This document shows positions 1-64,000 of a DNA stretch of 64,000 nt, in pieces (positions within the stretch are counted from its first letter, which is position 1; each line of letters opens with the position of its first letter). The DNA comes from Candidatus Woesearchaeota archaeon (GTDB taxonomy: Archaea > Nanobdellota > Nanobdellia > SCGC-AAA011-G17 > UBA489): assembly GCA_964343875.1 (NCBI GenBank), contig CAYFJW010000001.1, positions 9,696-73,695 of the forward strand, given 5' to 3'. The translations under genes and the position numbers were made by a program. The notes beneath the pieces were generated by a model that saw only the letters and a list, made by a program, of their open reading frames with translations, did no database searches and was not told where the DNA came from.

Positions 1-737
1 AATTTAACATTCTTAACATCCTTCAACCACCTTTCCGTAAATGGCAACGTTTTATACTCCTTCTCAATTTTAGCCATTAACTTTCTTGCACCATCTAAAC
101 GAACAGGTTTTTTCTCCAAAAATGCATAAACTCCACAAGGTTTACCTTCTTTAACACTCCCAACACCGGTTGTAGCGAAGGGTTCAATTGCAATATGTTG
201 CCCCTCAACTAATTTCTTTGAATTCCCATTGTCATAATTAGGAATTGTCGGCTCAGTATGGACCTGCCACAAATCAACCCCATGTCCACTCAGATTTGTA
301 ATAGGACTGAAACCGGCAGAAGTAATTGTTTCTTCTACAACTTTCCCAAGTTTACCAATTTCAGTTCCAGGAGTTGCAATTTCACATGCAGCCAAACAAG
401 CATCCTTAGAAGCCAATATTAAATCCCTATATTTATCAGTCCCCAACTCAACAGTTATTGCATTATCGGCAACGGCACCATTAACATGCACGCCAATATC
501 CAACTTAACAACATCTCCCCTCTCAAAAACATTAGTGTCATCAATAAAGGGACAATAATGTGCAGCAACATGATTCACAGAAACATCCATTGGAAACGCA
601 GGAAATCCACCCTTCTTAATAATAAAATCTTCGGTTTTATCAGCAACTTCAGTATATGTTTTACCAGCCTTACAGATGCCCACAGCGTACTCTCTAGCAT
701 CTGCAGCAATCTTTCCAGCTTTCAACCAATCGTTCAT
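1..737 (-). CDS. map: Methionine aminopeptidase type 2 (archaeal MetAP); C-terminus runs off the window
   Basis: Not in the ORF track (open at window edge). Own minus-strand translation from ATG at 737-735: MNDWLKAGKIAADAREYAVGICKAGKTYTEVADKTEDFIIKKGGFPAFPMDVSVNHVAAHYCP...GDVVKLDIGVHVNGAVADNAITVE...NLSGHGV...HIAIEPFATTG. These are pita-bread metal-ligand motifs of MetAP2. ATG overlaps the polB stop (TAATG). Confidence 0.85.
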   Translation of the reverse strand, partial: MNDWLKAGKIAADAREYAVGICKAGKTYTEVADKTEDFIIKKGGFPAFPMDVSVNHVAAHYCPFIDDTNVFERGDVVKLDIGVHVNGAVADNAITVELGTDKYRDLILASKDACLAACEIATPGTEIGKLGKVVEETITSAGFSPITNLSGHGVDLWQVHTEPTIPNYDNGNSKKLVEGQHIAIEPFATTGVGSVKEGKPCGVYAFLEKKPVRLDGARKLMAKIEKEYKTLPFTERWLKDVKNVK

Positions 738-3700
738 TAGAAATCACCCAGACTTTTCTGTTTATGAAGCTTTGTTAAGTCCTCTTTATCATATCCAACG
801 GCCAAAAATATCCTTTCAACAGCAGGAATTATCTGATTATCAATATAATATTCAGGATCATAACTCTTAGCTTCATCATCTGGAACAGATCTATCCCCAA
901 TATTGCCCTTACCTTCCTGAACTACATATTTAATTTCACTTCCCGCACCAATAACATCCCCTCTTTTAATTAATTGTTTAGCAACATTAACATGCGGACC
1001 AATCGCACTATAGTCTCCAATGTTCTTAGTTAATCTCTTCTTAAGAATTAATTTTTCAATAGGAGTCTTACCATCCTTAACTTCATCAAGAACATCTTTG
1101 ACATATTTAACAGCTTTCTTAACATCATCTTCAACTAAAACTATTCTTAAAACTTCTTTCTGGGTTTCTTTAGCAATTAAGCTCCAATCCCCTCTTACAG
1201 TTTCAAATCCGACAATCTTTATTTCATCTTTCTCATTAACCAAAGCATACTTCTTCTTAGCGCCTTCTTCCTCACCCTTCTTCATTACAAAAATTCCCCT
1301 TGGATAAAAGCCATCTAATTCTAATTCCATCAAACTAGGCAACTCTTCATTAACGCTCTTCAGAAATAACTCGCCATCCTTCATTGTTTTACCCTTACCC
1401 AAGGAAATAAAGACAGAATCGGTATTATGCACTAATACATAGTTTGCAAAGAACCTATGCGTGTCCTCAACTTCAATGTCATATACGTAACCCTTGTTAC
1501 TAAAAGACTCAATCGTCTTAACACCTTGTAAATCAAAATCAAAATCTTTTATCAATTTCTTTTGGATGTTCTTGGTTTTTATCCTAGCCCTTTTATCCTT
1601 CCTTTTTAACAAAAATCCAATAGAGTCATTAAACTTACGCCTATCTTTTATGATAATGTTCTTAGAGTAACTACCTGAGGTATGGATGGTGTCTTTAGTC
1701 CTATATACATTTTTGTTATTTTCTTTAAATACAGAATGGGAAACACCTACCAGATACAGTAATTTTCTAACAGTCCCAATGTGACTATTCTTTACAGATG
1801 TGAATTTTATAATTGGTGCTCCATTACGTAGCATAACAGTCCCATCCGCAGTAAATAATCCTCTAAGAAATAATCCTATATTTTCTTCAGTTTCATCCAT
1901 AAGCCAATTTGGAATAATTTTCTTATGTTTCTCATCAGAACAATGTTTGGATATTAATTTCACTAATTTAAGCCCATTTATAGTCAAATCTCCTTTTCTG
2001 CTCTTGCTCCACCAATAATTCTTGATATAGCCAAGTTCAATCAATGGCTTGATATTCCTTTCAAATAGTTCTTCTCCATCTAAACCGAGAGATAACCTAA
2101 GGTAGTAGTCTTTATTTGATTTTTTATGATTTAAATTTCTTTGAAAACTCCCATCACCAATAAATAGCCCCATGAATTCATAAACTTTATCAGGGTACTT
2201 TTTTGATTTCATTTTCCTGTTTGGTATTTTTTTCATGGCCACAAGGGACTTTACTTTTTTGTTGATATCCTCTGGTTTAACCTCAAGAATTCTCAACAAG
2301 GGACACTTTCTGCTCTTGCCTCTCGCAGTCATCAAGGATTCATAACCTATTAGGGAATGATCTTCTGTAACATCTATAGACCAATTATTCGTAAAATTTA
2401 CTCTATACATCTTTTTATCACACTTATGCCTCATAACATAAACAAGTGGTTTGAAAACAGAATTTCCTCTGTGATCCAATGTTAAAACTTCCAGACCTTT
2501 CCTAAAATTATATTCCTTGCCATTTTTGCTCTTCATATCAACTTTGTCAAATAAACTTTTTATCTCAGTTTCATAAATCCTTCCCTTATTTCTAATCCAT
2601 ACTCTAGAATTTTCTCCAACACTATCGCCATATACAACCTCAAGTTTCTCTTTTTCTGCACGTTCAATTACTTGCTTAATGTAATCCCTAGCAAAGGCGG
2701 TTGTAGATGCGGCACACTCCTTGCAGTACCATCGAGCCCCAGAGAACCCAAAATAACCGTATGTGCTATTCGCTAGTGTCTTCAAGCTATACTGCCTAGC
2801 AATCAATGTAGCATCTTTCTTATCTTTTTTTAACAAATCCTTAACTCTATTTCTTCTAACTAAAACCTCCCTGATCAACTTAGGAAAGAATCCATCATAC
2901 TTGTATGAAAATCTATACTCCATCTCCTTACCTTCGTAATCAATCTTGGGAGATACATTAACATCCTTCTTACTATCGGTCAATGTGCTCGGACATATAT
3001 TGTGAACGCTAATAATTGTGGGGTACAAACTCTTGAAGTCAAAAACAGCTACATCCCTATAAATTCCTGGTTCAGGTTGAACAACAAAAGCCCCTTCATA
3101 CCCAACACCTTCACGCTCACCAACGACATTCCTGTAAGGTCTATTCGGAGCAATCTCATTAAACTGATCTAAGTTTCTCAAAACAAAACTCTCAACTAAC
3201 TGACTAAAACTCATTCTAGCCAAATCATCCGGAGGCAAACCACATAACTTAACAAACTCACTAATATTTGGATAAATTTTTTCAAATAACTTATATGCCA
3301 ATTCAGCATCAACTAAATTATACTTACAATACACTCCTAATTCCTTTCCACCTTTATCCCAAGCACTCCAAAGTTTACTAACATCTGCACCAGATTTGCC
3401 GGTACCTAAAAAATTATTAGCAACTGTATCCAAATCATAAGAAGGCAAATTAATCTCTCCACTCATAATACGTCGAATAAATTTAAACACATCAATGTGG
3501 GCCATACCCACAATCTTCGCAGTTTTGGTGTTATTCCTCCTAGAAAACTTAACTTCCTTCCCGTCCAACCCAACCTTCAATTTAATCTTATACTTCTCGG
3601 CCCTAGCCTTAACATAAGGAAAATCAAAACCATCTGAAAAATAACCTACAATATAATCAGGACCAAACGTATTCACAATATCATTAAACCTCATCAACAT

Positions 3701-4411
3701 TTCGCCTTCATCTTTAACAAACTCAACATAATCCCCCGCACCTTCAAACTTTTTCCATGTAATTACCTTCTTATAACCGCCAGAACCATAAAATGCAATC
3801 ATCAAAACAGGATCAACATCTTCATTAGGACTTCTTCGTTTGCTATAAACTTCAATATCAAAACCCAAAACTTTAGGTTTATCCAAAGTCCCATTCTCTT
3901 TTTCCTTAACGGACTTAGCATTAATTACTTTTTTTACAGTATAATTACTTTCAACTTCATCACCTTCAACAGTACAAAGTTTCAAGGGCTCCAATTTCCT
4001 ATCATTAAAGTATCTTCTAACAAACGGAACATCAGTTTCCAAACAAGTCACTACACCTTTAACAGATTTAATCTCCTCACGAATAGGACCAATATCCTTA
4101 GGATTATTAACCTCAACCTTCAAAGCATAAACATCCTTAGACAAATGTTTCTTTTTCAATATTTCAACATTAGTCGCATATGCAGTTCTTCTACTCTCAG
4201 CAATCTTTAAACCAAGTATTTTCTTCTTCAACTTAACAGCAAACTCCTTGTCCTCTAAAATAACCCAGAAATAAGCCGAGAAACTACTATCCAAAACACA
4301 AACCCGATCTCCCTCTGAACTTCTCCCAAATAACCTAATTACGCCCCTATGAGCACCATCTGGCTCATCAATATAGTCTGCAGTCAGTGGGAAAAAATCT
4401 AATTTCATCAC
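737..4411 (-). CDS. polB: Family B DNA polymerase precursor (1224 aa) containing one 400-aa intein
   Basis: Exo motifs FDIEV and YNLVDAEL. Pol motifs DFKSLYPTII and KTLANSTYGY, and YGD...TDS interrupted by the intein. C-terminal KKKYA. Confidence 0.95.
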   Translation of the reverse strand: MMKLDFFPLTADYIDEPDGAHRGVIRLFGRSSEGDRVCVLDSSFSAYFWVILEDKEFAVKLKKKILGLKIAESRRTAYATNVEILKKKHLSKDVYALKVEVNNPKDIGPIREEIKSVKGVVTCLETDVPFVRRYFNDRKLEPLKLCTVEGDEVESNYTVKKVINAKSVKEKENGTLDKPKVLGFDIEVYSKRRSPNEDVDPVLMIAFYGSGGYKKVITWKKFEGAGDYVEFVKDEGEMLMRFNDIVNTFGPDYIVGYFSDGFDFPYVKARAEKYKIKLKVGLDGKEVKFSRRNNTKTAKIVGMAHIDVFKFIRRIMSGEINLPSYDLDTVANNFLGTGKSGADVSKLWSAWDKGGKELGVYCKYNLVDAELAYKLFEKIYPNISEFVKLCGLPPDDLARMSFSQLVESFVLRNLDQFNEIAPNRPYRNVVGEREGVGYEGAFVVQPEPGIYRDVAVFDFKSLYPTIISVHNICPSTLTDSKKDVNVSPKIDYEGKEMEYRFSYKYDGFFPKLIREVLVRRNRVKDLLKKDKKDATLIARQYSLKTLANSTYGYFGFSGARWYCKECAASTTAFARDYIKQVIERAEKEKLEVVYGDSVGENSRVWIRNKGRIYETEIKSLFDKVDMKSKNGKEYNFRKGLEVLTLDHRGNSVFKPLVYVMRHKCDKKMYRVNFTNNWSIDVTEDHSLIGYESLMTARGKSRKCPLLRILEVKPEDINKKVKSLVAMKKIPNRKMKSKKYPDKVYEFMGLFIGDGSFQRNLNHKKSNKDYYLRLSLGLDGEELFERNIKPLIELGYIKNYWWSKSRKGDLTINGLKLVKLISKHCSDEKHKKIIPNWLMDETEENIGLFLRGLFTADGTVMLRNGAPIIKFTSVKNSHIGTVRKLLYLVGVSHSVFKENNKNVYRTKDTIHTSGSYSKNIIIKDRRKFNDSIGFLLKRKDKRARIKTKNIQKKLIKDFDFDLQGVKTIESFSNKGYVYDIEVEDTHRFFANYVLVHNTDSVFISLGKGKTMKDGELFLKSVNEELPSLMELELDGFYPRGIFVMKKGEEEGAKKKYALVNEKDEIKIVGFETVRGDWSLIAKETQKEVLRIVLVEDDVKKAVKYVKDVLDEVKDGKTPIEKLILKKRLTKNIGDYSAIGPHVNVAKQLIKRGDVIGAGSEIKYVVQEGKGNIGDRSVPDDEAKSYDPEYYIDNQIIPAVERIFLAVGYDKEDLTKLHKQKSLGDF
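1424..2623 (-). mobile_element. Intein with LAGLIDADG homing-endonuclease domain inserted in the PolB YGD/TDS (pol-c type) site
   Basis: Extein junctions read VVYGD|SVGENSRVWI...ANYVLVHN|TDSVFISL. Intein starts with Ser, ends His-Asn, +1 residue Thr. Block B is TEDH. Two LAGLIDADG motifs, MGLFIGDGSF and LRGLFTADGTV. Exactly 1200 nt, in frame. Confidence 0.85.
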
Positions 4412-4523
4412 CCCTAGAAAGGCTCAGAAATCTTATAAACCTTCCCTCCAAGCCCTAAAAATGCAAAACAATAGACTTATATACTGTAAACTATAGTTTT
4501 GTGTAACTAATTAAGGACGAAAA

Positions 4524-5090
4524 ATGAGGATACCAAAGGGATTCAAATTGCTTGGCGCTGTAGCTGCATTAGCTGGCTTAAGCTTTATCGGAGCAAGAAA
4601 ACTAGATTCTAAGATGGATTTTACAGGAACGGACATTCCAGTTACACTCCAATCAGGAGAAATTGACGTTCCGGTTTACAACATGTTCACAGGCTTAAGA
4701 CCCGGGAGGTGTTCGGCATATGTTAGAAAAGCAGCTAAAGACTTATTCAATGAAAACTACTCCTTCTCAAACGCATGGGACAGAATTTATAATGATAAAG
4801 TTCTCACGGGATTGAATGACTTTGAATCGCTTGAAGACTTAGCAAAAAATGGAACAATGAACCCTGGAAACTTAGTTGGCGTAGTTTACCCAAACAGTCC
4901 AAACATGGATGGTGTTGATGCAAGAAATGAACCAAGGCAGTTTTCACATTTGCTTTTATACTTAGGGGATTCACCCGAAGGAGAACTCCTTTTCTCACAT
5001 AGAGTTGGAGACCAAACGCACGTTGATCCATTAAGTCACTTTAAACCGAATGGTTATGAAGCAAAGTACTTAATAGGAACTAAAAATTAG
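4524..5090 (+). CDS. Hypothetical membrane-anchored/secreted protein; possible papain-like (NlpC/P60-type) Cys-His fold
   Basis: N-terminal hydrophobic helix LLGAVAALAGLSFIG. Conserved-looking Cys (GRCSAYVRK) and downstream His (FSHLLLYLG). Fold call is weak. Confidence 0.45.
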   Translation: MRIPKGFKLLGAVAALAGLSFIGARKLDSKMDFTGTDIPVTLQSGEIDVPVYNMFTGLRPGRCSAYVRKAAKDLFNENYSFSNAWDRIYNDKVLTGLNDFESLEDLAKNGTMNPGNLVGVVYPNSPNMDGVDARNEPRQFSHLLLYLGDSPEGELLFSHRVGDQTHVDPLSHFKPNGYEAKYLIGTKN

Positions 5091-5733
5091 AAAGATTAGA
5101 ATTAATCTCTTTAGTTTCAATTGGCTCTGGCCTAAACATAAATGCTTTATCTCTATCAAAGTAACCACATCTAAACTTATCCAAAGGTATGCCGGTTCTT
5201 TTACTTAACATCAAGGAATAAAAATACACTTGCGTATCAGCATATTTCTCCTTATGCGCATTAGGTTTATAATCCCAAACCCAAATAAGTCCATCTTCAA
5301 CACTCAAAACATCAATGTGCCCAGTTAAAGGTTCATCACTTCCAAACATTTCTTTATATCCAGAAATCTCATCAGAATTCAACCAAATGGGGACCTCAAT
5401 TGCAACAGTTTCATAATCATTCTCCAACATAAACAACTGCACCTTACTATGATTACATTTAAACCTAGTTTCATTAATCTTCAACCCATTTTCAGCTAAA
5501 CTACAAACTCTATGGCCGCTCAACTCAACAACATTATGACTAGAACTAAACTTCAAACTACTCCCTCTTGGACCCCTTCCAAAATAATCATCAGGACAGG
5601 ACTCAAACATATCAGCCAAAAAACTCTTCAATCCCTCTAATCCATTGTTACAAAACTTATCCAGCTTCTTATTATGCACTCTGTAAATATAAATTCCGCC
5701 AGGATGTTCCAGTTTAGTATACTTCACCACCAC
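5080..5733 (-). CDS. PD-(D/E)XK superfamily nuclease-like protein
   Basis: Motif GHIDVLSVEDGLIWVWDYKPN (D...D-x-K) followed by QVYFYSLML (QxxxY), as in RecB/Cas4-like nucleases. No Cas4 Cys cluster. Confidence 0.55.
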   Translation of the reverse strand: MVVKYTKLEHPGGIYIYRVHNKKLDKFCNNGLEGLKSFLADMFESCPDDYFGRGPRGSSLKFSSSHNVVELSGHRVCSLAENGLKINETRFKCNHSKVQLFMLENDYETVAIEVPIWLNSDEISGYKEMFGSDEPLTGHIDVLSVEDGLIWVWDYKPNAHKEKYADTQVYFYSLMLSKRTGIPLDKFRCGYFDRDKAFMFRPEPIETKEINSNLSNF

Positions 5734-5812
5734 TTTTACTACCCTAATTCTAACTAGTTTTAAAAGAATTTACATAATAAGGTATATAAATTAACTATCC
5801 CAATCCTTCAAT

Positions 5813-6832
5813 ATGGGTGTAAAAATCACGGATATTGTAGAAAAAAAGAAGATTTCTTTCGAAGAACTACAAAATAAAAAAATAGCTGTAGATTTCTCAA
5901 ACGCAGCATATCAGTTCCTTACATCAATTAGACAAAGAGACGGAACACCATTAATGGATTCCAAAGGCAATATCACCTCACACTTACAAGGGATCCTATC
6001 AAGATCTACAAACCTAATCGCCCAAGGTATAAAATTAGTCTACGTAATGGACGGAAAACCTCCAGAATTAAAACTAAAAACACAACAATCTAGATATGAA
6101 TCAAAAACAATCGCAGAAGAAAGATTCGAAGCTGCAAAAGAAGAGGGCGATGAAGAATTAATGTTAAAGTACTCAAAACAATTCACAAAACTAACAAAAG
6201 ACATGGTAGAAGAATCAAAGGAACTAATTGAAGCATTAGGAATTCCAATCATCCACGCCCCCTCAGAAGCAGATGCACAAATTGCATATTGTTGCAAACA
6301 AGGAGATGTCTGGGCAGCAGCAACCACAGACTTTGATACATTATTACATGGTTCACCAAGGATGATAACAAATTTAACAGTTTCCCAAAAGAAAAAAACA
6401 GCAATGGGTTTTATTAAAACACATCCAGATTTGATTTTACTAGAAGAAGCATTAAACAATCTAGAAATAACCCAAGACCAACTAATCTACCTAGGAATGC
6501 TAGTCGGAACAGACTATCACCCAGGAATAAAAGGAATAGGCCCAAAAAAAGCAATCAAAATAATAAAAGAACTAAAAACGCCAGAAAAAATATTCAAGGA
6601 ATATCCCTTAGAAAACCAAGATTGGAAAGAGGTATACAAACTATTCAATGACATGAAAGTAAAAAAAGACTACAAATTAGAATGGAAAGTCCCAAATAAG
6701 GAAAAAATAATAGAAATCCTAGTAAAAAAACATGAGTTTTCAGAAGAAAGAATAATGGCTACATTAAACAAATTAACAGGAGGCAACGTAAAGGTCACAG
6801 CAGATCAGAAAGGCCTTAGTTCTTGGATGTAA
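5813..6832 (+). CDS. fen: Flap endonuclease 1
   Basis: MGVKITDIV N-terminus, XPG-N/XPG-I motifs (VYVMDGKPPELK, APSEADAQIAY, GTDYHPGIKGIGPKKA). C-terminal PIP-like GLSSWM. Confidence 0.95.
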   Translation: MGVKITDIVEKKKISFEELQNKKIAVDFSNAAYQFLTSIRQRDGTPLMDSKGNITSHLQGILSRSTNLIAQGIKLVYVMDGKPPELKLKTQQSRYESKTIAEERFEAAKEEGDEELMLKYSKQFTKLTKDMVEESKELIEALGIPIIHAPSEADAQIAYCCKQGDVWAAATTDFDTLLHGSPRMITNLTVSQKKKTAMGFIKTHPDLILLEEALNNLEITQDQLIYLGMLVGTDYHPGIKGIGPKKAIKIIKELKTPEKIFKEYPLENQDWKEVYKLFNDMKVKKDYKLEWKVPNKEKIIEILVKKHEFSEERIMATLNKLTGGNVKVTADQKGLSSWM

Positions 6833-6833
6833 A

Positions 6834-7727
6834 ATGGTTCAGTGGTATGTCTTGATGTTAGTTCCGATAGTCTTCGCTACAGTTGCATCAATTATAGAGA
6901 AAAAAACGCTATTCAAGGAACATGCAATGGAGTTTTCAACAGTATTTGCAATAACCATAGCTCTTATGTCTCTAGTATTCATCCCATTTGTAAATTTTAA
7001 CTTCCCACTTCATTACTGGCCAATCCTTTACATGGCCTCAATTATCGCAGCCACAGCATTCCTATTTGTGGCTAAGGCCACAAGACACATGGAATTGTCC
7101 CAATCAACCCCCCTCTTTACATTCAACCCCATAATTGTTGCAGTTTTAGCATGGCTGGTTCTAAAGGAGGACCTTGGCTTAAACCAAATCATTGGAATCG
7201 CAGTAATCTTTATTGGGTCTTACTTCTTAGAAATGAAGCCAAAGAAGTCTTTCAGAAATGAACTATTAACCCCCTTCAAAGTTATGATAAAATCAAAGTA
7301 TGTCCATTTTATGTTATTTGCCGTGTTCCTATATGCAATTGTAGCAACCATAGATCGGTTCGTCTTACATTCCGCCGGAGTAATGTCTCCTTTCACATAT
7401 TTACTAATTGTACAGTTCTCCGCAGCAATAAACTATCTTATCATGATCACAGTTTTACATGATGGATTAAAGGGCGTTAAACATGGATTCAAATCTGCAG
7501 GCTGGTGGATTGGTTTAATGGCCTTGTTTATGTTAGCAAGCAGGTCAATGCAAGTTTATGTGGTTACACTTCCTGCCGCAAAGATCGCAATGGTAATAGC
7601 AATGAAGAGGGGTTCAACTGTCCTTACAACATTCTTCGGAGGAGAAATATTTCACGACAAACATTTAATACAGAGAACCCTTTCATCCCTGATAATGGTT
7701 GCAGGAACAATCATTATGATATTATAA
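6834..7727 (+). CDS. EamA/DMT-family transporter
   Basis: About 10 hydrophobic helices in two repeated halves, 297 aa. Starts 1 nt after the fen stop. Confidence 0.75.
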   Translation: MVQWYVLMLVPIVFATVASIIEKKTLFKEHAMEFSTVFAITIALMSLVFIPFVNFNFPLHYWPILYMASIIAATAFLFVAKATRHMELSQSTPLFTFNPIIVAVLAWLVLKEDLGLNQIIGIAVIFIGSYFLEMKPKKSFRNELLTPFKVMIKSKYVHFMLFAVFLYAIVATIDRFVLHSAGVMSPFTYLLIVQFSAAINYLIMITVLHDGLKGVKHGFKSAGWWIGLMALFMLASRSMQVYVVTLPAAKIAMVIAMKRGSTVLTTFFGGEIFHDKHLIQRTLSSLIMVAGTIIMIL

Positions 7728-7728
7728 A

Positions 7729-8538
7729 ATGGCAAAATTAAGTTCAATACTATTAAATTCGAAGATAATAACTAAAAAAGAAGCCCAATTCGTGCCAAAT
7801 TCTTTTGACGTAGTTGGAGACATAGCAATATTCAATGACTTTCCCAAAGAACTAAGAAAAAAAGAAAAAAAGATCGCAAGTAAAATTATAGAAACACACA
7901 ATAATATTTATGTGGTAGCTAAAAAATCTAAAAAGTACTCGGGACGCCTTAGAACCCCAAAAATAACCATCTTAGCAGGAGATAAAAGAAAGGAAACAAT
8001 GCACATCGAATCTGGCTGCAGACTAAACTTAAACGTAGAAACATGTTATTTTTCAACAAGATCTGGTTCAGAAAGACTAAGAATTGCAAAAAAAGTAAAA
8101 AAGAATGAATCAGTATTGGTTTTATTCTCGGGCGTAGCGCCATTTCCATGCGTGATTGCAAAAAACGCTAACCCAAAAGAAATCTACGCAATTGAATTAA
8201 GTAAGGCTGCACAAAAATACGCAGAAGAAAACATTCACCTAAACAAACTGGCTAACGTTAAATTATTCCAAGGAGATGTAAAAAAAGTTCTACCAAAAAT
8301 AAAAAAGAAGTTTGACAGAATAATCATGCCCCTCCCAACAAACGCAGAAGAATTCTTAGACTTAGCAAAAAAGAAAATAAAACCAAAAGGAACAATTCAC
8401 CTATACTTATTCGCAAATGAAAAAGAATTCAAAGATATAAAGAAGGAATACAAAGAAGAATTCAAACACGTTAAATTAACTAAAGCAGGGCACTATGCAC
8501 CTGGAACTTTTAGAATTTGTTTAGATCTGAAGAATTAA
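7729..8538 (+). CDS. trm5: Class I SAM-dependent methyltransferase, Trm5/Taw22-like tRNA (m1G37) methyltransferase
   Basis: SFDVVGDIAIF motif typical of Trm5. Rossmann VLVLFSGVAPF. IIMPLPT in place of the NLP/NPPY motif. Confidence 0.7.
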   Translation: MAKLSSILLNSKIITKKEAQFVPNSFDVVGDIAIFNDFPKELRKKEKKIASKIIETHNNIYVVAKKSKKYSGRLRTPKITILAGDKRKETMHIESGCRLNLNVETCYFSTRSGSERLRIAKKVKKNESVLVLFSGVAPFPCVIAKNANPKEIYAIELSKAAQKYAEENIHLNKLANVKLFQGDVKKVLPKIKKKFDRIIMPLPTNAEEFLDLAKKKIKPKGTIHLYLFANEKEFKDIKKEYKEEFKHVKLTKAGHYAPGTFRICLDLKN

Positions 8539-9845
8539 AAATCAAACTCAACTTCTCTCTTCAACTTAATTGCACTTGGTGCCTCACCACCATGCCAACT
8601 TCTCTTAGGATGCACCCTCATCGGATAAATCCGCTCACTATTATCATCTAATATAATTGCACTTCCCCTCAACCTAGGTAGATTATTCAAATGACTTGCT
8701 AAATCACTTGTCAAATAGGACTGCATCATACTATTCAGCGCATTAATGTCCATGCTACTCGTTAATTTATGACTCAAAACAATATCGCTCTGCGTCAAAA
8801 CATCCCTATGGATCTCTCCAGGTTGCTGTGTAACAAGCACCAAACTAATTCCCGGCTGTCTCCCCTCACGTAACAACTGCACCAATGCGTCAGTAGCAGG
8901 AGTCTTACCTTCCTTAGGCAAGAACTCATGAGCTTCATCAATCATTATCCAAACCATTGGCTTATCTTGTCTTTGTTCTTCATAGAAGTAACTATGTTGT
9001 CTTTGAATATCCTGCAACTCTTCCTCTTTCCTTGCACTCATTCTTTCAGCCAATAACTTCTTACTAACTAACCCAATAACCAACCCCTTAATACTCCAAT
9101 CCCCAGAAGTGTGCGTATAACAACTTATGTCTAAAACATTTACGCTCCCAGGTTGCATCAATTCTTCAACAGTCGTTCCAAACTTAGCAAAAAGTCCCCA
9201 TTCATCTGCAGCCAAAAATCTATTTTCTGCTGCATCCTTAACTTGAACAGTAGTTTTCTTATCTTTACGTAACTCCTTTACAATATCCTTTATAGAGTAA
9301 TCTCCTTCTAACTTACCCAAAGTCCGTTCAATCAATATTCCAATTGGATCATTTAATTTAATACCAAAAACGTCAGCCCAATCACTAGCACCTAATTCAC
9401 TAGTTCTTATTGTAAACTTATGGTCTGCAGGAATCCCTTTCTTCTTGTACTCGTCATAATAACCTTCGGGTGTAAAAATATTAATGTCCAACCCCTCAGG
9501 CCTCAATTGCCAAGCCTCCAACAACTTCTCCTGTCTTTGATTAGGAAACTTCATAGTCCAAAACACACCCATAGTATCAAAAAACAACACGGCAATATTT
9601 TTCTTTATCGCCTCCTCCATCCTAGAAATCTCTTCAGCCATAACAGAAGCAGAATACGATTTTCCACTACCTCTTTTACCACAAATCATCACCACATGTG
9701 TCCTAGCAATATCTAAATACACCTCATTGCTCAAGGAAGTGGTATGCCCCATCCTAACATAGGACTTTCCAAGGTAAACGGTCCCTAAATCCCCAAATCT
9801 AGCCAAATCACCCTCGTTTCTTCCTACTATTATCTTATGGGCCAT
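8535..9845 (-). CDS. HerA-like / DUF87 P-loop ATPase
   Basis: Walker A ICGKRGSGKSYSAS, Walker B VWIMIDEAHEFLP, arginine-finger region LLREGRQPGISLVLVTQQP. Confidence 0.75.
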   Translation of the reverse strand: MAHKIIVGRNEGDLARFGDLGTVYLGKSYVRMGHTTSLSNEVYLDIARTHVVMICGKRGSGKSYSASVMAEEISRMEEAIKKNIAVLFFDTMGVFWTMKFPNQRQEKLLEAWQLRPEGLDINIFTPEGYYDEYKKKGIPADHKFTIRTSELGASDWADVFGIKLNDPIGILIERTLGKLEGDYSIKDIVKELRKDKKTTVQVKDAAENRFLAADEWGLFAKFGTTVEELMQPGSVNVLDISCYTHTSGDWSIKGLVIGLVSKKLLAERMSARKEEELQDIQRQHSYFYEEQRQDKPMVWIMIDEAHEFLPKEGKTPATDALVQLLREGRQPGISLVLVTQQPGEIHRDVLTQSDIVLSHKLTSSMDINALNSMMQSYLTSDLASHLNNLPRLRGSAIILDDNSERIYPMRVHPKRSWHGGEAPSAIKLKREVEFDF

Positions 9846-9938
9846 GCAGAATGCTCACCTCTCTACTTAATCAGCAGACTATTTATAAAAACCTTTCTTA
9901 CCAACAATTATATAAAATCCACAGATAATATCTAAGAA

Positions 9939-10787
9939 ATGGTAACTAACCAAATCAAGACATTCGCATTGTTGGTCCTATTATCTGCGATTATCTTCTT
10001 AATTGGAGGCTTACTTGGTGGAAGAACAGGATTAGTAATAGCCTTAATCCTAGCACTACTAATGAACTTCTTCTCATATTTTTATTCACATAAAATAGTC
10101 CTAGCAATGTACAAAGCACAAGACTTACCAAAAAGCAAAGCCCCGGAAATACACGCGATGGTTGAAAAAATTAGTAAGAAAGCAGGAATACCCAAACCTA
10201 AAATTTACTTAATACCTTCAGAAAATCCAAATGCATTTGCAACCGGAAGAAATCCAAAAAATGCAGTTGTTGCTTTCACTTCAGGAATTGCAAAGATACT
10301 AACAAACAAAGAACTAGAAGGAGTTCTTGCACACGAAATCGGACATGTAAAGAATAGAGACATATTGATCTCAACAATAGCGGCAACATTAGCAACTGTA
10401 ATCATGTACATGGCATCCATGGCAAGGTTTGCAGCAATCTTCGGCGGATCAAGAGACTCACAAGGAAACTCAAACATTGTTCAAATATTAGTTTTATCAA
10501 TTGTAGCACCAATAGCAGCGATGATGATACAGTTTGCAATATCTAGATCAAGAGAATTCATGGCAGACGCAACTTCAGCTAAATTAACAGAAGAACCAAA
10601 ACACTTAGCAAGTGCATTACAAAAACTAGAAGACTTTTCTAAGAAGATTCCAATGCGCCTAGGAAACCAATCTACAGCCTCTCTATTTATTGTTAATCCA
10701 TTCAGTGGAGTAAAAGCTGCAAGACTATTCTCCACACACCCATCAACACAAGAAAGAATTAACAAACTAAACGCAATGAAGTTCTAA
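9939..10787 (+). CDS. htpX: HtpX-type M48 zinc metalloprotease
   Basis: Two N-terminal TM helices, HEIGH zinc motif (LAHEIGHVKNRD), downstream EFMAD and C-terminal HPSTQERI. Confidence 0.9.
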   Translation: MVTNQIKTFALLVLLSAIIFLIGGLLGGRTGLVIALILALLMNFFSYFYSHKIVLAMYKAQDLPKSKAPEIHAMVEKISKKAGIPKPKIYLIPSENPNAFATGRNPKNAVVAFTSGIAKILTNKELEGVLAHEIGHVKNRDILISTIAATLATVIMYMASMARFAAIFGGSRDSQGNSNIVQILVLSIVAPIAAMMIQFAISRSREFMADATSAKLTEEPKHLASALQKLEDFSKKIPMRLGNQSTASLFIVNPFSGVKAARLFSTHPSTQERINKLNAMKF

Positions 10788-10827
10788 GAAGGGATGTTTT
10801 TTAAATGAACAACCTTAAATAAGTCAT

Positions 10828-12012
10828 ATGGGTGATACAGGTTTTAAGAATTTTTTGAAAGTTTCTTCTTTAATTCTAGTGTTCACTCTTATTGTTTATT
10901 CGCCGACATTGATTCAAAATACAAAAACGAAAGAAGTAGTAAATGTGATAAAAGACACTTTCTCCCCGCAGTCATCTAACCCAAACAGTGCAACACAAGA
11001 AGATCCATCAAAAACAGAAAAAGTACCCTTGCCTCCACCAAGTCCAACAACCCAAGACAGCGACACACAAGAAGCAGACAACAATGAGGATGAAGAAGAG
11101 TCTGATGATGAAAACAATAATGGGGACAACGATGAAAACAACGAAGAGGACGATGAAGACTCCGGTGGAGACTCAAGTGACAGTGATTCTGACAAGGACG
11201 AATCCAATGATCTTGGAGATGGAAACCTAGATAGCGATATTTATTTTATAGAAACTGATTTTGAAAGCAATTCTATACCTGGTTTTTGGCATACACAATT
11301 TGCAAGACCTGGTTCTGGTGTGATTGTCACAGATATAACAAGAAATGGCAACTATGCTCTAAAACTAAATGTAAAACATGGAGATTATGCAGTTCAGCAT
11401 GATGCAATACATGGTAAAAGTAGGGCTGAATTGAGCCTGAGAGAAGAATATGCTGACGAATACCCTATGGACGACAGACCAATATTTTATGGATGGAGTA
11501 TGTACCTTCCAGAGGATTACTACTTTGATCAAGGTATCACTCACGATGGATTCAACATTCTCGGGCAATGGTACCACCGTTCTGATTTAGCAAACGGGGA
11601 AACCTGGGAAGATTGGTTGAATGCACATGGTGGAAAAGGCATGCCCCCTTCATTCCAGGTTAGATATGAAGAACAAGCGGACGGCACAACTGGATTAGGC
11701 CTTGTTTGGAAACCCTATCCAGACACCATCGCAGAACTTATAGCCTCCAAAGAAATTAATCTGGGCGAATGGAATGACATAATCTTTGAAATAAAATGGT
11801 CCACAGATAACGACGGATATGTTAAAGGGTGGATTAATGGCGAATCATTCACGAATGGAAAGATCCATGGTAGGAACATGTACAACCCTACGCCAAAGAA
11901 CCTAAAATTAGGATTATATCGGGGACCAAACGTTCTTTCAGAAAACAATGTTTATTATGATGAAATAAGAATCGGAGGATCTTACGAAGAAGTTGATCCT
12001 AGCAATTATTAA
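10828..12012 (+). CDS. Secreted protein: signal anchor, acidic low-complexity linker, C-terminal ConA-like/polysaccharide-lyase-like domain
   Basis: N-terminal hydrophobic segment. C-terminal motifs YGWSMYLPEDY, NILGQWH and LKLGLYRG resemble the heparin-lyase-I-like polysaccharide lyase fold. Domain call from memory only. Confidence 0.45.
   Translation: MGDTGFKNFLKVSSLILVFTLIVYSPTLIQNTKTKEVVNVIKDTFSPQSSNPNSATQEDPSKTEKVPLPPPSPTTQDSDTQEADNNEDEEESDDENNNGDNDENNEEDDEDSGGDSSDSDSDKDESNDLGDGNLDSDIYFIETDFESNSIPGFWHTQFARPGSGVIVTDITRNGNYALKLNVKHGDYAVQHDAIHGKSRAELSLREEYADEYPMDDRPIFYGWSMYLPEDYYFDQGITHDGFNILGQWYHRSDLANGETWEDWLNAHGGKGMPPSFQVRYEEQADGTTGLGLVWKPYPDTIAELIASKEINLGEWNDIIFEIKWSTDNDGYVKGWINGESFTNGKIHGRNMYNPTPKNLKLGLYRGPNVLSENNVYYDEIRIGGSYEEVDPSNY
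11053..11238 (+). repeat. Low-complexity D/E/N/S-rich coding tract
   Basis: Translated QDSDTQEADNNEDEEESDDENNNGDNDENNEEDDEDSGGDSSDSDSDKDESNDLGDGNLDSD. Confidence 0.8.
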
Positions 12013-13182
12013 TTACTTCTTCAGCCATTCAATTTCTTCTTCATCCAAACCTAAATCAGGTAGTTTGCCATGTTTTGCCAACATTTTCAAATGAGGTAAA
12101 TCTTCTTGTATAAATCCTTTCTTAGAAGTATGAAATTTACTAGAAAGCTTCTCAGATATGGTCTTCCTCTTAAAGTTCTTCTGATTATTCATCCAAATCT
12201 TCAAGGGCCTACTCCCGCGTTTGTACATAACAAATCCTTTCTTACTTTCATCCTTAGAAAATGCAACGCCATTACTCAACAACTGATAGATATAAACCAA
12301 ATATCTCCAATGTTGCCATCTCATAATTCTTCTATTAAAAACATCAGCCTTGCTTAGGGAATCAAAAGCTTTAGCTAGTTCCTCGCCCCTGTATTCATAA
12401 GGAATATTCTGTTCCAACCAAAGAATTAATTCCCTATGATCTTCCTTAACAGTATCATAAACACCATTAACATTATCCCACTTATTACTCTTCAATACAA
12501 TCCTTAAAGCATCAGTTATCTTACCTTCCTTACCACGTTCATTATCCTCATTATCTTCGCACAAATCAACCCTGCCAAAACAAGAATGTATCTGTAAATC
12601 ATTTATTGCAGCCCTCAAATCCCCTCCAACCCTTCTACCAATAACTTTCAAATCTTCCTTGTCATATTCCACATTCTCAGCCTTGCAAATCCTTTCGAGA
12701 ACCTTGACAATACTCAGATAATTCATAGCATTAAACTTCACAACCTCAGACTTCTTACGGATGGTATTAATCTTGGAACTCCACGGATCCTCAGCACATA
12801 AAATTAGAGCATGTTTATTGTCCTTCATCAACTTAGACAAGGCTTGAACACCTCCACGATCTTCACGCCCGGCAATTCCATTTATTTCATCAACCAAAAC
12901 TATCTTCTCTTTAGCAAACAAACTTTGTTGCTTCAAACTACCGCCGACAACAGTATTCACACCTTCGGTGTTCCTAAAATCAGAAGCGTTCATCTCAATT
13001 AGCTCATAATCCCCTTCTTTAGCAATAGTCTCCACGGCCGTGGTCTTGCCACACCCAGTTGGACCAGAAATCATTGCAATCCCTTTCTTATCAATAATTT
13101 CTTTTAATTTAGAAACAGAAGAGCCACCGACGGCAAGCTCATTAACATCTTTCGGCTTATATTTTTCACACCATGGCTTCAT
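12013..13182 (-). CDS. rfcL: Replication factor C large subunit
   Basis: AAA+ Walker A GPTGCGKTT, Walker B VLVDEINGI. Directly downstream of and overlapping rfcS. Short (389 aa). Confidence 0.85.
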   Translation of the reverse strand: MKPWCEKYKPKDVNELAVGGSSVSKLKEIIDKKGIAMISGPTGCGKTTAVETIAKEGDYELIEMNASDFRNTEGVNTVVGGSLKQQSLFAKEKIVLVDEINGIAGREDRGGVQALSKLMKDNKHALILCAEDPWSSKINTIRKKSEVVKFNAMNYLSIVKVLERICKAENVEYDKEDLKVIGRRVGGDLRAAINDLQIHSCFGRVDLCEDNEDNERGKEGKITDALRIVLKSNKWDNVNGVYDTVKEDHRELILWLEQNIPYEYRGEELAKAFDSLSKADVFNRRIMRWQHWRYLVYIYQLLSNGVAFSKDESKKGFVMYKRGSRPLKIWMNNQKNFKRKTISEKLSSKFHTSKKGFIQEDLPHLKMLAKHGKLPDLGLDEEEIEWLKK

Positions 13183-14141
13183 TTTAAGATTCCAAAACTA
13201 GCAAGAAGCGCTTCTAACTGAAGAAACTCATCACTACCCTCAACCATTCTAAACTCAATTTCTCCACACTTCTCGATCATCTTCATTTTAACTTTCCCGT
13301 CAATATCTAATTTTCCGGCCTCGGCCTGTATCTGTTTAATAATATCCATGCCGCTTAAACCATTATTCAACATTATGTCCAATAGCTTATTCTTAGCCTT
13401 CTCAAATGCCCCATCTAAAGCCATCATTAAAACAACATCAATCTCCTTGGGCTTAGCAAAATTAGCAATCTCATAAACAGTATCAGCATTAACGGTCTTA
13501 TTCACAGCAGAAGAACTATGCAATGTGTTTATTGCTCTTCTAACATCCCCTCCACTAACATCAAACAACGCTTCTTTTGCAGTATCATCTAACGTAAGTC
13601 CTTCTTTCTCTGCAATTTGGCCCATTAAATCAGTAATATCTGTTTTATTCAAGGGTTTAAACTTAAACACAGCACACCTACTCTGTATCGGGTCAATTAT
13701 TTTTGTAGGGAAATTACAACTTAAAATAAATCTAGCAGTTCCAGAATAACTCTCCATTGTTCTTCTCAATGCTTGCTGCGCTTCCTTAGTTAAGCTATCA
13801 CACTCATCCAAGTAAACAATCTTAGGAAACTCAGTTCCAATTGCTTTTGTCCTTGCAAAATCCTTAACTTTATTTCTAACAACATCAATACCTCTTTCAT
13901 CAGAAGCATTTGTTTCCAAAAAATTCCCCCTCCAATTATCGCCAAATAGCTCTTTAGCAATAACTAATGACAACGTAGTCTTACCAATTCCAGCAGGACC
14001 TGCAAACAACAAGTGAGGCATATTCCCTTTATCAACAAAAGCCTTTACTTTCTCAACTACATCTTTTTGACCATAAACTTCTGAAAATTTAGAAGGTCTA
14101 TACTTCTCAGTCCACATTTGTAAAGAATCTGCGCTCATCAT
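13179..14141 (-). CDS. rfcS: Replication factor C small subunit
   Basis: WTEKYRP, GPAGIGKTT, DECD, SRC motif (PIQSRCAVFKF). Confidence 0.95.
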   Translation of the reverse strand: MMSADSLQMWTEKYRPSKFSEVYGQKDVVEKVKAFVDKGNMPHLLFAGPAGIGKTTLSLVIAKELFGDNWRGNFLETNASDERGIDVVRNKVKDFARTKAIGTEFPKIVYLDECDSLTKEAQQALRRTMESYSGTARFILSCNFPTKIIDPIQSRCAVFKFKPLNKTDITDLMGQIAEKEGLTLDDTAKEALFDVSGGDVRRAINTLHSSSAVNKTVNADTVYEIANFAKPKEIDVVLMMALDGAFEKAKNKLLDIMLNNGLSGMDIIKQIQAEAGKLDIDGKVKMKMIEKCGEIEFRMVEGSDEFLQLEALLASFGILK

Positions 14142-14245
14142 CCAAAAATATCAAATCCGATTTATAAGTTTTGTTGGGTTGGAGAGTAAATAGCCTAAAA
14201 AGGATAGCATAACCTATTTAAATGCCTCTCCAAGAGTGAACACCT

Positions 14246-17080
14246 ATGCCGAGTTCCAACATAACTGAAAGGGAGAATAAACTAACCGAGTTTTGGGAAA
14301 AAAACAAAATCTTCGAAAAGTCAGTAGACTCTAAACCCAAAACAAAGCAGTACGTCTTCTACGACGGCCCTCCTTTCGCTACAGGAACACCACACTATGG
14401 ACATATCCTAGGACTCACTTCAAAGGATCTATTCCCAAGATTCTGGACAATGAAAGGTTACAGGGCAGAACGTAGATGGGGATGGGATTGTCACGGTCTT
14501 CCAATTGAAAACATCGCAGAAAAAGATCTAAAATTAAAAGATAAAAAAGAAATTGAAGAAATGGGCGTAAAGAAATTTAATGAGTTCTGTCGCTCAAAAG
14601 TTTTAGAGTTTGCAAGCAAATGGAAAAAAACAGTTAGACGTATGGGAAAATGGATCGAGTTCGATAACGCTTACAAAACAATGGACAACACCTATATGGA
14701 ATCCATCTGGAATATTTTAAAGAAACTTTATGATAAAGGCTACATCTACGAAGGAAAAAAAGTTCTATTATTCTGTCCAAGATGCCAAACCCCATTGTCA
14801 AATTCAGAAATTGCCATGGACAAAAGTTACAAAACAATCACAGAAAAAACAGTTACTGTTAAATTTAAACTAAAAGGCGAAGATGCATACTTCCTAGCCT
14901 GGACCACAACGCCCTGGACACTAATAGGTAATGTTGCTCTGGCAATTAACCCAAACCTAACTTATGTAAAAGTAGACCACAAGGGAGAGAAATTAATCCT
15001 AGTTAAGGACCAATTAGAAACTCTTGAAGGAGAATACAAGGTATTAGACAAATTAAAAGGTGAAAAACTAATACACAAAGAATACGAACCCCTCTACCAT
15101 ATTCCTTCAGATAAAAAAGGACACTACATAATCAATGGGGGAGATGAAGTTACGGCAGAAGATGGAACAGGCATAGTTCATATGGCTCTCTATGGGGAAT
15201 TTGATTATGAAATGATCAAGAAGTATGACCTGCCAGTAATACAACATATTGGTCACCATGGTAAATTACATGCGGGACCAAAAGAGTGGATAAACACATG
15301 GTTCAAACATGCAGATGAAAAAGTAATATCTGACCTAGAAAATAGAGACCTTTTATACTCTAAAATTGACTACTCTCACGAGTATCCTTTCTGTTACAGA
15401 TGTGAAACTCCATTATTCTACAACGCAGTTGACTCTTGGTTTGTAAACATTCAAAAAATCAAATCCCAATTACTGAAAAGAAATAATCAAATTAACTGGT
15501 ATCCAAAAAACATCAAAGACGGCCAATTCAAACATATAGTAGAAACTGCCCCAGACTGGGGGATTTCAAGAAACAGGTTCTGGGCCACAGCCCTACCAAT
15601 TTGGAAGTGTAACAAATGTGAAGAAGTAAAGTTCATAGGTTCAATAAAAGAACTACAAGAAAATGCTACAAAGAAAGTACAGGATAACATAGACCTTCAC
15701 AAGCACATAGTAGACGATATCAAACTAAAATGTAAATGTAAGGGCGAAATGGAAAGAATCCCAGAAGTCCTAGACTGCTGGTTTGAATCTGGAGCAATGC
15801 CATTTGCAGCAAAGCATTACCCTTTCGAAAACAAAGCTTGGTTTGAAAAAAACTTTCCTTCCGATTTCGTCTCAGAGTATGTTCCTCAAGTAAGGGCTTG
15901 GTTCTACTACATGCATGTAATATCTGTCCTACTATTCGATAAAGCACCATTCAAGAACGTAGTTGTATCTGGAAGCATTCTAGCAGCAGACGGGTCTAAA
16001 ATGTCCAAATCAAAAAACAACTACCCAGATCCAAGTGAAATATTTGAAAAATATGGTGCAGACGCATTAAGATTCTATTTAATGTCAACCCAATTAATGA
16101 AGGCGCAAGACCTAAACTTCCATGAAGAAGAGGTAAGAGAAGTCTACAGAAAGGTAGTAATGCTATTATCAAACATAAAAAGTTTCTATGAACTATTTGG
16201 AAATGAAAAAGTTTCACTAAAAGCACCCAACTCAGACAATATTTTAGACAAATGGTGCATAAGCCAAACAAACTCATTAATTGAAAACGTAACTAACTCC
16301 CTAGACAGCTATGACACACCAATGGCATGCAGGGAAATAATGTCATACATAGAACTTCTTTCAAAATGGTATGTAAGAAGAAGCAGAGACAGATTCAAAT
16401 CAGAAGATAAATCCGATGCAATCCAAACATTGGCATTTGCACTGCACACCTTATCAAAAGTTATGGCGCCAATAACACCATTTATCTCGGAAGAGATACA
16501 AATGATGTTCAAAAAGAACAATAAATTAGAAGAATCTGTTCACTTAGAATCATGGCCGAACACAAATAAAAAGGCAATCGATGAAAAATTAAACAAACAG
16601 ATGGCAATAACAAGAGAAATTGTAAGCAGAATTCTAGAAGAAAGAGAAAAAGCAAAGATCTCAGTAAGACAACCATTGTCAAGTGCAAGTATAATCTCAC
16701 CGGACAAACTAAACAAAGAATTCATTGAACTAATAATTGATGAAACAAACTTAAAGAAAATAAATATTACAAAAGTAGAAGACAATCAAGTGTCTGCAAA
16801 ACTAGACATCAAAATCACAAAAGAATTAGAACAAGAAGGATATTTCAGAGAAGTCTCCAGAAAAGTCCAGGACCTTAGAAAGAAAGCAAGGCTAGTTCCA
16901 AGAGATAGAATCTCCCTGGTTATAGACTCTGACTACGACCTAATGGATTTTAAGGAACAATTAATGGGCCGTGTTGGGGCCGTAAATTTAGCATTTGGAG
17001 CCCTAGATGGCAAGTATCATGTCCAAAAAGAAGAGAAAATCAAGGACCACTCATTCAAAATAGCATTTAACAAGCTCTAG
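14246..17080 (+). CDS. ileS: Isoleucyl-tRNA synthetase (archaeal/eukaryotic type)
   Basis: DGPPFATGTPHYGHIL (HIGH), WDCHGLPIE, editing-domain region, KMSKS (GSKMSKSKNNY). Confidence 0.95.
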   Translation: MPSSNITERENKLTEFWEKNKIFEKSVDSKPKTKQYVFYDGPPFATGTPHYGHILGLTSKDLFPRFWTMKGYRAERRWGWDCHGLPIENIAEKDLKLKDKKEIEEMGVKKFNEFCRSKVLEFASKWKKTVRRMGKWIEFDNAYKTMDNTYMESIWNILKKLYDKGYIYEGKKVLLFCPRCQTPLSNSEIAMDKSYKTITEKTVTVKFKLKGEDAYFLAWTTTPWTLIGNVALAINPNLTYVKVDHKGEKLILVKDQLETLEGEYKVLDKLKGEKLIHKEYEPLYHIPSDKKGHYIINGGDEVTAEDGTGIVHMALYGEFDYEMIKKYDLPVIQHIGHHGKLHAGPKEWINTWFKHADEKVISDLENRDLLYSKIDYSHEYPFCYRCETPLFYNAVDSWFVNIQKIKSQLLKRNNQINWYPKNIKDGQFKHIVETAPDWGISRNRFWATALPIWKCNKCEEVKFIGSIKELQENATKKVQDNIDLHKHIVDDIKLKCKCKGEMERIPEVLDCWFESGAMPFAAKHYPFENKAWFEKNFPSDFVSEYVPQVRAWFYYMHVISVLLFDKAPFKNVVVSGSILAADGSKMSKSKNNYPDPSEIFEKYGADALRFYLMSTQLMKAQDLNFHEEEVREVYRKVVMLLSNIKSFYELFGNEKVSLKAPNSDNILDKWCISQTNSLIENVTNSLDSYDTPMACREIMSYIELLSKWYVRRSRDRFKSEDKSDAIQTLAFALHTLSKVMAPITPFISEEIQMMFKKNNKLEESVHLESWPNTNKKAIDEKLNKQMAITREIVSRILEEREKAKISVRQPLSSASIISPDKLNKEFIELIIDETNLKKINITKVEDNQVSAKLDIKITKELEQEGYFREVSRKVQDLRKKARLVPRDRISLVIDSDYDLMDFKEQLMGRVGAVNLAFGALDGKYHVQKEEKIKDHSFKIAFNKL

Positions 17081-17081
17081 C

Positions 17082-17097
17082 GTCTCTAAGGAGAGAC
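17082..17097 (+). terminator. Perfect 6-bp hairpin immediately after the ileS stop
   Basis: GTCTCT-AAGG-AGAGAC starts 2 nt after the TAG at 17078-17080. No oligo-T tract follows, so terminator function is uncertain. Confidence 0.3.
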
Positions 17098-17166
17098 ACC
17101 ATCCATTTAAATACCTTTAAATACTCAACCTCTCCCATATATAAATCAAAAAGAGGGCATTGGAAT

Positions 17167-17751
17167 ATGGGGGATAAAATGCCAAAAAAAACAACCAAAA
17201 AAACAAGTTCTAAAAAGAAACTAGACATCAGGATAGTAAACATAGTATGTTCTTCATCCCTAGGACAAGACATACCTCTGATTAGATTGGCGGAAACATT
17301 GCCAAACACAGAATACAATCCAGAACAATTCCCTGGATTAATCATGAGAATCAGAGAGCCAAAAACTTCTGCACTTATCTTTTCCTCAGGAAAGATCGTC
17401 AATACGGGTGCAAGATCTCTTTCAAAAGTAAGAGAATCCATTGACAAAATAATCGAAAACCTAGCTAAAGTCAATGTTAAGATCAAGATTCAACCAAAAA
17501 TAGAGGTTCAGAACATGGTTGGTTCTGGAAGTATTGGAATGGATTTAAATCTAAACTCCTTAGCTATGGAATTAGAAAACACAGAGTACGAACCTGAACA
17601 ATTTCCAGGGTTAGTTTATAAATTAGCCGGCACAAGAGCAACCTTCTTGCTTTTCAGCAATGGTAAAATTGTTTGTACAGGTACTCGTTCTGAAAAGAAA
17701 TTGAAAGAAGCTGTTACACAGCTAATTGATGTTTTAAAGAAAAAGAAATGA
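17167..17751 (+). CDS. tbp: TATA-box binding protein with Lys-rich N-terminal extension
   Basis: Two TBP repeats: IVNIVCSSSLGQDIPL...EYNPEQFPGLIMR and VQNMVGSGSIGMDLNL...EYEPEQFPGLVYK. Confidence 0.95.
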   Translation: MGDKMPKKTTKKTSSKKKLDIRIVNIVCSSSLGQDIPLIRLAETLPNTEYNPEQFPGLIMRIREPKTSALIFSSGKIVNTGARSLSKVRESIDKIIENLAKVNVKIKIQPKIEVQNMVGSGSIGMDLNLNSLAMELENTEYEPEQFPGLVYKLAGTRATFLLFSNGKIVCTGTRSEKKLKEAVTQLIDVLKKKK

Positions 17752-17822
17752 TGGGGCAATTCCCCATTCCCCTTTTTCAAAATATATTATTTACCGCACA
17801 TATAGCCTTCAACCTATAATTC

Positions 17823-17830
17823 TTTAAATA
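17823..17830 (+). promoter_or_regulatory. TATA box (TTTAAATA) upstream of mcm
   Basis: Matches archaeal TTTAWATA consensus. Lies about 28 nt upstream of the ORF start at 17858, implying a leaderless or near-leaderless transcript. Confidence 0.45.
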
Positions 17831-17857
17831 TTCGCCACATCTCAGTAAGACCTACTT

Positions 17858-19897
17858 TTGGGGGGGCGCGAGTCCGTGGTTAATGCACAAGAACAAATTG
17901 AGAAGTTTCAGGAATTTTTGGAATTAAATTATCAAAAAGAAATACATTCTTTAGTTAAGCAAGGTGCAAGAGCACTTTTAGTTGACTTCAATAACATTTC
18001 AATGTTTGATCCAATTCTAGCAGAAGAAGTTCTTAACGAACCAGAAGAATCTTTCAAGGCAGCAGAAGTTGCACTATCTCAATTTGATATTCCCAACAAG
18101 TACATTAAAGTTAGATTCTTTAACATCCCAGAATCACAAAAGCTACTAATAAAAAATATTAGAAGCGAACATATAGACAAGTTTATTTGTTTTGAAGGGA
18201 TTGTAAGACAGTCATCGGACGTAAGGCCGCAAGTAATTTCTGCAAAATTTGAATGTCCTGCATGCGGTAATAATATTACAATGCCTCAAATCGAAGAAAA
18301 ATTCAAGGAACCAAATAGATGTTCTTGTGGCCGTGTCGGTAGATTCAAACTTATAGACAAGTTACTCGTAGACTCCCAAAGACTAATCCTGGAAGAACCT
18401 TCAGACAACCTAGATGGAGGGGAACAAGCCAAAAGACTTCCAATCTACCTAAGGGATGACTTAGTTGAACCTAAAATGGAGAAGAAAACAACCCCCGGTT
18501 CAAGAGTCACGGTCTATGGCCTGATTAGAGAGGTCCCAATACAATCCAAAACAGGTGGACAATCAACAAGGTTCGACCTATGTTTAGAAACAAATTACGT
18601 AGAACCTGCAGAAGAATCATATGAAGAAATAATCCTCAACGAAGAAGACATGGCAGAAATACATCAATTAGCAAAAGATCCAAAGATCCATGAGAAATTC
18701 CTTTCATCAATTGCCCCTTCAATTCTAGGGCATGAAGATATCAAAGGCGCATTAATACTCCAATTAATGGGGGGAGTAAAAAAGGAAACAGGGGACGGAC
18801 AAAAGATAAGAGGAGACATTCACATCTTATTGGTTGGAGATCCCGGAGCAGCTAAATCTTCATTAATCAAGTTTATCGAAAATGCAGCACCAAGAGCAAG
18901 GTACGTTGTTGGACGTGCAGCAACTTCAGCAGGAATTACTGCGAGTGTGGTGCGTGATGAATTCATCCGTGGTTGGGCATTGGAAGCAGGAGCAATTGTT
19001 TTGGCAAGTGGCGGTTTCCTATTACTTGATGAGATGGATAAGATGTCAGAAGAAGATACATCCGCAATGCACGAAGCAATGGCACAACAAACTGTTACAA
19101 TAAGTAAAGCAAATATTCAAGCAACATTATCTGCACAAACATCTGTTCTCGCAGCAGCAAACCCAAAGTTTGGCCGTTTTGATCCATACCAACCAATCGC
19201 TGCCCAAATAGATCTTCCACCAGCATTAATTAACAGGTTTGACTTAATTTTCCCAGTAAGAGACCTACCAAATAAAGAAAAAGATACATTAATCGCATCT
19301 CACGTTTTAGAGTTACAACACAATCCCCAATCAAAAGAGCCGCCAATAGAACTAGAACTAATGAGGAAGTACATAGCACATGCAAAACAAGCAATCAACC
19401 CAATCCTAACCCCTGGGGCAATTGAGGAAATAAGAAACTTCTATGTCAACCTAAGAAACTCAACAACAATCGGAGACGTAGACGCAGTTAAACCAATTCC
19501 AATTTCAGCACGACAACTAGAGTCCCTTGTACGTCTAGCAGAAGGATCAGCTAGAATAAGGCTTTCATCAAAAGTTACAAGGAGCGATGCAAGAAAAGCA
19601 ATATCCGTAATGAGATACTGCCTAATGCAAGTCGGATTAGACCCAGAAACAGGACAGATTGACATTGATAGAATCTCAACAGGGGTTACAGCCTCAACAA
19701 GAAACAAAATCCATATAGTAAGGGAAATATTAAGCTTGTTTGAATCAAAAGGAAAAAAATCAATTCCAATGGAAGACATAATTGCCGAAGCAACAGATAA
19801 AAAGATATCAGAATCACAAGTAGAAGAAATTATTGAAAAACTAAAAAGGGAAGGAGAAGTATACGAGCCAAGAAGAGGATTCATAAGCAAAATCTAA
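17858..19897 (+). CDS. mcm: MCM replicative helicase
   Basis: Zn motif CPACGN...CSCG, Walker A LLVGDPGAAKS, Walker B LLLDEMDKM, arginine finger SRFDLIF, C-terminal wH. The track start is TTG; a GTG at 17876 is an alternative. Confidence 0.95.
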   Translation: MGGRESVVNAQEQIEKFQEFLELNYQKEIHSLVKQGARALLVDFNNISMFDPILAEEVLNEPEESFKAAEVALSQFDIPNKYIKVRFFNIPESQKLLIKNIRSEHIDKFICFEGIVRQSSDVRPQVISAKFECPACGNNITMPQIEEKFKEPNRCSCGRVGRFKLIDKLLVDSQRLILEEPSDNLDGGEQAKRLPIYLRDDLVEPKMEKKTTPGSRVTVYGLIREVPIQSKTGGQSTRFDLCLETNYVEPAEESYEEIILNEEDMAEIHQLAKDPKIHEKFLSSIAPSILGHEDIKGALILQLMGGVKKETGDGQKIRGDIHILLVGDPGAAKSSLIKFIENAAPRARYVVGRAATSAGITASVVRDEFIRGWALEAGAIVLASGGFLLLDEMDKMSEEDTSAMHEAMAQQTVTISKANIQATLSAQTSVLAAANPKFGRFDPYQPIAAQIDLPPALINRFDLIFPVRDLPNKEKDTLIASHVLELQHNPQSKEPPIELELMRKYIAHAKQAINPILTPGAIEEIRNFYVNLRNSTTIGDVDAVKPIPISARQLESLVRLAEGSARIRLSSKVTRSDARKAISVMRYCLMQVGLDPETGQIDIDRISTGVTASTRNKIHIVREILSLFESKGKKSIPMEDIIAEATDKKISESQVEEIIEKLKREGEVYEPRRGFISKI

Positions 19898-19898
19898 A

Positions 19899-20615
19899 AT
19901 GGAAAACTTTCAAAAAAATAAACCAATGCAAAGGCAAGTAGCGTTCAAAATTTGGATCTCCAACTTAAACAATGGCAAGTTTATACAAGGATCAAAGAAC
20001 GGAGAAAGTTTCATCCCAAGCTGCGTAGACCTAAACAATAAAAAAATCTCAAGAGTAAACCTAATAGCGACAATTGTAGATGTTTTCAAAAGTGAAGATG
20101 GAAACTATTTCTCTTTCACCCTAGACGATGGAAGCGGTACAATTAGAATTAAAGCATTCAATGAGGACACAAACAATCTACTGAACTTCAACAAGGGAGA
20201 CAGAGTCCTTGTAGTTGGACGAGTAAGAGAATACCAAGAAGAACTTTACATTTCACCAGAAATAACAAAAAAAATAACAGACCCAAATGTAGAATTAATA
20301 AGGAAAGCAGAACTCCTAAATATTCTAGGAAAACCAGAAACAGAAGCACATTTATCAAGAACACAATTTGTACCAGCCCAAAACCAAAACAACGGAGCAA
20401 TCAAACAACCTCTCCAAACACAAGACCCCTCACATGAAGAGCTCAGGCAAAAAATAATCAATCATTTAATGGCCAATGATGAATCTGGAGTGGAATTATC
20501 TGCCCTTTCCCAAGTAATCAGCAAGGATGATCCAACCACTGAAACAGTAGTCAAAGAGCTCCTAACAGAAGGAGAAATCTACGAAAACAAGCCAGGACAC
20601 TACAAGGCAATCTAG
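19899..20615 (+). CDS. RPA32/Stn1-like OB-fold protein with C-terminal winged helix
   Basis: OB core VNLIATIVDVFKSEDGNYFSFTLDDGSGTIRIKAF...GDRVLVVGRVREYQEELYISPE. C-terminal wH-like VVKELLTEGEIYENKPGHYKAI. Starts 2 nt after the mcm stop. Confidence 0.6.
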   Translation: MENFQKNKPMQRQVAFKIWISNLNNGKFIQGSKNGESFIPSCVDLNNKKISRVNLIATIVDVFKSEDGNYFSFTLDDGSGTIRIKAFNEDTNNLLNFNKGDRVLVVGRVREYQEELYISPEITKKITDPNVELIRKAELLNILGKPETEAHLSRTQFVPAQNQNNGAIKQPLQTQDPSHEELRQKIINHLMANDESGVELSALSQVISKDDPTTETVVKELLTEGEIYENKPGHYKAI

Positions 20616-20652
20616 CCAAAACTATTAAAAAGCGTACTTCTAAGTCCATTCT

Positions 20653-21060
20653 ATGGATTATCTAAAACTACTCAAGGAAGCAAAGGAAAAACTACCGGAT
20701 GTACAAGACACTGGTAGCAGATTCGAGATTCCTATAGTCAAAGGACACGTTCAAGGAAACAAAACAATAGTAACTAACTTCCAGCAAATAGTAGATAAAT
20801 TAGGAAGACCTAAAGAACACCTGCTAAAATTCTTACAAAGGGAGTTAGCAACACCGGCAGTCCTTGAAGACCAAAGACTAGTTTTAGGTAGAAAAATTCC
20901 ATCCGGTTTAATCAACAAAAAAGTTGATTTATACTGCAAGGACTTTGTAATCTGTAAGGAATGTGGTAAGCCAGACACAAAAATAATGAAAGAAGAAAGA
21001 GTTATGTTCCTAAAATGTACAGCATGCGGAGCAAAGCATCCAATTAAATCAAAAATATGA
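20653..21060 (+). CDS. eif2b: Translation initiation factor aIF2 beta subunit
   Basis: 135 aa. HLLKFLQRELAT motif and C-terminal zinc ribbon CKECGKPDT...CTACG. Confidence 0.9.
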   Translation: MDYLKLLKEAKEKLPDVQDTGSRFEIPIVKGHVQGNKTIVTNFQQIVDKLGRPKEHLLKFLQRELATPAVLEDQRLVLGRKIPSGLINKKVDLYCKDFVICKECGKPDTKIMKEERVMFLKCTACGAKHPIKSKI

Positions 21061-21353
21061 TGTATGTAAAAATCCACAAATCAGAACACCAAAAGGTAAT
21101 TGCGGTTTGTGATGAGGGGCTTCTAGGAAGAATAGTTGCAGATGAAAAGAAGGAGATTAACATATCCGAAGACTTCTACAAGGGAGAGTTAATGGAAGAA
21201 AAAGAAGTGTTAGAACTATTAAAAGATGTTGCAAACGCAAACTTCACAGGCGATGAGGCCGTCGCTTGTGGGATAAAAAGTGGATTAATCAACGAGCAAC
21301 ACATAATAACAATTGGAGGCGTAAGGCATGCCCAGTTCTACTCACTCGAATAA
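21057..21353 (+). CDS. DUF424-family protein
   Basis: MYVKIHKSEHQKVIAVCDEGLLG N-terminus is typical of the DUF424 proteins found next to aIF2-beta. ATGA overlap with the upstream gene. Confidence 0.6.
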   Translation: MMYVKIHKSEHQKVIAVCDEGLLGRIVADEKKEINISEDFYKGELMEEKEVLELLKDVANANFTGDEAVACGIKSGLINEQHIITIGGVRHAQFYSLE

Positions 21354-21684
21354 GGTTTTGTCTTACAAGTACAAGCCACCTGGGGACAAACACGAACAGT
21401 ACTACGAAGCAAAGATACAAATACGGCCCTTTGATGAACAAGCAATTAGATTCGTAATAGACCAAATAGACAATAATGACAGGGTGAGAATATCAAAAAC
21501 AACGCAACTAAAAACAGGAGTAGACATTTATGTTTCTTCAAGAAGGTTTGCAACCTCGATTGGTAAAAAATTAAAAACCAAATTCAAGGGAGGCAAGCTA
21601 TTAGTTACAAAAACACTGTTTTCAAGAAACAGACAGACAAGCAAAAATATTTATAGGGTTACAGTCCTATTTAGACTTAATTAA
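21328..21684 (+). CDS. NMD3-like domain protein lacking the N-terminal zinc ribbons
   Basis: YEAKIQIRP...TGVDIYVSS...YRVTVLFRL resembles the central NMD3 (60S export adaptor) domain. Overlaps the upstream gene by 26 nt. Confidence 0.5.
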   Translation: MPSSTHSNKVLSYKYKPPGDKHEQYYEAKIQIRPFDEQAIRFVIDQIDNNDRVRISKTTQLKTGVDIYVSSRRFATSIGKKLKTKFKGGKLLVTKTLFSRNRQTSKNIYRVTVLFRLN

Positions 21685-21696
21685 AAGAGGGATACA

Positions 21697-24066
21697 ATGC
21701 GTATATCTAAAGGTGTGATCTTAGTAGTATTCATGTTATTTAGTTCAATCTTTGTTTTGGCAGAATCCTTTGATTACGGTAGCTCTGGAGACAAAGTAGA
21801 GATTGAAGAAAACTTCACATCTATCCTTCCAATAATAACCTCTGCAGAGATGCCATTATTAGAATCCGCAACAATAGCAACAGATTATGGATCAACAGAA
21901 CAACACCAATACATTCATTTTGGTAACGCAATAGATGATATATTATCACCAAGAGTTAGATATGTAAAATCCGACAGTGGAGAAGTTGGATCATTTATTG
22001 AAATTACTGGCGGAACCTCCACAACAGAAGCCTTTTTTGAATATGAAGCAGTTTTTGATGAAGGTCTAGAAAGTACAAAATCATCCTCAAACAATCTAAA
22101 AGACATAGAAGACGCAAAAATAAAACTATTTGCAGATGAATATGTGATAATTGATACAAACATAGATACAAGCAGTTCCAAAGTAACACTCTTACTCGCA
22201 ACAAGCGCAATTTCAGATACAGTACTTGAAGGGGATTCAAAAGTATACTCAATCGGATCAAGCAAATATGAAGTGACCGTTTCATCTATTTCAGCATCCC
22301 CCCAAACAATAATTATGACTGTGAATGGAATTGACATAGGGAAACTAGAGGAAGATGAATACCACCAATTGGCAGATAACACCGTAATCGGGGTCAGGGA
22401 TATTGTAACTTCGTCGGGAGAGGTAAAAGACCTAGCAAACATTTACATTGGCGCTAAAACAGTTGAGTTAGAAGATACATATAGTGATAACATATTTGAA
22501 CAGGGAGTCTCTATTGATGGTTCAAGCGTTTCAGAAGGATTCGTTTTACTAAAAGGAACTTATGCCTCTGATGTATTCAAACTTACAAATCTAAAATATA
22601 GGGGAACAAACCCCTCAAAAATCTACATCCCTCAAGGTTCTAAACTCTCCTATGGAATGAGCAATCCAGCAGCCCTCTTAGGAAATTGGGATATCCTATA
22701 TCATGGCTTCAAAGATGTATCAGAATCAAAAGTTGAATTCAAGACAACAAACAAAGAAGTTTACCATATAGTCTTTGAAAACCAAAATAAAAAAACATAT
22801 AGCGTCCCCTTCTACCATGAAACTGGCAGCCTAGGTGACGGAACAGACGACACCCATATTAAAGAAAGCGCATCTTCATCAACCTTTAGCATCTCCACAA
22901 ACGATTACTTCTTCCTTTCAACAGGCTCATCAAAAAACGATAAAACATTTGCAATACAATACAATACAATTGACAAGAACAATAATAAAATCACTTTCAA
23001 TGAAATGATTGAAGGGGGCATTGTTCAATTAACCGCAACATACACTGCTTCTGAAACAGCCGGGACTCTAGGGGAAGGAAAGATAGACGTACAAGGCAAT
23101 CAATTTGATTTCTACATAGACGACTCAACGGGAAACAACTTATCAATAGACCTAGATAAAGATGGAACTGTAGAAGCAGATTCAGTTGACATAATAATAA
23201 ACGGCGGTGGAATAATAGATCCAGGGACATCTAACACCCCTGGAACAACATATAGTATACAACTCACAACAAAGGCATCTTCATTTGAAGAATCAACTTC
23301 AGATGAAACAATTACATTCCAACTAACAGGAGGGACAACGGCTGGAATACCTACAGGGGGTTTCTCTAACATAATTATTAATGGTGCCGATGACACATAT
23401 TCAGGCATGTCCGACTACGGCGCAGAATATATTCTTAGTGATGTTGTTGGTAGTAGTAACGAAGGAAATCTAATGATTAATTACCCTCTTGAGCAAAGAT
23501 TCGCAGATGTTAGTATAGAATTACTTCAGACTTCTTCAGAGTCAACATCAAAAAGTGAAACCACAAACACCTGCACAGATGGAATACAAAACGGAGACGA
23601 AACAGGAATTGATTGTGGGGGAACATGTGATCCTTGCGAATCAATAACTTGTAACAATGGAGTACAAGATGGAGATGAAACTGGGGTAGACTGCGGAGGA
23701 TCATGTGAAAACATTTGTGAATCAGAAAAGAACGAAACAAAGAAAGTCACAACACCCGTAGAGTCTTCTCAATGTCCCTTTGGATGTCTCTTCACGGACA
23801 GCGAAGAAAAAACAATCTGTCTAAAGGTTGGAGAAATAATAGAAAAAAAATACTGCAGTGCACCAGATAACTTAGTATCTCAAAAGAAAAATGGAGATAC
23901 TTGTAGCCTATCCACAGAATGCCTCTCAAATAAGTGTGAAGACAATAAATGCGGAATTGACACCAGCCCCGCAGTAGCAGCATTCAATATATTGCTAGTC
24001 CTGTTGCTGATATTCGTAGTTTTCAAGGTCCATTCTCTTATTAGAGTAAAAAAACCACCCCTCTAG
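21697..24066 (+). CDS. Large secreted surface (S-layer-like) protein with Cys-rich modules and C-terminal TM anchor
   Basis: N-terminal signal sequence, S/T-rich beta-rich body, two CxxGxQ(N/D)GDETGxDCGGxC modules. C-terminal hydrophobic helix followed by RVKKPPL. Confidence 0.6.
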   Translation: MRISKGVILVVFMLFSSIFVLAESFDYGSSGDKVEIEENFTSILPIITSAEMPLLESATIATDYGSTEQHQYIHFGNAIDDILSPRVRYVKSDSGEVGSFIEITGGTSTTEAFFEYEAVFDEGLESTKSSSNNLKDIEDAKIKLFADEYVIIDTNIDTSSSKVTLLLATSAISDTVLEGDSKVYSIGSSKYEVTVSSISASPQTIIMTVNGIDIGKLEEDEYHQLADNTVIGVRDIVTSSGEVKDLANIYIGAKTVELEDTYSDNIFEQGVSIDGSSVSEGFVLLKGTYASDVFKLTNLKYRGTNPSKIYIPQGSKLSYGMSNPAALLGNWDILYHGFKDVSESKVEFKTTNKEVYHIVFENQNKKTYSVPFYHETGSLGDGTDDTHIKESASSSTFSISTNDYFFLSTGSSKNDKTFAIQYNTIDKNNNKITFNEMIEGGIVQLTATYTASETAGTLGEGKIDVQGNQFDFYIDDSTGNNLSIDLDKDGTVEADSVDIIINGGGIIDPGTSNTPGTTYSIQLTTKASSFEESTSDETITFQLTGGTTAGIPTGGFSNIIINGADDTYSGMSDYGAEYILSDVVGSSNEGNLMINYPLEQRFADVSIELLQTSSESTSKSETTNTCTDGIQNGDETGIDCGGTCDPCESITCNNGVQDGDETGVDCGGSCENICESEKNETKKVTTPVESSQCPFGCLFTDSEEKTICLKVGEIIEKKYCSAPDNLVSQKKNGDTCSLSTECLSNKCEDNKCGIDTSPAVAAFNILLVLLLIFVVFKVHSLIRVKKPPL
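23572..23718 (+). repeat. Tandem Cys-rich modules in the surface protein
   Basis: CTDGIQNGDETGIDCGGTCDPC followed by CNNGVQDGDETGVDCGGSCENIC. Confidence 0.8.
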
Positions 24067-24104
24067 TCCCAAACTTTATAAACAGCAATAGAGGGTAAGC
24101 CTAT

Positions 24105-24479
24105 ATGTCACCATTCAAAAGGACATTCAAAAAACCTTTCAAGAAGAAAACCGGTAAGAAACCAACTGGCCCGCCTCCAGAAGAAGTACTTAGGGTTAGA
24201 ACGCCAAGAGGCAGAGAGGTAATAGGAACTATTGATCAAAGGCTAGGGGGATCCAAAATGAGAGTTAAGTGCTTAGATGGAAAAACTAGAATGTGCAGGG
24301 TTCCTGGAAGAATGAAAAGAAGACTCTGGGTTCGAGAGGGTGATGTTGTAATCGTTGAGCCTTGGGAACTTGGTGGAGATGAAAAAGGAGATTTGGTTTA
24401 CAAATACAGACCAAATCAAGTACAATGGCTTAAGAAGAAAGGAATTCTCAAGCAAATTGAAGAATTCGAAGAGTTCTAA
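24105..24479 (+). CDS. eif1a: Translation initiation factor aIF1A
   Basis: S1-like OB core: GREVIGTIDQRLGGSKMRVKCLDGKTRMCRVPGRMKRRLWVREGDVVIVEPW. Confidence 0.9.
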   Translation: MSPFKRTFKKPFKKKTGKKPTGPPPEEVLRVRTPRGREVIGTIDQRLGGSKMRVKCLDGKTRMCRVPGRMKRRLWVREGDVVIVEPWELGGDEKGDLVYKYRPNQVQWLKKKGILKQIEEFEEF

Positions 24480-24480
24480 G

Positions 24481-24996
24481 ATGTTCTCACAAGAATTGAA
24501 AATCCCACAAAAACGGGTAGCCGTTTTGATTGGTAAAAAGGGAGAAACTAAAAAACTACTTGCTAGAAAAACCAAAACAAAGATTCAAGTTTCAAAAGAA
24601 GGCAACGTCCTTATTTCTTCAGAAGAAAACATTGATTGTTTTAATGCAGTCCCCATCGTAACAGCAGTAGGAAGAGGGTTCAATCCAGAGGTGGCCCTAA
24701 TGCTCTTAGATGAAAACTTTTCATTTGAATTAATTCAAATAAAAGACTTTGCAAAGAACGAAAAAGATCTAATAAGGCTTAGATCCCGTACAATTGGAAC
24801 AAATGGCAAGGCAAGAATAATGTTAGAAAAACTAACAAACGTTCTTATTTCAGTTTATGGGAAAACAGTTGCATTAATTGGTAAAATTGAAGATATCTCG
24901 CTAGCAAAACGCGCAATAGAAAAACTACTAAAGGGCGCTCCGCACGGAAACGTTTACAAATACATAGAACTTCAAAAAAAGAAGGAACTAATATAA
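24481..24996 (+). CDS. KH-domain RNA-binding protein (Dim2/Pno1-like)
   Basis: Two KH motifs, VLIGKKGETKK and IGTNGKARIMLE. I place the start at ATG 24481, directly after the aIF1A stop. The track ORF from 24355 overlaps aIF1A. Confidence 0.75.
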   Translation: MFSQELKIPQKRVAVLIGKKGETKKLLARKTKTKIQVSKEGNVLISSEENIDCFNAVPIVTAVGRGFNPEVALMLLDENFSFELIQIKDFAKNEKDLIRLRSRTIGTNGKARIMLEKLTNVLISVYGKTVALIGKIEDISLAKRAIEKLLKGAPHGNVYKYIELQKKKELI

Positions 24997-25039
24997 ATCA
25001 CAACAATCTTTATAAATAGTTTTGAAAAAAGAGGATCGG

Positions 25040-26617
25040 ATGGCAGCCAAAAAATCTTCCAGACATAAAAATCATGCAGAAAGATTAGCTCAAGAACAAA
25101 GAGCAATATCAGTCTCACAATTCTTCGAACGTAACAGACACCTACTTGGTTTTGATAATCCTATTAAAGCACTATCCACAACAATAAAAGAGCTCGTTGA
25201 TAACTCCTTGGATGCCTGCCAAGAGATTAATGTTCTACCGGAATTAATTGTTCAGATCAAACAAAAAGGAGACAACAGATTCACAGTAATTGTAGAAGAC
25301 AACGGCCCAGGAATTGTAAAAGAACAAATTCCAAGCGTTTTTGCAAAACTGCTATACGGCTCCAAGTTCTCTAAAATGAGACAATCCAGAGGACAGCAAG
25401 GAATTGGTGTTTCAGCCTCTGTACTCTACGGACAGCTAACTACTGGAAAATCATCAAAAATAACGTCAAAAATCTCTCCAAAGACGCCAGCCCACTTCTA
25501 TGAACTCCATGTTGATGTTAACCATAACGAACCAGAAATCATTCAAGAAAAAGAAATAGAATGGACAAACAAAGACCATGGGATCAAAGTTGAAATAGAT
25601 CTAGAAGGGAAGTACCAAAGAGGGAGACTAAGCGTTGATGAATATATTAAACAAACAGCAATTTCAAACCCACATGCAACAATAACTTACATTTCCCCAG
25701 ACAACAATGTTACAAAATACAAAAAAGGCACATCCGAACTTCCAAAAGAACCTAAAGAAATCAAACCACACCCATACGGAATAGAATTAGGCGTACTAAT
25801 AAGAATGTTAAAGGTTACACCTTCAAAAACACTCCTAAATTTTTTTACAACTTCATTCTCAAGGGTATCTGCGAAAACAGCAAAAGAGATCTGTGAAAAA
25901 GCAAACATCCCACTAAACGCAAAACCAAAGAAAATCGACCACAAACAAGCAGATGCATTGTTCCATGCAATAAGCAAAACAAAAATAATGGCTCCACCAA
26001 CAAATTGTTTATCTCCTATTGGTGAAGATGTCTTAATCAAGGGGTTAAAGAAAGAGATCAACGCAGAATTCTACAGCGCGACTACAAGACCACCAACAGT
26101 TTACAGAGGAATGCCTTTCCAAATAGAATGCGCATTTGCCTACGGCGGGGATCTAAAAGGAGATGAATTAATCAAAATTATGAGGTTCGCTAACCGTGTC
26201 CCTCTCCAATACATGCAATCGGCATGCGCAATATTCAAGTCTGCACAACAAACAGCATGGAAAAACTACGGTTTGTCCCAATCAAAGGGAGCCCTCCCTA
26301 CAGCACCAATGGTAGCAATGATCCACATAGCCTCGGTATGGGTCCCTTTCACATCGGAATCAAAAGAAGCAATCGCACATTACCCTGAAATTGTGAAGGA
26401 AATTAAATTAGCACTCCAAGAATGTGGTAGAAAGTTGGGAATTTACTTAAGAAGAAAAAAGAAAGCTGCGGAATCAGAAAGAAAGAAGTCATACATTGTG
26501 AAGTACATCCCACATATGGGCGAAGCACTAAAAGAAATACTAAACTTAACTGAAAAACAATCACAAGAGGTACAAAAAATACTGAAACAAAAACTAGAAT
26601 CATCAAGAGAAAAATGA
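25040..26617 (+). CDS. top6B: DNA topoisomerase VI subunit B
   Basis: GHKL ATPase motifs ELVDNSLDA, DNGPGI, GQQGIGVS. ATG at 25040 preceded by AGAGGA. The track start at 25022 is TTG. Confidence 0.95.
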   Translation: MAAKKSSRHKNHAERLAQEQRAISVSQFFERNRHLLGFDNPIKALSTTIKELVDNSLDACQEINVLPELIVQIKQKGDNRFTVIVEDNGPGIVKEQIPSVFAKLLYGSKFSKMRQSRGQQGIGVSASVLYGQLTTGKSSKITSKISPKTPAHFYELHVDVNHNEPEIIQEKEIEWTNKDHGIKVEIDLEGKYQRGRLSVDEYIKQTAISNPHATITYISPDNNVTKYKKGTSELPKEPKEIKPHPYGIELGVLIRMLKVTPSKTLLNFFTTSFSRVSAKTAKEICEKANIPLNAKPKKIDHKQADALFHAISKTKIMAPPTNCLSPIGEDVLIKGLKKEINAEFYSATTRPPTVYRGMPFQIECAFAYGGDLKGDELIKIMRFANRVPLQYMQSACAIFKSAQQTAWKNYGLSQSKGALPTAPMVAMIHIASVWVPFTSESKEAIAHYPEIVKEIKLALQECGRKLGIYLRRKKKAAESERKKSYIVKYIPHMGEALKEILNLTEKQSQEVQKILKQKLESSREK

Positions 26618-27723
26618 CTCCAAAAAAACAAAAAAGAACAAACGGAGATACAATCAAAACTATAGACAGTTCTGCAAATGACGTTTACAAAAAAATTCTA
26701 AAGAAAAAAAGTCCAGAAATGAACTTCCCAATAAGAGCTCTTAGTAACGTAAAATACGATCCGAAAAAAGGTTTTTTTGAACTTTTAGGAAAAGTAAAAA
26801 CAAGGGCACTTAATGTAACCACAATCAAAGCATTCGCACAAACCCTAAAGATGATGGGCCTATCTAAGAACTTACTAAAAACTAACGATATCGCAACCAA
26901 GAGAGAGGCATACTATGTATCAAAGAACTGGGGAGATGCAAGATTCAAGGAACAACCAGAGTCAGACACAGTAATGGATGATGTAGAAGCAATGTTTGGA
27001 ATAAACCGTGAACAACTAGGGTTCATACCAGAAGAAAAAGGAGGCGCAGTTGCAGGAGAATTATTAGTAATTGATAAAGATCCAAACACGGGAAAAGAAA
27101 TAAAGATTGATTGTACCAAATTCGGTTCAGGAGCTTATTCAGTACCAACCTCAGTTGAACACCTAAAATTCGAAACAAAGGCAAAATTCATTCTAGCAAT
27201 AGAAACCGCGGGTATGTTTGAAAGGCTAAACAAACATGGCTATTGGAAAAAAGCAAAATGCATCCTAATCTCAATGGGCGGAGTCCCAACAAGGGCGTGT
27301 AGAAGATTCATAAGAAGATTATCGGATGAAAAGAAAATTCCGGTCTACGCATTCTGCGATGGGGATATGTACGCATTCTTTAATATTTATAGAACACTAA
27401 AAGTTGGCTCAGGTAATGCCGCACACCTAAATGAATTCTTTTGCGTACCCCAAGCAAGATTCATTGGAATAACGCCACAAGATATTGTAGATTACAAGCT
27501 TCCAACACACCCATTAAAGGAAGTAGACATTAAACGAGCAAAAGATGCATTAAAGAACGATCCATTTGTACAACAACACAAAGAATGGCAAAAGGCAATT
27601 CAACAACAAGTAAAGTCAGGTCAACGTGCAGAACAACAAGCACTAGCCAAATGGGGACTAAACTACGTTATTGACAAGTACCTCCCACAAAAGCTAAAGA
27701 ATGATAAAACTTGGCTGCCCTAA
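26614..27723 (+). CDS. top6A: DNA topoisomerase VI subunit A (Spo11 family)
   Basis: Catalytic-Tyr region REAYYVS, Toprim ILAIETAGMF and FCDGDMYAFFNI. ATGA overlap with top6B. Confidence 0.95.
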   Translation: MTPKKQKRTNGDTIKTIDSSANDVYKKILKKKSPEMNFPIRALSNVKYDPKKGFFELLGKVKTRALNVTTIKAFAQTLKMMGLSKNLLKTNDIATKREAYYVSKNWGDARFKEQPESDTVMDDVEAMFGINREQLGFIPEEKGGAVAGELLVIDKDPNTGKEIKIDCTKFGSGAYSVPTSVEHLKFETKAKFILAIETAGMFERLNKHGYWKKAKCILISMGGVPTRACRRFIRRLSDEKKIPVYAFCDGDMYAFFNIYRTLKVGSGNAAHLNEFFCVPQARFIGITPQDIVDYKLPTHPLKEVDIKRAKDALKNDPFVQQHKEWQKAIQQQVKSGQRAEQQALAKWGLNYVIDKYLPQKLKNDKTWLP

Positions 27724-27755
27724 ATCTTAAAAACTACTCCAACATTCCATTCTAA

Positions 27756-28445
27756 ATGATAATAAAAGCAGTCTTATTCGATCTAGAAATGACCTTGTTT
27801 GATGCAGAGACACATAAAAAAAGATCCGTAGAATTAGCAGTGCAATCAATGCTTAATGCCGGCCTAAAAATGGAAAAAGAAGAGGCCGAAAAATTACTTT
27901 GGAAAGAATATTTAATAATCTTCCATGGGTCCCAAGTAATATCAGATTTCTTAAAAAACAACAACCAACTAAGCCAAGAAATTCTTGATGCAGGAATTGA
28001 AGGCTACAGGAAGGTATGGGCAGAAAAAACAGAATCATATCCTGAGGTAAAAGAAACATTAACAGAACTAAAATCTTTAGGACTAAGACTGGCAATTATT
28101 ACAGACGCCCCAGTGAAAAAAGCACTAAAAAGATTAGAAGCACTGAATCTATTAGATTTCTTTGAAGAAGTAATCGGACCGGAAGATACAGGAAAATTAA
28201 AACCCTCAAAAGAACCCTTCCTAGAAGCCACAAAAAGATTAGGAATCCAACCAAATGAGGCAATTTACGTTGGAGACTGGCCAGAGAGAGATATAAAAGG
28301 AGCAAATGAGGCAGGTTTAACCTCTGTCCACGCAAAATATGGCAATGTTATCTCAGACAATAGCTACACAGGTAAGCCAAATTACGAAATAAATGCTTTC
28401 AATGAACTTCTAGGCATCATACGCTCCATTAATCAAAAACCTTAA
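27756..28445 (+). CDS. HAD-superfamily hydrolase
   Basis: Motif I AVLFDLEMTLF, motif II ITDAP, motif III/IV KPSKEPF...YVGDWPERDIKGANEAG. Confidence 0.8.
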   Translation: MIIKAVLFDLEMTLFDAETHKKRSVELAVQSMLNAGLKMEKEEAEKLLWKEYLIIFHGSQVISDFLKNNNQLSQEILDAGIEGYRKVWAEKTESYPEVKETLTELKSLGLRLAIITDAPVKKALKRLEALNLLDFFEEVIGPEDTGKLKPSKEPFLEATKRLGIQPNEAIYVGDWPERDIKGANEAGLTSVHAKYGNVISDNSYTGKPNYEINAFNELLGIIRSINQKP

Positions 28446-28524
28446 AAATCCATCAAAATACAAGATGGTACACACCTGACATCAGAACATTCTGACGTAT
28501 TAGTATAATTCATGGGGGAATCAA

Positions 28525-30144
28525 ATGACACAAGACAGCTCAAATCAACCAATATTCATACTACCAGAAGGATACCAGAGAACTCTAGGAAAAGACGCTC
28601 AAAGAAACAATATTCTGGCAGCTAAGGTCGTAGCTGAAACAGTCCGTACAACTCTAGGTCCGAAAGGCATGGACAAAATGCTAGTTGACTCCATGGGCGA
28701 CGTTATTGTCACAAATGATGGCGTTACAATTCTAAGAGAGATGCAAATTGAGCATCCTGCAGCTAAAATGATTGTTGAAGTTGCAAAAACCCAAGAAGAA
28801 GAAGTTGGAGATGGAACCACAACAGCAGTTGTTCTAGCAGGCGAATTACTAAAGAACGCAGAAACATTAATTGAAAAAAATGTACACCCCACAATAATCG
28901 CAAAAGGATACAATTTAGCAGCACAAAAATCACAAGAAGTTCTTGGCAGAATGGCAGAAACCATCGGAACCGATGATGAGTCCATCTTAAAGAAAATAGC
29001 AATGACTGCAATGACAGGAAAGGGAGCAGAATCCTCAAAAGAACTTTTATCGAATTTAACAGTAAAGGCAATCTTACAGGTAGCAAATGACGCAAAAGAG
29101 GTATCAACAAACGATATTAAAATAGAAAAGAAGGTTGGTTCAGGAATTGAAAGTTCAGAATTAATTAGCGGATTAGTAATTGAAAAAGAGAGAGTTAATT
29201 CTGCGATGCCAAAAAAAGTAAATGATGCAAAGGTATTGCTTCTAGATACTCCCATTGAAATAAAGAACACAGAAACAGATGCAAAGATCCAAATCACATC
29301 TCCAGACCAAATGGATGCATTCCTAAAGAAAGAAGAAACAATAATCAAAGAAATGACAGATAAGATCAAAGATTCTGGAGCAACAGTTGTCTTCTGTCAA
29401 AAAGGAATTGACGACTTAGCACAATACTACTTAGCAAAACATGGAATTTATGCAACGAGAAGAGTAAAAAAGTCCGACATGGAAATGTTAGCAAGGGCAA
29501 CAGGCACAACTGTTACCACAAACATAGAAACAATAAACTCAGACTCACTGGGTCACGCAGGATTAATAGAAGAAGTTAAAGTTGGAGACGAAGAGATGAC
29601 TTACGTTAGAGAATGTAAGAGTCCAAAAGCAGTTACAATTCTACTAAGGGGCGGAACGGAGCATGTTGTGGCAGAGGTTGAAAGGGCTATCGAAGATGCA
29701 ATTGGCGATGTTATCTCTTCAATTAAGGAAGGAAAGGCCGTTGGGGGGGCAGGATCTCCAGAAATAGAGCTAGCAAAGAACCTTAGGGACTTTGCAAACA
29801 CGCTATCAGGACGTGAACAACTAGCAGTTCAAGCTTTCGCAGAAGCAATGGAAGTTATCCCAAGAACCCTAGCTGAAAACGCAGGATTAGATCCAATTGA
29901 TATCCTAACTAATTTAAAGGCAAGCCACGATAGGGATGAGAAATTTGCAGGAGTAGATGTTTTCACTGGGAATGTAATTAACGCTTGGAAAGAAGGAATA
30001 ATTGAGCCTTTAAAAATAAAAACACAGGCAGTTAAATCAGCATCAGAGGTTGCTGAACTAATTCTTAGGATAGACGATGTAATTTCTAGCTCGGCCTCCC
30101 AAGGAAGTCCTCATCCAGGCCCAATGCCAGGGATGGAAATGTAA
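28525..30144 (+). CDS. ths: Thermosome (group II chaperonin) subunit
   Basis: [44 protein letters not shown]-terminal GMPGMEM tail. Confidence 0.95.
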
Positions 30145-30175
30145 GGTTTTTATATTTCTTCCACCACTAAAAAGT

Positions 30176-30697
30176 ATGGTTCTTCGTATGAAAAAAGAGG
30201 ATGTGGTTAAGTCATCTAGATTTATTAGAAAGCACGATGCAAACAGAAAGGGAAGCAAATTAAAAGAGATTTCTAAATTTTTAGAAGAAGGGCATTCAAC
30301 AGAAATACTTGCAGAAGAAAACTTTGTTAAAAAAAGAAATAGAACAATCAACACCTTCGCACACACGATTCTTTACAAAGATAAAAAGTCAAGAATCAAT
30401 AACATAATTATTTCCCCAAAAACCACAGAAAGAGATTTATTTGAATTAATTAACAACTGCATGGATTATCTAGTAAGGAAGGGGTCAAAAGAAATAGAAT
30501 TAAAAGCACCTGCACAATTAGAAAGATTCTTCAAGAAGATGAAATTTGAAAAAATAGGAACAAAAAACAAAGCAGTCTTAATGAGATACATTGCCAAGTC
30601 CGACAAACAATCAAGCTTGAGAAAAAGGTTTGAGGATGAAGAAATGATAAAGGAAATCTCCAAAAAAACCTCAGAACAGCTGCTGAAACTAAGATAA
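30176..30697 (+). CDS. Hypothetical Lys-rich protein
   Basis: Intact 173-aa ORF in a coding-dense context. No motif recognised confidently. Confidence 0.35.
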   Translation: MVLRMKKEDVVKSSRFIRKHDANRKGSKLKEISKFLEEGHSTEILAEENFVKKRNRTINTFAHTILYKDKKSRINNIIISPKTTERDLFELINNCMDYLVRKGSKEIELKAPAQLERFFKKMKFEKIGTKNKAVLMRYIAKSDKQSSLRKRFEDEEMIKEISKKTSEQLLKLR

Positions 30698-30755
30698 CTC
30701 ACCAATAATTTTATAAAGTTTATAGGCTCAGTCTAGACAAGGAAAAAGAGGAAAA

Positions 30756-31103
30756 ATGCCAGCTAAAAAAGTTTCTCCATCGGAGCCATTAATTGATGAA
30801 CTAATTAAACACAATGTAGCTCTAGAGAAAGTATCCTTAGAACTTCTTGAGTCAATGAATAAGATGACTCGTAGAATGGACAGAATGCTTTCTTTATTTG
30901 AAGAAGCAGCAAAGAATATAGAAAGGGCGGAGAAACTTGATGAAAAGCCACTTGCTAAGCAAATCTCCGATCTAGTTGAGCAAAATAAAACAATCGCTAG
31001 AGGCCTTCTTTTAATTGAACGTTTTGTAAGGGATAAAACAACCATTGGATTCAGTCCTACTGATCTGCAACCAAAACCCCTTCCTAAATCAGAGTTAGAA
31101 TAA
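30756..31103 (+). CDS. Hypothetical coiled-coil protein
   Basis: 115-aa ORF. Its stop overlaps the start of the next gene (TAATG), indicating an operon with 31103..32104. Confidence 0.4.
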   Translation: MPAKKVSPSEPLIDELIKHNVALEKVSLELLESMNKMTRRMDRMLSLFEEAAKNIERAEKLDEKPLAKQISDLVEQNKTIARGLLLIERFVRDKTTIGFSPTDLQPKPLPKSELE

Positions 31104-32104
31104 TGAAAGATGAAATTAATTTCGTTCTAGATGAAAAATTAAACGAATTAAATAGTGAAATTGAGCACGTTCTGTACAATCTGAAAGAACCCTTAGCAGG
31201 AGAGAGAATATACATCCTAAATAAATTTACAAAAGAACTAATCAACGCACACCTTAAAAAGTCTAGCAGAACAATAAAGAAAAAGCCAATACAAGAGGCA
31301 TTGCTCCTAACAACAAACGAAGAGGAATTTTTACCTCAAGAGTTTGATTTCCCCTCTCCAGAAACAGAAGAGTTTGAAATTCCAGCGTTCCCAATTGAAC
31401 CCTCAAAAAACCTAAGTGAAGAAAGCTTAAACATTCAACCAAGAGACTTTCAAGCAAAGAAGATATTAGAAGAACCAAAACCCGTGGAAAAGCCAAGGCC
31501 TGTTGAAGAACCAAAACCAGTAGAAATAACAGAAGAACATATTTCCCTAATAACGTCTCAAATTACAGAAGAAGAAATGGCGTCTGCAACAATAAAAGGC
31601 ATGTTCTATATTGTTAATGAATCAAAGCTAGAAGAAAGTGAAATCACAATGCTTAATGCATTAAAACCCTTACTTGAAAAAAAGCAAAGCCTATTCCAAG
31701 ACAAAGAAAAGTTTACAAAAATCATGAACAAAACAGCAAAAAAGAGTAAAATAGCTCCTAACGAGCTTAGCCCATCAAAATTGAGGTATTTCCTAATCAA
31801 ACATCTAGTTAATTTTGGATTAATTGACCCAATTTTGCATGATCCAAAGGTCACAAAAATAACCTGCGACGGTCCAAATTTAAAAATAAAAGTTCAAAGA
31901 GACAACAAGGAACTAATTTCTAACCTAGAATACATAAATGCAAAACAGCTAAAAGATTTCATAAGTTACTTAGCAGAAAAATCATCAAAGAAAATAACTG
32001 AAGAAACAACAACGCTAGACATTGAATTCGAAAACTTTAGAATTCACATAACTGTTGGCACAGAAGACTTACCGTCAAAGTACATCCTAGAAAAAACAAT
32101 CTGA
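31103..32104 (+). CDS. FlaI/VirB11/PilB-like secretion-ATPase N-terminal domain protein with no ATPase core
   Basis: C-terminal half YFLIKHLVNFGLIDPILHDPKVTKITCDGPNLKIKVQRDNKELISNLEY...LDIEFENFRIHITVGTEDLPSKYILEK matches the region just before Walker A of archaeal FlaI-type ATPases. The ORF stops before any P-loop. Confidence 0.5.
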   Translation: MKDEINFVLDEKLNELNSEIEHVLYNLKEPLAGERIYILNKFTKELINAHLKKSSRTIKKKPIQEALLLTTNEEEFLPQEFDFPSPETEEFEIPAFPIEPSKNLSEESLNIQPRDFQAKKILEEPKPVEKPRPVEEPKPVEITEEHISLITSQITEEEMASATIKGMFYIVNESKLEESEITMLNALKPLLEKKQSLFQDKEKFTKIMNKTAKKSKIAPNELSPSKLRYFLIKHLVNFGLIDPILHDPKVTKITCDGPNLKIKVQRDNKELISNLEYINAKQLKDFISYLAEKSSKKITEETTTLDIEFENFRIHITVGTEDLPSKYILEKTI

Positions 32105-33082
32105 TTATTTCCAATCAACTAAGACATCATCGGTTCTTTCATAAGGCCTAATCTCAACCTCGCCCTCTTTCCTTCCAGCTTCATGCTCTAATATTCCTTG
32201 ATATGCAATCATCGCACCATTATCAACTAACAATCCCTTTGGAGGAGCATAAAACTTTGCACCTCTCTCCTTGCACATAATTGCACACATTTCTTGCAAT
32301 CTTGAATTACAACCAACGCCCCCACCAATTAAAAGTTCTTTTTTACCACAATGCGCTATAGCTCTTTCAGAAACTTCAACTAACATCGCAAAAGCAGTCT
32401 CTTGTAGAGAGTAAGCTAAATCCTCATCACTAATCTCCTTGGAATCAAATTTATTTTTCAGATTAGTCAACATTCCGGACAGTGAAATATCCATCCCCTT
32501 AACAGAATAAGGAAGTTCAACATATTTTTTGCCCTTCTTCGCTAAAACTTCAATCTTGGGTCCGCCAGGAAAACCAAGCCCCATATGTCTTGCAAAGGAA
32601 TCTATAAAATTACCGATTCCCTGATCCAACGTTTCCCCAAAAACCCTATACTTTCCACCTTCGTAGGCTATAACCTGGGTGTTTGCACCAGAAGCGTATA
32701 ACAAAACAGGATCCTTAACAGGAGTAACCAAACTCCCAACAGACAAATGAGCAACACAATGGTTCACACCAATAACTGGAACCCCCCACTCCTTACCAAG
32801 TTCTCTTGCTGTATTTTTCCCAACATGTAAACAAGGCCCAATTCCAGGACCACGAGAATAAACAATTAGATCAATCTTACCCTTGCCTAGCTTTTCGAAT
32901 TCTTCTAAAGCCTCTTTCACTAACTTGTCGGCAATTCTTTCATGGTGCTTACCGGCCTCCATTGGAATTATTCCACCTTTTTCAGTCGTATAAGACTCCC
33001 TCAAATTAACAAAAACTTCTTTCTTACTAACAATTCCAATACCAAACGTATGTGCAGTACTTTCAATACCTAAAGCAATCAT
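32105..33082 (-). CDS. kae1: tRNA N6-adenosine threonylcarbamoyltransferase Kae1 (not fused to Bud32)
   Basis: MIALGIESTAHTFGIGI, VNHCVAHL, ASGANTQV, GGGVGCNSRLQEM, DNGAMIAY. Confidence 0.95.
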   Translation of the reverse strand: MIALGIESTAHTFGIGIVSKKEVFVNLRESYTTEKGGIIPMEAGKHHERIADKLVKEALEEFEKLGKGKIDLIVYSRGPGIGPCLHVGKNTARELGKEWGVPVIGVNHCVAHLSVGSLVTPVKDPVLLYASGANTQVIAYEGGKYRVFGETLDQGIGNFIDSFARHMGLGFPGGPKIEVLAKKGKKYVELPYSVKGMDISLSGMLTNLKNKFDSKEISDEDLAYSLQETAFAMLVEVSERAIAHCGKKELLIGGGVGCNSRLQEMCAIMCKERGAKFYAPPKGLLVDNGAMIAYQGILEHEAGRKEGEVEIRPYERTDDVLVDWK

Positions 33083-33083
33083 T

Positions 33084-33485
33084 TTAACGTAGAATAAGTT
33101 TACTCCCCCTTACTTCATGAAATATTTTCATATAATTAACATGATTCCTATCCATCTTCATAAATCTAACATTTTCACATATTTTAGCAAAGAAATTCAA
33201 CAACCTTTCTTCAACCCTATCCTCATCAACTAACTTCTTAACAAACAAACTACCGATAACATCATCTTCATCAATATCTTGCTCACCCTGGGATTTAATA
33301 AACCTCAAAATACTAGCAACAAGAAGCTCAATCTTACGAGTAAAATCAAACCTTACGGTCTGAACTTTCTCTTCCCCATCAATGGAATAACGAAGATTCA
33401 TCTCCCCATGGAAATCATTAGGGCTAAAATTGACCATTTCAAGACCATTTACTTTCAAAACAACTTGTCTCATAGAAAAACCCAT
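33084..33485 (-). CDS. Hypothetical protein immediately upstream of kae1
   Basis: 133-aa ORF ending 1 nt before the kae1 start. No recognisable motif. Confidence 0.4.
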   Translation of the reverse strand: MGFSMRQVVLKVNGLEMVNFSPNDFHGEMNLRYSIDGEEKVQTVRFDFTRKIELLVASILRFIKSQGEQDIDEDDVIGSLFVKKLVDEDRVEERLLNFFAKICENVRFMKMDRNHVNYMKIFHEVRGSKLILR

Positions 33486-33509
33486 TGAAGGTCTAATTTA
33501 AATTTTTGC

Positions 33510-34703
33510 CTATTTAGTCATAATCTCCACAACATCGCCATCTAATAGGACATGCTCCTTACCAATAGGGACTCTTTTTTTAACATCCATCGCCTTAATG
33601 AATCCATTCCCAATATCGGTATGAATCCTAAAGGCAAACTCCAAAGCCGTAGACCCTCTCTTCATTAAGAAACAATCAGGCAATACATTCCCATCTTTAT
33701 CCTCTAGCTTATTCATCCCTCCAGGATAAACATGAATATAATCCAACAACTTAAACACTGCATCATTAAGCGCTTTCTGAACTCCAGTACATCCAAGGCC
33801 TCCCAAAACATCCTTCCTAATAAATTCCAAGGCCTCTTTTTGTTTCTCACTCAACTTAGAATCATTAATTAAAAAGTCCTTATCTCCGGGAGTATATTCA
33901 ACAACCCCATGTTTTGCAGCTTCCCTCAAAGCAAGTTCACTGTCTGCAGAACAAGGAATAATAATATAATCCTTAAACTTCTCTTGCAATTTCAAAACAT
34001 TCTCCCTAGCAATTTTTTTATCGCACTTATTTGCAATTACCACCATTGGTTTTGTTTCCTTTCTCAACCAACTTGCAAACCTTAGCATTTCATCTTCGTT
34101 CCAAGTTTCAGGCGCCTTATCTCCTAATCGATTCTCCTTCAAACATCTTTCAACATGTTCTTCAGTAACTCTTAACCCAGATAACCTTTTAGCAACAGTT
34201 TTTACAACATTTGCCTGCTCTTGTTGCATTGTTCTTGCAAACTTCTCCCATCCACGTTTCATTATTCCTAAGTACCACATGTCCAACTCATTCTCCAAAA
34301 ACAAAATGTCTTCAGCAGGATCATAACTTCCCTCGTCCACAGTTTCACCTTTTTCATTAGTTCCACCACTAGCATCAATTACATGTATCAATGCATCAGC
34401 CGGTCTCAAATCTTCTAAAAACTCATTACCCAAACCCTTTCCTTCATGCGCACCCGGAACTAAACCTGCAACATCAACCAATTCAACAGGAATAAATCTT
34501 TTATTTTTCAAACAATAACCCGTTCTAGGATTACATTGAGTCTTAAACTCAACATCAACGCAATCAACTTTCACATGTCCAACTCCAGAATTTGCTTTAA
34601 TTGTTGCAAAGGGATAATTAGCTATTTCAACATCTGCCAAAGTAGCGGACTTGAAAAAAGTACTCTTCCCAACATTGGGCTTCCCAACAACACCGATTAT
34701 CAT
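33510..34703 (-). CDS. YchF/OLA1-type Obg-family GTPase/ATPase with C-terminal TGS domain
   Basis: G1 GVVGKPNVGKST, G3 DVAGLV, NKCD, C-terminal TGS-like LLDGDVVEI. Start placed at MIIGVVGK (ATG 34703). The track ORF extends to 34745. Confidence 0.85.
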   Translation of the reverse strand: MIIGVVGKPNVGKSTFFKSATLADVEIANYPFATIKANSGVGHVKVDCVDVEFKTQCNPRTGYCLKNKRFIPVELVDVAGLVPGAHEGKGLGNEFLEDLRPADALIHVIDASGGTNEKGETVDEGSYDPAEDILFLENELDMWYLGIMKRGWEKFARTMQQEQANVVKTVAKRLSGLRVTEEHVERCLKENRLGDKAPETWNEDEMLRFASWLRKETKPMVVIANKCDKKIARENVLKLQEKFKDYIIIPCSADSELALREAAKHGVVEYTPGDKDFLINDSKLSEKQKEALEFIRKDVLGGLGCTGVQKALNDAVFKLLDYIHVYPGGMNKLEDKDGNVLPDCFLMKRGSTALEFAFRIHTDIGNGFIKAMDVKKRVPIGKEHVLLDGDVVEIMTK

Positions 34704-34748
34704 ACTCCTTCTCCAGAATAAACGCCTAATAAAGCTTCTCATCAAAAG

Positions 34749-34756
34749 TTTTAAAA
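34749..34756 (+). promoter_or_regulatory. TATA-like box (TTTTAAAA) upstream of tRNA-Ile(UAU)
   Basis: Ends 27 nt upstream of tRNA position 1. Equivalent boxes sit at the same spacing before tRNA-Glu, tRNA-Thr and tRNA-Asn. Confidence 0.45.
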
Positions 34757-34782
34757 GTCTCTCAATGACCCAAAGACCATAA

Positions 34783-34897
34783 GAGCCCGTAGCTTAGTCT
34801 GGTTAGAGCGCCAGTCTTATATGACGCTTCTTCGCTTAGAAGAAGATATAAGCTCTAAGAAAGCTGGAGGTCGGGAGTTCAAATCTCCTCGGGCTCA
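34783..34897 (+). tRNA. tRNA-Ile(UAU) with a 40-nt canonical 37/38 BHB intron (34822..34861)
   Basis: Acceptor GAGCCCG/CGGGCTC + A73 and a D arm almost identical to tRNA-Ile(GAU) at 61357. Anticodon stem CCAGT/GCTGG, loop CTTATA|A, anticodon TAT at 34818-34820. BHB: central helix CTTA (34816-19)/TAAG (34856-59), bulges TAT (34820-22) and AAA (34860-62). T arm GGGAG-TTCAAAT-CTCCT. Confidence 0.8.
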
Positions 34898-34912
34898 TTC
34901 ATATTTTTCTCA

Positions 34913-35515
34913 TTAATCGTTTTTATTGGGGCGAGGAAAATAAGCATCCGCACTTGGTTCAGGAGTAATCCACTGTCTTAATCTGCGATCAACATTTTCA
35001 GGAACAAGACCCAACTCATCCAATAAAACTCTTTCAACAAGGGACCCATCCCCCAACACACATAAAGAATACAACAAATGTTCTCCGGCAACTCTGCCTT
35101 CTTCATTCAATTTTGCAGCATATTCTCCTGCAGACGCAAGAACTCTCCATGCTTCCTCCGTGGGAGCAATTGACAAATGTCCATTGTTACCTCCCACACT
35201 AGAACTTGCAAGTTTCCTCAAATCACCTTCTAAAAGAGCCCTAACTCTTCCTCCCTCTACACGAAAACTTTCAAGAAGAAGATTCCCTACACTATGCCCA
35301 TCCTCCACAATTGCTAAGAGTATGTGTTCTGGTCCAATCGCTGCGGAGCCATACCTTCTTGCTTCAAACTCGGCATGTTGTAAAATTCTCCTGCCACCCT
35401 CATTGACTATCTTTTCTACATCCAAGTAAACTTTGGGTACAGGTTCTAATCCTTCATTCATCCGCGACGGAACCATTGAGGGTTTATATGTTATTTCATA
35501 TTCCTCAAAATCCAA
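34913..35515 (-). CDS. Stand-alone Clp N-terminal (double Clp_N repeat) domain protein
   Basis: Two repeats: AAIGPEHILLAIVEDGHSVGNLLLESFRV and RVAGEHLLYSLCVLGDGSLVERVLLDELGL. Arg-rich and Lys-poor, unlike its neighbours. Confidence 0.7.
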   Translation of the reverse strand: MDFEEYEITYKPSMVPSRMNEGLEPVPKVYLDVEKIVNEGGRRILQHAEFEARRYGSAAIGPEHILLAIVEDGHSVGNLLLESFRVEGGRVRALLEGDLRKLASSSVGGNNGHLSIAPTEEAWRVLASAGEYAAKLNEEGRVAGEHLLYSLCVLGDGSLVERVLLDELGLVPENVDRRLRQWITPEPSADAYFPRPNKND

Positions 35516-35517
35516 AG

Positions 35518-35527
35518 TTTTTTAAAG
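35518..35527 (+). promoter_or_regulatory. TATA-like box (TTTTTTAAAG) upstream of tRNA-Glu
   Basis: Ends 26 nt upstream of tRNA position 1 (35553). Confidence 0.45.
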
Positions 35528-35552
35528 AAATTTAAGAGATTCTCACTTTACT

Positions 35553-35627
35553 GCCCCGATAGTGTAGTCCGGTCAATCATTCCGGCTTTTCGAGCCGGGG
35601 ACCTGGGTTCGAATCCCAGTCGGGGCG
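35553..35627 (+). tRNA. tRNA-Glu(UUC)
   Basis: Acceptor GCCCCGA/TCGGGGC, D region GTGTAGTCCGGTCAATCAT typical of archaeal tRNA-Glu. Anticodon arm CCGGC-TTTTCGA-GCCGG, T arm CTGGG-TTCGAAT-CCCAG. No encoded CCA. Confidence 0.9.
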
Positions 35628-35724
35628 CATTTTTCTGATATTAACCACTTCAAAAAATAAAAAACATTTATATAGTCCTACAGGTCAAGTTTACGTATTA
35701 TACTCATTATAAGAGGTGAATTAT

Positions 35725-36105
35725 ATGGCTGCAAGAAGAAGAAAAGCAACAAGGCGACGTTCTACAGCTAGAAGATCCACTACTAGAAGAAGATCGACTG
35801 CAAGGAGAGCTACAACAAGACGTTCCACAAGAAGATCCACTACTAGAAAAAGATCTACTGCAAGAAGAACATCAACAAGGAGAAAAGCTCCACGAAGAAC
35901 ATCTTCAGCAAGTGCAACTTTAGTGTCTGCACCAGCTAGAAAAAGTTCTAAAGATCAGGAACTAGCTGCAATGCATCTGTCAATTTTAATTGTGGGTGTT
36001 GCCGGTGTTATACTCCTATTTGCTAAACCAACTCCAATGATGCAGAAAGTAGTAGGTGTCCTACTAGTTATTCTCGGTCTTTGGGGCCTAATGATGAAGA
36101 AATAA
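35725..36105 (+). CDS. Arg/Ser/Thr-repeat protein with two C-terminal TM helices
   Basis: ATG at 35725 preceded by GAGGTG. N-terminal tract of about 55 aa of RRST(A/T)RR repeats, then LSILIVGVAGVILLF and VVGVLLVILGLWGLMM. Confidence 0.55.
   Translation: MAARRRKATRRRSTARRSTTRRRSTARRATTRRSTRRSTTRKRSTARRTSTRRKAPRRTSSASATLVSAPARKSSKDQELAAMHLSILIVGVAGVILLFAKPTPMMQKVVGVLLVILGLWGLMMKK
35734..35898 (+). repeat. Tandem coding repeats (RRSTARR/RRSTTRR units)
   Basis: RRRKATRRRSTARRSTTRRRSTARRATTRRSTRRSTTRKRSTARRTSTRRKAPRR. Repetition is also visible at nucleotide level (agaagatccactactagaa occurs twice). Confidence 0.8.
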
Positions 36106-36118
36106 TTCTTCATCTTTT

Positions 36119-36484
36119 TTATTTATCCCTTATTTCTTTCCATTTAACTTTCTTAGAATCAACTAAATCTTTTATCCTTCTCTGTTTCTTAGATAAATTT
36201 GAACTTCCTGTTTTAAATTCAACAAACACAATTTCATCATCCTCAAAACTTAATCCATCTATAGGCGATCCAATAAATCTAAAATTATTCACATCATAAG
36301 GATATGAACTCATAAAGGGAAATAACTGCTCAAAAGATTTCCCGTGCTTCACAACATTGGACTTATGAGAAAATCTCAACTCTTCATGCAATCCTCCTAA
36401 CACTCTGAGCTCATTATTCTTCAACCAAAGGAGCACAAATAATATCAAAATTACACCAATCAAAACTAACGTTAAAACATCCAT
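36119..36484 (-). CDS. Membrane-anchored endonuclease related to archaeal Holliday-junction resolvase (PF10107-like)
   Basis: N-terminal TM VLTLVLIGVILILFVLLWL, then FRFIGSPIDGLSFEDDEIVFVEFKTGSSNLSKKQRRIKDLV (D...E-x-K core). Confidence 0.55.
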   Translation of the reverse strand: MDVLTLVLIGVILILFVLLWLKNNELRVLGGLHEELRFSHKSNVVKHGKSFEQLFPFMSSYPYDVNNFRFIGSPIDGLSFEDDEIVFVEFKTGSSNLSKKQRRIKDLVDSKKVKWKEIRDK

Positions 36485-36570
36485 ACAACCCTTATAATCG
36501 CTAAATATAAAAACCTATTCTAAACCCCACCAAAACCTTTAAAAGTCGAAATCCAGCATATACGATACAC

Positions 36571-36675
36571 ATGAAAAGAAGCTCTAAAAGGTGGAAAAAA
36601 AGACACCAAATGCGTTGGAAGTGGCAACGTAAAAAGATGAATAAAGAGAAGAGAAAGCGTAAAGCTAACAAATAG
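36571..36675 (+). CDS. rpl41e: Ribosomal protein L41e (34 aa; absent from the ORF track)
   Basis: Own translation MKRSSKRWKKRHQMRWKWQRKKMNKEKRKRKANK. It contains the KRSS.RWKKK..MRWKW core of archaeal L41e. Confidence 0.75.
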   Translation: MKRSSKRWKKRHQMRWKWQRKKMNKEKRKRKANK

Positions 36676-36689
36676 TTCTACTAGAAATG

Positions 36690-36698
36690 TTTTTAAAG
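36690..36698 (+). promoter_or_regulatory. TATA-like box (TTTTTAAAG) upstream of tRNA-Thr
   Basis: Ends about 24 nt upstream of tRNA position 1 (36722), just after the rpl41e stop. Confidence 0.45.
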
Positions 36699-36757
36699 TA
36701 ACCAGTCGGCACCTAGCTATCGCCACCGTAGCTCAACGGTAGAGCATTTGCCTTGTA

Positions 36758-37201
36758 TGTCCACAAGGGATATAAAAACCATTGTCTTTTTTGACAGATG
36801 GTCTCAGAGAAAAAGAAAATTTCAAGAGAAGCGGAATTACGCTTTGCCTCTGAATTTGTGAAGAAAGGATACGACGTATTCTTTCCGATGTCGGAGTTTG
36901 GAGCTATAGACCTAGCGGTTCACAAAGATGGATGTTTTAAACGTGTCCAAGTGAAAGCTACAAAACCTACTAATGGGGGATTAACTGTTAAGTTGAGATC
37001 TACCAATAACTGGCAGGATAAGAGGTACACTACAAATGACGTTGATGGGATAGCTGCGTATGACTATATGTCTTGTAGAGGATATTTGTTCGACCTCAAA
37101 AAATTTGAAGGCCAATCACAAGTTGTATTAAGGACAAACCCCACAAAGAATAATCAAAAAAAGCTCGTTAACTCCGCATCAAAATTCCTGTGGTTCAAGT
37201 A
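36758..37201 (+). mobile_element. Bulge-helix-bulge tRNA intron (444 nt) carrying an endonuclease ORF
   Basis: hBHBh' fold: anticodon stem, then 3-nt bulge TAA (37200-02). Central helix CTTG (36752-55)/CAAG (37196-99), then 3-nt bulge TAT (36756-58). Inner helix GTCCACA (36759-65)/TGTGGTT (37189-95) with one G-U and one U-U. Cleavage after the second bulge nucleotide on each side gives 36757|36758 and 37201|37202. Confidence 0.75.
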
Positions 37202-37202
37202 A
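36798..37202 (+). CDS. Intron-encoded PD-(D/E)XK endonuclease-like protein (I-Ssp6803I / PDDEXK_5-like), 134 aa
   Basis: REAELRFASEFVKKGYDVFFPMSEFGAIDLAVHKDGCFKRVQVKAT (E...D...QxK core), then NDVDGIAAYD and LRTNPTKNNQ. These match my recollection of the family that includes the cyanobacterial tRNA-intron homing endonuclease. Confidence 0.7.
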   Translation: MVSEKKKISREAELRFASEFVKKGYDVFFPMSEFGAIDLAVHKDGCFKRVQVKATKPTNGGLTVKLRSTNNWQDKRYTTNDVDGIAAYDYMSCRGYLFDLKKFEGQSQVVLRTNPTKNNQKKLVNSASKFLWFK

Positions 37203-37244
37203 GCAAAAGGTTGGGAGTTCAAATCTCTCCGGTGGCTTTTCAAA

Positions 37245-37871
37245 ATGAGAATAGTATTAATCGGCGGACCAGGATCTGGAAAAGGAACTAGAGCCAAACA
37301 TATGGCAAAACACCTTTCCCTCCCACACATAAGCACAGGAGATATTTTTAGACACCACTTAGAGCAAGATACAGAGCATGCAGCCGAAATAAGAAGTTTC
37401 ATAGACTTTGGAAACTTAGTCCCAGATTCTCTTACAATAAAACTACTAAAAAAGAGACTAGCAGAAGACGATTGTCAAAGCGGTTTTATCTTGGATGGCT
37501 TTCCAAGAACAATGGAACAAGCCATGGGCATGGATCTTCCCGAACATGTTTTATTTTTTGATTGCCACGAAGATACTTTAGTTGATCGCCTAGGAAATAG
37601 ACTAAGTTGTAAGGATTGCAAACAGATCTACAATCTAAAAGGACAAAAACCAAAAGTCGAAAACAAATGCGATCACTGTGAAGGCGATTTAATACAAAGG
37701 GAAGATGACAAGGAAGAAGTTATTAGAGACCGATTAAAAGTTTACAAAAAACAAACAGAACCAGTTTTAGATTTCTTTGGAGAAAAAGTAACTAAATTTG
37801 ACACAGGAAAGGAAGTTGAAGAATCTGTAGAAGAAATATTGGCATTCTTAAGAAAAGAGCCCGTGGTCTAG
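37245..37871 (+). CDS. adk: Adenylate kinase (long, zinc-lid type)
   Basis: P-loop GGPGSGKGT, ISTGDIFR, GFILDGFPRT, lid CKDCKQIYN...CDHCEG. Starts 8 nt after tRNA-Thr. The last 4 codons plus stop lie inside tRNA-Val. Confidence 0.9.
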   Translation: MRIVLIGGPGSGKGTRAKHMAKHLSLPHISTGDIFRHHLEQDTEHAAEIRSFIDFGNLVPDSLTIKLLKKRLAEDDCQSGFILDGFPRTMEQAMGMDLPEHVLFFDCHEDTLVDRLGNRLSCKDCKQIYNLKGQKPKVENKCDHCEGDLIQREDDKEEVIRDRLKVYKKQTEPVLDFFGEKVTKFDTGKEVEESVEEILAFLRKEPVV

Positions 37872-37928
37872 TGGTATGACGTTTCCCTGACTTGGAAGAG
37901 GTCGCAGGTTCGATCCCTGCCGGGCTCA
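37857..37928 (+). tRNA. tRNA-Val(GAC)
   Basis: Acceptor GAGCCCG/CGGGCTC + A73, anticodon arm TTTCC-CTGACTT-GGAAG, T arm GCAGG-TTCGATC-CCTGC. The U at position 37 is unusual. Confidence 0.75.
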
Positions 37929-37994
37929 CTTTTTCAAAACATTTATTTCCATTTATACATTAGACTTTTAAAGAAGCTCTCATTGTAAAACTCA

Positions 37995-38468
37995 ATGAGT
38001 AAAAAGAAAAAGCCAATAACAATTGATTTTTGGAGTGTTATTAAAAAGAGGATCAACCTAATAAAAATTGGAATTCCTCCATCAATATTAATATTTGTTG
38101 GTATTTACATTTTAATAAAAACTTCACAATTACCTTACCTATCAGATCAAGATTATTTATTGAATACTTGGGGCTTAATCATTGGGATAACAGGGGTAAT
38201 CTGGCTAATTGTTGCGTTTGTGATTAGCGGACTAAAAACTTTCAAAAAATGGGATATTATCAAAAAACAAAAATATTATGCTAAAAATCAGAAACACTCA
38301 AAAAAGTATAAGGCTCTTTTTATTTTTTTAGTTGTAATAATGCTTGTAAAAGTGTATCTCACTGGAATAGAAGGCTATCAAGAACTTTCCAGATATTTTA
38401 ACTGGGCAATAATCATTGCAGTTCTTTGGTCTATTGTGATAAACATAAAATCTAAGACTACAGAATAA
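37995..38468 (+). CDS. Hypothetical integral membrane protein
   Basis: 157 aa with four hydrophobic helices and a Lys-rich loop. Confidence 0.5.
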   Translation: MSKKKKPITIDFWSVIKKRINLIKIGIPPSILIFVGIYILIKTSQLPYLSDQDYLLNTWGLIIGITGVIWLIVAFVISGLKTFKKWDIIKKQKYYAKNQKHSKKYKALFIFLVVIMLVKVYLTGIEGYQELSRYFNWAIIIAVLWSIVINIKSKTTE

Positions 38469-38595
38469 TTGTTTAATCGGCTTTTCTTCCAAAACATTTA
38501 TATATCAATTCTTAACATATTTAAGAAGTTAAAAAGCTTTTAAAACTAAAAAAAGACGTTTTTGACCTTTTTAGACTTAAAAGAGGTTTTAAAGA

Positions 38596-38781
38596 GTGTT
38601 TCCCACGGAAAAAGAACTGATATCATTCGTTAAGAAAAAAGGCCTAGTCAACTTCAGCATGATTGCTAAGCATTTCCAAATACAAAACACCACAGTTTCT
38701 GATTTAGTAGCTTCTTTAGAAAAAAGAAAGGTTCTCAGAATAAAAAAATTGGGAGGATCCAAATTAGTTCTATTAAAATGA
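38596..38781 (+). CDS. Small winged-helix DNA-binding protein (GTG start)
   Basis: 61 aa. LVNFSMIAKHFQIQNTTVSDLVASLEKRKVLRIKKLGG resembles a MarR/TrmB-type wHTH. ATGA overlap with the next gene. Confidence 0.45.
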   Translation: MFPTEKELISFVKKKGLVNFSMIAKHFQIQNTTVSDLVASLEKRKVLRIKKLGGSKLVLLK

Positions 38782-40760
38782 ATAAGAAAGCCCAGGCAAC
38801 AGCCTTCATAATAGCAGGAATAGTAATTGTAGCAGTAGTAATTACAGGAGTTTACTTCAGGGCAGAAATATTCAACTCACTAAAAAAAGAAACACTCTCA
38901 GAACAACCAACAATAAGTCAAATAGAGAAGGTTCACTCTTTCACAAAAGATTGTTTACAAGGATCTCTTGACCAAGGAACGGCAGAACTTGGGTTAAAAG
39001 GCGGACACATTGTAATGCCAGAAGGAGATTACTCTCCAACACCATACAACCCATTGTCAAATAGACTAAGCATCTTTGGTAGCGAGGGATTGACAGTTCC
39101 ATACTGGTCATTCCTAACACCCAACAACCTAGAAAAAACACAAATTCCTTCAAAACAAGAAATGGAAACCGAACTAAAAGAATTTGTAGAAACAGAATTA
39201 GATACCTGTCTAAATGATTACACACTATTCAAGAGCGAAGGATATGATATCGAATACAACCCATCAGAAGTAGAAATAGATATTGGAAATGAAGCAGTTA
39301 TCGCAGACACTTCAATGTTCTTAGAGGTAAGATACAAAGAGACTGCACAAACATTCACAAGGTTCAAAACAATCTCAGATGTACCTCTCGGCAGGCTTTA
39401 CTCTAGGGCCCTAGAACTCTTCGAATACGAAGCAAGGACAGGGTTCGTAGAAAACTTCACCTTAGAAACAATGGTTGTATACGATGAAATCCCGTTCTCA
39501 GGAGTAGACTTTGAATGTACTCCGAGAACATGGTTAAAGACTCAAGTAGTACAAGACCTAAAATCAATATTGGCATTAAATATTCCAACTTTAAAGATAG
39601 AAGGAACAGATTTCAGAATAAAAGATAGAAAAGATGAACAATTAATACATGACGCACTAAAGAAAAAAGAAAGAGATCTAACCATTACACTAATCTCATC
39701 CCCTTCATGGCCATTAATGATGGACGTAATTGGAACGGATTCCGAATTACTAAGAGGCAAACCCTTCACAACAGAGAATGAAGCGGCTAGATTCTTATTG
39801 CCTCTATTCTGTTTAAATGATTACCATTTTGTATACGACTTAAAATTCCCAGTACTTGTAACATTAACAGAAGATGATTACACCTTCCAATTCCCATTTG
39901 TTGCAGTAATAGACAACAACCAAGCAAAGAAGAACCAATTCCTAGTTCCTCAGTTTGAAGATAATCAAGAAATATGTGAAAGAAAAGATACAACACTAAA
40001 GGTAACCGCATTAGGAATAGCAGCCGATAGCTCAACAGTTCCATTAGATGGAGCAGACATTTCATTCCAATGCGTATTTACAGAATGTGAAGCCGGCGTA
40101 ACAAGACAGGAAGGAAATACATATTCATTAACAACACAATTCCCGCAGTGTATTGGCGGTAAAATGACTGCCTCCAAACAAGGATACCATACATCCAGCC
40201 TAGAAGTAGATACAAACCAAGAAGGAATGGTCAACCTGCCCTTAGAGCCATACTACGAGCTACCGGTAGGAATAATGATCGATGATGAAGGAACTTTAAG
40301 ATCTCCATACGATACAGAAAGTATCTTATTCCAGTTTGAAAATGAAGACAAGGAATATTTCACAACATACTATTATCCCTCTGAAGAAAAATTAAAACTA
40401 ATTGCAGGAAACTACAAGGTATCGGCAACCTTAATAGTTGAAACATCTGGAGGATTTAATTTCCCAGAAAGACAAATAGAAATTTGTTCAGAAGTCCCAA
40501 AGAGAGGTATTGGTGGAATCACAGGACTAACAGAAACAAAATGTACACAACAAAAAATTGACCCAATACAATTAGATGCAGTTGTAGCTGGTGGTGGTTC
40601 AACTACATGGAACATAGACAGGAGAGTGCTAGCAACATCAAACAAAATCACACTATACTCTTACAGAGGCAAAACTCCGACATCATTCGAAGAACTGAAC
40701 AATGTTTATACAAGTCAAGGAACATTCAGTAAAAACATGAGGAGTCCATCGTTCGAATAA
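38778..40760 (+). CDS. Large secreted protein with possible class III (pilin-like) signal peptide
   Basis: MNKKAQATAFIIAGIVIVAVVITGVYF N-terminus (basic-A-Q then a hydrophobic stretch). 660 aa, no other recognisable domain. Confidence 0.55.
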   Translation: MNKKAQATAFIIAGIVIVAVVITGVYFRAEIFNSLKKETLSEQPTISQIEKVHSFTKDCLQGSLDQGTAELGLKGGHIVMPEGDYSPTPYNPLSNRLSIFGSEGLTVPYWSFLTPNNLEKTQIPSKQEMETELKEFVETELDTCLNDYTLFKSEGYDIEYNPSEVEIDIGNEAVIADTSMFLEVRYKETAQTFTRFKTISDVPLGRLYSRALELFEYEARTGFVENFTLETMVVYDEIPFSGVDFECTPRTWLKTQVVQDLKSILALNIPTLKIEGTDFRIKDRKDEQLIHDALKKKERDLTITLISSPSWPLMMDVIGTDSELLRGKPFTTENEAARFLLPLFCLNDYHFVYDLKFPVLVTLTEDDYTFQFPFVAVIDNNQAKKNQFLVPQFEDNQEICERKDTTLKVTALGIAADSSTVPLDGADISFQCVFTECEAGVTRQEGNTYSLTTQFPQCIGGKMTASKQGYHTSSLEVDTNQEGMVNLPLEPYYELPVGIMIDDEGTLRSPYDTESILFQFENEDKEYFTTYYYPSEEKLKLIAGNYKVSATLIVETSGGFNFPERQIEICSEVPKRGIGGITGLTETKCTQQKIDPIQLDAVVAGGGSTTWNIDRRVLATSNKITLYSYRGKTPTSFEELNNVYTSQGTFSKNMRSPSFE

Positions 40761-40761
40761 A

Positions 40762-43700
40762 ATGAATAAAAAATTAATTGCAATGTTTATGATTTTCCTA
40801 GTGCTAACCCTGCCAGTAGCATACGGTCAAATAATAAGAACCGATAACCCAGATCAAGGAAGAAACATTGGAGACGAATTAGAAAGAAGACTTACAGAAC
40901 CCCCGACAATTTCAGACATAGTCGGAGAAGACATTATAATCAACGTAAAAGAGTACCAACCCCCAATCCTTAGAACAGGCCTATTAGAGGACCAAGGAGC
41001 AGTAGTGTACGCAATACTATCTGGAACACCAAGTAACCCTGCAATAACAGTTCCAAAGATCCATGACGTAGACATTCTCTCATACAATGTAATAACAACT
41101 CCAGAAGATTTACCAGTAAGAGTTGGAAGACCAAGGTACTTCAGAGACAGAACACAACCATTAACATATGACAACATGGGTTACTTACAAATACCAATTG
41201 CAAGAATTCCAAAAGAATCAAATGTTCCAGACAACATAATAATAGAAGTAGACTCAAGAGTTTTATTTGATGTTTCTGCAGGGATTGGAAAAAGTCCAAC
41301 TAAGATGGTTATTAGAGAAAAATCAGCAGAAAGAGGTAATGTCGAAAATCAAAAATATTTAAACATCTACATTGAAGCCGAAGAAATATCTTCTGACTAT
41401 GCAATATTTGATATCTATGATAACAACGGCAACTTAATTGAAGATGATTTAAAATTAGAAAAAGGAAAGAAATCAAGAACATTAAGAAGAAATAGATTCT
41501 ACTCTCCAGGACAGGTCTTTGACAAATTCAACGTGTACCTTAAAGACATTAAATCTGGAGGAAGAACATTAGATATTATGGTCCTTAGGGACGGAGTTCC
41601 AGAAACACACACAGTCTCAGAAGGAGAATCGATATATCCTGGATCAGGAATTACATTAGAGAGAATCGAAATCAGAGGAGATAATATACATGCCGACTTC
41701 AGAACCCCCAGTGGCCGATTACAAACAGCAGGCTTTCCTAGGTCAATCCCGGACGCAGCAGGGGAAATAGACTTTGGAAGCTTGTCTATCGCAGAGAACC
41801 AAAGCCGAAGTAGTGGCGGACCGCCAATCCGAATATGTGGAGGCATAGAACTATCTTCGGCAATAAAAGACGCAGAAACTAAGCTACACACAGCAACAAA
41901 ACCAGAAGACTACAACTTAGTACTCCAAGACATAAAACCATGTACAGACATATTCCAAAAAGATGCAACAGCAGTATCAAAAGAACATGCAATAGCGATG
42001 CAAGCGTTACTTGCAACAATTGAGTCCGAAACATCGGCAAGGTTAGTTGAAGATGCTAGTTTTGGAGGTGTACACACAATGGCACAAGGAAGATTAAATG
42101 AATTCTTAACAAAGTATTGGGAAACATACCAAACTGCTGAGTTCTCATTAGGAGCAATTGCAAACGATGAAACAGTGGAAGAGCTATATAGATTATCTGC
42201 AGAAGAATACGCAAGTGTTGTTTCACTAAATGAGGGCGATTTGGAAGTTAAATACGAAGGTGCGGCAAGCGGAGATAAAACAGCAATCCCAGAATTCTAT
42301 GCACAGTATAACAGAGCAGTGATCTATCATGCTAAATTAAAAGACTTAAGCAGAGCAGTAATAGAATACAATGCCCTGTTGGAAATGATTACAAAATACG
42401 AAGGAAACAAAAAAGCAGAGGCGGAAGCAATAATTTCTCCTGGGAGAATTCAAGGTAGAATCAATCTATTAACCTCCTTCATTAAAGACCCCTCAGGAAA
42501 GAGCCTTAGAGCTGAAATAGACTTAAAAGAGAAGAACGATGAAATTGTTACAGTGGTACTAGACGGTTCAAGTATAACCGATTACCAGTTAGAGGGAAGT
42601 CAATCAACAGCAACGGTAAGAGTCCACAACCCGGAAGGATCGGCAGCAGAAGAAAAACACATGCTCAAGGAGGGGGATTCAGTACCATTCATAGAAGGAT
42701 CATCGCCCTGGGTTGTAGAAAAGATAACATCAAACTCCATAATAATCAAACCAACATACAAAGACCATAGAACAACAACAATTCCAAGAGATAACAGGAA
42801 CGGAATCAGTATTCCAATAAAGATTGATGATAAATTTACAACACAAAGAGTAGTTTTAGAAAGTGTTGAATTGCATAATGAAGCACACATAATCGTAAGT
42901 CCAAACATAGAAAAAGCATTCAGTGCAGCAAGATTTAACTTACACATCCCAATTGAAAAAAGAGCATTCGACTTACCTTTATTCTCTGCATCAATTGAAT
43001 CTGAGATAGATAAAACAGAAAGACTCTTAGAGAAACTAGATGACACTTTAGAAAAAGTTGGAAAGATACACGAAGCATGGAAGAAATTTTGTTTTGGGGT
43101 TTACACCGCAATAGCGGCATGGAATTTCTTAAAATCTGTAGTTGGTTCGGGTTCAGGAAGAGCAAAAGATAGAGCATCAGAAACCTTCTGGAAACAAAAC
43201 GGTGATTGGTGTAAGAGTAAGGGGTTCTCAATGGATGAGTGTGTATTTGAAAGAGAAGATGCATACAACACAATTTTAGAAAACGAAGAAGAAGCCTATG
43301 AATATGCAGCAAAAGACACCTATACAGGGGATCTGAGCGGCGTTAAAAAAACACCAGAAAACAAGGTGCAAATGGAAAACTTAGCATATCTACAAAAAAG
43401 AATGCAACAAAATAACAGTACTGAGAACACAAAAGATTACCTTAACGCTTATGTTGGTGTAATGGCGGATAGGAATTATGAGGAGGAACTAGCAAAAACA
43501 GGCAAATCAGAGAGAGAATTATCCGATAGTGAAAGGGCAAACCTAAAGTTAGCAGTTGCAGATAGAAACGCACAAATGTTTGGAACACTAGGTAATGCCT
43601 ATTCCAACCAAAAAGACTACCTACAAACTCTTGATGTTTCAAGAGCATCAATTTACTTGCCGAAGGATAATAAAGTATTCTTGGGAGATCTAGCAGAGTT

Positions 43701-46263
43701 TGACCCAAATAAACTTTCACCGGAATTAAAAAAGAACATAGAAGACGCATGGATATCAAGGGAGGTGGAAATACTAAGAAAAGAAAACCCAGACCTAACA
43801 GTAGAGGAAGCAACAAAACAAGCGAGTAGTAGGGTTGTAGCAGCATTAGGGGGTGCAGGTTATGTATACACCTCTCCAAACGGAGGATTAATTCTCTTTG
43901 AGCAAAAAGAACAAGGAAAAAATTCATTACTATCCCCAGATGGAAAAACATACGAACTATCTTCAACATCAGTTGAACAAAGAGTAGAACACAAACCACT
44001 AGTAACCTACTACACAGACGGTCCAAATGCAGGAAAGATACACAGAATAACTATTGATGCAACACATTATGCAGAAATAGAATACACTTCCGGGGGAAGA
44101 ATGCTTGAACCAAGAATATTTGCGCGCACAGATCCAAATGCAGAAATAAGGGTAGATGACACAGAATATGGAGGGGGAGGCATTAGGGATGTAACTGCCT
44201 TATGGAAACAAGAAGGAAAAGATGTATCCGACCTTGGGAAAGTAGAGTCATGTGTTGGAACTATTAACAGGGCAAAAGCCTCAAAAAGAGATATGGTTAT
44301 CTGTAACGGGGTTGAATATGCAATCAGAAATGACCCAGCAATAAAAGGTCCGGCATGTGTAGAGTTTTACAGTCCAACAGAATGTAAATTATTATTTAAT
44401 GCATGTGATCCAGTTCTTTGTCCATCAAGTAGATTTGACTTGGGAGGAGAATGGAGAGTTGATAATGTAGCAGAAACTGGAATAATAGGAAGCACAATCT
44501 TAGGACTACATAACTTTGGAATACCTGGGACGGATATAGGCTTTGATGGCGGACAAGTTGTAATGCCAATTTGCATAACTGGCGTTTATGCAGGATTACA
44601 AAATATTAGAACTGTATTAATGGAATATTCAGACTGCCTAAAAAGATCTTTAGTTGATGATGAGTCAGTTGGAATTTGTGATATGCTAAGAAGTTATTAC
44701 ATTTGCGATGTTCTTTGGAAGGAAGCAATTGCAATATTTAATATTAAGAGCGGATTAGTGGGCACAGTATTAAAATCAATACATGATGATGAAGGTTCAG
44801 AGTACACAGACTTTGATGCAAGCATGGACCAATCAATAAATGGATTGAAATACTTCACTCAAAGTTATGCAAAGAATACATTTGCACAATTCTCGGGCGG
44901 AGCCCTCCCAGAAATAGGTGCAGAGGTGTGTAAGGCCGCAGTATATGGAAAGGTTCCAGGAGTAGGGTCATTCACAGATAGATTAATGCAACCAGAAAGT
45001 CCGCCACAATTCACAGCAATAATGGACGTTGTCCCATATTCAGACATTCCATTCCCTCCACAAGCAACATACAAAGTATATTACAGAATGTACGCAGGAG
45101 CAAATGAACCAATTTCATTCTCTGTATATCTAAAACATCAAGCAATAGATGGACAAAGTGGATTGCCAATAGCCTGGCTAGTAAGAAACAAAAGACTAAC
45201 ACCGGATGCATTTGACTCAGAAAACATTGACTTCAATGCGCCAGAAGGATACAACCAAGTATGCATGACTTATAGTAGTCCAACTTATGGTGTAAGAGAA
45301 GAATGTGGCTTCGGGAAAACAACTTCTGGCTTCGCAGTTAACTACATCGCACAAAAAATGGCAGAAAAAGAAGCAGGTCAGGAAGGAATACAAACTGCAG
45401 AACAATGTAACCCTTCTGGTTCAAGTTTGAGTGGACCCTACACTAGCACCACATCAAAAGTTGGAGCCGTAGCAGTTGGAGGATTTTCTTCAGGATTATT
45501 GGAAACGGGAATAATAAGGGTTTGTTCAACTTTCCCTCCAGGAGAAGATGTAGATTGGAAGGAAGTAGGAGAATGTTGGGAAGGACCAAAACCAAATGAA
45601 GGAAGGCACTTAGGTTATTGTTGGTTACATCTGCCATCTGCAGAGAAGATTGTAACAAAGTACTCAGTAAACAAAGATATTGATTGGAACAACTTTGAAA
45701 AAACACTACCTAATGCAACACAAGGTGCCGTAGACAGAATAAGCGAATATGCCCGAAAGTTAGGTTTAAGATCAGTTTATCTAACTACCGAGGATATTGA
45801 AGAAGCAGAAAAGAGAATTGAAACTGCCATATCAAATGGCAAATATGAAGAAGCAATAAACATATACAGGGATGTAATTGACAATGGCGTTCTTACCGTA
45901 GTAAAACAAGTAGAGTTAAGACTTGGACTCGCAGACCTATATAGGGAGTTTGCAAGTTTAACTGAAAATGAGAAAAACAGTCAACCATCTACAACAACCC
46001 CTCCACCAACACCACCAACACCACCAGCAACCACAGTTACTGCCACAACAACCGCAACATCTGGGCCATTCTGGTACCAGGTAGAAAAGGGAGATACACT
46101 TGCAGATGCCACCAATCACTCAAAAACGTATCTTGTAAATGAAGTAATAAAGACAAACACAGCATTGACATATTTTGTTCTCGAAATGCATAATGGCACA
46201 ACATTTAGAGTTCACCAAACAACAATTGCTAGCCTAGCCAGTGCAGGTTGGACTCTCCTTTAA
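40762..46263 (+). CDS. Giant (1833 aa) secreted/cell-surface protein
   Basis: Sec-type signal MNKKLIAMFMIFLVLTLPVAYGQ, internal hydrophobic segment FCFGVYTAIAAWNFLKSVVG. Cys-rich region CVEFYSPTECKLLFNACDPVLCPSS, Thr/Pro linker TTTPPPTPPTPPATTVTATTTAT (about 45985..46062). Small C-terminal domain WYQVEKGDTLAD is LysM-like. Confidence 0.7.
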   Translation: MNKKLIAMFMIFLVLTLPVAYGQIIRTDNPDQGRNIGDELERRLTEPPTISDIVGEDIIINVKEYQPPILRTGLLEDQGAVVYAILSGTPSNPAITVPKIHDVDILSYNVITTPEDLPVRVGRPRYFRDRTQPLTYDNMGYLQIPIARIPKESNVPDNIIIEVDSRVLFDVSAGIGKSPTKMVIREKSAERGNVENQKYLNIYIEAEEISSDYAIFDIYDNNGNLIEDDLKLEKGKKSRTLRRNRFYSPGQVFDKFNVYLKDIKSGGRTLDIMVLRDGVPETHTVSEGESIYPGSGITLERIEIRGDNIHADFRTPSGRLQTAGFPRSIPDAAGEIDFGSLSIAENQSRSSGGPPIRICGGIELSSAIKDAETKLHTATKPEDYNLVLQDIKPCTDIFQKDATAVSKEHAIAMQALLATIESETSARLVEDASFGGVHTMAQGRLNEFLTKYWETYQTAEFSLGAIANDETVEELYRLSAEEYASVVSLNEGDLEVKYEGAASGDKTAIPEFYAQYNRAVIYHAKLKDLSRAVIEYNALLEMITKYEGNKKAEAEAIISPGRIQGRINLLTSFIKDPSGKSLRAEIDLKEKNDEIVTVVLDGSSITDYQLEGSQSTATVRVHNPEGSAAEEKHMLKEGDSVPFIEGSSPWVVEKITSNSIIIKPTYKDHRTTTIPRDNRNGISIPIKIDDKFTTQRVVLESVELHNEAHIIVSPNIEKAFSAARFNLHIPIEKRAFDLPLFSASIESEIDKTERLLEKLDDTLEKVGKIHEAWKKFCFGVYTAIAAWNFLKSVVGSGSGRAKDRASETFWKQNGDWCKSKGFSMDECVFEREDAYNTILENEEEAYEYAAKDTYTGDLSGVKKTPENKVQMENLAYLQKRMQQNNSTENTKDYLNAYVGVMADRNYEEELAKTGKSERELSDSERANLKLAVADRNAQMFGTLGNAYSNQKDYLQTLDVSRASIYLPKDNKVFLGDLAEFDPNKLSPELKKNIEDAWISREVEILRKENPDLTVEEATKQASSRVVAALGGAGYVYTSPNGGLILFEQKEQGKNSLLSPDGKTYELSSTSVEQRVEHKPLVTYYTDGPNAGKIHRITIDATHYAEIEYTSGGRMLEPRIFARTDPNAEIRVDDTEYGGGGIRDVTALWKQEGKDVSDLGKVESCVGTINRAKASKRDMVICNGVEYAIRNDPAIKGPACVEFYSPTECKLLFNACDPVLCPSSRFDLGGEWRVDNVAETGIIGSTILGLHNFGIPGTDIGFDGGQVVMPICITGVYAGLQNIRTVLMEYSDCLKRSLVDDESVGICDMLRSYYICDVLWKEAIAIFNIKSGLVGTVLKSIHDDEGSEYTDFDASMDQSINGLKYFTQSYAKNTFAQFSGGALPEIGAEVCKAAVYGKVPGVGSFTDRLMQPESPPQFTAIMDVVPYSDIPFPPQATYKVYYRMYAGANEPISFSVYLKHQAIDGQSGLPIAWLVRNKRLTPDAFDSENIDFNAPEGYNQVCMTYSSPTYGVREECGFGKTTSGFAVNYIAQKMAEKEAGQEGIQTAEQCNPSGSSLSGPYTSTTSKVGAVAVGGFSSGLLETGIIRVCSTFPPGEDVDWKEVGECWEGPKPNEGRHLGYCWLHLPSAEKIVTKYSVNKDIDWNNFEKTLPNATQGAVDRISEYARKLGLRSVYLTTEDIEEAEKRIETAISNGKYEEAINIYRDVIDNGVLTVVKQVELRLGLADLYREFASLTENEKNSQPSTTTPPPTPPTPPATTVTATTTATSGPFWYQVEKGDTLADATNHSKTYLVNEVIKTNTALTYFVLEMHNGTTFRVHQTTIASLASAGWTLL

Positions 46264-46264
46264 A

Positions 46265-47077
46265 ATGAAAATATTAAAACAAACTTTCAAAGTATACAAA
46301 AAAAGTTTCTTCACACTAGCATTTGCCCAATTAATGCTATTTTTCTCATCACTCTTCTTCTTAATTTTCGTAAAATGGAAGCTAACAGATTACCTCAGAA
46401 AGTTACAAGAATTCCAACCACAATTGCAACAAGTCTTAAACACCGTAGATGTTAACAACCCAGCAACGATTGATAACTCATTAACAGTAATTGAAGCATT
46501 AAACAGAGTTACAAATGAAGCAACACTATTTGCATATGTTCTTGTCCCATTAGTATTACTAATAATCTGGATTGCATTCCAAGGATTATTTTGGGGAACA
46601 ATAAAGAAACAAAAAATAAAACCAATAAAAAACTACTTAGTAAGACTTGCAATTCCATCAGTATTTATCTTGATTATATTCTCACAAATTGCATTCCCCA
46701 GACAGATAACAGACTTCTTTAACACTTTTGATGATAGCATCTTCAGAATAATAATCTCTGCATTCATAGGTCTCTACTTACTAACAATGTATTACATAAT
46801 CTTAGATAACCAAACACTAGCAAAAGCACTCAAACAAACATATAACTTGGCAATAAAGAAATTCTACAGATTCATACCATTGTATCTCCCTTCATTCCTA
46901 CTTACAACAATTCTATTTTGGTTAATGGCGATTGCATTGACACAAGAATACACAGGAACAACAGTTTATGCCTCATCCATAGAATTAATAATCATAAGTT
47001 TGATAACTTTAATTCTAGCAATGTTCTATAAAGTATTCCTACAAAACTTAGTTAACAAAGAAAAAGTGTGGGAGTAA
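46265..47077 (+). CDS. Polytopic membrane protein, last gene of the surface-protein operon
   Basis: Six or more hydrophobic helices. ATG at 46265 is 2 nt after the giant ORF stop. Its own stop overlaps the 3' end of tRNA-Leu on the opposite strand. Confidence 0.55.
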   Translation: MKILKQTFKVYKKSFFTLAFAQLMLFFSSLFFLIFVKWKLTDYLRKLQEFQPQLQQVLNTVDVNNPATIDNSLTVIEALNRVTNEATLFAYVLVPLVLLIIWIAFQGLFWGTIKKQKIKPIKNYLVRLAIPSVFILIIFSQIAFPRQITDFFNTFDDSIFRIIISAFIGLYLLTMYYIILDNQTLAKALKQTYNLAIKKFYRFIPLYLPSFLLTTILFWLMAIALTQEYTGTTVYASSIELIIISLITLILAMFYKVFLQNLVNKEKVWE

Positions 47078-47174
47078 GGATTCGAACCTTAGTAGGCACT
47101 AAGCCACTGGGTTTCTTAGGTTTTTGTTCTTAACCTCCTAAGCCCAGTCCATTTGACCGCTCTGGCACTCCCAC
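47067..47174 (-). tRNA. tRNA-Leu(UAG), class II, with a 24-nt canonical 37/38 BHB intron (47113..47136)
   Basis: Minus strand: acceptor GTGGGAG/CTCCCAC + A73, anticodon stem CTGGG/CCCAG, loop CTTAGG|A. Long variable arm TGGCTTAGTGCCTAC, T arm TAAGG-TTCGAAT-CCTTA. BHB: central CTTA/TAAG, bulges GGA and AAA, inner helix GGTT/AACC. Confidence 0.85.
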
Positions 47175-48023
47175 GCGTTTAAATCTTGAAAGACAATCGC
47201 GGAATACTCTATCTCGCGATTTACTATTTTTAAAAATATCTAATTTCTTGAGAATCAAAAAATTAGCATGCCCATAGATATCTAGCTCATATTGCCCATC
47301 TTTGTTTCTTCCAGAATTACATTTTTGAGGAGATTTACATTTTACGTTGTGTTTCAAAAGAATATTTCTAATTAATCTTAGAGTCCTAACATCTTTCCCA
47401 CAGAGGTTTACTGCATTTAATGTGTTATTTCTATTCCTTCTAACAACAGGACAGCCTTCAGCAGCATAATAACCTCTTACAAACCCTAGCCCTAGTTTCA
47501 AATCATTAAGACATCTCTTTAATGCAATTTCTTGCATGGTCAAAACAAGTCTATGGAATAAAACACTATGAAATCGAATATTAACTCTCTCTATGTTTCC
47601 TGGATTTGTTTTTGGAATACCTGGCCTATTGAACTGATCAGTTGACAAACCTAGCAACTCAGCCCAACGTTTGTTGATATTGATCAATTTAGAATTTTTT
47701 GAACCGATAACAATAAACTTCAAGTTAGCTTTATCTAAGCCAAAGTATTTTTTTAACCAACTTATGAAAAATTTTAATAGGTTTAGATCCGAATTTGTAA
47801 ATGAAATTCTTGTAGGCTTATTACTTTTTTCACCTTCACCAATGTAAAGACCTAAACCTTCAAAGAATTCCTGATCTACCGTAATTATTCTTTTAACAAC
47901 TATTGGTTTTGGCTGCCCGCCTTTTTTGTTTTTGCAAGAAACTCTAAGGAGATCATTCCTTAAACCTTCAAAAAGAGTATTCTCCGAAAAGCATCCAAGA
48001 GATTTAATGTCTAATTTAAACAT
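47130..48023 (-). CDS. Free-standing double-motif LAGLIDADG homing-endonuclease-like protein
   Basis: Motifs FFEGLGLYIGEGEK and LGFVRGYYAAEGC. The last 15 codons (RVGVPERSNGLGLGG) are read from the tRNA-Leu 5' half. The TAA stop (47130-47132) lies inside the tRNA intron. Confidence 0.75.
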   Translation of the reverse strand: MFKLDIKSLGCFSENTLFEGLRNDLLRVSCKNKKGGQPKPIVVKRIITVDQEFFEGLGLYIGEGEKSNKPTRISFTNSDLNLLKFFISWLKKYFGLDKANLKFIVIGSKNSKLININKRWAELLGLSTDQFNRPGIPKTNPGNIERVNIRFHSVLFHRLVLTMQEIALKRCLNDLKLGLGFVRGYYAAEGCPVVRRNRNNTLNAVNLCGKDVRTLRLIRNILLKHNVKCKSPQKCNSGRNKDGQYELDIYGHANFLILKKLDIFKNSKSRDRVFRDCLSRFKRVGVPERSNGLGLGG

Positions 48024-48057
48024 AAAACATTAAAAGAAGGCTTACTTAACAGCCTTC
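48024..48057 (-). terminator. Hairpin plus T-tract downstream of rpl37e
   Basis: Minus strand GAAGGCT-GTTAAGTA-AGCCTTC (48057..48036) followed by TTTTAATGTTTT. It sits directly upstream of the LAGLIDADG ATG. Confidence 0.5.
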
Positions 48058-48079
48058 ACTAAGAACCTAGTAAGTGCGA

Positions 48080-48328
48080 TTACTTACCCAACTTGAAAGT
48101 GTTCTTCTTTCTTTTATTCATATGCTGCTTAATCTTAGCAACAATTCTATTCTTACTAACAGTCTTTTTATGCCAGTTAAATCTCCTTAACTTAGCACTG
48201 TTTCCGTAGCCACAGCTACTACACACACTCTTAATTTTATGATAAGAAGCCTTTCCACACCGTCTACATCTGATGTGAAGTCTTCCTTTATTTCTCTTTA
48301 ATCCTTTTGCTGCCGTTCCCTTTGACAT
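48080..48328 (-). CDS. rpl37e: Ribosomal protein L37e
   Basis: MSKGTAAKG..., zinc ribbon CRRCGKASYH...CSSCGYG. Confidence 0.9.
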   Translation of the reverse strand: MSKGTAAKGLKRNKGRLHIRCRRCGKASYHKIKSVCSSCGYGNSAKLRRFNWHKKTVSKNRIVAKIKQHMNKRKKNTFKLGK

Positions 48329-48329
48329 C

Positions 48330-48554
48330 TTATTGTGGTGAGATTATTGTGATTGTATCTCCTCTAATGAACGTAGTTCCCAACTTTCGTTTAAGTTCTC
48401 CATTCTCAAACTCTTCAACATCGTCAAGAACAATGTTAATATGAATATCAAATGCCTGTAGAACGCCCACAAATTGCTTTCCGTTTTTAAGCTCAATGAG
48501 CACTCTCTTTCCTCGACTTTGATTTAATGAATCTAAAGGCCTGCTTGTCTCCAT
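48330..48554 (-). CDS. Sm-like (LSm) archaeal protein
   Basis: PLDSLNQSRGKRVLIELKNGKQFVGVLQAFDIHINIVLDDVEE...FIRGDTITIISP (Sm1 and Sm2 motifs). Start placed at METSRPL (ATG 48554). The track ORF extension to 48686 looks spurious. Confidence 0.85.
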   Translation of the reverse strand: METSRPLDSLNQSRGKRVLIELKNGKQFVGVLQAFDIHINIVLDDVEEFENGELKRKLGTTFIRGDTITIISPQ

Positions 48555-48661
48555 GGTTTTAACCCCCAAGTTGATTATACACATCCTCAAAAGAGAGTAT
48601 TTAAAGCTTATGGAACCTAAAAAGAAAGTCTTAAAAATAGAGAACCGAGAAAAATAATTCG

Positions 48662-49042
48662 ATGGCAAACGCACAATCACGTTCAAAAAGGAAGCCTACT
48701 GGCGGTAGATACGTTCCCATGAGATCCAAAAGATTAAGGGAATTAGCAAGACTTCCAACATTAACAAGGGTCGGAGAGAGACTAATTAAAACAATGAGAA
48801 AAAGGGGCGGAAAAACAAAAACAATCTCAATCACAGACACTACAGCAAACGTTTTTGATCCAAAAACAAAAAAATATTCTAAGGTAAAGATCGAACAAGT
48901 TGTTGAAAATCCAGCTAACAGACACTTTGTTAGAAGAAACATTCTCACAAGAGGTACAATAATCAAGACCTCCAAGGGAAACGCAAAAATACTTTCCCGA
49001 CCAGGCCAGGAAGGAGTGGTTAATGCGATTTTCGTTAAGTAA
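48662..49042 (+). CDS. rps8e: Ribosomal protein S8e
   Basis: SRSKRKPTGGRYVPMRSKR N-terminus and C-terminal GQEGVVNAIFV. Confidence 0.9.
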   Translation: MANAQSRSKRKPTGGRYVPMRSKRLRELARLPTLTRVGERLIKTMRKRGGKTKTISITDTTANVFDPKTKKYSKVKIEQVVENPANRHFVRRNILTRGTIIKTSKGNAKILSRPGQEGVVNAIFVK

Positions 49043-49058
49043 TTCTTAACCATCACAA

Positions 49059-49658
49059 ATGCAAGAAGATAACATAGCAGCATTACTAAGATGTGGTCCC
49101 GCAATGACCAGTTTAAAAAATGTTCCTGATGAACTTCTTAGAGAAGCCCTAAGCGACACCCCAGATGAACCAACACAATTCTACACTCCTCTCGAAAATA
49201 ATAAAATAATGGTTGCTACCGATGGAAGCGCACCAAGGAACCATAAACCATGGATAACTATTGACCTAGGAGCCCTCATAGGCAACAGACATACAGACAG
49301 ATCTTTGCTAGAATCACTCTTACTAATGTTTCGCTGGAGAAATGAATTTAAAGATCCCTCTGATTTTAAGGCATGGAGCAAGGAATTAAAAGCCAACCCG
49401 GTTTACGTAAAAATGTTAAGAGATTCTCTATACCCTTGTAGTGTTTTAGGACAAAGAACTGAAACTGATCCAAGGCATCCAGAAGGAAGTTTGAGGGTAA
49501 GAACGCCTTTCTTATTAACCCCTCACACAAACACTTCAATATCTGGAACACCAGTTTACGAACAAGCAACAGGAAATTTTTTCAGACCAAACATAAGAAT
49601 TGGGATTTCTAAATATAGTCAATTATTTGCGGAAGTACAAAGGGAGGAAGCAGCATGA
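49059..49658 (+). CDS. Unknown-function protein, paralog 1 of a 4-gene tandem family
   Basis: Shares N-terminal QED..A motif, FY motif (QFYTPL) and YPCSVLG motif with the next three ORFs. Arg-rich and Lys-poor. Confidence 0.6.
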   Translation: MQEDNIAALLRCGPAMTSLKNVPDELLREALSDTPDEPTQFYTPLENNKIMVATDGSAPRNHKPWITIDLGALIGNRHTDRSLLESLLLMFRWRNEFKDPSDFKAWSKELKANPVYVKMLRDSLYPCSVLGQRTETDPRHPEGSLRVRTPFLLTPHTNTSISGTPVYEQATGNFFRPNIRIGISKYSQLFAEVQREEAA

Positions 49659-50242
49659 CACGCATAAAACAAGAAGATGCACAAGCGATAATTGAAGCAA
49701 CAAGAAGCCACCCCTCCATAGTCGCAGGTCTTAATGAAGATCAGATAAGAGCTGAGATTGAAGCAACAAATGCACCTATTAAATCAAGAAGATTTTATGA
49801 TTTTGTTGATGGAAGGGGCCAATCAAAGGATGAAGCAAGCAGAGAAATAACATTTACACCCAGAAGAGTTCTAAGAAATCATGGAGATTACAGTTTAAGA
49901 TTTGCATTACCAAAAAGAGTTATTGGAGCAGTAGCTCATGAACTAGGTGCCTATTCTTCAAATAGGCTTGCAAGAAACCTAAGGGCCCACCAAGAAATAA
50001 TGAGATTTATGGCACAATCGCCACATCCATTCTCATTACTAGGCAAACTAGAAGTTTTAGACTATGAAATGCCCGGAAAATCTATCAGAGAAACATCTCC
50101 CGTTTTGATTATTCCAGGATTACGCCAGGAAGATGCAAGAACAGTTTCCGATTGGGAATTAAGTCACAGAGTCCGAGAAGAAGAATCTAGTCTTGGTTTA
50201 TTCAAACATTGGAAAAGGATTTCACCAGAGAGGTATGTATAA
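49655..50242 (+). CDS. Unknown-function protein, paralog 2
   Basis: MTRIKQEDAQAIIEA, RFYDFV, HPFSLLG, SPVLIIPGLRQEDARTVSDWE. ATGA overlap with paralog 1. Confidence 0.6.
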   Translation: MTRIKQEDAQAIIEATRSHPSIVAGLNEDQIRAEIEATNAPIKSRRFYDFVDGRGQSKDEASREITFTPRRVLRNHGDYSLRFALPKRVIGAVAHELGAYSSNRLARNLRAHQEIMRFMAQSPHPFSLLGKLEVLDYEMPGKSIRETSPVLIIPGLRQEDARTVSDWELSHRVREEESSLGLFKHWKRISPERYV

Positions 50243-50796
50243 TGGATAGAAGAAACGCGTTAGATATATGGGAATCTTTTATGACCCACCCTGCCATAGC
50301 TGAATATGGGCTTAGGAGTATGTTTACAGATAAATCACTAGAAGCATTAGAAGCCTCAGGTAATTCTAACTTTTATCAAAGAGTAAAAAGAGCAGGATCG
50401 ATTGGAGATAATGACGGCAGTAAATTTTCACTGAGGGGTGTGATAAACAATGGCCAAGTTGGAAACCACGGAAGTAAATTAGTAAGAAGTTTACTGGGAA
50501 TGTGGGATTCATCAGGTCCACTTTCAATGTGGGTTTTATCACGACTTGCAAGAAGGGATGCAAGCATCGCAAGTGTACTAAAGTCATGTGAAAGTGCATA
50601 CTCTGCAACAGGAAGATTAGAAACTTACGATACCGACGGAAGACCAACCTCCGTACGTCCAATATTAATTGTTCCAGGGTTAGATGTAGAACAAAGAACA
50701 ATACTTGACAAATGGGAAACAAGATACACAAGAAGAGGAAGAAACTTACAAGGGATAGCAGCAATTGGACTCCCAGTAGACACATCATACAATTAA
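50242..50796 (+). CDS. Unknown-function protein, paralog 3
   Basis: ATG at 50242 overlaps the paralog 2 stop (TAATG); the track start at 50209 is TTG. NFYQRV, RPILIVPGLDVEQRTILDKWE. Confidence 0.6.
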   Translation: MDRRNALDIWESFMTHPAIAEYGLRSMFTDKSLEALEASGNSNFYQRVKRAGSIGDNDGSKFSLRGVINNGQVGNHGSKLVRSLLGMWDSSGPLSMWVLSRLARRDASIASVLKSCESAYSATGRLETYDTDGRPTSVRPILIVPGLDVEQRTILDKWETRYTRRGRNLQGIAAIGLPVDTSYN

Positions 50797-50797
50797 A

Positions 50798-51325
50798 ATG
50801 CCAAGAGTAACTCAAGAAAACGCAGAAGCAATTGTAGCAGAGTTACATTACCATGTAGCAGGCAGTTTGACAGATCCACAATATCTTATGGACAGATTAG
50901 TTTCAGCGGAACTTCCCGACACAGGTAATTTTTATCTCCCACTTCCCCAAGGAATAGTGCCAATATCCAGCAGTATGCCTATGGCGGCGGAAGGAGTACT
51001 TGACAATAGAAGAGTAATGGATAGTTTGGATTCCGGTCTTAGAACATTCACATTAGCGGATCTAACAAGGGCTACACCACATGATCCTCACGCAATAGCA
51101 AGGGAGATGCAAAGGGATGAAGAAATAACGGACGTCCTACAAGCATGTCAATACCCTTTCTCCGCATTATGTTTAGTTGAAAACTTTAAACCTAGCAGTT
51201 TCTTAGGATCAACGGCACCATTGAGATCAAGACCAGTTATCCTCGTTCCGGGAAATAACCACGATGGAAGAGCCCCATTAACTAGGCTTGAGAGAAGGTT
51301 TGAAAGGCCGCTCAGAAATGCTTAA
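50798..51325 (+). CDS. Unknown-function protein, paralog 4
   Basis: MPRVTQENAEAIVAE, NFYLPL, YPFSALC, RPVILVPGNNHDGRAPLTRLE. Starts 2 nt after paralog 3. Confidence 0.6.
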   Translation: MPRVTQENAEAIVAELHYHVAGSLTDPQYLMDRLVSAELPDTGNFYLPLPQGIVPISSSMPMAAEGVLDNRRVMDSLDSGLRTFTLADLTRATPHDPHAIAREMQRDEEITDVLQACQYPFSALCLVENFKPSSFLGSTAPLRSRPVILVPGNNHDGRAPLTRLERRFERPLRNA

Positions 51326-51349
51326 ATATTGGGCCAGTACAATCTTCTT

Positions 51350-52081
51350 ATGAAAAAAGAGTCTAATTCAAAAACAATTATTATCACTGTAGTCATCATT
51401 GCAGTTGCATTCTTAATCGGTTTATCTTTCTTTGCCCCACAAACACAGGGACAAACAGTTCAAGTTACTGGAAATTCCCAATTAACTATTGCTCCGGATG
51501 AAATTGGAATTTATGCCCAAATACAGTCTACAAAAGACACAGCAAAAGAAGCTAAAGATGCAAATTCAATAATTTCAGATAAAATAGTTCAATCATTAAA
51601 GCCATTAAATATTCCAGAGGACAGTATTAACACAGAAAACTACAATGTTTACGAACAATTTGATTGGTTCGAGGGTACAAAAAGCGAAGATAACAAATTT
51701 GTTGCCTCGCATAATATAAAAATCACATTAAAAGATCAAGATTTAATGGGAGATGTAATTGATGCAGTAATCGACAATGGCGGATTAGTCAACCGAATAA
51801 CTTCTGAATTATCTTTTGAGAAAAATAACGAACTTAAATCTAAAGTTTTAGCATCTGCCGCATCCGACGCAAGGGGTAAAGCCGAGGCTATCGCTTCAGG
51901 CCTAAACATGAAAGTTGGCAAATTGGTTTCTGTTACAACTAATGATTATGGATATCAGCCTCCAATTGCATACGCCAGAGCTGAAATTGCAATTGATGAA
52001 GCACAAAGCATCCCGACAGACTTAGAAGTCAGAGATATAGATCTAAATGCAGTTGTTAATGTTGTTTACGAATTAGTTTGA
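51350..52081 (+). CDS. SIMPL/DUF541-domain protein with N-terminal membrane anchor
   Basis: TM IIITVVIIAVAFLIGLSFF, then VTGNSQLTIAPDEIGIYAQIQS...AKEAKDAN...INTENYNVYEQ, typical of SIMPL. ATG at 51350; the track start at 51329 is TTG. Confidence 0.65.
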   Translation: MKKESNSKTIIITVVIIAVAFLIGLSFFAPQTQGQTVQVTGNSQLTIAPDEIGIYAQIQSTKDTAKEAKDANSIISDKIVQSLKPLNIPEDSINTENYNVYEQFDWFEGTKSEDNKFVASHNIKITLKDQDLMGDVIDAVIDNGGLVNRITSELSFEKNNELKSKVLASAASDARGKAEAIASGLNMKVGKLVSVTTNDYGYQPPIAYARAEIAIDEAQSIPTDLEVRDIDLNAVVNVVYELV

Positions 52082-52168
52082 ACTCTCCTACGCAAGTAAT
52101 ATTTCTTTCTACACAGATTATACGTCAACAATGCCAACCTTGTGCAAGGACTTTCTTCTTTGTATGTG

Positions 52169-52576
52169 CTAACAACATCCTTTGGAAGAGAACCATTCTT
52201 TTCTTGTAGGCCTTTTAGTTTCAATAATTCCTAAAATATCTTCATTTTGATTTCTCTTGCTTTTGTCACTCGTTCGATAGATTACTATGTCTGCCCTTTC
52301 ATTTCTATTTTTTTTTGAGTTTTTTTCACCCCTTTGGATAGGAACCTCAATTCCCATTTGTCCAAATTCATAATCGTAATCTTCGTATAAGACTCTTTCA
52401 TAATCTTGTCTAACTTTTTCCTCAGGGGTTTCACGAAGTTGCTTCCCAGAGGATAAATCTCTGATATAGCCTTCTTTCAAAAGATCTTCCGTCATTTTTT
52501 CAAAGTTAGGGAAGTGGCAGACTTTGTAAATGTTTCTATTCCTTGAATAGTAGCAAAATTTGTTCCAAAGTTTCAT
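52169..52576 (-). CDS. HsdR_N-like (type I restriction R-subunit N-terminal, PD-(D/E)XK-type) domain protein
   Basis: EEKVRQDYERVLYEDYDYEFGQMGIEVPIQ...RADIVIYR...ILGIIETKRP. Start placed at ATG 52576, which overlaps the transposase TGA (ATGA). Confidence 0.5.
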   Translation of the reverse strand: MKLWNKFCYYSRNRNIYKVCHFPNFEKMTEDLLKEGYIRDLSSGKQLRETPEEKVRQDYERVLYEDYDYEFGQMGIEVPIQRGEKNSKKNRNERADIVIYRTSDKSKRNQNEDILGIIETKRPTRKEWFSSKGCC

Positions 52577-53787
52577 TCCAGAAATTCTCCTTTTATTCCT
52601 AGTTCTTGGATTTCGTGGGCTACTACGCATATGTTGTGGCAGAGGAATTTTAGGTATAGTTCGTTTTTTTGGGCTGTGAAGCTTTTACTCTTGAGGTTTG
52701 AGCCGAACTTCATTTTTATGATGTGGAATACTGTTTCTGCATTGGATCTTTTTGAATATTCTTTGAGGAATTCTTCATTTTTGTATAAGAAGAAGTAATG
52801 CATCTTTAACCAGATAGGACTCCCCCGCGTATTTACTTTGGCATTAACTTTGAAAGGGATGTAAGGGACTCCGCCTTTTTCATCAATTTTTTCTAAATTT
52901 TTCTTAGAACTGTAAGCTTTGTCACAGCTGACCCCGCCAAGCCTAAACATTTTACTTGTCTCATCGACGAGGCGGGAAAGCTGAGGACTATCAGCATGTC
53001 TCTTATCCGTGATGTTTACGGATGTGACAATGTTGGTTTTCACTCCAGACATTACGTGGGCTTTCAACCAATACCTGTATTCGTTATTGTTGTGATGTCT
53101 GTAAGTCAGATATCTTGCAAATTTGGAACTACTAAAACCAGAACTATCTATTGCAAAATCTTTTTCAACACCTCTCAATGGATAACTGCTGAGATGTATC
53201 AACTTTTTAACCAACTTGGTTGTCTGAGGTTTTTGCAAGAAATGCCCTACTGAAGCATAGCACGGCACAGAGGTGATTAATTTCATTTCGTGGGCAATCT
53301 TAGCGTAGGACATAAATCTCCTTAGAGAGAATGTAGAATAGACCTTTAGGGCTGAACAGAACATTAAGTCTTTTGTTGATAGTTTAGGTCTTCCAAATTT
53401 GTATTTAGGCTCTTCAATCTGATTACACAAATCATTTAGTAGTTTCATGAATGTGAATAACTCATTAGTCTGGGATTTGTCATAAGCCTTCCAGTTTTGT
53501 CCGTACTGGACTCTAACACCTTTAGTTCTCCTTACTTTTCCTTCTTTGTTGATTACATCTTTGATAAAGAACTCCACAGCGTAGATATGCTTACATTTAG
53601 AATGCGTTAGTTTAGAATCTGGACAAGTACATTTAGGATATTGTAGCCTGAAAGTTACTAGATATGTTCCTTTTCCTACTTGTGATGGCACGGACCAGCC
53701 TTTTTCTGTTTTGGTTATTTTGAGGGTTTTGTAGATTAAGAGTCCTCTCTCTTCCCTGTTTAGTTTTTTCCATTCTTGTTTTCTCAT
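52573..53787 (-). mobile_element. IS4/IS5-like DDE transposase with N-terminal SWIM zinc finger
   Basis: SWIM CTCPDSKLTHSKCKHIYAV. DDE triad candidates FAIDSSGF, GGVSCDKAYSS and SNAETVFHIIKMKFG. 404 aa. Confidence 0.7.
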
Positions 53788-53890
53788 TTTTTACTCTCCT
53801 ATTGTACCACCTCCTTGAAGTATTACGTAATACTATACTACTATATAAAACTATAGGTTAGAGTATATATGTTGAGTAAATGCTAAGAAA

Positions 53891-54496
53891 TTAATCACAA
53901 ATCCTTTGTTCTCTGTATTTGACAACTGGTTTCGATTTAAACACCTGTTCTAGCTCCGTCACATTCTTACATTCCTGTAAGGTGGGCTTGACTAGAGTTA
54001 CATAGAAAGCACTTGCTGAGCCAGGTTTATTTCTCCATATAGATCCGTAGTAGAGGTGCCTGTATTCAGTTTCCTTTGGACCAACATCAATAGTGTCATA
54101 AATGTAAGATTCAATATAATCATTCTTATTATCTACAAAGTTAACCTTTATTCCGAATGACCCTAATTTATCTTCATAATTCTTAATGCGGTACTCCGTA
54201 GAAGTTTCTGTGTTAGGTTTCCCATCACTGTAGAATAAACTGTAAATTAGGTTTATATCGTAAGTATTTCCATTGTATTCGTTATAGTATTCTGCTTTAG
54301 CTTGATATTCGACAGAATCACATTTCTCTTTTGTTCTCGGTTCTGTATCCCAATAGTTTTCAGTTGTTTCGTACGGAAGGTTCTCATACCTGCAGTTGTT
54401 TCTCGCTTCATTGTCCTCCCAACTTGCAATTAGGGCAAACATGCTTATTGCTAGAATTACTACTGCCACTACCCTTGTGTCCTTAGTCTTTGCCAA
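53891..54496 (-). CDS. Hypothetical secreted/membrane-anchored protein
   Basis: N-terminal helix VVAVVILAISMFALIASW. Tyr/Asn/Glu-rich body with three Cys. Confidence 0.45.
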   Translation of the reverse strand: MAKTKDTRVVAVVILAISMFALIASWEDNEARNNCRYENLPYETTENYWDTEPRTKEKCDSVEYQAKAEYYNEYNGNTYDINLIYSLFYSDGKPNTETSTEYRIKNYEDKLGSFGIKVNFVDNKNDYIESYIYDTIDVGPKETEYRHLYYGSIWRNKPGSASAFYVTLVKPTLQECKNVTELEQVFKSKPVVKYREQRICD

Positions 54497-54564
54497 TTTA
54501 ACCCTAACCTTATACTACGTTAATGTAGCGTAGGGATATATAAAGTTTACTACATAATCGTAGC

Positions 54565-54768
54565 ATGGAAAAGAGGAAATCATCAGAGCTAATCAAAGAA
54601 ATATATGACACTATCAAGAAGAATCCAGACATTACTATGTCCTCCCTAGAAAGAAAGATGAGGACTAACCCAACATCACTAAAAGACCACTGCGAAGCAC
54701 TAGAATACTTAGGAGTCATCAAAATTAAGAGATTGAAAGGCACAAGGAAACTGAAGGTAGTGAAATGA
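54565..54768 (+). CDS. Small winged-helix protein
   Basis: 67 aa. ELIKEIYDTIKKNPDITMSSLERKMRTNPTSLKDHCEALEYLGVIKI is wHTH-like. ATGA overlap with the next ORF. Confidence 0.45.
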   Translation: MEKRKSSELIKEIYDTIKKNPDITMSSLERKMRTNPTSLKDHCEALEYLGVIKIKRLKGTRKLKVVK

Positions 54769-54974
54769 AAAAAGAAGAAGCTAGAAAAAGAGCATTTTCA
54801 GAAATAGTTTCTGGTTTTTTTGGAGGTATGACTGTTGTAGTTGCCCAGATGTATTTTTTACCTGCCCTCGAATTAAAAGATTGTGGAAGAATTGTTTTTG
54901 GAATATTTGCAGTATTATTGTTCTTTTTTGCAATGGTCTGGTGTCTTTCTAGACATTATGAACAAAACCATTGA
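54765..54974 (+). CDS. Small two-TM membrane protein
   Basis: 69 aa with two hydrophobic helices. Translationally coupled to the wHTH ORF. Confidence 0.35.
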   Translation: MKKEEARKRAFSEIVSGFFGGMTVVVAQMYFLPALELKDCGRIVFGIFAVLLFFFAMVWCLSRHYEQNH

Positions 54975-55008
54975 ATAACTTTATATACTACCTTAATACT
55001 ATAATTCT

Positions 55009-55143
55009 ATGGTGAGAAAAACAACTAGTATCAAAGTTGATGAAAAACTCTGGAAAAAAGTGAAAATTCGTTGCGTAAACAAAGACGAAGACATTTCCGA
55101 CTACATTGAAAAAATAATAAAAAAGGACTTGAAAATAAAATGA
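55009..55143 (+). CDS. Ribbon-helix-helix (CopG/Arc-like) protein, 44 aa (absent from the ORF track)
   Basis: Own translation MVRKTTSIKVDEKLWKKVKIRCVNKDEDISDYIEKIIKKDLKIK. This is a beta-strand-helix-helix pattern. The stop overlaps the next ATG (ATGA). Confidence 0.5.
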   Translation: MVRKTTSIKVDEKLWKKVKIRCVNKDEDISDYIEKIIKKDLKIK

Positions 55144-55376
55144 GTAAAGAGCTGATTTTTTTGAAAACAAAGAGGTGGAATTATTATATAGAAGGGAACA
55201 ATTTATGGACAATAGCAATTACATTTTTACCTTCTTTAGCAATATTTACAAAATATGTTCCTGAACAATGGAAATTATCTGCTTTTCTAAGTTGGGTGAT
55301 TTTATGGGGATTTGTCTCATGGGCATCCTTTGTTAAAAAACGTCCAAAACTTAGTGTAACATTTCTTCCTCATTAA
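55140..55376 (+). CDS. Small membrane protein coupled to the RHH ORF
   Basis: 78 aa with two hydrophobic helices. Confidence 0.35.
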   Translation: MSKELIFLKTKRWNYYIEGNNLWTIAITFLPSLAIFTKYVPEQWKLSAFLSWVILWGFVSWASFVKKRPKLSVTFLPH

Positions 55377-55525
55377 TATTTTAAATAAAACTTTATACAC
55401 AGAAGTTACTTTTTACACAAAACCCCGAAAACCAAAACCTTTATATAGCACCTATTCATTTTATTTATAAATATTACTATCTTACAAAACCATAAATTCT
55501 TATGGACTCATAGGAGGAGCATAAA

Positions 55526-56458
55526 ATGCCCCAAAAAACAAAGAAGTGCCCCGAATGCAATTCTACAAACCTAATCGCAGACCAAGACCGCGGTGAATTA
55601 GTCTGTAAAGACTGCGGCCTAGTTCTAGAAGAAAGAATGGTTGATTTCGGCCAGGAATGGAGAGAATTCGAAAACGACCAAGAAAAGAGGAGAAGAACTG
55701 GAGCACCTATGACATACACCCGTTATGACAGGGGTCTAGGAACAGACATCGGTCAGAGAGGAGATATCTTCCAATTAGATGGGAAGGGCATGAACAAATT
55801 CTTAAGACTTAGAAAATGGCAATACAGAATTTCAACAGCAATTGAAAGAAACCTAAAACTTGCATTAGCAGAACTAAAGCGTGTCGCTTCATACCTAAAA
55901 CTACCAAAGGCAGTTGAAGAAGAGGCAGCTAAAATTTACACATTAGCAGTTCAAAGAGGTTTAGTAAGAGGACGTTCCATGGAGTCAGTTGTTGCAGGCG
56001 CACTATACGCAGCATGCAGACGTCATGAAATCCCGAGAACATTAGACGAACTAAGCGAAGCTTCTGGAATAGAAAAGAAAGAAGTTGGAAGAACATATAG
56101 ATTCATTACAAGAGAATTAGGAATTAGAATACTTCCATCAAATCCAGTAGACTACATTCCAAGATTCGCATCAGCATTAAAACTTTCTGCAGAAACACAA
56201 TCCAAATCCGTCGAAATATTAGAAATGGCAGAAAAAGCAGATCTAACTTCGGGAAGAGGTCCAACTGGAATTGCAGCCGCATCCTTATATGTTGCAGCCC
56301 TAACAAATGACGAAAAAAGGACCCAAAGAGAAGTAGCAGATGTAGCAGGAGTAACAGAAGTTACTATCAGAAACAGGTATAAGGAGCTATTTAACAAACT
56401 AAATCTAAAAGATAAGTTTAAAAAAGAGCTAAACAAACCAAAACAAGAAGAGGAGTAG
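55526..56458 (+). CDS. tfb: Transcription initiation factor TFB
   Basis: Zn ribbon CPECNS...CKDCG, B-reader/linker, two cyclin repeats. AGGAGGAG Shine-Dalgarno at 55512-55519. Confidence 0.95.
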   Translation: MPQKTKKCPECNSTNLIADQDRGELVCKDCGLVLEERMVDFGQEWREFENDQEKRRRTGAPMTYTRYDRGLGTDIGQRGDIFQLDGKGMNKFLRLRKWQYRISTAIERNLKLALAELKRVASYLKLPKAVEEEAAKIYTLAVQRGLVRGRSMESVVAGALYAACRRHEIPRTLDELSEASGIEKKEVGRTYRFITRELGIRILPSNPVDYIPRFASALKLSAETQSKSVEILEMAEKADLTSGRGPTGIAAASLYVAALTNDEKRTQREVADVAGVTEVTIRNRYKELFNKLNLKDKFKKELNKPKQEEE

Positions 56459-57301
56459 GTGATATTCATTTACAGAACCGAAATAAAAAAGAGTTTGAAA
56501 CAACTTAAATTGAAGCTTATCTTTCCGGATATCTTATTCTTCATAATTAGTTTATTCTTATTCGGAATGTTCACACGAGTAACGGGCCTTACAAACGTCC
56601 CTCCGGAAGCATTAGAGGCAGGACTTGAGTCATATGTAGCCTCAAACTTTGGTCCACTAATGGGGTCCATATTTGTATTTGTATTAATTGCGTTCTTCAT
56701 TGGAGCAGGATTAAAAGCATTCAAATTAAAAATGATCCTTGAAGCAATGAAGGGCAAGGACTTCGATATGTGGAAAGCCTTCAAAGATTCTCATAGATTC
56801 TATTGGAGAGTAATCGGATTAAAGATATTATCATTCGTAATATTATTGGTTGGTTTTGTTACAGCAATAATTATCTTCTTGTTATTGAGGAATATGGCTG
56901 AGCTCCTTGCAGGTGTACTCGCAGTGTTGCTTCTACTATTTGTAGTTCTAGCATTGTTATTAAAAGAAGCAGCATTGTTCCAAAAAGATGTAAACGCAGC
57001 AGATGCAATAGCCAACTCTTTCAAAACATTCAACAAACACAAAATGTTGATCTTTGGGTTATTGATTATAGTCCTAGCTGTAAACTTTGCAGCAGCAATC
57101 TTAGAAGGTATCTTCCCACAATCACCAGGGGCAATGGGTGTTATAATCTCAACAATATTCTTACTAATAATATTATTGATCTCTGCATGGGGCAACCTAT
57201 TCACCTTTAACATATACCAAAGAATAACAAAGAAAAGAACTTCTAAAAAGGTTAAGAGAACTAGAAGGAAAACAACTAAAAAAAAGAGAAAAGGTAACTA
57301 A
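56459..57301 (+). CDS. Polytopic membrane protein with Lys/Arg-rich C-terminal tail (GTG start)
   Basis: Five or six hydrophobic helices. Tail KKRTSKKVKRTRRKTTKKKRKGN. Confidence 0.5.
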   Translation: MIFIYRTEIKKSLKQLKLKLIFPDILFFIISLFLFGMFTRVTGLTNVPPEALEAGLESYVASNFGPLMGSIFVFVLIAFFIGAGLKAFKLKMILEAMKGKDFDMWKAFKDSHRFYWRVIGLKILSFVILLVGFVTAIIIFLLLRNMAELLAGVLAVLLLLFVVLALLLKEAALFQKDVNAADAIANSFKTFNKHKMLIFGLLIIVLAVNFAAAILEGIFPQSPGAMGVIISTIFLLIILLISAWGNLFTFNIYQRITKKRTSKKVKRTRRKTTKKKRKGN

Positions 57302-57795
57302 CATTCCCTGTGTTCTGGCCTATGTAAGAGCTCTCCTGTTTCTAGATCTTTAAAACCTACGAAGATATCTCTTGGCTTTGTTACTTCTTCCAAACCCGCT
57401 CTAAGTTTACCCCTTAACAAGGCAAGACCTTCAGGTGTGATTGCCGGAGATCTGCCAAAAACTTCAGAATATGCATTCTGTGGAGCGCTACCAGCATTGA
57501 TTTCATTCTCTGCATTTGCTGCAAAATCAACAAGGACGAATTCTTGAGAATAACTTCCAAGAGCTGTGAAATCAAACTTCCCAGACTCGCTCAATAGACG
57601 CTCTCTGTCTAAAAATGGAAATGTCCTACCAAGGCCCCTGCCTTCATTAGAGATCAACGAGGCTACATACCTACCAATACACTCGTCCCTTATTTCCCTA
57701 AAACCTGGAACAGGAGTTCCAGATAAAATTCTCTTTATTTCTTGCCTGTAAGGCATTAGCTCATCGCTTAATAACATAAGAAAAAAATAAACCAA
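57298..57795 (-). CDS. Hypothetical Arg-rich, Lys-poor cytoplasmic protein
   Basis: Intact ORF. The likely true start is MPYRQEIKRIL (ATG 57756). No recognised motif. Confidence 0.45.
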   Translation of the reverse strand: MVYFFLMLLSDELMPYRQEIKRILSGTPVPGFREIRDECIGRYVASLISNEGRGLGRTFPFLDRERLLSESGKFDFTALGSYSQEFVLVDFAANAENEINAGSAPQNAYSEVFGRSPAITPEGLALLRGKLRAGLEEVTKPRDIFVGFKDLETGELLHRPEHREC

Positions 57796-57838
57796 GACTT
57801 TATATCACTTTCTAAGAATTATTTATATATTTTATAAA

Positions 57839-58741
57839 TCAAACTTTAATTTTCATAAAATCCTTTGCAGCAATTACATCTTTCTTAAAGACTTTTTTTG
57901 CTTCCTTAACCATTTGTTCAACTTCAGCCATCTCATACCTTTGACTAAAATGGGTAATAGCTAACTTCTTACACTTACCTTTCTTCCCTAATTCGCCAGC
58001 ATCTTCAGATGTTAAATGTTTATACCTTTTAGCCCTAGCTTTCATGTCTTTCAAAAAAGTAGCCTCACAAATAAGTAGATCGGCATTTTTCCCAACATTA
58101 ACAGCGGCAGCACAAAAAGAAGTGTCTAACACAACTCCAACTTTCTTGCCTTCCTTAACATAAGTAACGCTCTTCCATTTAATTTTCTTGCCTTTATATT
58201 CAACGTCTTTCTTATTCTTCAATTTAGCAATAATTGGTCCAGAAGGTAATTTCAACTTCTTCATTTTAATTTTATCAACACAAACTTTATCCTTCTCTTT
58301 AGCATAATAACCCAAACAAGGAATACTATGTTTTAAAAAATAAGCTCCAAACTGATAATCTCCAGTATCCAAAAACACTCCACTCTTATCAATTACAGTA
58401 AAATTAATCTTTATCTTATGGCCCAAATCAAAAGTCCTAACTAATTGCATCAACTTCTTCTTAACATCAAGAGTTCCATAAATATCAATCTTCTTCTCAA
58501 AAGAATTCTTAGCCAAATTCTCTAACAAACCAGGCAAACCAAATATGTGATCTCCATGCCAATGTGAAATAAATATTCTTGTAATCTTTGGAGGTGCAAT
58601 CCCAGCAATTCTTAACTGCCTTTGCATATTTTCTCCGCAATCAACCAAAACTTTCTCCCTACCACAATCTATCAGAATGCCACTCTGTCCACGTTCCTTC
58701 GTAGGCACCATTGAAGAGGTCCCCAAAAATGTAACTTCCAT
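57839..58741 (-). CDS. rnz: Ribonuclease Z (tRNA 3' endonuclease)
   Basis: Metallo-beta-lactamase motif ISHWHGDHIFGLPGLL, LGTSSMVPTKER, ITHFSQRY. Confidence 0.9.
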   Translation of the reverse strand: MEVTFLGTSSMVPTKERGQSGILIDCGREKVLVDCGENMQRQLRIAGIAPPKITRIFISHWHGDHIFGLPGLLENLAKNSFEKKIDIYGTLDVKKKLMQLVRTFDLGHKIKINFTVIDKSGVFLDTGDYQFGAYFLKHSIPCLGYYAKEKDKVCVDKIKMKKLKLPSGPIIAKLKNKKDVEYKGKKIKWKSVTYVKEGKKVGVVLDTSFCAAAVNVGKNADLLICEATFLKDMKARAKRYKHLTSEDAGELGKKGKCKKLAITHFSQRYEMAEVEQMVKEAKKVFKKDVIAAKDFMKIKV

Positions 58742-58791
58742 CTAGAAATCTACCCAAAGACTTTTATAAATGATTCTTTTTTACAGCCAAT

Positions 58792-59322
58792 ATGGCAGCT
58801 AAGAAAACCTTCCAAGCAAATTTTGTTGGAGAAGGAGTAACGGCGGAGGATGGACCCAAACCTAGAGAACTCTATGACAAAAGCAGATTTGGAGAATTGG
58901 TTTCGGGCAAATTCAAATATTCATTATCAGAAGCACTCTTCTTACTTGAAAACAAAAAGATAGAAGTCCTAGACAGAAACAAAACACTAACAAAGGAAGA
59001 TTTCTTAAAAAAAGCAAGAAAGCTAGACAAGAACTTCTGGGTTAAATATGTAGTATTTTCTAACCTCAGAACTAAGGGCTACATTGTAAAAACAGCACTA
59101 AAATTCGGAGCGGACTTCAGAGTATATGATAAAGGAATCAAACCAGGACAAGACCACGCAAAATGGATTGTTTTCCCAGTACATGAATCAAACACATTAA
59201 CATGGCATGACTTCTCAGCCAAAAACAGAGTATCACATTCAACCAGAAAGAACCTTTTAATTGCAGTGGTAGACGAAGAAGATGACGTCACATACTACGA
59301 AATCGCTTGGAAAAAGCCATAA
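58792..59322 (+). CDS. endA: tRNA-splicing endonuclease EndA, short (176 aa) single-unit type
   Basis: LSEALFLLENKKIEV, YVVFSNLRTKGYIVKTALKFGADFRVY, HAKWIVFPV (catalytic Y/H/K context). The size matches homotetrameric alpha4 enzymes. Confidence 0.9.
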   Translation: MAAKKTFQANFVGEGVTAEDGPKPRELYDKSRFGELVSGKFKYSLSEALFLLENKKIEVLDRNKTLTKEDFLKKARKLDKNFWVKYVVFSNLRTKGYIVKTALKFGADFRVYDKGIKPGQDHAKWIVFPVHESNTLTWHDFSAKNRVSHSTRKNLLIAVVDEEDDVTYYEIAWKKP

Positions 59323-59353
59323 TTCTTATATATCCAGACACTAAAAATAGCAT

Positions 59354-60223
59354 ATGCTAGATGCCCATTCCTTAGCAGAAAAAGCTGCTAACAAACCCCC
59401 AGAAGAAGAGAAGAAACCAACTAAAAATCTTAAAACACAAGTTCTAGAATTCTTACAAAATGAAGGACCTTCTTTCCCAGTTAAAATTGCACAAGGGGTT
59501 GGAAGAGAATCATTCTTCGTTGGAGCAGTATTGTCAGAATTAACAGAAGTTAAAACAATAAAACTAAGCAAGGCAAAGGTAGGTGGATCAAGAGTCTATT
59601 ACATACCGGGCCAAGAAGAAAAACTATCAATACTATATGAGTATCTTCCAGATGCAGAAAAGAAAGCATACGACTTACTAAAGGAAAAAGAAGTAATTAA
59701 GGCAAAAGAAACAACTCCCGTAATGAGGGTTGCATTAAATAACATTTCTGACTTCTCAAAACCAATAACAATCAATGGAGAACCAGCATGGCAATGGTAC
59801 TTATCCAAAGAAATTCCAAAAACACCAACTAAAACAATAAAGAGGCCAGAAGAAAACCAAACAAAAATAGTTCCAGAAACTCCAAAACTTAAGCCTAGAC
59901 CGAAAAAAGAAGACACCTTCTCAAGAAACATTGAAACATTCTTTACAAACAACAACATCAAGATCTTACAAAAAGAAATCATAAGAAAGAACACAGAATC
60001 CAATTTCGTAATAAAAATAGCCTCTCAAATAGGACCATTAGAAATGTTTGTATGTGCAAAAAACAAAAAGAAGATTTCAGATCAAGACATAATGCTAGCA
60101 CACCAAAAAGGCCAAAATAAAAAAATGCCAACACTATTCCTAACGACGGGAGAACAAACAAGGAAATCAAAGGAGTATCTAGAGAAAACATTAAAAGGTT
60201 TTATGGTATTTAAAAAAATATGA
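59354..60223 (+). CDS. Hypothetical protein with N-terminal winged helix
   Basis: VLEFLQNEGPSFPVKIAQGVGRESFFVGAVLSEL...GGSRVYYIPGQ is wHTH-like. The C-terminal third has a weak restriction-endonuclease-like pattern (not confident). Confidence 0.4.
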   Translation: MLDAHSLAEKAANKPPEEEKKPTKNLKTQVLEFLQNEGPSFPVKIAQGVGRESFFVGAVLSELTEVKTIKLSKAKVGGSRVYYIPGQEEKLSILYEYLPDAEKKAYDLLKEKEVIKAKETTPVMRVALNNISDFSKPITINGEPAWQWYLSKEIPKTPTKTIKRPEENQTKIVPETPKLKPRPKKEDTFSRNIETFFTNNNIKILQKEIIRKNTESNFVIKIASQIGPLEMFVCAKNKKKISDQDIMLAHQKGQNKKMPTLFLTTGEQTRKSKEYLEKTLKGFMVFKKI

Positions 60224-61119
60224 AATGGACGTTTTTACTGCTAATATTCTTTGCAATCATCCCAATAGCTAGCGCAGCTACGGTGACAAACACCATGGAG
60301 AATATAGATGATTATTATTACCTAGTTCTAGGAGAAAATTCAATTGGGGGAGACACTATTTCAGCAACAGAGATTGCATTGGGACTACAAAACCACAATA
60401 ACTTGGATGTAAAAACAGTTCTGGAGGATGAAATAAGCTCAAGCCTACCAAGAATACTAATTGGTCCGCCTTGTGGAAGCACCTACATGAAAGAAGTATT
60501 AGGTTACACCTGTGACCTATGGCCTTATGAAGAAGGGCAGGCAATAATTAAAGTTAACAACAATGATTTAGTTGTAACTGGTACAACTCCAAATGACAGG
60601 AGACGTGCAGGATTAATCCTAAAAGATTATCCCAATTATCCAATACTAGCTGAATATTCATTTATTTTAGTTTCAGGAACATCATTAGAACCAGTAAACT
60701 TAGATTTAGAAAAAGCAAAAGAAGAAGATGAATTCACTTGTGGAGATGGAATATGTGAACCTGGAGAAGCATTCTTATGTTTTCCCGATTGCAACAAACA
60801 ATCCTGTTTTGATATTTGTCAAGAAGAAGGTTTTGAAGGAGCATTTTGTAGAGAAATCCCTACAAATCCAAATGTACTAATCTGTGGAGATGGAGAAGTA
60901 AACAAAGGAATGCAATACTGCACATCAAAAAAATCTTGTTGCTGTCAACCAAAAACCACAGAAGAAAATACGCCAATTCAAGTTCCAGAACAACTGACCA
61001 CCAACAAAGAGAACTTCGTAGACTCCTTCCTAAAAGGCGAGGCCGCAGGCCTAATAGTCACAATGTCTCTCATAATCGTAGGATTCATTATCCTTCTAGC
61101 CTTCATCCTCACAAGATAG
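60220..61119 (+). CDS. Secreted Cys-rich protein with C-terminal TM anchor
   Basis: Signal MKWTFLLLIFFAIIPIASA, CGDGICEPGEAFLCFPDC module, C-terminal LIVTMSLIIVGFIILLAFIL. Confidence 0.5.
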   Translation: MKWTFLLLIFFAIIPIASAATVTNTMENIDDYYYLVLGENSIGGDTISATEIALGLQNHNNLDVKTVLEDEISSSLPRILIGPPCGSTYMKEVLGYTCDLWPYEEGQAIIKVNNNDLVVTGTTPNDRRRAGLILKDYPNYPILAEYSFILVSGTSLEPVNLDLEKAKEEDEFTCGDGICEPGEAFLCFPDCNKQSCFDICQEEGFEGAFCREIPTNPNVLICGDGEVNKGMQYCTSKKSCCCQPKTTEENTPIQVPEQLTTNKENFVDSFLKGEAAGLIVTMSLIIVGFIILLAFILTR

Positions 61120-61129
61120 TGTGGAAAAT

Positions 61130-61138
61130 CTTTTAAAC
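61130..61138 (+). promoter_or_regulatory. TATA-like box (CTTTTAAAC) upstream of tRNA-Asn
   Basis: Ends 25 nt upstream of tRNA position 1 (61163). Confidence 0.4.
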
Positions 61139-61162
61139 AATCCAGATTAGCTTTACTATCAA

Positions 61163-61302
61163 GTCTCGGTAGCTCAGTGGTTAGAGCACACCAAGTGGCC
61201 TAAAGGCGCAAGGGCTCAAACGGCTGTTATCCTTCTAGGGTAAGGCTGAAAACCCATAGGGCTGAGACCGTGAGGTCGGAGGTTCAAATCCTCCCCGGGA
61301 CG
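61163..61302 (+). tRNA. tRNA with doubly interrupted anticodon arm; best reading is tRNA-Asn(GUU) with two introns (61190..61219 and 61230..61266)
   Basis: Intact acceptor GTCTCGG/CCGGGAC + G73, D arm GCTC-AGTGGTTA-GAGC, T arm GGAGG-TTCAAAT-CCTCC. 67 extra nt lie in the anticodon arm. Joining 61163-89 + 61220-29 + 61267-302 gives stem CACGG/CCGTG and loop CTGTTAA (73 nt). Confidence 0.65.
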
Positions 61303-61356
61303 CTTTTTTCTCGCCAGAAAATCTTATAAATTGGTATAAAAAGAAATTAAAAGCAA

Positions 61357-61430
61357 GAGCCCGTGGCTTAGTCTGGTAGAGCACTCGACTGATAATCGAG
61401 AGGTCGTCGGTTCAAATCCGATCGGGCTCA
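61357..61430 (+). tRNA. tRNA-Ile(GAU)
   Basis: Acceptor GAGCCCG/CGGGCTC + A73, anticodon arm CTCGA-CTGATAA-TCGAG, T arm GTCGG-TTCAAAT-CCGAT. Confidence 0.9.
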
Positions 61431-61447
61431 CTCAAATTTATTTCAAA

Positions 61448-62065
61448 ATGAAGAAAACCTTAAAAAAAGTAAAAAAGAGCACAAAAAAGATGGTTAAGAA
61501 CAAAACCACCATACTTCCAATTATCTTAGTCCTTATCATTATTGCAGTATTTGCCTTCTTTATTACAGGCCCAGGAAATAATTACAACAGTGAAGCAGAA
61601 TATGAAATAACTGAAATAGATATTTTTTCATTAGAAAATTTTAATGCAAATGATGTTTCTGTAATGGGACTCATGGTTGGAGATAGAACACAAACGCTCT
61701 TAGAAAAGTTAGGATCTCCAGATTTACAAACAGACTATCGTGGCGGAACTTCAACTTTAGAATACTCGGAATCAATCGGATTAGATGAGCCTGGATTAAT
61801 CGTCTTGGTAGATAATGGGGTTGTAAAAAGAATCACAGTAAAACCTACATTTAATGAGTTCTTAGTTGGAAAAACAAAAGCAAACTTGGAAAAAGAAGAA
61901 ATTTACGCATTGTATGGTGCGCCTGACGAAGTCGTTAGAATGCCATTAAAACAAGATTCCACATTAGTAATCAAATCATTACTCTACCACACAAAAGGAT
62001 TAGAATTCACAATAAGGAAAAATACAGCATTAGGTTTCTCATTAAACCTTAATGATGCTAACTAA
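61448..62065 (+). CDS. Hypothetical membrane-anchored protein
   Basis: Lys-rich N-terminus, one TM (ILPIILVLIIIAVFAFFI), extracytoplasmic domain of about 160 aa. Confidence 0.45.
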   Translation: MKKTLKKVKKSTKKMVKNKTTILPIILVLIIIAVFAFFITGPGNNYNSEAEYEITEIDIFSLENFNANDVSVMGLMVGDRTQTLLEKLGSPDLQTDYRGGTSTLEYSESIGLDEPGLIVLVDNGVVKRITVKPTFNEFLVGKTKANLEKEEIYALYGAPDEVVRMPLKQDSTLVIKSLLYHTKGLEFTIRKNTALGFSLNLNDAN

Positions 62066-62387
62066 CTCTTGATCCAATATCGATTGACTTCTCTGGAGAA
62101 ATAAGAATTACTTTCTCACTTTTAACTGCAGCAAGAACCATCCCTTCACTCTTAACACCTCTTAGCTCAGCAGGTTCTAAATTAGCAAAGATAACAACTT
62201 CCATCCCTTTTAATTCATCTACAGAATAATACCCCTTCAAACCAGCCACAATAGTTCTAGGATTATCTTCACCAATATCAACCTTCATAACTAACAACTT
62301 ATCAGCATTAGGATGATCCTCTACTTCCAATATCTTCCCAACTCTCAAATCCAGTTTTTGCCAATCCTTAAAACTAATCTCGGCCAT
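62058..62387 (-). CDS. Trbp111/CsaA-like tRNA-binding OB domain (MetRS C-terminal domain encoded as a separate ORF)
   Basis: FKDWQKLDLRVGKILEVEDHPNADKLLVMKVDIG...TIVAGL...ANLEPAELRGVKSEGMVLAA. Confidence 0.85.
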   Translation of the reverse strand: MAEISFKDWQKLDLRVGKILEVEDHPNADKLLVMKVDIGEDNPRTIVAGLKGYYSVDELKGMEVVIFANLEPAELRGVKSEGMVLAAVKSEKVILISPEKSIDIGSRVS

Positions 62388-63813
62388 TTTCTATCTTATT
62401 GAATAACACTTCAGCTTTTTTAACTTTACTAATCTTCAACTTCTCCTTAAGACCGCTATATTCTAGCTTAAAGTTAAAGACCCTAGATATCTTCTCACAG
62501 GTCTCAGGAATAAACGGACTCAATAATATTGCAATATCCTTTATAGCATTACTCAACTGATACAATACTCTATTGTCCTTAGTCTCCCAAGGTTTCTTCT
62601 CCTGTATGTATTCATTACAATGATCGACAAAAGAGAATATAACATTCAAGGCCTTATCAAACTCTAACCTATCCAAATGCTGTTCAACCTCTTTAACAGT
62701 TCCACTTACATCTAAAGCATCATCTTCACTTAAATCATATTTCTCGACCAAAGCAGAAACCCTACTAACTAAATTACCTAACTTATCAGCTAATTCACTA
62801 TTATGCCTCTCAATTAAAGCATTCTCTGAAAAGTCTCCATCATCACCAAATGGAAAGTGTCTCAAACAAAAATACCTAATTGAATCTGCACCATATTTCT
62901 TAACAAGCACATCTGAAGATATAGCGTTGCCCAGAGACTTAGATATTTTCTGACCATTAAATGTTAAAAATCCATGATTGAACACCTTCAAAGGCAATTC
63001 AATACCTGCAGACTTCAACATCGCAGGCCAATAAACACAGTGGAACCAAGAATTATCCTTGCCCAGTAAATGTAAATTTGCAGGCCAATAATTCTTACCA
63101 ACAACACCAGTATAATAGTTAATCAAAGCATCAAACCAAACATATGTTACATGTTTATCATCCAATGGAAAAGGTATTCCCCAATTAAATGAAGTCCTCG
63201 ATATACTCAAATCTTGCAATCCTTCTTTAACTCTGTTAACAATCTCATTCTTCCTTTCCCTTGGAGAGATAAATTCAGGATTCTTTTCATACAAATCCAA
63301 TAAAAAATCCTTATATTCCGACAATTTAAAGAAATAAGATTCCTCTTTCAAATTTTCTAAAGGCTTCTTATGAATGGGACAAACTAAATTTGGAGCATCT
63401 TTCTCAGTATAATAAGCTTCACAACCAACGCAATACAACCCACTATACTCACCCTTGTAAATATCCCCTTTATCATTAACTTTAGTGATAATGTCTTTAA
63501 CAACCTTCAAATGATCCTCATCAGTTGTTCGAATAAATCTATCCGGCTGGATATTCAAATTCTTCCAGGCATCTTTAAACTTCACAGAAACTTCATCAAC
63601 AAAATCCTTAGTATCCTTTCCAGCCTTCTTAGCAGAATCAGCAACCTTCTTACCATGCTCATCGGTTCCAGTCAAATAAAATACATCCTTCCCAAGAAGC
63701 TTATGCCATCTAGCCAAAACATCGGCAACAATCTTCTGATACGCATGTCCTATATGTGGCTCAGCATTCACATAATCGATTGCCGTAGTCACATAAAATG
63801 TGTTTTTTGTCAT
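62374..63813 (-). CDS. metG: Methionyl-tRNA synthetase core (no C-terminal tRNA-binding domain)
   Basis: YVNAEPHIGHAY (HIGH), zinc knuckle CVGCEAYY...CPIH, KISKSLGN (KMSKS). Start placed at MTKNTFYVTT (ATG 63813). Confidence 0.95.
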   Translation of the reverse strand: MTKNTFYVTTAIDYVNAEPHIGHAYQKIVADVLARWHKLLGKDVFYLTGTDEHGKKVADSAKKAGKDTKDFVDEVSVKFKDAWKNLNIQPDRFIRTTDEDHLKVVKDIITKVNDKGDIYKGEYSGLYCVGCEAYYTEKDAPNLVCPIHKKPLENLKEESYFFKLSEYKDFLLDLYEKNPEFISPRERKNEIVNRVKEGLQDLSISRTSFNWGIPFPLDDKHVTYVWFDALINYYTGVVGKNYWPANLHLLGKDNSWFHCVYWPAMLKSAGIELPLKVFNHGFLTFNGQKISKSLGNAISSDVLVKKYGADSIRYFCLRHFPFGDDGDFSENALIERHNSELADKLGNLVSRVSALVEKYDLSEDDALDVSGTVKEVEQHLDRLEFDKALNVIFSFVDHCNEYIQEKKPWETKDNRVLYQLSNAIKDIAILLSPFIPETCEKISRVFNFKLEYSGLKEKLKISKVKKAEVLFNKIENGRD

Positions 63814-63893
63814 ATTCTCTCTTCTTAATTGATGTATTATTAAGCTTTCTAAAAGCAAATATTAAAAACAGATTCTATTTCCAATAGGAACAT

Positions 63894-63966
63894 AGCCCTG
63901 TAGTGTAGTGGTCAAGCATACAAGGTTCTGGGCCTTGGGACCCAGGTTCAAATCCTGGCAGGGCTA
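63894..63966 (+). tRNA. tRNA-Gln(CUG)
   Basis: Acceptor AGCCCTG/CAGGGCT + A73 (A1:U72 is typical of archaeal tRNA-Gln). D region GTGTAGTGGTCAAGCAT, anticodon arm CAAGG-TTCTGGG-CCTTG, T arm CCAGG-TTCAAAT-CCTGG. Confidence 0.9.
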
Positions 63967-64000
63967 TACACTTAAAAACATAAAATAAATCCCAGAAATA

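What the first reader, a model, noticed from the sequence alone, without database searches (positions are those of the whole stretch)
36722..37237. tRNA-Thr(UGU) split by a 444-nt bulge-helix-bulge intron that encodes a PD-(D/E)XK homing-endonuclease-like protein
Two 36-nt exons (36722-36757 and 37202-37237) assemble into a clean 72-nt cloverleaf with loop CUUGUAA. The junctions fold by eye into a textbook hBHBh' motif. The parts are the anticodon stem, a 3-nt bulge UAA, a 4-bp helix CUUG/CAAG, a 3-nt bulge UAU, and a 7-position inner helix. The cuts fall exactly at 37/38. Archaeal tRNA introns are normally tens of nucleotides long and non-coding. Here 405 of 444 nt are a single ORF with an E...D...QxK core and an LRTNPTKNNQ tail. 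These resemble the PDDEXK_5 family, which includes I-Ssp6803I, the endonuclease of a bacterial group I intron in a tRNA anticodon loop. ORF-bearing BHB introns are known from archaeal rRNA genes, where they carry LAGLIDADG enzymes. I am not aware of a protein-coding BHB tRNA intron, so this looks like an undescribed type of mobile tRNA intron.
Basis: partly seen in the sequence, partly recalled or inferred. Interest (0 to 1): 0.92.

Follow-up and report, generated by a model that had tools for sequence, protein, structure and literature searches.

The report
Endonuclease gene inside an archaeal tRNA intron
An archaeal threonine tRNA gene is split by a 444-base intron of the protein-spliced (bulge-helix-bulge) type that carries a complete, conserved gene for an I-Ssp6803I-like DNA-cutting enzyme, a combination I could not find described and which shows how selfish nuclease genes can move into archaeal tRNA introns.

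Summary
Exons 36722-36757 and 37202-37237 join into a clean 72-nt tRNA-Thr(UGU). The 444-nt intron sits at the canonical 37/38 site. [quoted passage not shown]

The 134-aa intron ORF is a firm PDDEXK_5 member (Pfam 64.6 bits against a cut-off of 26.1). Its AlphaFold model best matches I-Ssp6803I (TM 0.76). An EndA splicing endonuclease is encoded at 58792-59322.

This endonuclease family has at least 313 clusters, in Woesearchaeota/Nanoarchaeota-type archaea. In 29 of 30 informative loci the gene is physically tied to the tRNA-Thr(UGU) gene: 6 copies inside the 37/38 intron, 12 just upstream, 8 just downstream and 3 divergent. All intronic copies fall in one protein clade, which also holds two free-standing copies. 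Every copy, intronic or not, keeps its own TATA-box module about 28 nt before the ATG. Every intronic ORF ends TTC-AAG-TRA, so the coding sequence also supplies the 3' strand of the BHB. dN/dS is 0.07-0.16.

Best reading: a homing-endonuclease gene that targets tRNA-Thr(UGU) and has lodged in a host-spliced BHB intron. Nuclease activity, target site, splicing and present-day mobility are inferred, not shown. I found no prior description.

The parts
36690..36698 (+). TATA-like box (TTTTTAAAG) of the tRNA-Thr gene, about 28 nt before the tRNA 5' end
   Evidence: Read from the sequence. Similar TTTAAATA-type boxes lie at the same distance before tRNA-Thr in L003 and L032. Its function as a promoter is inferred.
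36722..36757 (+). tRNA-Thr(UGU) 5' exon (positions 1-37). Anticodon stem 5' strand is 36747-36751, the anticodon UGU is 36754-36756, and CUUG 36752-36755 is the 5' strand of the BHB central helix.
   Evidence: ARAGORN on the spliced and unspliced sequence; junction table.
36758..37201 (+). 444-nt BHB intron at canonical position 37/38: 40 nt non-coding followed by 404 nt coding
   Evidence: ARAGORN -i. The BHB is in the MFE fold of the full precursor. No Rfam family, including group I introns, matches at E<=1.
36759..36765 (+). 5' strand of the inner helix h' (GUCCACA). It pairs with 37189-37195.
   Evidence: Pair probabilities 0.98-0.99 for the four central pairs. The helix is kept with different sequences in L032, L020 and L046, and with variant geometry in L001 (2-nt 5' bulge) and L003 (interrupted helix, low predicted probability).
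36770..36780 (+). Internal TATA-box module (ATATAAAAACC) of the endonuclease gene, 28 nt before the ATG. It predicts a leaderless mRNA that starts inside the intron.
   Evidence: It aligns with the ATATAAATAGAC(C) module found at the same distance before nearly all 27 family copies compared, free-standing and intronic. Its function is inferred.
36798..37202 (+). 134-aa PD-(D/E)XK (PDDEXK_5, I-Ssp6803I-like) endonuclease ORF. The stop codon UAA 37200-37202 spans the 3' splice site, and the last five codons encode the 3' strands of h' and the central helix.
   Evidence: Pfam 64.6 bits. Profile hit to 2OST, E=6.6e-4. AF2 pLDDT 90.9 and Foldseek top hit 2OST, E=6e-9, TM 0.76. Invariant E11/E13...D38...Q51-x-K53. 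dN/dS 0.07 against L032.
37189..37199 (+). 3' strands of h' (UGUGGUU, 37189-37195) and of the central helix (CAAG, 37196-37199). This stretch is also the codons L-W-F-K.
   Evidence: All six intronic ORFs end TTC AAG TRA, and one free-standing copy is a single base away (TTC AAA TAA).
37202..37237 (+). tRNA-Thr(UGU) 3' exon (positions 38-73). Anticodon stem 3' strand is 37203-37207.
   Evidence: Compensatory 27:43 (U-A to A-U) and T-stem changes relative to L032.
58792..59322 (+). EndA tRNA-splicing endonuclease (176 aa, N- and C-terminal domains), the enzyme expected to cut the BHB
   Evidence: PF01974 at 103 bits and PF02778 at 40.8 bits. TIGR00324 endA at 103 bits against a cut-off of 59.6.

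Best explanation
The tRNA-Thr(UGU) gene of this DPANN-type (Woesearchaeota/Nanoarchaeota-like) archaeon is interrupted at position 37/38 by a protein-spliced bulge-helix-bulge intron. The loop of that intron has been occupied by a minimal homing-endonuclease gene cassette: its own TATA box plus a 134-aa I-Ssp6803I-family PD-(D/E)XK nuclease.

Proposed working:
1. The tRNA promoter makes a 516-nt precursor. The anticodon stem, CUUG(32-35)/CAAG and the inner helix form the BHB. Host EndA (58792-59322) cuts in both bulges and a ligase joins the exons into a normal tRNA. This is inferred from structure and conservation.
2. The nuclease is translated from a separate leaderless mRNA that starts at the internal promoter. 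That mRNA lacks the 5' half of the BHB, so EndA does not cut it. It also has a complete UAA stop, which borrows tRNA nucleotide 38. This is inferred from the conserved promoter module.
3. The nuclease cuts tRNA-Thr(UGU) genes that lack the insertion, most likely in the pseudo-palindromic anticodon-arm region. Break repair then copies the cassette and flanking DNA. An intron at 37/38 splits that site and protects the carrier. This is inferred from the near-exclusive linkage to this one isoacceptor gene and by analogy with I-Ssp6803I.
4. The intronic form arose when a free-standing copy next to an intron-bearing tRNA-Thr gene moved into the intron. This is the 'endonuclease-gene invasion' or 'collaborative homing' route known for group I introns. 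It was helped because the natural 3' end of the ORF (TTYRAATAA) is one or two bases away from the CAAG-UAA that the BHB needs.
For: Split tRNA and BHB:
- ARAGORN on spliced and unspliced sequence.
- The BHB is in the unconstrained MFE fold of the full precursor in the window, L032, L001 and L020.
- The central helix co-varies with tRNA position 32: CUUG/CAAG against UUUG/CAAA in L010, L025 and L026.
- Inner helices differ in sequence but stay complementary: GUCCACA, GACCACAAGG, AAUCGAAA, GAGUGG.
- Compensatory 27:43 and T-stem substitutions occur between the window and L032.
- EndA is present, and three more intron-bearing tRNAs lie in the window.

Nuclease:
- Pfam hit, PDB profile hit, fold match to 2OST at TM 0.76.
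- Invariant E...D...QxK in 23 homologues.
- dN/dS 0.07-0.16 with saturated dS.

Linkage to tRNA-Thr(UGU):
- 29 of 30 informative loci: 6 intronic, 12 upstream, 8 downstream, 3 divergent.
- The gene lies on different sides of the tRNA within the same synteny. L006 and L008 share S3Ae...GINS...apgM. The window, L001, L032, L017, L035 and L040 share the Thr-Val tRNA pair.

Tree: the intronic copies plus two free-standing copies (L035, L040) form one clade with 100% bootstrap.

Own promoter module in all copies.

An intron-less and HEG-less tRNA-Thr(UGU) sits at the syntenic site in L039.

Frameworks of invasion and collaborative homing: PMC3984707.
Against: - There are no RNA data, so neither splicing nor the internal transcription start has been seen.
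- No cleavage assay exists, and the target site is unknown.
- Placement tracks protein clade, so much of the pattern could be vertical inheritance after a few ancient moves. dS is saturated even between the two closest intronic copies, and the intron's G+C matches its surroundings. This points to long residence rather than recent invasion.
- No decayed copies were seen. The classic homing cycle predicts them, but the search method would have missed them.
- Clade B copies sit beside uninterrupted tRNA-Thr genes. If the target is the anticodon arm, those hosts must be protected by sequence differences, which is not shown.
- The closest relative by adenylate kinase (91% identity, L036) has no tRNA-Thr at the site, so no empty site was found in a close relative.
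- The inner helix in the window has a G.U and a U.U next to the bulge. L001, L003 and L020 have 2- or 4-nt bulges or weak helices.
- Whether this is the only tRNA-Thr(UGU) gene in the genome could not be checked.
Confidence: 0.75

Rival explanations
1. A domesticated or host-function nuclease. The PDDEXK_5 protein is no longer, or never was, a homing enzyme. It serves the cell, for example in repair, resolution or defence, or in keeping the tRNA-Thr locus intact. It is simply inherited with the tRNA-Thr locus, and its intronic position is a neutral accident tolerated because EndA removes it.
For: Strong purifying selection with saturated synonymous divergence. Placement is congruent with protein clade. 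No degenerate copies were seen. Composition is native. The closest folds after I-Ssp6803I are Hjc resolvases and the SPARDA nuclease domain.
Against: A host function does not explain why the gene lies within about 100 nt of one particular tRNA isoacceptor gene in 29 of 30 loci, on either side, on either strand, or inside it, within otherwise conserved synteny. The family is absent from a syntenic relative (L039). It is a 130-aa single-gene cassette with its own promoter, the typical format of free-standing homing endonuclease genes. The nearest characterised relative is a homing enzyme that cuts a tRNA gene.
Confidence: 0.15
2. A dead tRNA gene. The insertion destroyed a redundant tRNA-Thr(UGU) copy, the apparent BHB is fortuitous, and the functional gene lies elsewhere in the genome.
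For: Only 64 kb of the genome could be inspected, so a second copy cannot be excluded. The inner helix in the window is imperfect.
Against: Six diverged loci (ORF identity down to about 52%) all keep perfect cloverleaf exons. They show compensatory stem changes, including the 27:43 pair that spans the intron. All keep CUUG/CAAG and a complementary inner helix of different sequence. All intronic ORFs, and only one of the free-standing ORFs compared, end in FK, and only the intronic ones end exactly in CAAG-URA.
Confidence: 0.04
3. A degenerate group I intron. Like I-Ssp6803I's host intron, this would be a self-splicing intron in a tRNA anticodon loop rather than a BHB intron.
For: The protein family name ('group I intron-associated PD-(D/E)XK endonuclease' in NCBI annotations) and the anticodon-loop position.
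Against: Only 40 nt of the intron are non-coding, far too little for a ribozyme core. No Rfam group I or other family matches at E<=1. The junctions fit the BHB rule, and the host encodes EndA.
Confidence: 0.01
4. A remnant of a larger integrated element that used the tRNA gene as an attachment site, with the nuclease gene as leftover cargo.
For: tRNA genes are common integration sites. A tRNA-Val 5'-half remnant flanks a LAGLIDADG gene in relative L039.
Against: No integrase, direct-repeat att sites or other cargo are present. The unit is always the same roughly 430-nt promoter-plus-ORF cassette. In the intronic loci the insertion is exactly bounded by a BHB. No relatives were found in IMG/VR viral contigs.
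Confidence: 0.05

Closest known systems
I-Ssp6803I, the PD-(D/E)XK homing endonuclease of the group I intron in tRNA-fMet of Synechocystis PCC 6803 (PDB 2OST; Pfam PF11645)
   Same: Same Pfam family. Best structural match, TM 0.76. Same atypical D...QxK motif in the HMMER alignment. Similar size of about 130-150 aa. Encoded in an intron in a tRNA anticodon loop.
   Different: Only about 22% identity. The host intron here is protein-spliced (BHB/EndA), with no ribozyme. The host is an archaeon, not a cyanobacterium. The tRNA is Thr(UGU), not fMet. Most relatives here are free-standing beside the tRNA gene. Activity here is untested.
ORF-bearing archaeal BHB introns in rRNA genes, with LAGLIDADG enzymes such as I-DmoI, I-PorI and I-ApeI
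   Same: BHB junctions cut by the tRNA splicing endonuclease, with a homing-endonuclease ORF in the intron loop. Mobility by homing is documented for some of these (PMC6125680, PMC3984707, PMC4496867).
   Different: Those sit in 16S/23S rRNA genes and encode LAGLIDADG proteins. This one sits at tRNA position 37/38 and encodes a PD-(D/E)XK protein. The ORF's last codons double as the BHB 3' strand, and the stop codon spans the splice site.
Collaborative homing and endonuclease-gene invasion of group I introns (free-standing HEG next to an ORF-less intron, e.g. cyanophage S-PM2 F-CphI/psbA)
   Same: A free-standing nuclease gene lies beside a target gene whose intron sits at the presumed cleavage site (12 'upstream' loci all have a 37/38 intron). 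Close relatives of the nuclease lie inside the intron. The framework is described in PMC3984707 and PMC6083498.
   Different: The known cases involve self-splicing group I introns in phage or bacterial protein-coding genes and were shown experimentally. Here the intron is a BHB tRNA intron in archaeal chromosomes and everything is inferred from comparative genomics.
Ordinary archaeal tRNA BHB introns (tens of nucleotides; some carry a C/D box sRNA, e.g. Haloferax tRNA-Trp; own knowledge, and review PMC4090602)
   Same: Canonical 37/38 position, hBHBh' architecture, EndA-dependent removal. Relatives of this very gene carry 13-40-nt introns at the same site.
   Different: This intron is ten to thirty times longer, 91% protein-coding, and has its own promoter.

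Membership tests
Archaeal bulge-helix-bulge (EndA-spliced) intron | Exon-intron junctions lie in two roughly 3-nt bulges separated by a 4-bp helix and flanked by helices (hBHBh') | tested here: met
   Bulges UA|U and UA|A, CUUG/CAAG, the anticodon stem and the inner helix are present. The motif is in the MFE fold of the full precursor. The inner helix starts with G.U and U.U in the window and is perfect in L032.
Archaeal bulge-helix-bulge (EndA-spliced) intron | Spliced exons give a functional RNA, and the structure is conserved by covariation | tested here: met
   72-nt cloverleaf. Compensatory 27:43 and T-stem changes between the window and L032. The central helix co-varies with position 32. 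Inner helices differ in sequence in six loci.
Archaeal bulge-helix-bulge (EndA-spliced) intron | Host encodes the splicing endonuclease EndA | tested here: met
   58792-59322: PF01974 and PF02778, TIGR00324 at 103 bits against a cut-off of 59.6. The RNA ligase was not searched for.
Archaeal bulge-helix-bulge (EndA-spliced) intron | Actual cleavage at the bulges and exon ligation, with a linear or circular intron released | not testable with these tools
   No transcriptome or biochemical data are available.
PDDEXK_5 / I-Ssp6803I PD-(D/E)XK endonuclease family | Sequence match above the curated family threshold | tested here: met
   PF11645 at 64.6 bits against a cut-off of 26.1, covering 3-135 of 138 profile positions. 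No NCBIfam model matched.
PDDEXK_5 / I-Ssp6803I PD-(D/E)XK endonuclease family | Restriction-endonuclease-like fold closest to I-Ssp6803I, with the acidic/Lys catalytic residues conserved | tested here: met
   AF2 pLDDT 90.9. Foldseek top four hits are 2OST chains, E=6e-9, TM 0.76. E11, E13, D38, Q51 and K53 are invariant in 23 sequences. D and QVK align to the YDLV and VQVKS segments of 2OST.
PDDEXK_5 / I-Ssp6803I PD-(D/E)XK endonuclease family | Site-specific double-strand cleavage of the intron-less target gene | not testable with these tools
   This needs purified protein and a synthetic tRNA-Thr(UGU) gene.
Group I intron-encoded homing endonuclease (the context of I-Ssp6803I) | The ORF is embedded in a self-splicing group I ribozyme | tested here: not met
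   Only 40 non-coding nt are in the intron. No Rfam match at E<=1 or at gathering thresholds.
Mobile (homing) genetic element | Presence/absence polymorphism of the element at the same site in related genomes | tested here: inconclusive
   L039 has an intron-less and HEG-less tRNA-Thr(UGU) at the syntenic tRNA-Thr-adk position, but its adk is only 53% identical. L035 and L040 have a short intron with the gene outside it. The closest relative, L036, lacks the tRNA at that site.
Mobile (homing) genetic element | The element occupies different positions relative to a conserved target or synteny | tested here: met
   Upstream, downstream, inverted or intronic relative to the same tRNA gene, within shared S3Ae...GINS or Thr-Val synteny.
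Mobile (homing) genetic element | Element phylogeny is incongruent with host phylogeny, or co-conversion tracts are present | not tested
   Too few host markers are available in the fetched loci, and contig look-ups were exhausted.
LAGLIDADG endonucleases of archaeal rRNA introns | LAGLIDADG motifs or Pfam LAGLIDADG_1/2/3 | tested here: not met
   PF11645 was the only Pfam hit at E<=10.

The most novel reading that the evidence does not exclude
Archaeal tRNA introns and homing endonucleases are locked in the same arms race and partnership as group I introns and their HEGs. Under this reading, the short 37/38 introns of tRNA-Thr(UGU) in these DPANN archaea persist, and spread, because they break the recognition site of a tRNA-gene-specific PD-(D/E)XK nuclease encoded next door. 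Intron and nuclease are co-converted together (collaborative homing). In one lineage they have fused into a self-contained mobile BHB intron. This would be the first mechanism for gain and horizontal spread of archaeal tRNA introns, and direct support for the idea that tRNA introns protect tRNA genes from DNA-level attack.
Probability: 0.3. Interest if true: 0.9.

Novelty: new variant of a known kind. Interest (0 to 1): 0.8.

Why it matters
Archaeal tRNA introns are regarded as short, non-coding and immobile at the DNA level. How they are gained, why they cluster at 37/38 and why they persist are open questions.

This locus and its relatives provide a natural series, all built around one tRNA gene and one nuclease family:
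- nuclease gene beside an intron-less tRNA gene
- nuclease gene beside an intron-bearing tRNA gene
- nuclease gene inside the intron

The series makes three ideas directly testable with a 134-aa protein, a 176-aa EndA and a 516-nt transcript:
- whether tRNA introns act as immunity against gene-specific nucleases
- whether BHB introns can be mobilised by homing
- whether ORF-bearing BHB introns arise by endonuclease-gene invasion or by decay of group I introns

It also extends the PD-(D/E)XK homing-endonuclease family from cyanobacterial group I introns to archaeal protein-spliced introns. In addition, it shows coding sequence and splice signal overlapping: the stop codon is completed by the first nucleotide of the 3' exon.

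On the practical side, standard tRNA finders and Rfam miss such genes, so tRNA-Thr(UGU) would be reported as missing from these genomes.

Tried and rejected
- **Default detectors.** Default ARAGORN and Rfam (gathering and E<=1) do not see the split gene. It needed ARAGORN with long introns allowed, or manual splicing.
- **Mis-called neighbours.** ARAGORN -i first labelled several neighbouring tRNAs as Tyr(gta), Ser or Phe. Re-splicing at the CUUGUA|...|A junction showed that they are all tRNA-Thr(UGU). The apparent tRNA-Tyr association was dropped.
- **Duplicated 3' splice site.** The 5' part of the long introns looked like a degenerate duplicate of the 3' splice site (for example L003, AAAAGTATTTAAGTGAG against AAAAGTATTTGTTTTTCAAGTGAG). 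Aligning all upstream regions showed that this stretch is the conserved TATA-box module, which is also present in free-standing copies. The duplication idea was rejected.
- **Bacterial host for L008.** The 'Dojkabacteria' label on L008 suggested a bacterium, but its neighbours are the archaeal L44e, S3Ae and GINS genes, so it is a mis-binned archaeon. L044, by contrast, does look bacterial.
- **Group I intron.** Rejected.
- **Empty site in close relatives.** I searched through adenylate-kinase homologues. The 91%-identical relative has a rearranged locus without the tRNA. Only a distant relative (L039) gave an intron-less, HEG-less allele.
- **Viral carriers.** None were found in IMG/VR.
- **Papers not held.** The primary I-Ssp6803I papers and Tocchini-Valentini 2011 were not held. 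Statements about I-Ssp6803I's tetramer and 23-bp pseudo-palindromic target rest on PMC3384342.
- **Composition.** The intron shows no foreign signature.
Full report
**1. The observation**

The sequence at 36722-37237 contains two 36-nt segments. Joined, they give GCCACCGTAGCTCAACGGTAGAGCATTTGCCTTGTA|AGCAAAAGGTTGGGAGTTCAAATCTCTCCGGTGGCT. ARAGORN folds this as a 72-nt tRNA-Thr(UGU) with a 7-bp acceptor stem, 4-bp D stem, 5-bp anticodon stem and 5-bp T stem.

Default ARAGORN and Rfam miss the gene. ARAGORN with introns up to 1 kb reports tRNA-Thr [36722,37237] with a 444-nt intron. The same run shows three more intron-bearing tRNAs in the window: Ser 34783-34897, Leu c47066-47174 and Leu 61163-61303. 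Splicing is therefore routine in this organism.

The only ORF of any length in the intron is 36798-37202 (134 aa).

**2. The junctions**

- The exon ends ...UUUGC CUUG UA| and the intron begins U GUCCACA.
- The intron ends UGUGGUU CAAG UA| and the exon resumes A GCAAA.
- This gives the 5-bp anticodon stem, a 3-nt bulge UA|A, the 4-bp helix CUUG/CAAG, a 3-nt bulge UA|U and an inner helix. The cuts fall between tRNA positions 37 and 38.

I folded the whole 516-nt precursor with no constraints. The anticodon stem, the central helix (pair probability 0.64) and the Watson-Crick part of the inner helix (0.98-0.99) are all in the minimum-energy structure. The G.U and U.U pairs next to the bulge are not predicted to form, so the motif is slightly relaxed here.

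**3. The protein**

- The ORF matches Pfam PF11645 (PDDEXK_5) over nearly the whole model: 64.6 bits against a cut-off of 26.1, E=1.2e-17.
- A profile of 23 homologues hits one relevant PDB sequence, 2OST (I-Ssp6803I). The alignment matches D38 and Q51-V-K53 to the YDLV and VQVKS segments of that enzyme.
- An AlphaFold2 model (pLDDT 90.9) has the four 2OST chains as its best Foldseek matches (E=6e-9, TM 0.76). These are followed at a distance by SPARDA nuclease domains and archaeal Hjc resolvases.
- E11, E13, D38, Q51 and K53 are invariant in the family.
- Pairwise dN/dS is 0.07-0.16 with saturated dS, so the protein is kept functional.

**4. The organism and the splicing enzyme**

- 58792-59322 encodes a 176-aa EndA: PF01974 and PF02778, and TIGR00324 at 103 bits against a cut-off of 59.6.
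- An L41e-like mini-ORF lies at 36571-36675. An Hjc-related protein and an archaeal-type promoter consensus are also present.
- Relatives are labelled Woesearchaeota or Nanoarchaeota.
- Together these place the window in a DPANN-type archaeon.

**5. Relatives: the main new result**

The ORF has 22 homologues at 45-75% identity and 313 clusters by profile search. I fetched DNA around them.

ARAGORN had mis-called several neighbouring tRNAs as Tyr or Ser because it placed their introns wrongly. After correction, every neighbouring tRNA is tRNA-Thr(UGU).

Of 31 distinct loci, 30 are informative and 29 are linked to this tRNA gene:

| Placement | Count | Loci |
|---|---|---|
| Inside a 413-459-nt intron at 37/38 | 6 | window, L032, L001, L003, L020, L046 |
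| 36-100 nt upstream of a tRNA-Thr(UGU) that carries a 15-38-nt intron at 37/38 (for L011, cut by the contig end, the intron is only partly seen) | 12 | L006, L010, L011, L014, L015, L016, L022, L024, L025, L027, L029, L030 |
| 19-75 nt downstream | 8 | L008, L012, L013, L019, L044 (intron-less tRNA); L017, L035, L040 (13-18-nt intron) |
| Divergent | 3 | L009, L018, L026 |

Only L028 has no tRNA nearby.

Within conserved synteny the gene changes sides. L006 reads S3Ae - HEG - tRNA-Thr, and L008 reads S3Ae - tRNA-Thr - HEG. In the Thr-Val tRNA pair the gene lies in the intron in L001 and L032, and between the two tRNAs in L017, L035 and L040. In the window the gene is also intronic, with adk lying between tRNA-Thr and tRNA-Val.

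L008 was labelled Dojkabacteria, but it carries the archaeal L44e, S3Ae and GINS genes.

**6. Phylogeny**

A neighbour-joining tree gives three clades that follow placement:

- Clade A (100% bootstrap) holds the five intronic copies in the tree (window, L032, L020, L001, L003) plus the free-standing L035, which groups with L001 and L003 at 96%. L046 (intronic) and L040 (free-standing), fetched later, are assigned to it by similarity (55% and 58% identity to the window protein).
- Clade B (100%) holds the downstream and divergent copies.
- Clade C holds the upstream copies.

Entry into the intron was therefore rare, with at least one move between intron and flank inside clade A.

**7. Conservation of the split gene**

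- All six intronic loci keep intact cloverleaf exons.
- Between the window and L032, pair 27:43 changes from U-A to A-U. Its two sides lie in different exons. A T-stem pair changes from A-U to G-C.
- The central helix is CUUG/CAAG in all long introns. It is UUUG/CAAA in the three short-intron genes that have U32.
- Inner helices differ in sequence but remain complementary: GACCACAAGG/UCUUGUGGUU in L032, AAUCGAAA/UUUCGAUU in L020 and GAGUGG/UUACUU in L046.
- L032 shows an exact 3-4-3 BHB in its MFE fold. L001 has a 2-nt 5' bulge and L020 a 4-nt 5' bulge. L003 folds weakly.

**8. Overlap of coding and splicing signals**

Every intronic ORF ends TTC AAG TAA or TTC AAG TGA. CAAG is the 3' strand of the central helix. 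The stop codon is the 3' bulge, and its last A is tRNA nucleotide 38.

Free-standing copies end TTT GAA TAA, TTC GAA TAG, TTC AAA TAA or TAT TTT TAA. The ancestral gene end was therefore one or two substitutions away from what the BHB needs. Of 120 listed family proteins, 10 end in -FK. Six of these are verified as intronic.

**9. Expression**

Nearly all 27 copies compared carry ATATAAATAGAC(C) about 32 to 21 nt before the ATG, followed by a CTCTTAGTA-like element. L020 and the L001/L003/L035 group carry diverged versions of the box. In the window the box is ATATAAAAACC at 36770-36780.

This matches the TATA consensus seen before the tRNA genes themselves at a similar distance from the transcript start. 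I infer that the nuclease is made from its own leaderless mRNA starting inside the intron. Such an mRNA lacks the 5' half of the BHB, so EndA would not cut it. It would also have a complete stop codon, whereas a linear excised intron would end ...UA.

**10. Mechanism**

- *Shown:* the anatomy, family membership, conservation, covariation and linkage.
- *Inferred:* EndA splicing, a separate mRNA, DNA cleavage of tRNA-Thr(UGU) genes, homing, and protection by the intron.

The exclusive link to the UGU isoacceptor suggests that the anticodon region is part of the target. I-Ssp6803I recognises a 23-bp pseudo-palindromic target as a tetramer (PMC3384342), and a tRNA anticodon arm is such a pseudo-palindrome. 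An intron at 37/38 would split it.

The arrangement 'free-standing gene beside an intron-bearing target, with relatives inside the intron' is the pattern described for group I introns as endonuclease-gene invasion or collaborative homing (PMC3984707; PMC6083498).

**11. Caveats**

- Placement follows clade. dS is saturated, and composition is native. The intronic state is therefore old, and current mobility is unproven.
- Clade B genes sit next to uninterrupted tRNAs.
- No empty site was found in a close relative. L036 (adk 91% identical) lacks the tRNA at that site. L039 (adk 53% identical) has an intron-less, HEG-less tRNA-Thr(UGU) in the syntenic place.
- I could not check whether the genome has another tRNA-Thr(UGU).

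**12. Comparison and novelty**

Three things were already known:

- BHB introns with LAGLIDADG ORFs in archaeal rRNA genes
- a PD-(D/E)XK homing enzyme in a bacterial tRNA group I intron
- short non-coding tRNA BHB introns

I found no report of a protein-coding tRNA BHB intron, or of a PD-(D/E)XK gene in an archaeal intron, in the held library or reviews. The library is incomplete, and some key papers were not held.

NCBI names some family members 'group I intron-associated PD-(D/E)XK endonuclease', which mislabels their context. I rate this a new variant of a known kind, of high interest.

Noticed in passing
window 36119-36484 (-): A 121-aa protein with an N-terminal membrane helix and a PF10107 'endonuclease related to archaeal Holliday junction resolvase' domain. 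It is a second PD-(D/E)XK-type nuclease, 237 nt upstream of the split tRNA on the opposite strand.
   Followed up: no
window 36571-36675 (+): A 34-aa Arg/Lys-rich ORF (MKRSSKRWKKRHQMRWKWQRKKMNKEKRKRKANK) that looks like ribosomal protein L41e, an archaeal/eukaryotic marker too short for most gene callers.
   Followed up: partly
window 35716-36105 (+): A 129-aa ORF with repeated RR(R/K)ST(A/T)RR units followed by hydrophobic segments. Its function is unknown.
   Followed up: no
window 37245-37871 and 37857-37929: The adenylate kinase gene starts 8 nt after the tRNA-Thr 3' end, and its last 15 nt overlap tRNA-Val(GAC).
   Followed up: no
window 57839-58741 (-) and 58792-59322 (+): An RNase Z-like metallo-beta-lactamase gene sits head-to-head with EndA, so two tRNA-processing enzymes are divergently arranged.
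   Followed up: no
window 34783-34897, c47066-47174, 61163-61303: Three more intron-bearing tRNA genes: Ser(UGA) with a 40-nt intron, Leu(UAA) with 24 nt, and Leu(GAG) with 69 nt at an apparently non-canonical position. The last has no Rfam hit.
   Followed up: partly
L037 2816-3625 (-) and 3836-3951 (+): In a relative (adk 62% identical), a 269-aa LAGLIDADG_3 gene lies between S3Ae and a tRNA-Thr(UGU) that appears to carry three short introns. A different homing-endonuclease family occupies the same neighbourhood.
   Followed up: partly
L039 4624-4660, 4700-5371, 5357-5453: A LAGLIDADG_3-like ORF is flanked by a remnant of a tRNA-Val 5' half and a complete tRNA-Val(GAC) with a 24-nt intron. 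The same contig has the intron-less, HEG-less tRNA-Thr(UGU) at 3917-3990.
   Followed up: partly
L044 1409-1908: A 39%-identical family member lies 19 nt downstream of an intron-less tRNA-Thr(UGU) on a contig that looks bacterial (85-nt class II tRNA-Tyr, PSP1 gene). It is followed by GC-rich repeats (ATCATGGGCGGATACCGAAGTATCCGCC). The link to tRNA-Thr(UGU) may therefore cross domains.
   Followed up: partly
about -14 to -6 before the ATG of nearly all family copies (e.g. L006 2984-2999; window 36781-36797, a diverged version): A conserved CTCTTAGTA element, often part of a short palindrome that abuts the start codon (for example CTTCCAC TTAGTAT GTGGAAG ATG in L026). It could be an operator or an initiator. 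It remains unexplained.
   Followed up: partly
proteins P0208, P0231, P0235: Three further family members end in -FK, as the intronic copies do. Their genomic context could not be fetched because look-ups were exhausted. They are candidates for more intron-borne copies.
   Followed up: no
L008: This contig is deposited as 'Candidatus Dojkabacteria bacterium' but carries the archaeal ribosomal proteins L44e and S3Ae and a GINS subunit. It is probably mis-binned.
   Followed up: yes

What the first reader, a model, noticed from the sequence alone, without database searches (positions are those of the whole stretch)
36758..37202. The intron ORF's stop codon is the 3' splice bulge, so the excised intron lacks a stop and a circular form is about 99% coding
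The UAA ending the ORF (37200-37202) is exactly the 3-nt 3' bulge, and the predicted cut is between 37201 and 37202. Only the unspliced pre-tRNA therefore carries a complete stop codon; the linear excised intron ends in ...UA. If the intron is circularised, UA joins U36758 to form UAU. The frame then continues for 12 codons (YVHKGYKNHCLF) to a UGA at 36792-36794, 3 nt before the ATG at 36798. The 444-nt circle would then be 146 codons, a stop and 3 spare nucleotides. This implies either translation of the pre-tRNA in competition with splicing, or translation of a circular RNA.
Basis: inference. Interest (0 to 1): 0.6.

Follow-up and report, generated by a model that had tools for sequence, protein, structure and literature searches.

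The report
Endonuclease gene ending at tRNA splice site
A selfish DNA-cutting-enzyme gene fills a 444-base intron in the only tRNA-Thr(UGU) gene of a tiny DPANN archaeon so tightly that its stop codon is the splice site itself; sequence comparisons suggest the enzyme is made from its own short message, not from the cut-out or circular intron.

Summary
Window 36722-37237 is tRNA-Thr(UGU) with a canonical bulge-helix-bulge (BHB) intron at 36758-37201. The 134-aa ORF's UAA (37200-37202) is exactly the 3' bulge, and the circle arithmetic is correct.

The ORF is an I-Ssp6803I-type PD-(D/E)XK homing endonuclease under purifying selection. All six intron-borne relatives end TTC AAG T(A/G)A at the same place. 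An unrelated HNH-like ORF in this genome's tRNA-Ala(UGC) intron, and two of its relatives, also put the stop across the 3' splice site.

The "99% coding circle" is peculiar to this window. The closest relative has a 1-nt indel in the 12-codon tail, and intron lengths are not all multiples of three.

- A BRE/TATA motif lies at the genome's usual leaderless distance from the ATG.
- There is no Shine-Dalgarno motif.
- A hairpin buries the AUG, and its 5' arm lies upstream of the predicted transcription start.

An intron-internal promoter would give a leaderless mRNA that can form neither the hairpin nor the BHB, so its stop stays intact, as in phage T4 td/I-TevI. This is inferred; no RNA data exist.

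Six of eight congeners carry an intronless tRNA-Thr at the same site.

The parts
36690..36698 (+). TATA-like box of the tRNA-Thr gene's own promoter, about 25-30 nt before the mature 5' end
   Evidence: Read from the sequence. The spacing matches the genome-wide TATA-to-start distance. Inferred.
36722..36757 (+). 5' exon of tRNA-Thr(UGU), positions 1-37
   Evidence: ARAGORN with introns. Aligns with the intronless orthologues of congeners.
36752..36758 (+). Central BHB helix 5' strand CUUG (tRNA 32-35) and 5' bulge UA|U; cut predicted at 36757|36758
36758..37201 (+). 444-nt BHB intron at canonical position 37/38
   Evidence: Exactly this stretch is missing in congener G219.
36759..36768 (+). 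Outer helix h', 5' strand; pairs with ORF codons at 37187-37195
   Evidence: The helix is kept, with different sequences, in the relatives.
36763..36779 (+). Candidate intron-internal BRE/TATA promoter (TATA 36770-36778)
   Evidence: Genome-derived PWM scores 6.7 bits: 99.6th percentile of random positions and 73rd of real ORF upstreams. It lies 2 nt closer to the ATG than the modal spacing. Homologues carry the same element.
36778..36802 (+). Hairpin that pairs the AUG (36798-36800) with 36780-36782; its 5' arm lies between the TATA box and the predicted transcription start
   Evidence: Present in the MFE and centroid folds of the whole pre-tRNA and in the local fold. P(AUG paired to an upstream partner) is 0.87, against a control median of 0.09.
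36798..37202 (+). 134-aa PD-(D/E)XK homing endonuclease ORF (I-Ssp6803I family); its last 7 codons form the 3' strands of h' and the central helix
   Evidence: Pfam PF11645 at 64.6 bits. PDB 2OST by profile and by fold, TM 0.76. dN/dS 0.07.
37196..37202 (+). CAAG (central helix 3' strand, from codons TTC AAG) plus the stop codon UAA, which is the 3' bulge; cut predicted at 37201|37202; A37202 is tRNA position 38
37202..37237 (+). 3' exon of tRNA-Thr(UGU), followed by TTTT
59035..59295 (+). Catalytic domain of the tRNA splicing endonuclease EndA (open frame 182 aa), the enzyme expected to cut the two bulges
   Evidence: PF01974 at 104 bits, G000:C1:68730-68990. RtcB ligase is on contig C3.

Best explanation
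This is a mobile BHB intron: a complete homing-endonuclease cassette (promoter, leaderless ORF, stop) squeezed between the two strands of the splice motif of tRNA-Thr(UGU).

The 40-nt leader holds only the 5' strand of the outer helix, a BRE/TATA box and its spacer. The last seven codons are the 3' strands of the outer and central helices. The stop uses the two free bulge bases plus the tRNA's own A38, which is the last place a stop can sit without changing the exon.

Two RNAs are proposed.
1. The tRNA promoter gives the pre-tRNA. In it the AUG is buried in a hairpin and the BHB forms. EndA cuts both bulges, which destroys the stop. RtcB joins the exons and probably circularises the intron, which is an untranslated by-product.
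2. The intron's own promoter starts at or next to the AUG. This leaderless mRNA lacks the hairpin's 5' arm and the 5' half of the BHB, so it is translatable, cannot be cut, and keeps its UAA.

The 134-aa enzyme would then cut intronless tRNA-Thr(UGU) genes near the anticodon loop and drive homing.

Shown: the anatomy, its conservation, the protein family and the intronless alleles. Inferred: the promoter, the transcription start, the hairpin's role, and cleavage and homing activity.
For: - Canonical hBHBh' geometry. EndA and RtcB are encoded.
- The stop lies across the 3' splice site in 9 of 9 intron-borne loci from two unrelated ORF families.
- Genome-wide, A/T-only TA-containing hexamers peak sharply at -29/-28 from the ATG, and about half of ORFs of 150 aa or more carry one within -31 to -26. 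The remaining ORFs show SD-like motifs at -13 to -10.
- The intron ORF has the BRE/TATA motif (6.7 bits, 99.6th percentile of random) and no SD.
- Most of the 24 homologues, free-standing and intronic, carry a 5-10 bit BRE/TATA within about 4 nt of the same spacing. Two of the three intronic HNH-like ORFs do as well.
- The AUG is paired to upstream leader with P of at least 0.6 in 5 of 9 intronic loci, using different sequences, against 8.8% of 272 control genes and 2 of 18 free-standing homologues.
- Purifying selection: dN/dS 0.07 and 0.16; invariant D38, Q51, K53.
- Fold match to I-Ssp6803I.
- Mobility: the ORF occurs in 3 of 240 genomes of the order and 0 of 8 congeners. Six congeners have an intronless tRNA-Thr(UGU) at the syntenic site, and in G219 the gap matches the intron.
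- Precedent: T4 intron endonuclease genes have their own promoters. Their late transcripts lack the sequence that sequesters the start site. The ORF's 3' end contributes to the splicing structure, and translation of the precursor impairs splicing (PMC2988022).
Against: - There are no RNA data of any kind. The promoter, transcription start and hairpin are predictions.
- The TATA sits 2 nt closer to the ATG than the modal spacing. If the start shifted equally, it would fall inside the ATG.
- Promoter support is weak in some loci: this genome's tRNA-Ala intron ORF (0.9 bits), L015 (3.2 bits) and L034 (none).
- Four of nine intronic loci show no strong AUG pairing in the uniform fold window.
- A/T-rich leaders give TATA-like words easily.
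- The protein tree shows that the intronic members form one clade, so within this family the arrangement was inherited once. Independent origins number two families, not nine loci.
Confidence: 0.58

Rival explanations
1. The unspliced pre-tRNA is the mRNA. Ribosomes translating the last seven codons melt the BHB, so translation and splicing exclude each other on one molecule. Placing the stop in the bulge lets the BHB refold as soon as the ribosome leaves.
For: Only RNA containing nucleotide 38 has the stop, and the ORF's 3' end is the BHB's 3' strand. In T4, translation of an intron ORF on the precursor does interfere with splicing (PMC2988022). The overlap recurs in two ORF families.
Against: The AUG is 76 nt from the pre-tRNA 5' end and has no SD, while this genome uses SD for genes that are not leaderless. 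The AUG is predicted to be paired on this RNA. Blocking the splicing of a single-copy tRNA-Thr(UGU) would be costly.
Confidence: 0.15
2. The excised intron, circularised by RtcB, is the mRNA. The junction supplies the stop directly (UGA or UAA in 5 of 9 loci) or after a short tail, giving a 146-aa product here. Endonuclease production would then depend on successful splicing.
For: BHB-excised tRNA introns are found as circles in the archaea examined (PMC12558985). RtcB is present. The first intron base is A in 4 of 7 ORF-bearing lineages but in 0 of 10 short ORF-less tRNA-Thr introns next to free-standing relatives (my count from the sequences). An earlier scan note (e1-5483807) reports an rRNA-intron ORF that gains its stop only on circularisation; this was not tested here.
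Against: The tail is not conserved as coding: a 1-nt indel separates the window from L027, and lengths mod 3 vary. This window's junction gives UAU. There is no SD for internal initiation, and the AUG hairpin is intact in the circle. The A at the first intron position sits in an A-run that pairs with the UUUUU of Phe-Phe codons, which is a structural confound.
Confidence: 0.12
3. The ORF is a silent or decaying passenger, and the stop/bulge overlap is an accident of deletion-driven shrinkage with no expression route to explain.
For: Homing endonuclease genes often decay after fixation. The tRNA-Ala intron's promoter looks degenerate.
Against: dN/dS is 0.07-0.16. About 30 alignment columns are invariant, including D38, Q51 and K53, and full length is kept in all relatives. 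The intron is absent from the congeners, which suggests recent gain.
Confidence: 0.05

Closest known systems
I-Ssp6803I, the PD-(D/E)XK homing endonuclease in the group I intron of tRNA-fMet of Synechocystis PCC 6803 (PDB 2OST; PMC3384342; Bonocora & Shub 2001 as cited in PMC3984707)
   Same: Same Pfam family (PF11645) and same fold (TM 0.76). The D...QxK motif aligns. Similar size (134 vs 151 aa). Both are encoded in an intron in a tRNA anticodon loop.
   Different: Here the intron is a protein-spliced archaeal BHB intron, not a self-splicing group I ribozyme. The host tRNA is Thr(UGU). The ORF fills 91% of the intron and overlaps the splice motif. PMC3384342 describes the family as generally cyanobacterial.
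Archaeal rRNA BHB introns carrying LAGLIDADG homing endonucleases (I-DmoI, I-PorI and Thermoproteales 16S introns, PMC4496867), which form stable circles (Dalgaard & Garrett 1992, as cited in PMC4238349)
   Same: A BHB intron with a homing endonuclease ORF, cut by EndA, ligated, and patchily distributed.
   Different: The host here is a tRNA, not an rRNA. The nuclease is PD-(D/E)XK (and an HNH-like one in tRNA-Ala), not LAGLIDADG. The stop codon is the 3' bulge. I found no paper describing such an overlap.
[quoted passage not shown]
   Same: The proposed logic is the same. T4 intron endonuclease genes have promoters inside the intron. Long transcripts sequester the start site in a hairpin that the short transcript cannot form. 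The ORF's 3' end supplies nucleotides of the splicing structure.
   Different: T4 is a bacterial phage with a ribozyme intron, and it is the SD that is sequestered. Here the system is archaeal, the mRNA is predicted to be leaderless, the AUG itself is sequestered, and the splice structure is a protein-recognised BHB. In T4 this was shown by experiment; here it is only predicted.
Collaborative homing: a free-standing endonuclease next to an ORF-less intron at its target site, proposed as a route to mobile introns (PMC3984707, PMC6083498)
   Same: Ten free-standing relatives lie mostly about 35-40 nt (one about 100 nt) upstream of a tRNA-Thr(UGU) that carries a short (14-38 nt) ORF-less intron at the same 37/38 site.
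   Different: The introns are BHB, not group I, and no cleavage data exist. The tree puts intronic and free-standing forms in two separate clades, with one free-standing member inside the intronic clade.

Membership tests
Archaeal canonical hBHBh' tRNA intron (position 37/38) | Two 3-nt bulges on opposite strands separated by a 4-bp helix, flanked by the anticodon stem and an outer helix | tested here: met
   5-bp stem, CUUG/CAAG, bulges UA|U and UA|A, and an outer helix of about 9 bp.
Archaeal canonical hBHBh' tRNA intron (position 37/38) | Removal restores a normal tRNA with a 7-nt anticodon loop | tested here: met
   ARAGORN calls the spliced cloverleaf. The spliced sequence aligns base for base with the intronless orthologues of six congeners.
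Archaeal canonical hBHBh' tRNA intron (position 37/38) | The host encodes the splicing endonuclease and the RtcB ligase | tested here: met
   PF01974 at 104 bits; PF01139 at 565 bits.
Archaeal canonical hBHBh' tRNA intron (position 37/38) | Spliced tRNA and excised or circular intron observed as RNA | not testable with these tools
   No RNA run holds this DNA.
PD-(D/E)XK homing endonucleases of the I-Ssp6803I family (PF11645) | Sequence match above Pfam's gathering score | tested here: met
   64.6 bits against a cut-off of 26.1, covering 126 of 134 residues.
PD-(D/E)XK homing endonucleases of the I-Ssp6803I family (PF11645) | Restriction-endonuclease-like fold closest to I-Ssp6803I, with conserved D...QxK catalytic positions | tested here: met
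   Model pLDDT 90.9. The top four Foldseek hits are 2OST chains, TM 0.68-0.77. D38, Q51 and K53 are invariant and align to ...DL...VQVK of 2OST.
PD-(D/E)XK homing endonucleases of the I-Ssp6803I family (PF11645) | Sporadic distribution with precise empty sites, the signature of homing | tested here: met
   3 of 240 genomes in the order and 0 of 8 congeners carry the ORF. Intronless syntenic alleles are seen in six congeners.
PD-(D/E)XK homing endonucleases of the I-Ssp6803I family (PF11645) | Site-specific cleavage of the intronless allele | not testable with these tools
   Needs expression of the ORF and a cleavage assay on an intronless tRNA-Thr(UGU) gene.
Translated circular RNA whose stop is supplied by the ligation junction | The junction-dependent reading frame or stop is conserved among relatives | tested here: not met
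   A stop is regenerated in 5 of 9 loci, and not in the window. The tail frame differs in the closest relative, and lengths mod 3 vary.
Translated circular RNA whose stop is supplied by the ligation junction | An accessible internal initiation signal on the circle | tested here: not met
   No SD motif. The AUG is predicted to be paired, P=0.87. These are predictions, not measurements.
Independently transcribed intron ORF ('gene within a gene', as T4 I-TevI) | A promoter inside the intron at the host's normal distance from the start | tested here: met
   PWM 6.7 bits, 99.6th percentile of random. Conserved in most homologues. Genome-wide leaderless architecture.
Independently transcribed intron ORF ('gene within a gene', as T4 I-TevI) | A mapped primary 5' end at the ORF | not testable with these tools
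   No RNA data.

The most novel reading that the evidence does not exclude
The circularised intron is a genuine archaeal circular mRNA. The stop codon is split by splicing and restored (5 of 9 loci) or replaced a few codons later (as in this window) only after RtcB closes the circle. Endonuclease synthesis would then be licensed by successful splicing of the essential tRNA. This would be a natural translated circRNA in archaea, arising in two nuclease families and echoed by an rRNA-intron case noted elsewhere in this scan.
Probability: 0.12. Interest if true: 0.85.

Novelty: new variant of a known kind. Interest (0 to 1): 0.6.

Why it matters
Homing-endonuclease-bearing BHB introns are known from archaeal rRNA genes. 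How tRNA BHB introns arise and move is still debated.

This locus provides several things at once:
- a tRNA BHB intron with an intact endonuclease of a family described so far as cyanobacterial and group-I-borne;
- intronless alleles in sister species;
- free-standing relatives parked beside tRNA-Thr genes with short introns;
- a second, unrelated nuclease intron in tRNA-Ala built the same way.

Together these make intron mobility and the birth of a mobile BHB intron testable at the bench.

The stop/splice-site overlap shows how far an ORF and a splice motif can be merged. The predicted promoter and AUG hairpin suggest that archaea reached the same solution as phage T4 for keeping ribosomes off a splicing substrate. 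If the circle were instead translated, it would be a rare natural circular mRNA.

Tried and rejected
- **RNA evidence.** No RNA holder is listed for this DNA. Contigs of four DNA runs laid on 36300-37700 showed no joint, no intronless allele and no variant. Two of those runs may be the source of the assembly.
- **Default tRNA detection.** Default ARAGORN and Rfam at gathering threshold miss the tRNA-Thr because of the long intron.
- **HNH-like ORF of the tRNA-Ala intron.** No Pfam family is significant. Foldseek against PDB gives only weak hits (E at least 0.09), though many are HNH nucleases. The HNH assignment rests on the CxxC...CH...H...CxxCH...H motif. One search, with a typed fragment, found nothing and should be ignored.
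- **First intron base.** I tested whether it is selected to regenerate the stop. A occurs in 4 of 7 ORF-bearing lineages against 0 of 10 short introns. I rejected this as evidence: the numbers are small, the lineages are related, and the A lies in an A-run pairing with UUUUU.
- **Possible operator.** The conserved AGACC..CCTCTTAGTA element between TATA and ATG of the family might be an operator resembling the tRNA-Thr anticodon-arm target, as with I-TevI. By eye only TAAG is shared, which is not convincing.
- **16S rRNA 3' end.** A regex for it, meant to define the anti-SD, found nothing.
- **Literature.** Searches found no paper on ORF-bearing tRNA BHB introns, on PF11645 in archaea, or on a stop/bulge overlap.
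- **Split tRNA reading.** I considered that the locus is a split tRNA joined in trans. A 444-nt cis intron with a perfect BHB and precise intronless orthologues makes this unnecessary.

Full report
**What is there.** The window comes from a 746-kb, 96%-complete genome in 9 contigs. The nearest named relatives of the locus are Woesearchaeota/Nanoarchaeota (DPANN) assemblies.

ARAGORN run with introns allowed finds tRNA-Thr(UGU) at 36722-37237 with a 444-nt intron. The default scan and Rfam miss it. The minimum-energy and centroid folds of the whole precursor reproduce a cloverleaf and a canonical hBHBh' motif (geometry):
- anticodon stem 36747-51 / 37203-07
- central helix CUUG (tRNA 32-35) / CAAG 37196-99
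- bulges UA|U (36756-58) and UA|A (37200-02)
- outer helix 36759-68 / 37187-95

The ORF 36798-37202 (134 aa) ends in the UAA that is the 3' bulge, and its third base is tRNA position 38.

The junction gives UAU, then 12 codons, then UGA at 36792-94, then CAG, then ATG. Because GTA ends both the 5' exon and the intron, the DNA alone leaves the cut register open by up to 3 nt. Every register gives the same circle and a linear intron without a full stop.

The genome encodes EndA (window 59035-59295) and RtcB. tRNA-Thr(UGU) is single-copy.

**What the ORF is.**
- Pfam PF11645 (PDDEXK_5) scores 64.6 bits.
- A profile of 23 homologues hits PDB 2OST, I-Ssp6803I, and aligns ...D-L...VQVK.
- An AlphaFold model (pLDDT 90.9) has the four 2OST chains as its best structural matches, TM 0.68-0.77. 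SPARDA nuclease domains and the archaeal Hjc resolvase follow.
- D38, Q51, K53 and several glutamates are invariant.
- dN/dS is 0.07 against the closest relative and 0.16 in a second pair.

It is therefore an intact, selected PD-(D/E)XK homing endonuclease. PMC3384342 describes this family as generally cyanobacterial, and its type member sits in a group I intron of tRNA-fMet.

**Is the stop/bulge overlap more than chance?** I fetched contexts for 24 distinct homologues.

Six are intron-borne, all in tRNA-Thr(UGU) at 37/38:

| Locus | Intron length (nt) | 3' bulge |
|---|---|---|
| window | 444 | TA\|A |
| L027-29 | 443 | TA\|A |
| L030-32 | 459 | TG\|A |
| L002 | 453 | TG\|A |
| L015/16 | 441 | TA\|A |
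| L034-36 | 413 | TA\|A |

All six end TTC AAG T(A/G)A, with CAAG pairing to CUUG. In each, the first 10-12 intron bases are complementary to the last ORF codons, with different sequences in different lineages. A protein tree puts the six, plus one free-standing member, in one well-supported clade (100/98). Within this family the arrangement was therefore acquired once and kept through deep divergence, including a TAA/TGA switch.

Independent support comes from the same genome. tRNA-Ala(UGC) at G000:C2:103769-104297 has a 454-nt BHB intron with an unrelated 138-140-aa ORF carrying a CxxC...CH...H...CxxCH...H motif. It has no Pfam family, and its weak structural hits are mostly HNH nucleases. 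This ORF ends TTC AAG TG|A, again in the 3' bulge.

Its relative L040 does the same. L042, whose tRNA has U32, has the frame shifted by one base, so that the stop is U|AG across the cut.

Nine of nine intron-borne loci from two families thus terminate across the 3' splice site.

**Is the circle a coding unit?** The comparative data do not support this.
- Intron lengths mod 3 are 0,2,0,0,0,2 (Thr) and 1,0,1 (Ala).
- The window's closest relative has a 1-nt indel inside the 12-codon tail (GGG against GG). Its read-through is a different 10-residue peptide ending at a different stop.
- The junction regenerates a stop in 5 of 9 loci, where the first intron base is A, but not in this window.
- A is absent from that position in 10 short ORF-less tRNA-Thr introns (my count from the sequences). 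That is a hint for the circle reading. However, in the A-type introns the base lies in an A-run that pairs with the UUUUU of Phe-Phe codons, so I do not count it as evidence.

**A third expression route.**

In this genome, A/T-only TA-containing hexamers peak sharply at -29/-28 from the ATG. About half of ORFs of 150 aa or more carry one within -31 to -26, preceded by an A-rich BRE. This is the signature of leaderless mRNAs. The other half show SD-like motifs at -13 to -10.

The intron ORF has ACAAGGGATATAAAAAC at 36763-79. This scores 6.7 bits on the genome's own matrix: the 99.6th percentile of random positions and the 73rd of real ORF upstreams. It lies 2 nt closer to the ATG than the mode, and there is no SD.

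Most homologues, free-standing and intronic, have a 5-10 bit BRE/TATA within about 4 nt of that spacing. One sub-lineage (L030, L002, L033) has it 13-14 nt further upstream with an SD-like leader. Two of the three intronic HNH-like ORFs have it too. This genome's copy of the HNH-like ORF is weak, at 0.9 bits.

The sequence between the TATA box and the ATG pairs with the start codon. In the window, 36780-82 pairs with AUG 36798-800 inside a hairpin at 36778-36802. This hairpin also appears in the whole-precursor folds.

In a uniform -27..+30 fold window, the AUG pairs with an upstream partner at P of at least 0.6 in 5 of 9 intronic loci, using different sequences. The same holds for 8.8% of 272 leaderless-type control genes and for 2 of 18 free-standing homologues.

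A transcript started by the internal promoter would lack both the hairpin's 5' arm and the 5' half of the BHB. It would be translatable, could not be cut by EndA, and would keep its stop codon. Any RNA that contains the leader (pre-tRNA, linear intron or circle) has the AUG buried.

[quoted passage not shown] There, the ORF's 3' end also contributes to the splicing structure, and translation of the precursor impairs splicing (PMC2988022).

I therefore read the stop in the bulge as the end-point of compaction. The bulge's two free bases plus A38 are the last place a stop can sit without touching the exon. I do not read it as a device for circle translation. All of this is inference from sequence, because no RNA run holds this DNA.

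**Mobility.**
- The ORF is in 3 of 240 genomes of the order and in none of 8 congeners.
- Six congeners have an intronless tRNA-Thr(UGU) at the syntenic site (tRNA-Ser, tRNA-Glu ... tRNA-Thr, [adk], tRNA-Val).
- In G219, with flanks 85-87% identical, the BLAST gap is query 659-1108. This is the intron to within the few bases of flank that BLAST did not align.
- Free-standing relatives form a sister clade. Ten lie mostly about 35-40 nt (one about 100 nt) upstream of a tRNA-Thr(UGU) that has a short 14-38-nt intron at 37/38. Six lie just downstream of a tRNA-Thr(UGU). Some are followed by orphan tRNA 3' fragments.
- This resembles the collaborative-homing route to mobile introns (PMC3984707). 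It also agrees with earlier notes of this scan on endonuclease cassettes docked onto tRNA genes in this genome.

**Verdict.** The best explanation is a mobile BHB intron with an independently transcribed, leaderless endonuclease gene whose 3' end doubles as the splice motif (confidence about 0.58). Translation of the pre-tRNA (0.15) or of the circle (0.12) remains possible.

I found no paper describing an ORF-bearing tRNA BHB intron, PF11645 in archaea, or a stop/bulge overlap. An earlier scan note on other DNA (e1-5483807) reports a stop created by circularisation in an Asgard rRNA intron. I did not test it.

Noticed in passing
G000:C2:103769-104297 (locus L039:1001-1529), outside the window: tRNA-Ala(UGC) with a 454-nt BHB intron carrying an unrelated 138-140-aa HNH-like ORF (CxxC...CH...H...CxxCH...H, no Pfam family). 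Its stop TG|A is also the 3' bulge and its AUG is also in a hairpin. Relatives occur in assemblies labelled Aenigmarchaeota (L040, L042), and there is a free-standing form flanked by tRNA pieces (L043/44).
   Followed up: partly
window 37237-37247 and 37857-37871: The adenylate kinase ORF starts 8 nt after the tRNA-Thr 3' end. It has no TATA of its own (PWM -3.2 bits); the -28 region is the tRNA T-loop. Its last 15 nt overlap tRNA-Val. It may be co-transcribed with the tRNA or with the endonuclease mRNA. Congener G219 keeps the same junction.
   Followed up: no
loci L003-L024, about 10-25 nt upstream of each ATG: A conserved element, AGACC(N2-3)CCTCTTAGTA, lies between the TATA box and the ATG of most free-standing PF11645 genes. 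It is too conserved for a plain spacer. It might be an operator, as for I-TevI autorepression, but its likeness to the tRNA-Thr target is weak.
   Followed up: partly
L003:1900-1930; L004 and L013:1900-1925; L043:1217-1240: Orphan tRNA 3' fragments (T-loop plus acceptor strand) lie directly after the stop of free-standing endonuclease ORFs. In L003 they lie beside a complete tRNA-Thr(UGU) upstream. This fits the 'cut and replace' cassettes noted earlier in this genome.
   Followed up: no
L003 (JAFCCB010000019.1): A contig labelled Candidatus Dojkabacteria (a CPR bacterium) carries this archaeal-type endonuclease gene next to tRNA-Thr(UGU). It is probably a mis-binned DPANN contig.
   Followed up: no
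L040:880-1520: The tRNA-Ala(UGC) of an assembly labelled Aenigmarchaeota appears to carry further inserts, for example in the T-arm, besides the ORF-bearing intron. ARAGORN cannot call it.
   Followed up: no
window 34783-34897 and 47066-47174: Two further intron-bearing tRNA genes are in the window: tRNA-Ser(UGA) with a 40-nt intron and tRNA-Leu(UAA) with a 24-nt intron. Both are at or near position 37/38.
   Followed up: no

What the first reader, a model, noticed from the sequence alone, without database searches (positions are those of the whole stretch)
47067..48023. Free-standing LAGLIDADG endonuclease ORF reads through the 5' half of tRNA-Leu(UAG) and terminates inside the tRNA's intron
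A 297-aa double-motif LAGLIDADG ORF begins 13 nt after a terminator hairpin and has no stop before the tRNA. Its last 15 codons are tRNA positions 1-37 plus 8 nt of the 24-nt BHB intron, with the TAA at 47130-47132. Message and tRNA are therefore physically fused. RNase P cleavage at 47174 would leave a non-stop mRNA. A homing-type nuclease abutting an intron-containing tRNA suggests a degenerate or relocated mobile-intron ORF, or a nuclease that targets tRNA genes. On the other side, the stop codon of the opposite-strand membrane-protein gene (47075-47077) overlaps the tRNA's 3' end.
Basis: partly seen in the sequence, partly recalled or inferred. Interest (0 to 1): 0.6.

Follow-up and report, generated by a model that had tools for sequence, protein, structure and literature searches.

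The report
Homing endonuclease gene docked on tRNA-Leu
A selfish DNA-cutting-enzyme gene has lodged between a ribosomal-protein gene and the only tRNA-Leu(UAG) gene of a tiny DPANN archaeon; sister genomes show the same site empty, filled by an unrelated nuclease or holding a wreck, and the nuclease nearly always comes with small tRNA introns, which suggests a testable route by which archaeal tRNA introns spread.

Summary
A 297-codon ORF (47130-48023, minus strand) is an intact double-motif LAGLIDADG endonuclease. It runs 45 nt into a genuine tRNA-Leu(UAG) gene (47067-47174) and stops inside that gene's 24-nt bulge-helix-bulge intron.

It is not a relocated intron ORF. It is an insertion: four species of the same genus have L37e lying 4-36 nt from an intron-less tRNA-Leu(UAG). 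Two others carry an unrelated LAGLIDADG gene ("type B") at the same spot, and one carries a 190-nt wreck of it. The type A gene here and type B share the same 56-nt leader and first five codons, so nuclease bodies were swapped at one site.

All 13 close type-B relatives and all type-A relatives with DNA abut tRNA-Leu(UAG). Among 75 tRNA-Leu(UAG) loci of the order, 10 of 11 with a nuclease gene have introns at 30/31 or 37/38, against 20 of 62 without.

In this genome, 7 of 10 free-standing LAGLIDADG ORFs abut a tRNA 5' end.

Best reading: a free-standing homing endonuclease gene parked in the tRNA's 5' flank. The introns either shield its target or hitch-hike with it.

The scan has seen this pattern on other DNA and elsewhere in this genome. 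I found no paper describing it.

The parts
48080..48328 (-). Ribosomal protein L37e gene, the conserved upstream flank of the insertion site. Sm - L37e - tRNA-Leu(UAG) is a conserved gene order in the order.
   Evidence: ORF list. The same gene lies directly upstream of tRNA-Leu(UAG) in genomes of the same genus and in metagenome loci L138 and L139.
48024..48079 (-). 56-nt leader module of the endonuclease cassette. It holds a 7-bp hairpin (48036-48057), a T-run, and an AU-rich hairpin around the start codon.
   Evidence: Fold z = -3.05. 62 of 71 nt, counting the first 15 coding nt, are identical to the leader of the unrelated type-B gene of G003; similarity stops after that. The module is absent from the empty sites.
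47175..48023 (-). Body of the type-A LAGLIDADG endonuclease gene (283 codons), with an N-terminal beta-rich extension of about 50 residues.
   Evidence: Pfam LAGLIDADG_3, E=4e-10. AlphaFold2 model: pLDDT 94.5, pTM 0.91. Foldseek finds I-DmoI, intein endonucleases, I-AniI and I-Tsp061I at probability 1.0. The gene is single-copy in the genome.
47832..47855 (-). LAGLIDADG motif 1 (LGLYIGEG, residues 57-64). The presumed catalytic residue is Glu63; the family consensus has Asp here.
   Evidence: Translation, alignment consensus GxGLYxGDG, and helix 51-63 of the model.
47454..47483 (-). LAGLIDADG motif 2 (FVRGYYAAEG, residues 181-190). The presumed catalytic residue is Glu189.
   Evidence: Translation. 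G184 and G190 are invariant and A187 nearly so across 42 relatives. The motif forms helix 175-189 of the model.
47225..47236 (-). TATA-like TTTTTAAAAATA inside the last codons of the ORF, 51-62 nt upstream of tRNA +1. It may be an internal promoter for the tRNA; this is inferred.
   Evidence: Sequence. A TTTTTAAA element lies at -55 to -70 in most type-A and type-B loci. Genomes without the endonuclease gene have a TATA box at about -30 instead.
47130..47174 (-). Tail of the ORF: 14 codons plus TAA read from the tRNA 5' exon and the first 7 nt of the intron. It is not part of the folded protein.
   Evidence: The reading frame and stop position differ among relatives, so the tail looks incidental.
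47137..47174 (-). tRNA-Leu(UAG) 5' exon (canonical positions 1-37; anticodon at 47138-47140).
   Evidence: Rfam tRNA match, 45.4 bits. Four of its 38 nt differ from the HEG-less G007 of the same genus, including a compensated 12:23 pair, whereas the 3' exon shows 0 of 45 differences.
47113..47136 (-). 24-nt intron at position 37/38 with a bulge-helix-bulge geometry.
   Evidence: The fold shows C32-G37 paired to CCUAAG of the intron with a 3-nt 3' bulge. A canonical 4-bp helix plus a GGUU/AACC h' helix is also possible. The splicing endonuclease gene is present. The intron is absent from five genomes of the same genus.
47067..47112 (-). tRNA-Leu(UAG) 3' exon with discriminator A. This is the only tRNA-Leu(UAG) gene of the genome.
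   Evidence: the pattern search finds one match in G000.
46241..47077 (+). Opposite-strand membrane protein gene, the conserved downstream neighbour. Its last four codons overlap the tRNA 3' end.
   Evidence: The orthologue in G007 ends flush with the tRNA.
59035..59295 (+). tRNA splicing endonuclease (EndA) catalytic domain, needed to remove the intron.
   Evidence: PF01974, E=2.5e-30, at G000:C1:68730-68990, converted to window coordinates.

Best explanation
The ORF is a free-standing homing endonuclease gene of the single-chain LAGLIDADG type. It is a selfish element parked between L37e and the 5' end of the sole tRNA-Leu(UAG) gene of a Woesearchaeota-type DPANN archaeon.

Shown:
- It is an insertion relative to genomes of the same genus.
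- The same site holds an unrelated LAGLIDADG gene, or a wreck of one, in other genomes of the genus.
- The two nuclease types share one leader module.
- Each lineage is faithful to tRNA-Leu(UAG) across families of the order.
- The protein has a confident I-DmoI-like fold with both acidic residues in place.
- Carriage of the gene goes with introns in the anticodon arm.

Inferred:
- The enzyme cuts tRNA-Leu(UAG) alleles that lack it, probably in the anticodon stem-loop.
- The break is repaired from a carrier allele using the conserved L37e and tRNA flanks. This copies in the leader, the nuclease gene, the 5' exon and the intron.
- The intron at 37/38 (in type B also 30/31) splits the recognition site and so protects the carrier, as in collaborative homing.
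- The site is harmless to the host, because RNase P trims whatever lies 5' of the tRNA and EndA removes the intron.
- The read-through into the tRNA is a by-product of the cassette ending flush with tRNA +1. It may keep expression low, because processing of the tRNA would leave a message without a stop codon.
For: The tRNA and ORF are verified.

State of the site in the genus:
- Empty sites: G002, G004, G005 and G007 have L37e 4-36 nt from an 84-nt intron-less tRNA.
- Occupied sites: G006 and G003 carry type-B LAGLIDADG genes of 225 and 268 codons that also read into the tRNA.
- Wreck: G008 keeps the leader, the first codons and the last ~25 codons of type B.

Types A and B share only the tRNA-encoded tail by BLASTP. 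Their leaders plus the first five codons are 87% identical.

Specificity: 13 of 13 close type-B relatives from five families, and type-A relatives L138 and L139 (41-43% identity), all abut tRNA-Leu(UAG) behind Sm-L37e. The tails of P0002 and P0003 are translated tRNA.

Introns: 10 of 11 loci with the gene have introns, against 20 of 62 without (Fisher p=3.8e-4). Within genera that hold a carrier, the figures are 10/11 against 3/17 (p=2.7e-4).

The 5' exon has 4 differences from G007 and the 3' exon none.

Fold and catalytic residues. RNase P RNA and EndA are present.

Genome-wide, 7 of 10 free-standing LAGLIDADG ORFs abut tRNA 5' ends.
Against: - No cleavage activity, target site or transcript has been measured.
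- One type-B carrier (G093) has an intron-less tRNA, and four of the seven tRNAs that have an endonuclease gene at their 5' end in this genome have no intron. An intron is therefore not required for the arrangement.
- Twenty loci have introns but no nuclease gene and no detectable relic.
- The genomes compared are related, so the Fisher tests overstate the support.
- The pattern search covers only 75 of 240 genomes and only introns up to 30 nt.
- The excess of differences in the 5' exon rests on four bases.
- Motif 1 carries Glu where the family consensus has Asp.
Confidence: 0.8

Rival explanations
1. It is the same selfish endonuclease, but the intron is not its shield. The recognition site spans the 5' end of the tRNA and is destroyed by the insertion itself or by base changes in the D-stem. 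The introns only hitch-hike, because they lie within 40 bp of the gene and are co-converted with it.
For: G093 carries type B with an intron-less tRNA that has a compensated 10:25 change. G000 has a compensated 12:23 change. In this genome the endonuclease genes in front of tRNA-Ala, Arg(GCG), Ser(CGA) and Thr(GGU) have intron-less partners.
Against: The DNA upstream of tRNA +1 is not conserved between lineages: the spacers are 4-45 nt long and differ in sequence. A site straddling the junction would therefore be half unconserved. Introns cluster at two positions, 30/31 and 37/38, in carriers from five families. The wreck in G008 sits beside an intron-less tRNA.
Confidence: 0.3
2. The gene is a dead or dying copy with no present activity. 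It is intact only because it arrived recently.
For: Two other LAGLIDADG ORFs of this genome, those in front of tRNA-Tyr and tRNA-Arg(UCU), carry in-frame stops. G008 and G078 hold relics at this very site. No Shine-Dalgarno sequence or own promoter is visible, and the start codon sits in a hairpin.
Against: The frame is uninterrupted over 283 codons. The model is confident (pLDDT 94.5). Both acidic residues and the invariant glycines are kept. A 65%-identical relative of full length exists.
Confidence: 0.12
3. The protein is a domesticated LAGLIDADG protein with a host role at the tRNA locus, for example a maturase-like helper for processing the intron-bearing pre-tRNA, or a WhiA-like regulator.
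For: It co-occurs with introns. The fold search also finds the bI3 maturase and WhiA.
Against: The gene is absent from four of eight compared genomes of the genus, replaced by an unrelated lineage in two, and decayed in one. BHB introns are cut by EndA, which is present. The catalytic acidic residues are retained. Twenty intron-bearing loci manage without it.
Confidence: 0.05
4. One reading: the ORF once lay inside the tRNA intron, or inside a larger mobile intron, and was relocated or left behind as the intron degenerated.
For: This genome has endonuclease genes inside an rRNA intron. According to an earlier scan note that I did not check, it also has one inside a 444-nt tRNA-Thr intron.
Against: No relative of either type has the ORF inside the tRNA-Leu intron. 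No RNA family other than tRNA matches the region. No stranded tRNA fragment lies upstream of the ORF: the local alignment is no better than shuffles, 99 and 196 of 1000.
Confidence: 0.04

Closest known systems
Collaborative homing: free-standing endonuclease F-CphI next to the ORF-less group I intron of psbA in cyanophage S-PM2 (Zeng, Bonocora and Shub 2009, as described in PMC6083498; see also T4 mobE/I-TevIII, PMC2790892)
   Same: A nuclease gene lies beside, not inside, a gene whose short ORF-less intron is absent from alleles that lack the nuclease. The proposed logic is the same: the intron blocks self-cleavage and the nuclease mobilises the intron.
   Different: The host here is an archaeon, not a phage. 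The enzyme is LAGLIDADG, not Endo VII or HNH type. The intron is a protein-spliced BHB intron in a tRNA, not a ribozyme in a protein gene. The nuclease ORF is flush with the host gene and reads into it. Cleavage and protection are untested here.
I-DmoI and other archaeal single-chain LAGLIDADG homing endonucleases (I-Tsp061I, I-PorI) and intein endonucleases
   Same: The fold is the same: two LAGLIDADG helices, each ending in an acidic residue followed by Gly. The Pfam family is LAGLIDADG_3. The host is archaeal.
   Different: Those enzymes are encoded inside rRNA BHB introns or inteins and are removed by splicing. This one is free-standing in the 5' flank of a tRNA. It has an extra N-terminal beta-rich segment of about 50 residues and only 15-17% identity to I-DmoI.
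Free-standing homing endonuclease genes of T-even phages, e.g. SegB in the T4 tRNA gene cluster (from memory) and mobE (PMC2790892)
   Same: These are intergenic selfish nuclease genes that spread by double-strand-break repair with co-conversion of flanking markers. SegB is likewise associated with tRNA genes.
   Different: They belong to different enzyme families (GIY-YIG, HNH). The phage genes keep their own stop codons and are not tied one-to-one to a tRNA identity.
Mobile endonuclease ORFs of fungal mitochondria fused in frame to a host gene end (named in earlier scan notes; not read here)
   Same: The endonuclease ORF shares codons with the neighbouring host gene, and presence or absence varies between close relatives.
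   Different: Those ORFs fuse to the 3' ends of protein genes and often duplicate a piece of the host gene. Here the partner is the 5' end of a tRNA, and no duplicated piece was found.
tRNA intron transposition in Thermoproteales (Fujishima et al. 2010, cited in PMC10714607)
   Same: Archaeal BHB tRNA introns behave as mobile DNA and appear at canonical and non-canonical positions.
   Different: No protein driver was identified there. Here a nuclease gene sits next to the introns and offers a candidate mechanism.

Membership tests
LAGLIDADG homing endonucleases (single-chain, double-motif) | Two LAGLIDADG helices, each ending in an acidic residue followed by Gly | tested here: met
   Motif 1 is LGLYIGE63G and motif 2 is GYYAAE189G. 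They lie at the ends of helices 51-63 and 175-189.
LAGLIDADG homing endonucleases (single-chain, double-motif) | Profile match to a LAGLIDADG family | tested here: met
   PF14528 LAGLIDADG_3, 40.3 bits against a cut-off of 22.5, with two stretches.
LAGLIDADG homing endonucleases (single-chain, double-motif) | Pseudo-dimeric alpha-beta-beta-alpha-beta-beta-alpha fold | tested here: met
   The AF2 model has pLDDT 94.5. Foldseek finds I-DmoI at probability 1.0 with target TM-score up to 0.70.
LAGLIDADG homing endonucleases (single-chain, double-motif) | Site-specific double-strand cleavage of a long target | not testable with these tools
   This needs recombinant protein and substrates carrying the empty allele.
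LAGLIDADG homing endonucleases (single-chain, double-motif) | Mobility: presence or absence at a fixed site among close relatives | tested here: met
   Among eight genomes of the genus, four sites are empty, three are occupied (two lineages) and one holds a relic.
Collaborative homing (free-standing endonuclease plus ORF-less intron) | The nuclease gene is adjacent to an intron-bearing gene, and the intron is absent where the nuclease is absent | tested here: met
   In the genus, 3 of 3 carriers have introns and 0 of 5 non-carriers do. In the order the figures are 10/11 against 20/62. Exceptions exist: G093, and the 20 intron-only loci.
Collaborative homing (free-standing endonuclease plus ORF-less intron) | The nuclease cuts the intron-less allele at or near the intron insertion site, and the intron prevents cutting | not testable with these tools
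   There is only indirect support: the introns cluster at 30/31 and 37/38.
Intron-encoded homing endonuclease | The ORF lies inside the intron of its host gene | tested here: not met
   The ORF lies 5' of tRNA +1. The intron is 24 nt long and holds only the stop codon.
Archaeal bulge-helix-bulge intron | The exon-intron helix is flanked by 3-nt bulges at the splice sites, and the splicing endonuclease is present | tested here: met
   The fold shows the anticodon loop paired to the intron 3' part with a 3-nt AAA bulge. The 5' bulge is present only in the alternative canonical fold. EndA is present. Splicing itself was not observed.

The most novel reading that the evidence does not exclude
Gene conversion driven by endonuclease genes docked at tRNA 5' ends is a main engine that spreads BHB introns in archaeal tRNA genes, and perhaps selects for them, at both canonical (37/38) and non-canonical (30/31) positions. 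Rival nuclease lineages displace one another at the same tRNA through a shared leader module. The tRNA 5' flank, cleared by RNase P, would then serve as a third kind of silent harbour for homing endonuclease genes, beside introns and inteins.
Probability: 0.4. Interest if true: 0.8.

Novelty: new variant of a known kind. Interest (0 to 1): 0.66.

Why it matters
How archaeal tRNA genes gain introns, especially at odd positions, and why those introns behave as mobile DNA are open questions; tRNA intron transposition in Thermoproteales has no known driver (PMC10714607).

This locus offers a natural before-and-after series within one genus: empty site, two competing nuclease lineages, and a wreck. 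It also shows a link between nuclease carriage and introns across the order.

This turns the question into a bench test: does the enzyme cut the intron-less tRNA-Leu gene, and does the 24-nt intron protect it?

It also suggests that the RNase P-trimmed 5' flank of a tRNA can play the role that introns and inteins play for other homing endonucleases. Finally, these enzymes would be new long-site nucleases with natural targets in tRNA genes.

Tried and rejected
I could not fetch the contigs of P0002 (65% identity) or P0003. P0003 was recovered as L138 through a metagenome scan. The DNA of P0002 was never obtained, so no dN/dS could be computed.
- The first metagenome scan with the single protein found nothing.
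- Stranded tRNA fragment upstream of the ORF, as earlier scan notes report at other tRNAs: the local alignment of the 56-nt spacer to the tRNA is not above shuffles. Rejected here.
- HEG relics in the 20 intron-bearing, nuclease-free loci: none found by fragment-level hmmsearch.
- Large upstream ORFs in seven nuclease-free loci: four are RNA polymerase subunit D, thymidine kinase, a GTPase and a radical SAM enzyme; three have no Pfam match; none is LAGLIDADG.
- Group I intron or any other RNA family in 46000-49000: only the tRNA and a chance-level sR4 hit.
- ARAGORN's tRNAs with giant introns (444, 454 and 874 nt) were not confirmed by cmscan at E<=0.01. I do not rely on them.
- ARAGORN miscalls the anticodon of intron-bearing tRNAs, so identities were read by eye.
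- The idea that the tRNA-encoded tail is a conserved part of the protein is rejected. The frame and stop position differ among relatives.
- A canonical TATA box at -30 inside the last codons is seen in L138, L139 and several type-B genes, but not in this window.
- Literature: seven full-text searches found no description of LAGLIDADG genes docked at archaeal tRNA 5' ends.
Full report
**What is there.** On the minus strand an ORF of 297 codons runs from 48023 to 47130. Rfam's tRNA model matches 47174-47067 at 45.4 bits with a 24-nt insert in the anticodon loop. Read by eye, this is tRNA-Leu(UAG): acceptor GTGGGAG/CTCCCAC, a long variable arm, and anticodon at 47140-47138. The 5' exon is 47174-47137, the intron 47136-47113 and the 3' exon 47112-47067. 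The last 14 codons of the ORF and its TAA (47132-47130) are therefore tRNA exon plus 7 nt of intron. The intron pairs with the anticodon loop and leaves a 3-nt bulge at the 3' splice site; a canonical bulge-helix-bulge fold with a GGUU/AACC outer helix is also possible. The genome (746 kb, 9 contigs, 96% complete) has a splicing endonuclease gene and an RNase P RNA. A genome of the same family is titled Candidatus Woesearchaeota archaeon UBA489, so this is a DPANN archaeon.

**The protein.** Pfam LAGLIDADG_3 matches at E=4e-10. An AlphaFold2 model built on 42 relatives has mean pLDDT 94.5 and pTM 0.91. Foldseek finds I-DmoI, intein endonucleases, I-AniI and I-Tsp061I at probability 1.0. The two motif helices end in Glu63-Gly64 and Glu189-Gly190. 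The glycines are invariant or nearly so in the family. About 50 N-terminal residues form extra beta strands. The gene is single-copy in the genome. The subfamily is rare: only three clusters at E<1e-30 among 1.8 billion representatives.

**It is an insertion.** The gene order S8e / Sm / L37e / tRNA-Leu(UAG) / opposite-strand membrane protein is shared by the genus. In G002, G004, G005 and G007 the L37e stop lies 4-36 nt from an 84-nt intron-less tRNA, with no endonuclease gene. In G000 about 905 nt lie between them. In G006 and G003 the same gap holds a different LAGLIDADG gene ("type B", 225 and 268 codons, 50% identical to each other) that also runs into the tRNA. By BLASTP, type A and type B share nothing but the tRNA-encoded tail. 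G008 keeps a 190-nt wreck: the leader, the first codons and the last ~25 codons of type B.

**A shared leader.** The 56 nt after the L37e stop and the first five codons (MF[K/E]LD) are 62/71 identical between the type-A cassette of G000 and the type-B cassette of G003. Similarity then stops abruptly. The leader is absent from the empty sites. One nuclease body has therefore replaced another between a common leader and the tRNA. The tRNA 5' exon of G000 differs from G007 at four positions, including a compensated 12:23 pair, while the 45 nt compared in the 3' exon are identical. This fits a conversion tract ending near the intron, but it rests on few bases.

**Fidelity to one tRNA.** All 13 close type-B relatives (E<1e-46) come from five families of the order, and all sit flush against a tRNA-Leu(UAG). 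The two type-A relatives recovered with DNA (L138 and L139, 41-43% identity) lie between L37e and an intron-bearing tRNA-Leu(UAG). The tails of P0002 and P0003 are translated tRNA. More distant type-B-like genes abut other tRNAs. More distant type-A-like genes (24-35% identity, 300-420 aa) mostly do not abut any tRNA.

**Introns.** A pattern search recovered 75 distinct tRNA-Leu(UAG) loci from 75 of 240 genomes. I fetched their upstream DNA.
- Eleven loci carry a type-A or type-B gene, and 10 of these have an intron at 30/31, at 37/38 or at both. G093 is the exception.
- Two loci hold relics, one with introns and one without.
- Sixty-two loci have no such gene, and 20 of these have introns. 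None of the large upstream ORFs checked in this group is LAGLIDADG.

Fisher's test gives p=3.8e-4. Restricted to genera that hold a carrier, the figures are 10/11 against 3/17, p=2.7e-4. The genomes are related, so these figures overstate independence. All four type-A loci have the 37/38 intron.

**The genome-wide habit.** LAGLIDADG_3 hits in G000, compared with tRNAs confirmed by cmscan, show that 7 of 10 free-standing LAGLIDADG ORFs end between -2 and +87 of a same-strand tRNA start. The partners are Leu(UAG), Ala(GGC), Arg(GCG), Ser(CGA), Thr(GGU), Tyr and Arg(UCU). The ORFs in front of Tyr and Arg(UCU) carry in-frame stops. One further gene lies in a 16S rRNA insertion, one converges on the 5S rRNA gene, and four are inteins. 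Only three of the seven partner tRNAs have introns, so an intron is not a requirement of the arrangement.

**Expression.** tRNA-Leu(UAG) loci without the gene in other genera have a TATA box near -30. Three of the four empty sites of this genus have none there, so the tRNA is probably co-transcribed with Sm-L37e and released by RNase P. In G000 a TATA-like run lies at 47225-47236, 51-62 nt upstream of the tRNA, and similar runs occur in most type-A and type-B genes. Whether the tRNA comes from read-through or from an internal start is not known. If RNase P cuts a joint transcript, the message loses its stop codon but only its 14 non-structural tail codons. The start codon sits at the top of an AU-rich hairpin behind a 7-bp hairpin with a T-run, and neither hairpin shows covariation.

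**Reading.** The best-supported account is a free-standing homing endonuclease gene that uses the 5' flank of a conserved tRNA gene as a harmless harbour and spreads by break repair between the conserved L37e and tRNA flanks. The introns either split its target, as in collaborative homing (PMC6083498), or are carried along by co-conversion. I put the selfish-endonuclease reading at 0.8 and the intron-as-shield step at roughly 0.45. The rivals are a dead copy, a domesticated protein and a relocated intron ORF; the evidence for and against each is given in its own section.

**Novelty.** Seven full-text searches found no description of this layout. Known relatives of the idea are phage collaborative homing and tRNA intron transposition in Thermoproteales. 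Earlier notes of this scan report the same habit at other tRNAs in other DPANN genomes and at four other tRNAs of this genome. They are AI notes, not independent evidence. I re-derived the adjacency for this genome myself. I tested their "stranded 5' end" idea here, with a negative result.

**Limits.** The pattern search misses long introns and diverged tRNAs. ARAGORN's anticodon calls for intron-bearing tRNAs are unreliable.

Noticed in passing
window 36722-37237 (+): ARAGORN with intron detection calls a tRNA-Thr(UGU) with a 444-nt intron. cmscan at E<=0.01 did not report it. An earlier scan note says the intron encodes a PD-(D/E)XK endonuclease-like protein. I did not check this.
   Followed up: partly
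G000 contig C2:102200-102907 (outside the window): A LAGLIDADG ORF lies inside an insertion of about 630 nt in the 16S rRNA gene: the SSU model positions 264-1478 are spread over 1845 nt.
   Followed up: partly
G000 contig C8:3916-4593 (+) and 4584-4701 (-) (outside the window): A 226-codon LAGLIDADG ORF converges on the 5S rRNA gene and overlaps its 3' end by about 10 nt. It is docked on an rRNA gene rather than a tRNA gene.
   Followed up: no
G000 contig C2:42934-43803 (outside the window): A type-B-like LAGLIDADG open frame fills the gap between tRNA-Leu(UAA) and tRNA-Thr(GGU) and stays open through the whole tRNA-Thr, with its stop at +85.
   Followed up: partly
loci L017, L019, L042, L043, L076-L078, L084, L138 and window 47225-47236: A TTTTTAAA run lies 55-70 nt upstream of tRNA +1 in both unrelated nuclease types. 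It may be a shared internal promoter, or merely a shared F-L-K helix in AT-rich codons.
   Followed up: no
L080 (G087) versus L078 (G085): G087 has a 30/31 intron identical to that of its carrier sister G085, but no nuclease ORF in the 506 nt of upstream DNA available. This may be a very recent loss, or an effect of the contig end.
   Followed up: no
L004:397-533 (-) (genome G030): A strong match to Rfam RT-16 RNA (102 bits) lies about 1 kb from a distant type-A-like LAGLIDADG ORF.
   Followed up: no
window 48492-48547 (+): A weak sR4 C/D-box sRNA-like match (18.2 bits, E=0.52) lies opposite the Sm gene. It is probably chance.
   Followed up: no
window 61163-61303 (+): ARAGORN calls a 'tRNA-Leu(GAG)' here with a 69-nt intron. 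An earlier scan note reads it as a two-intron tRNA-Asn. I did not examine it.
   Followed up: no
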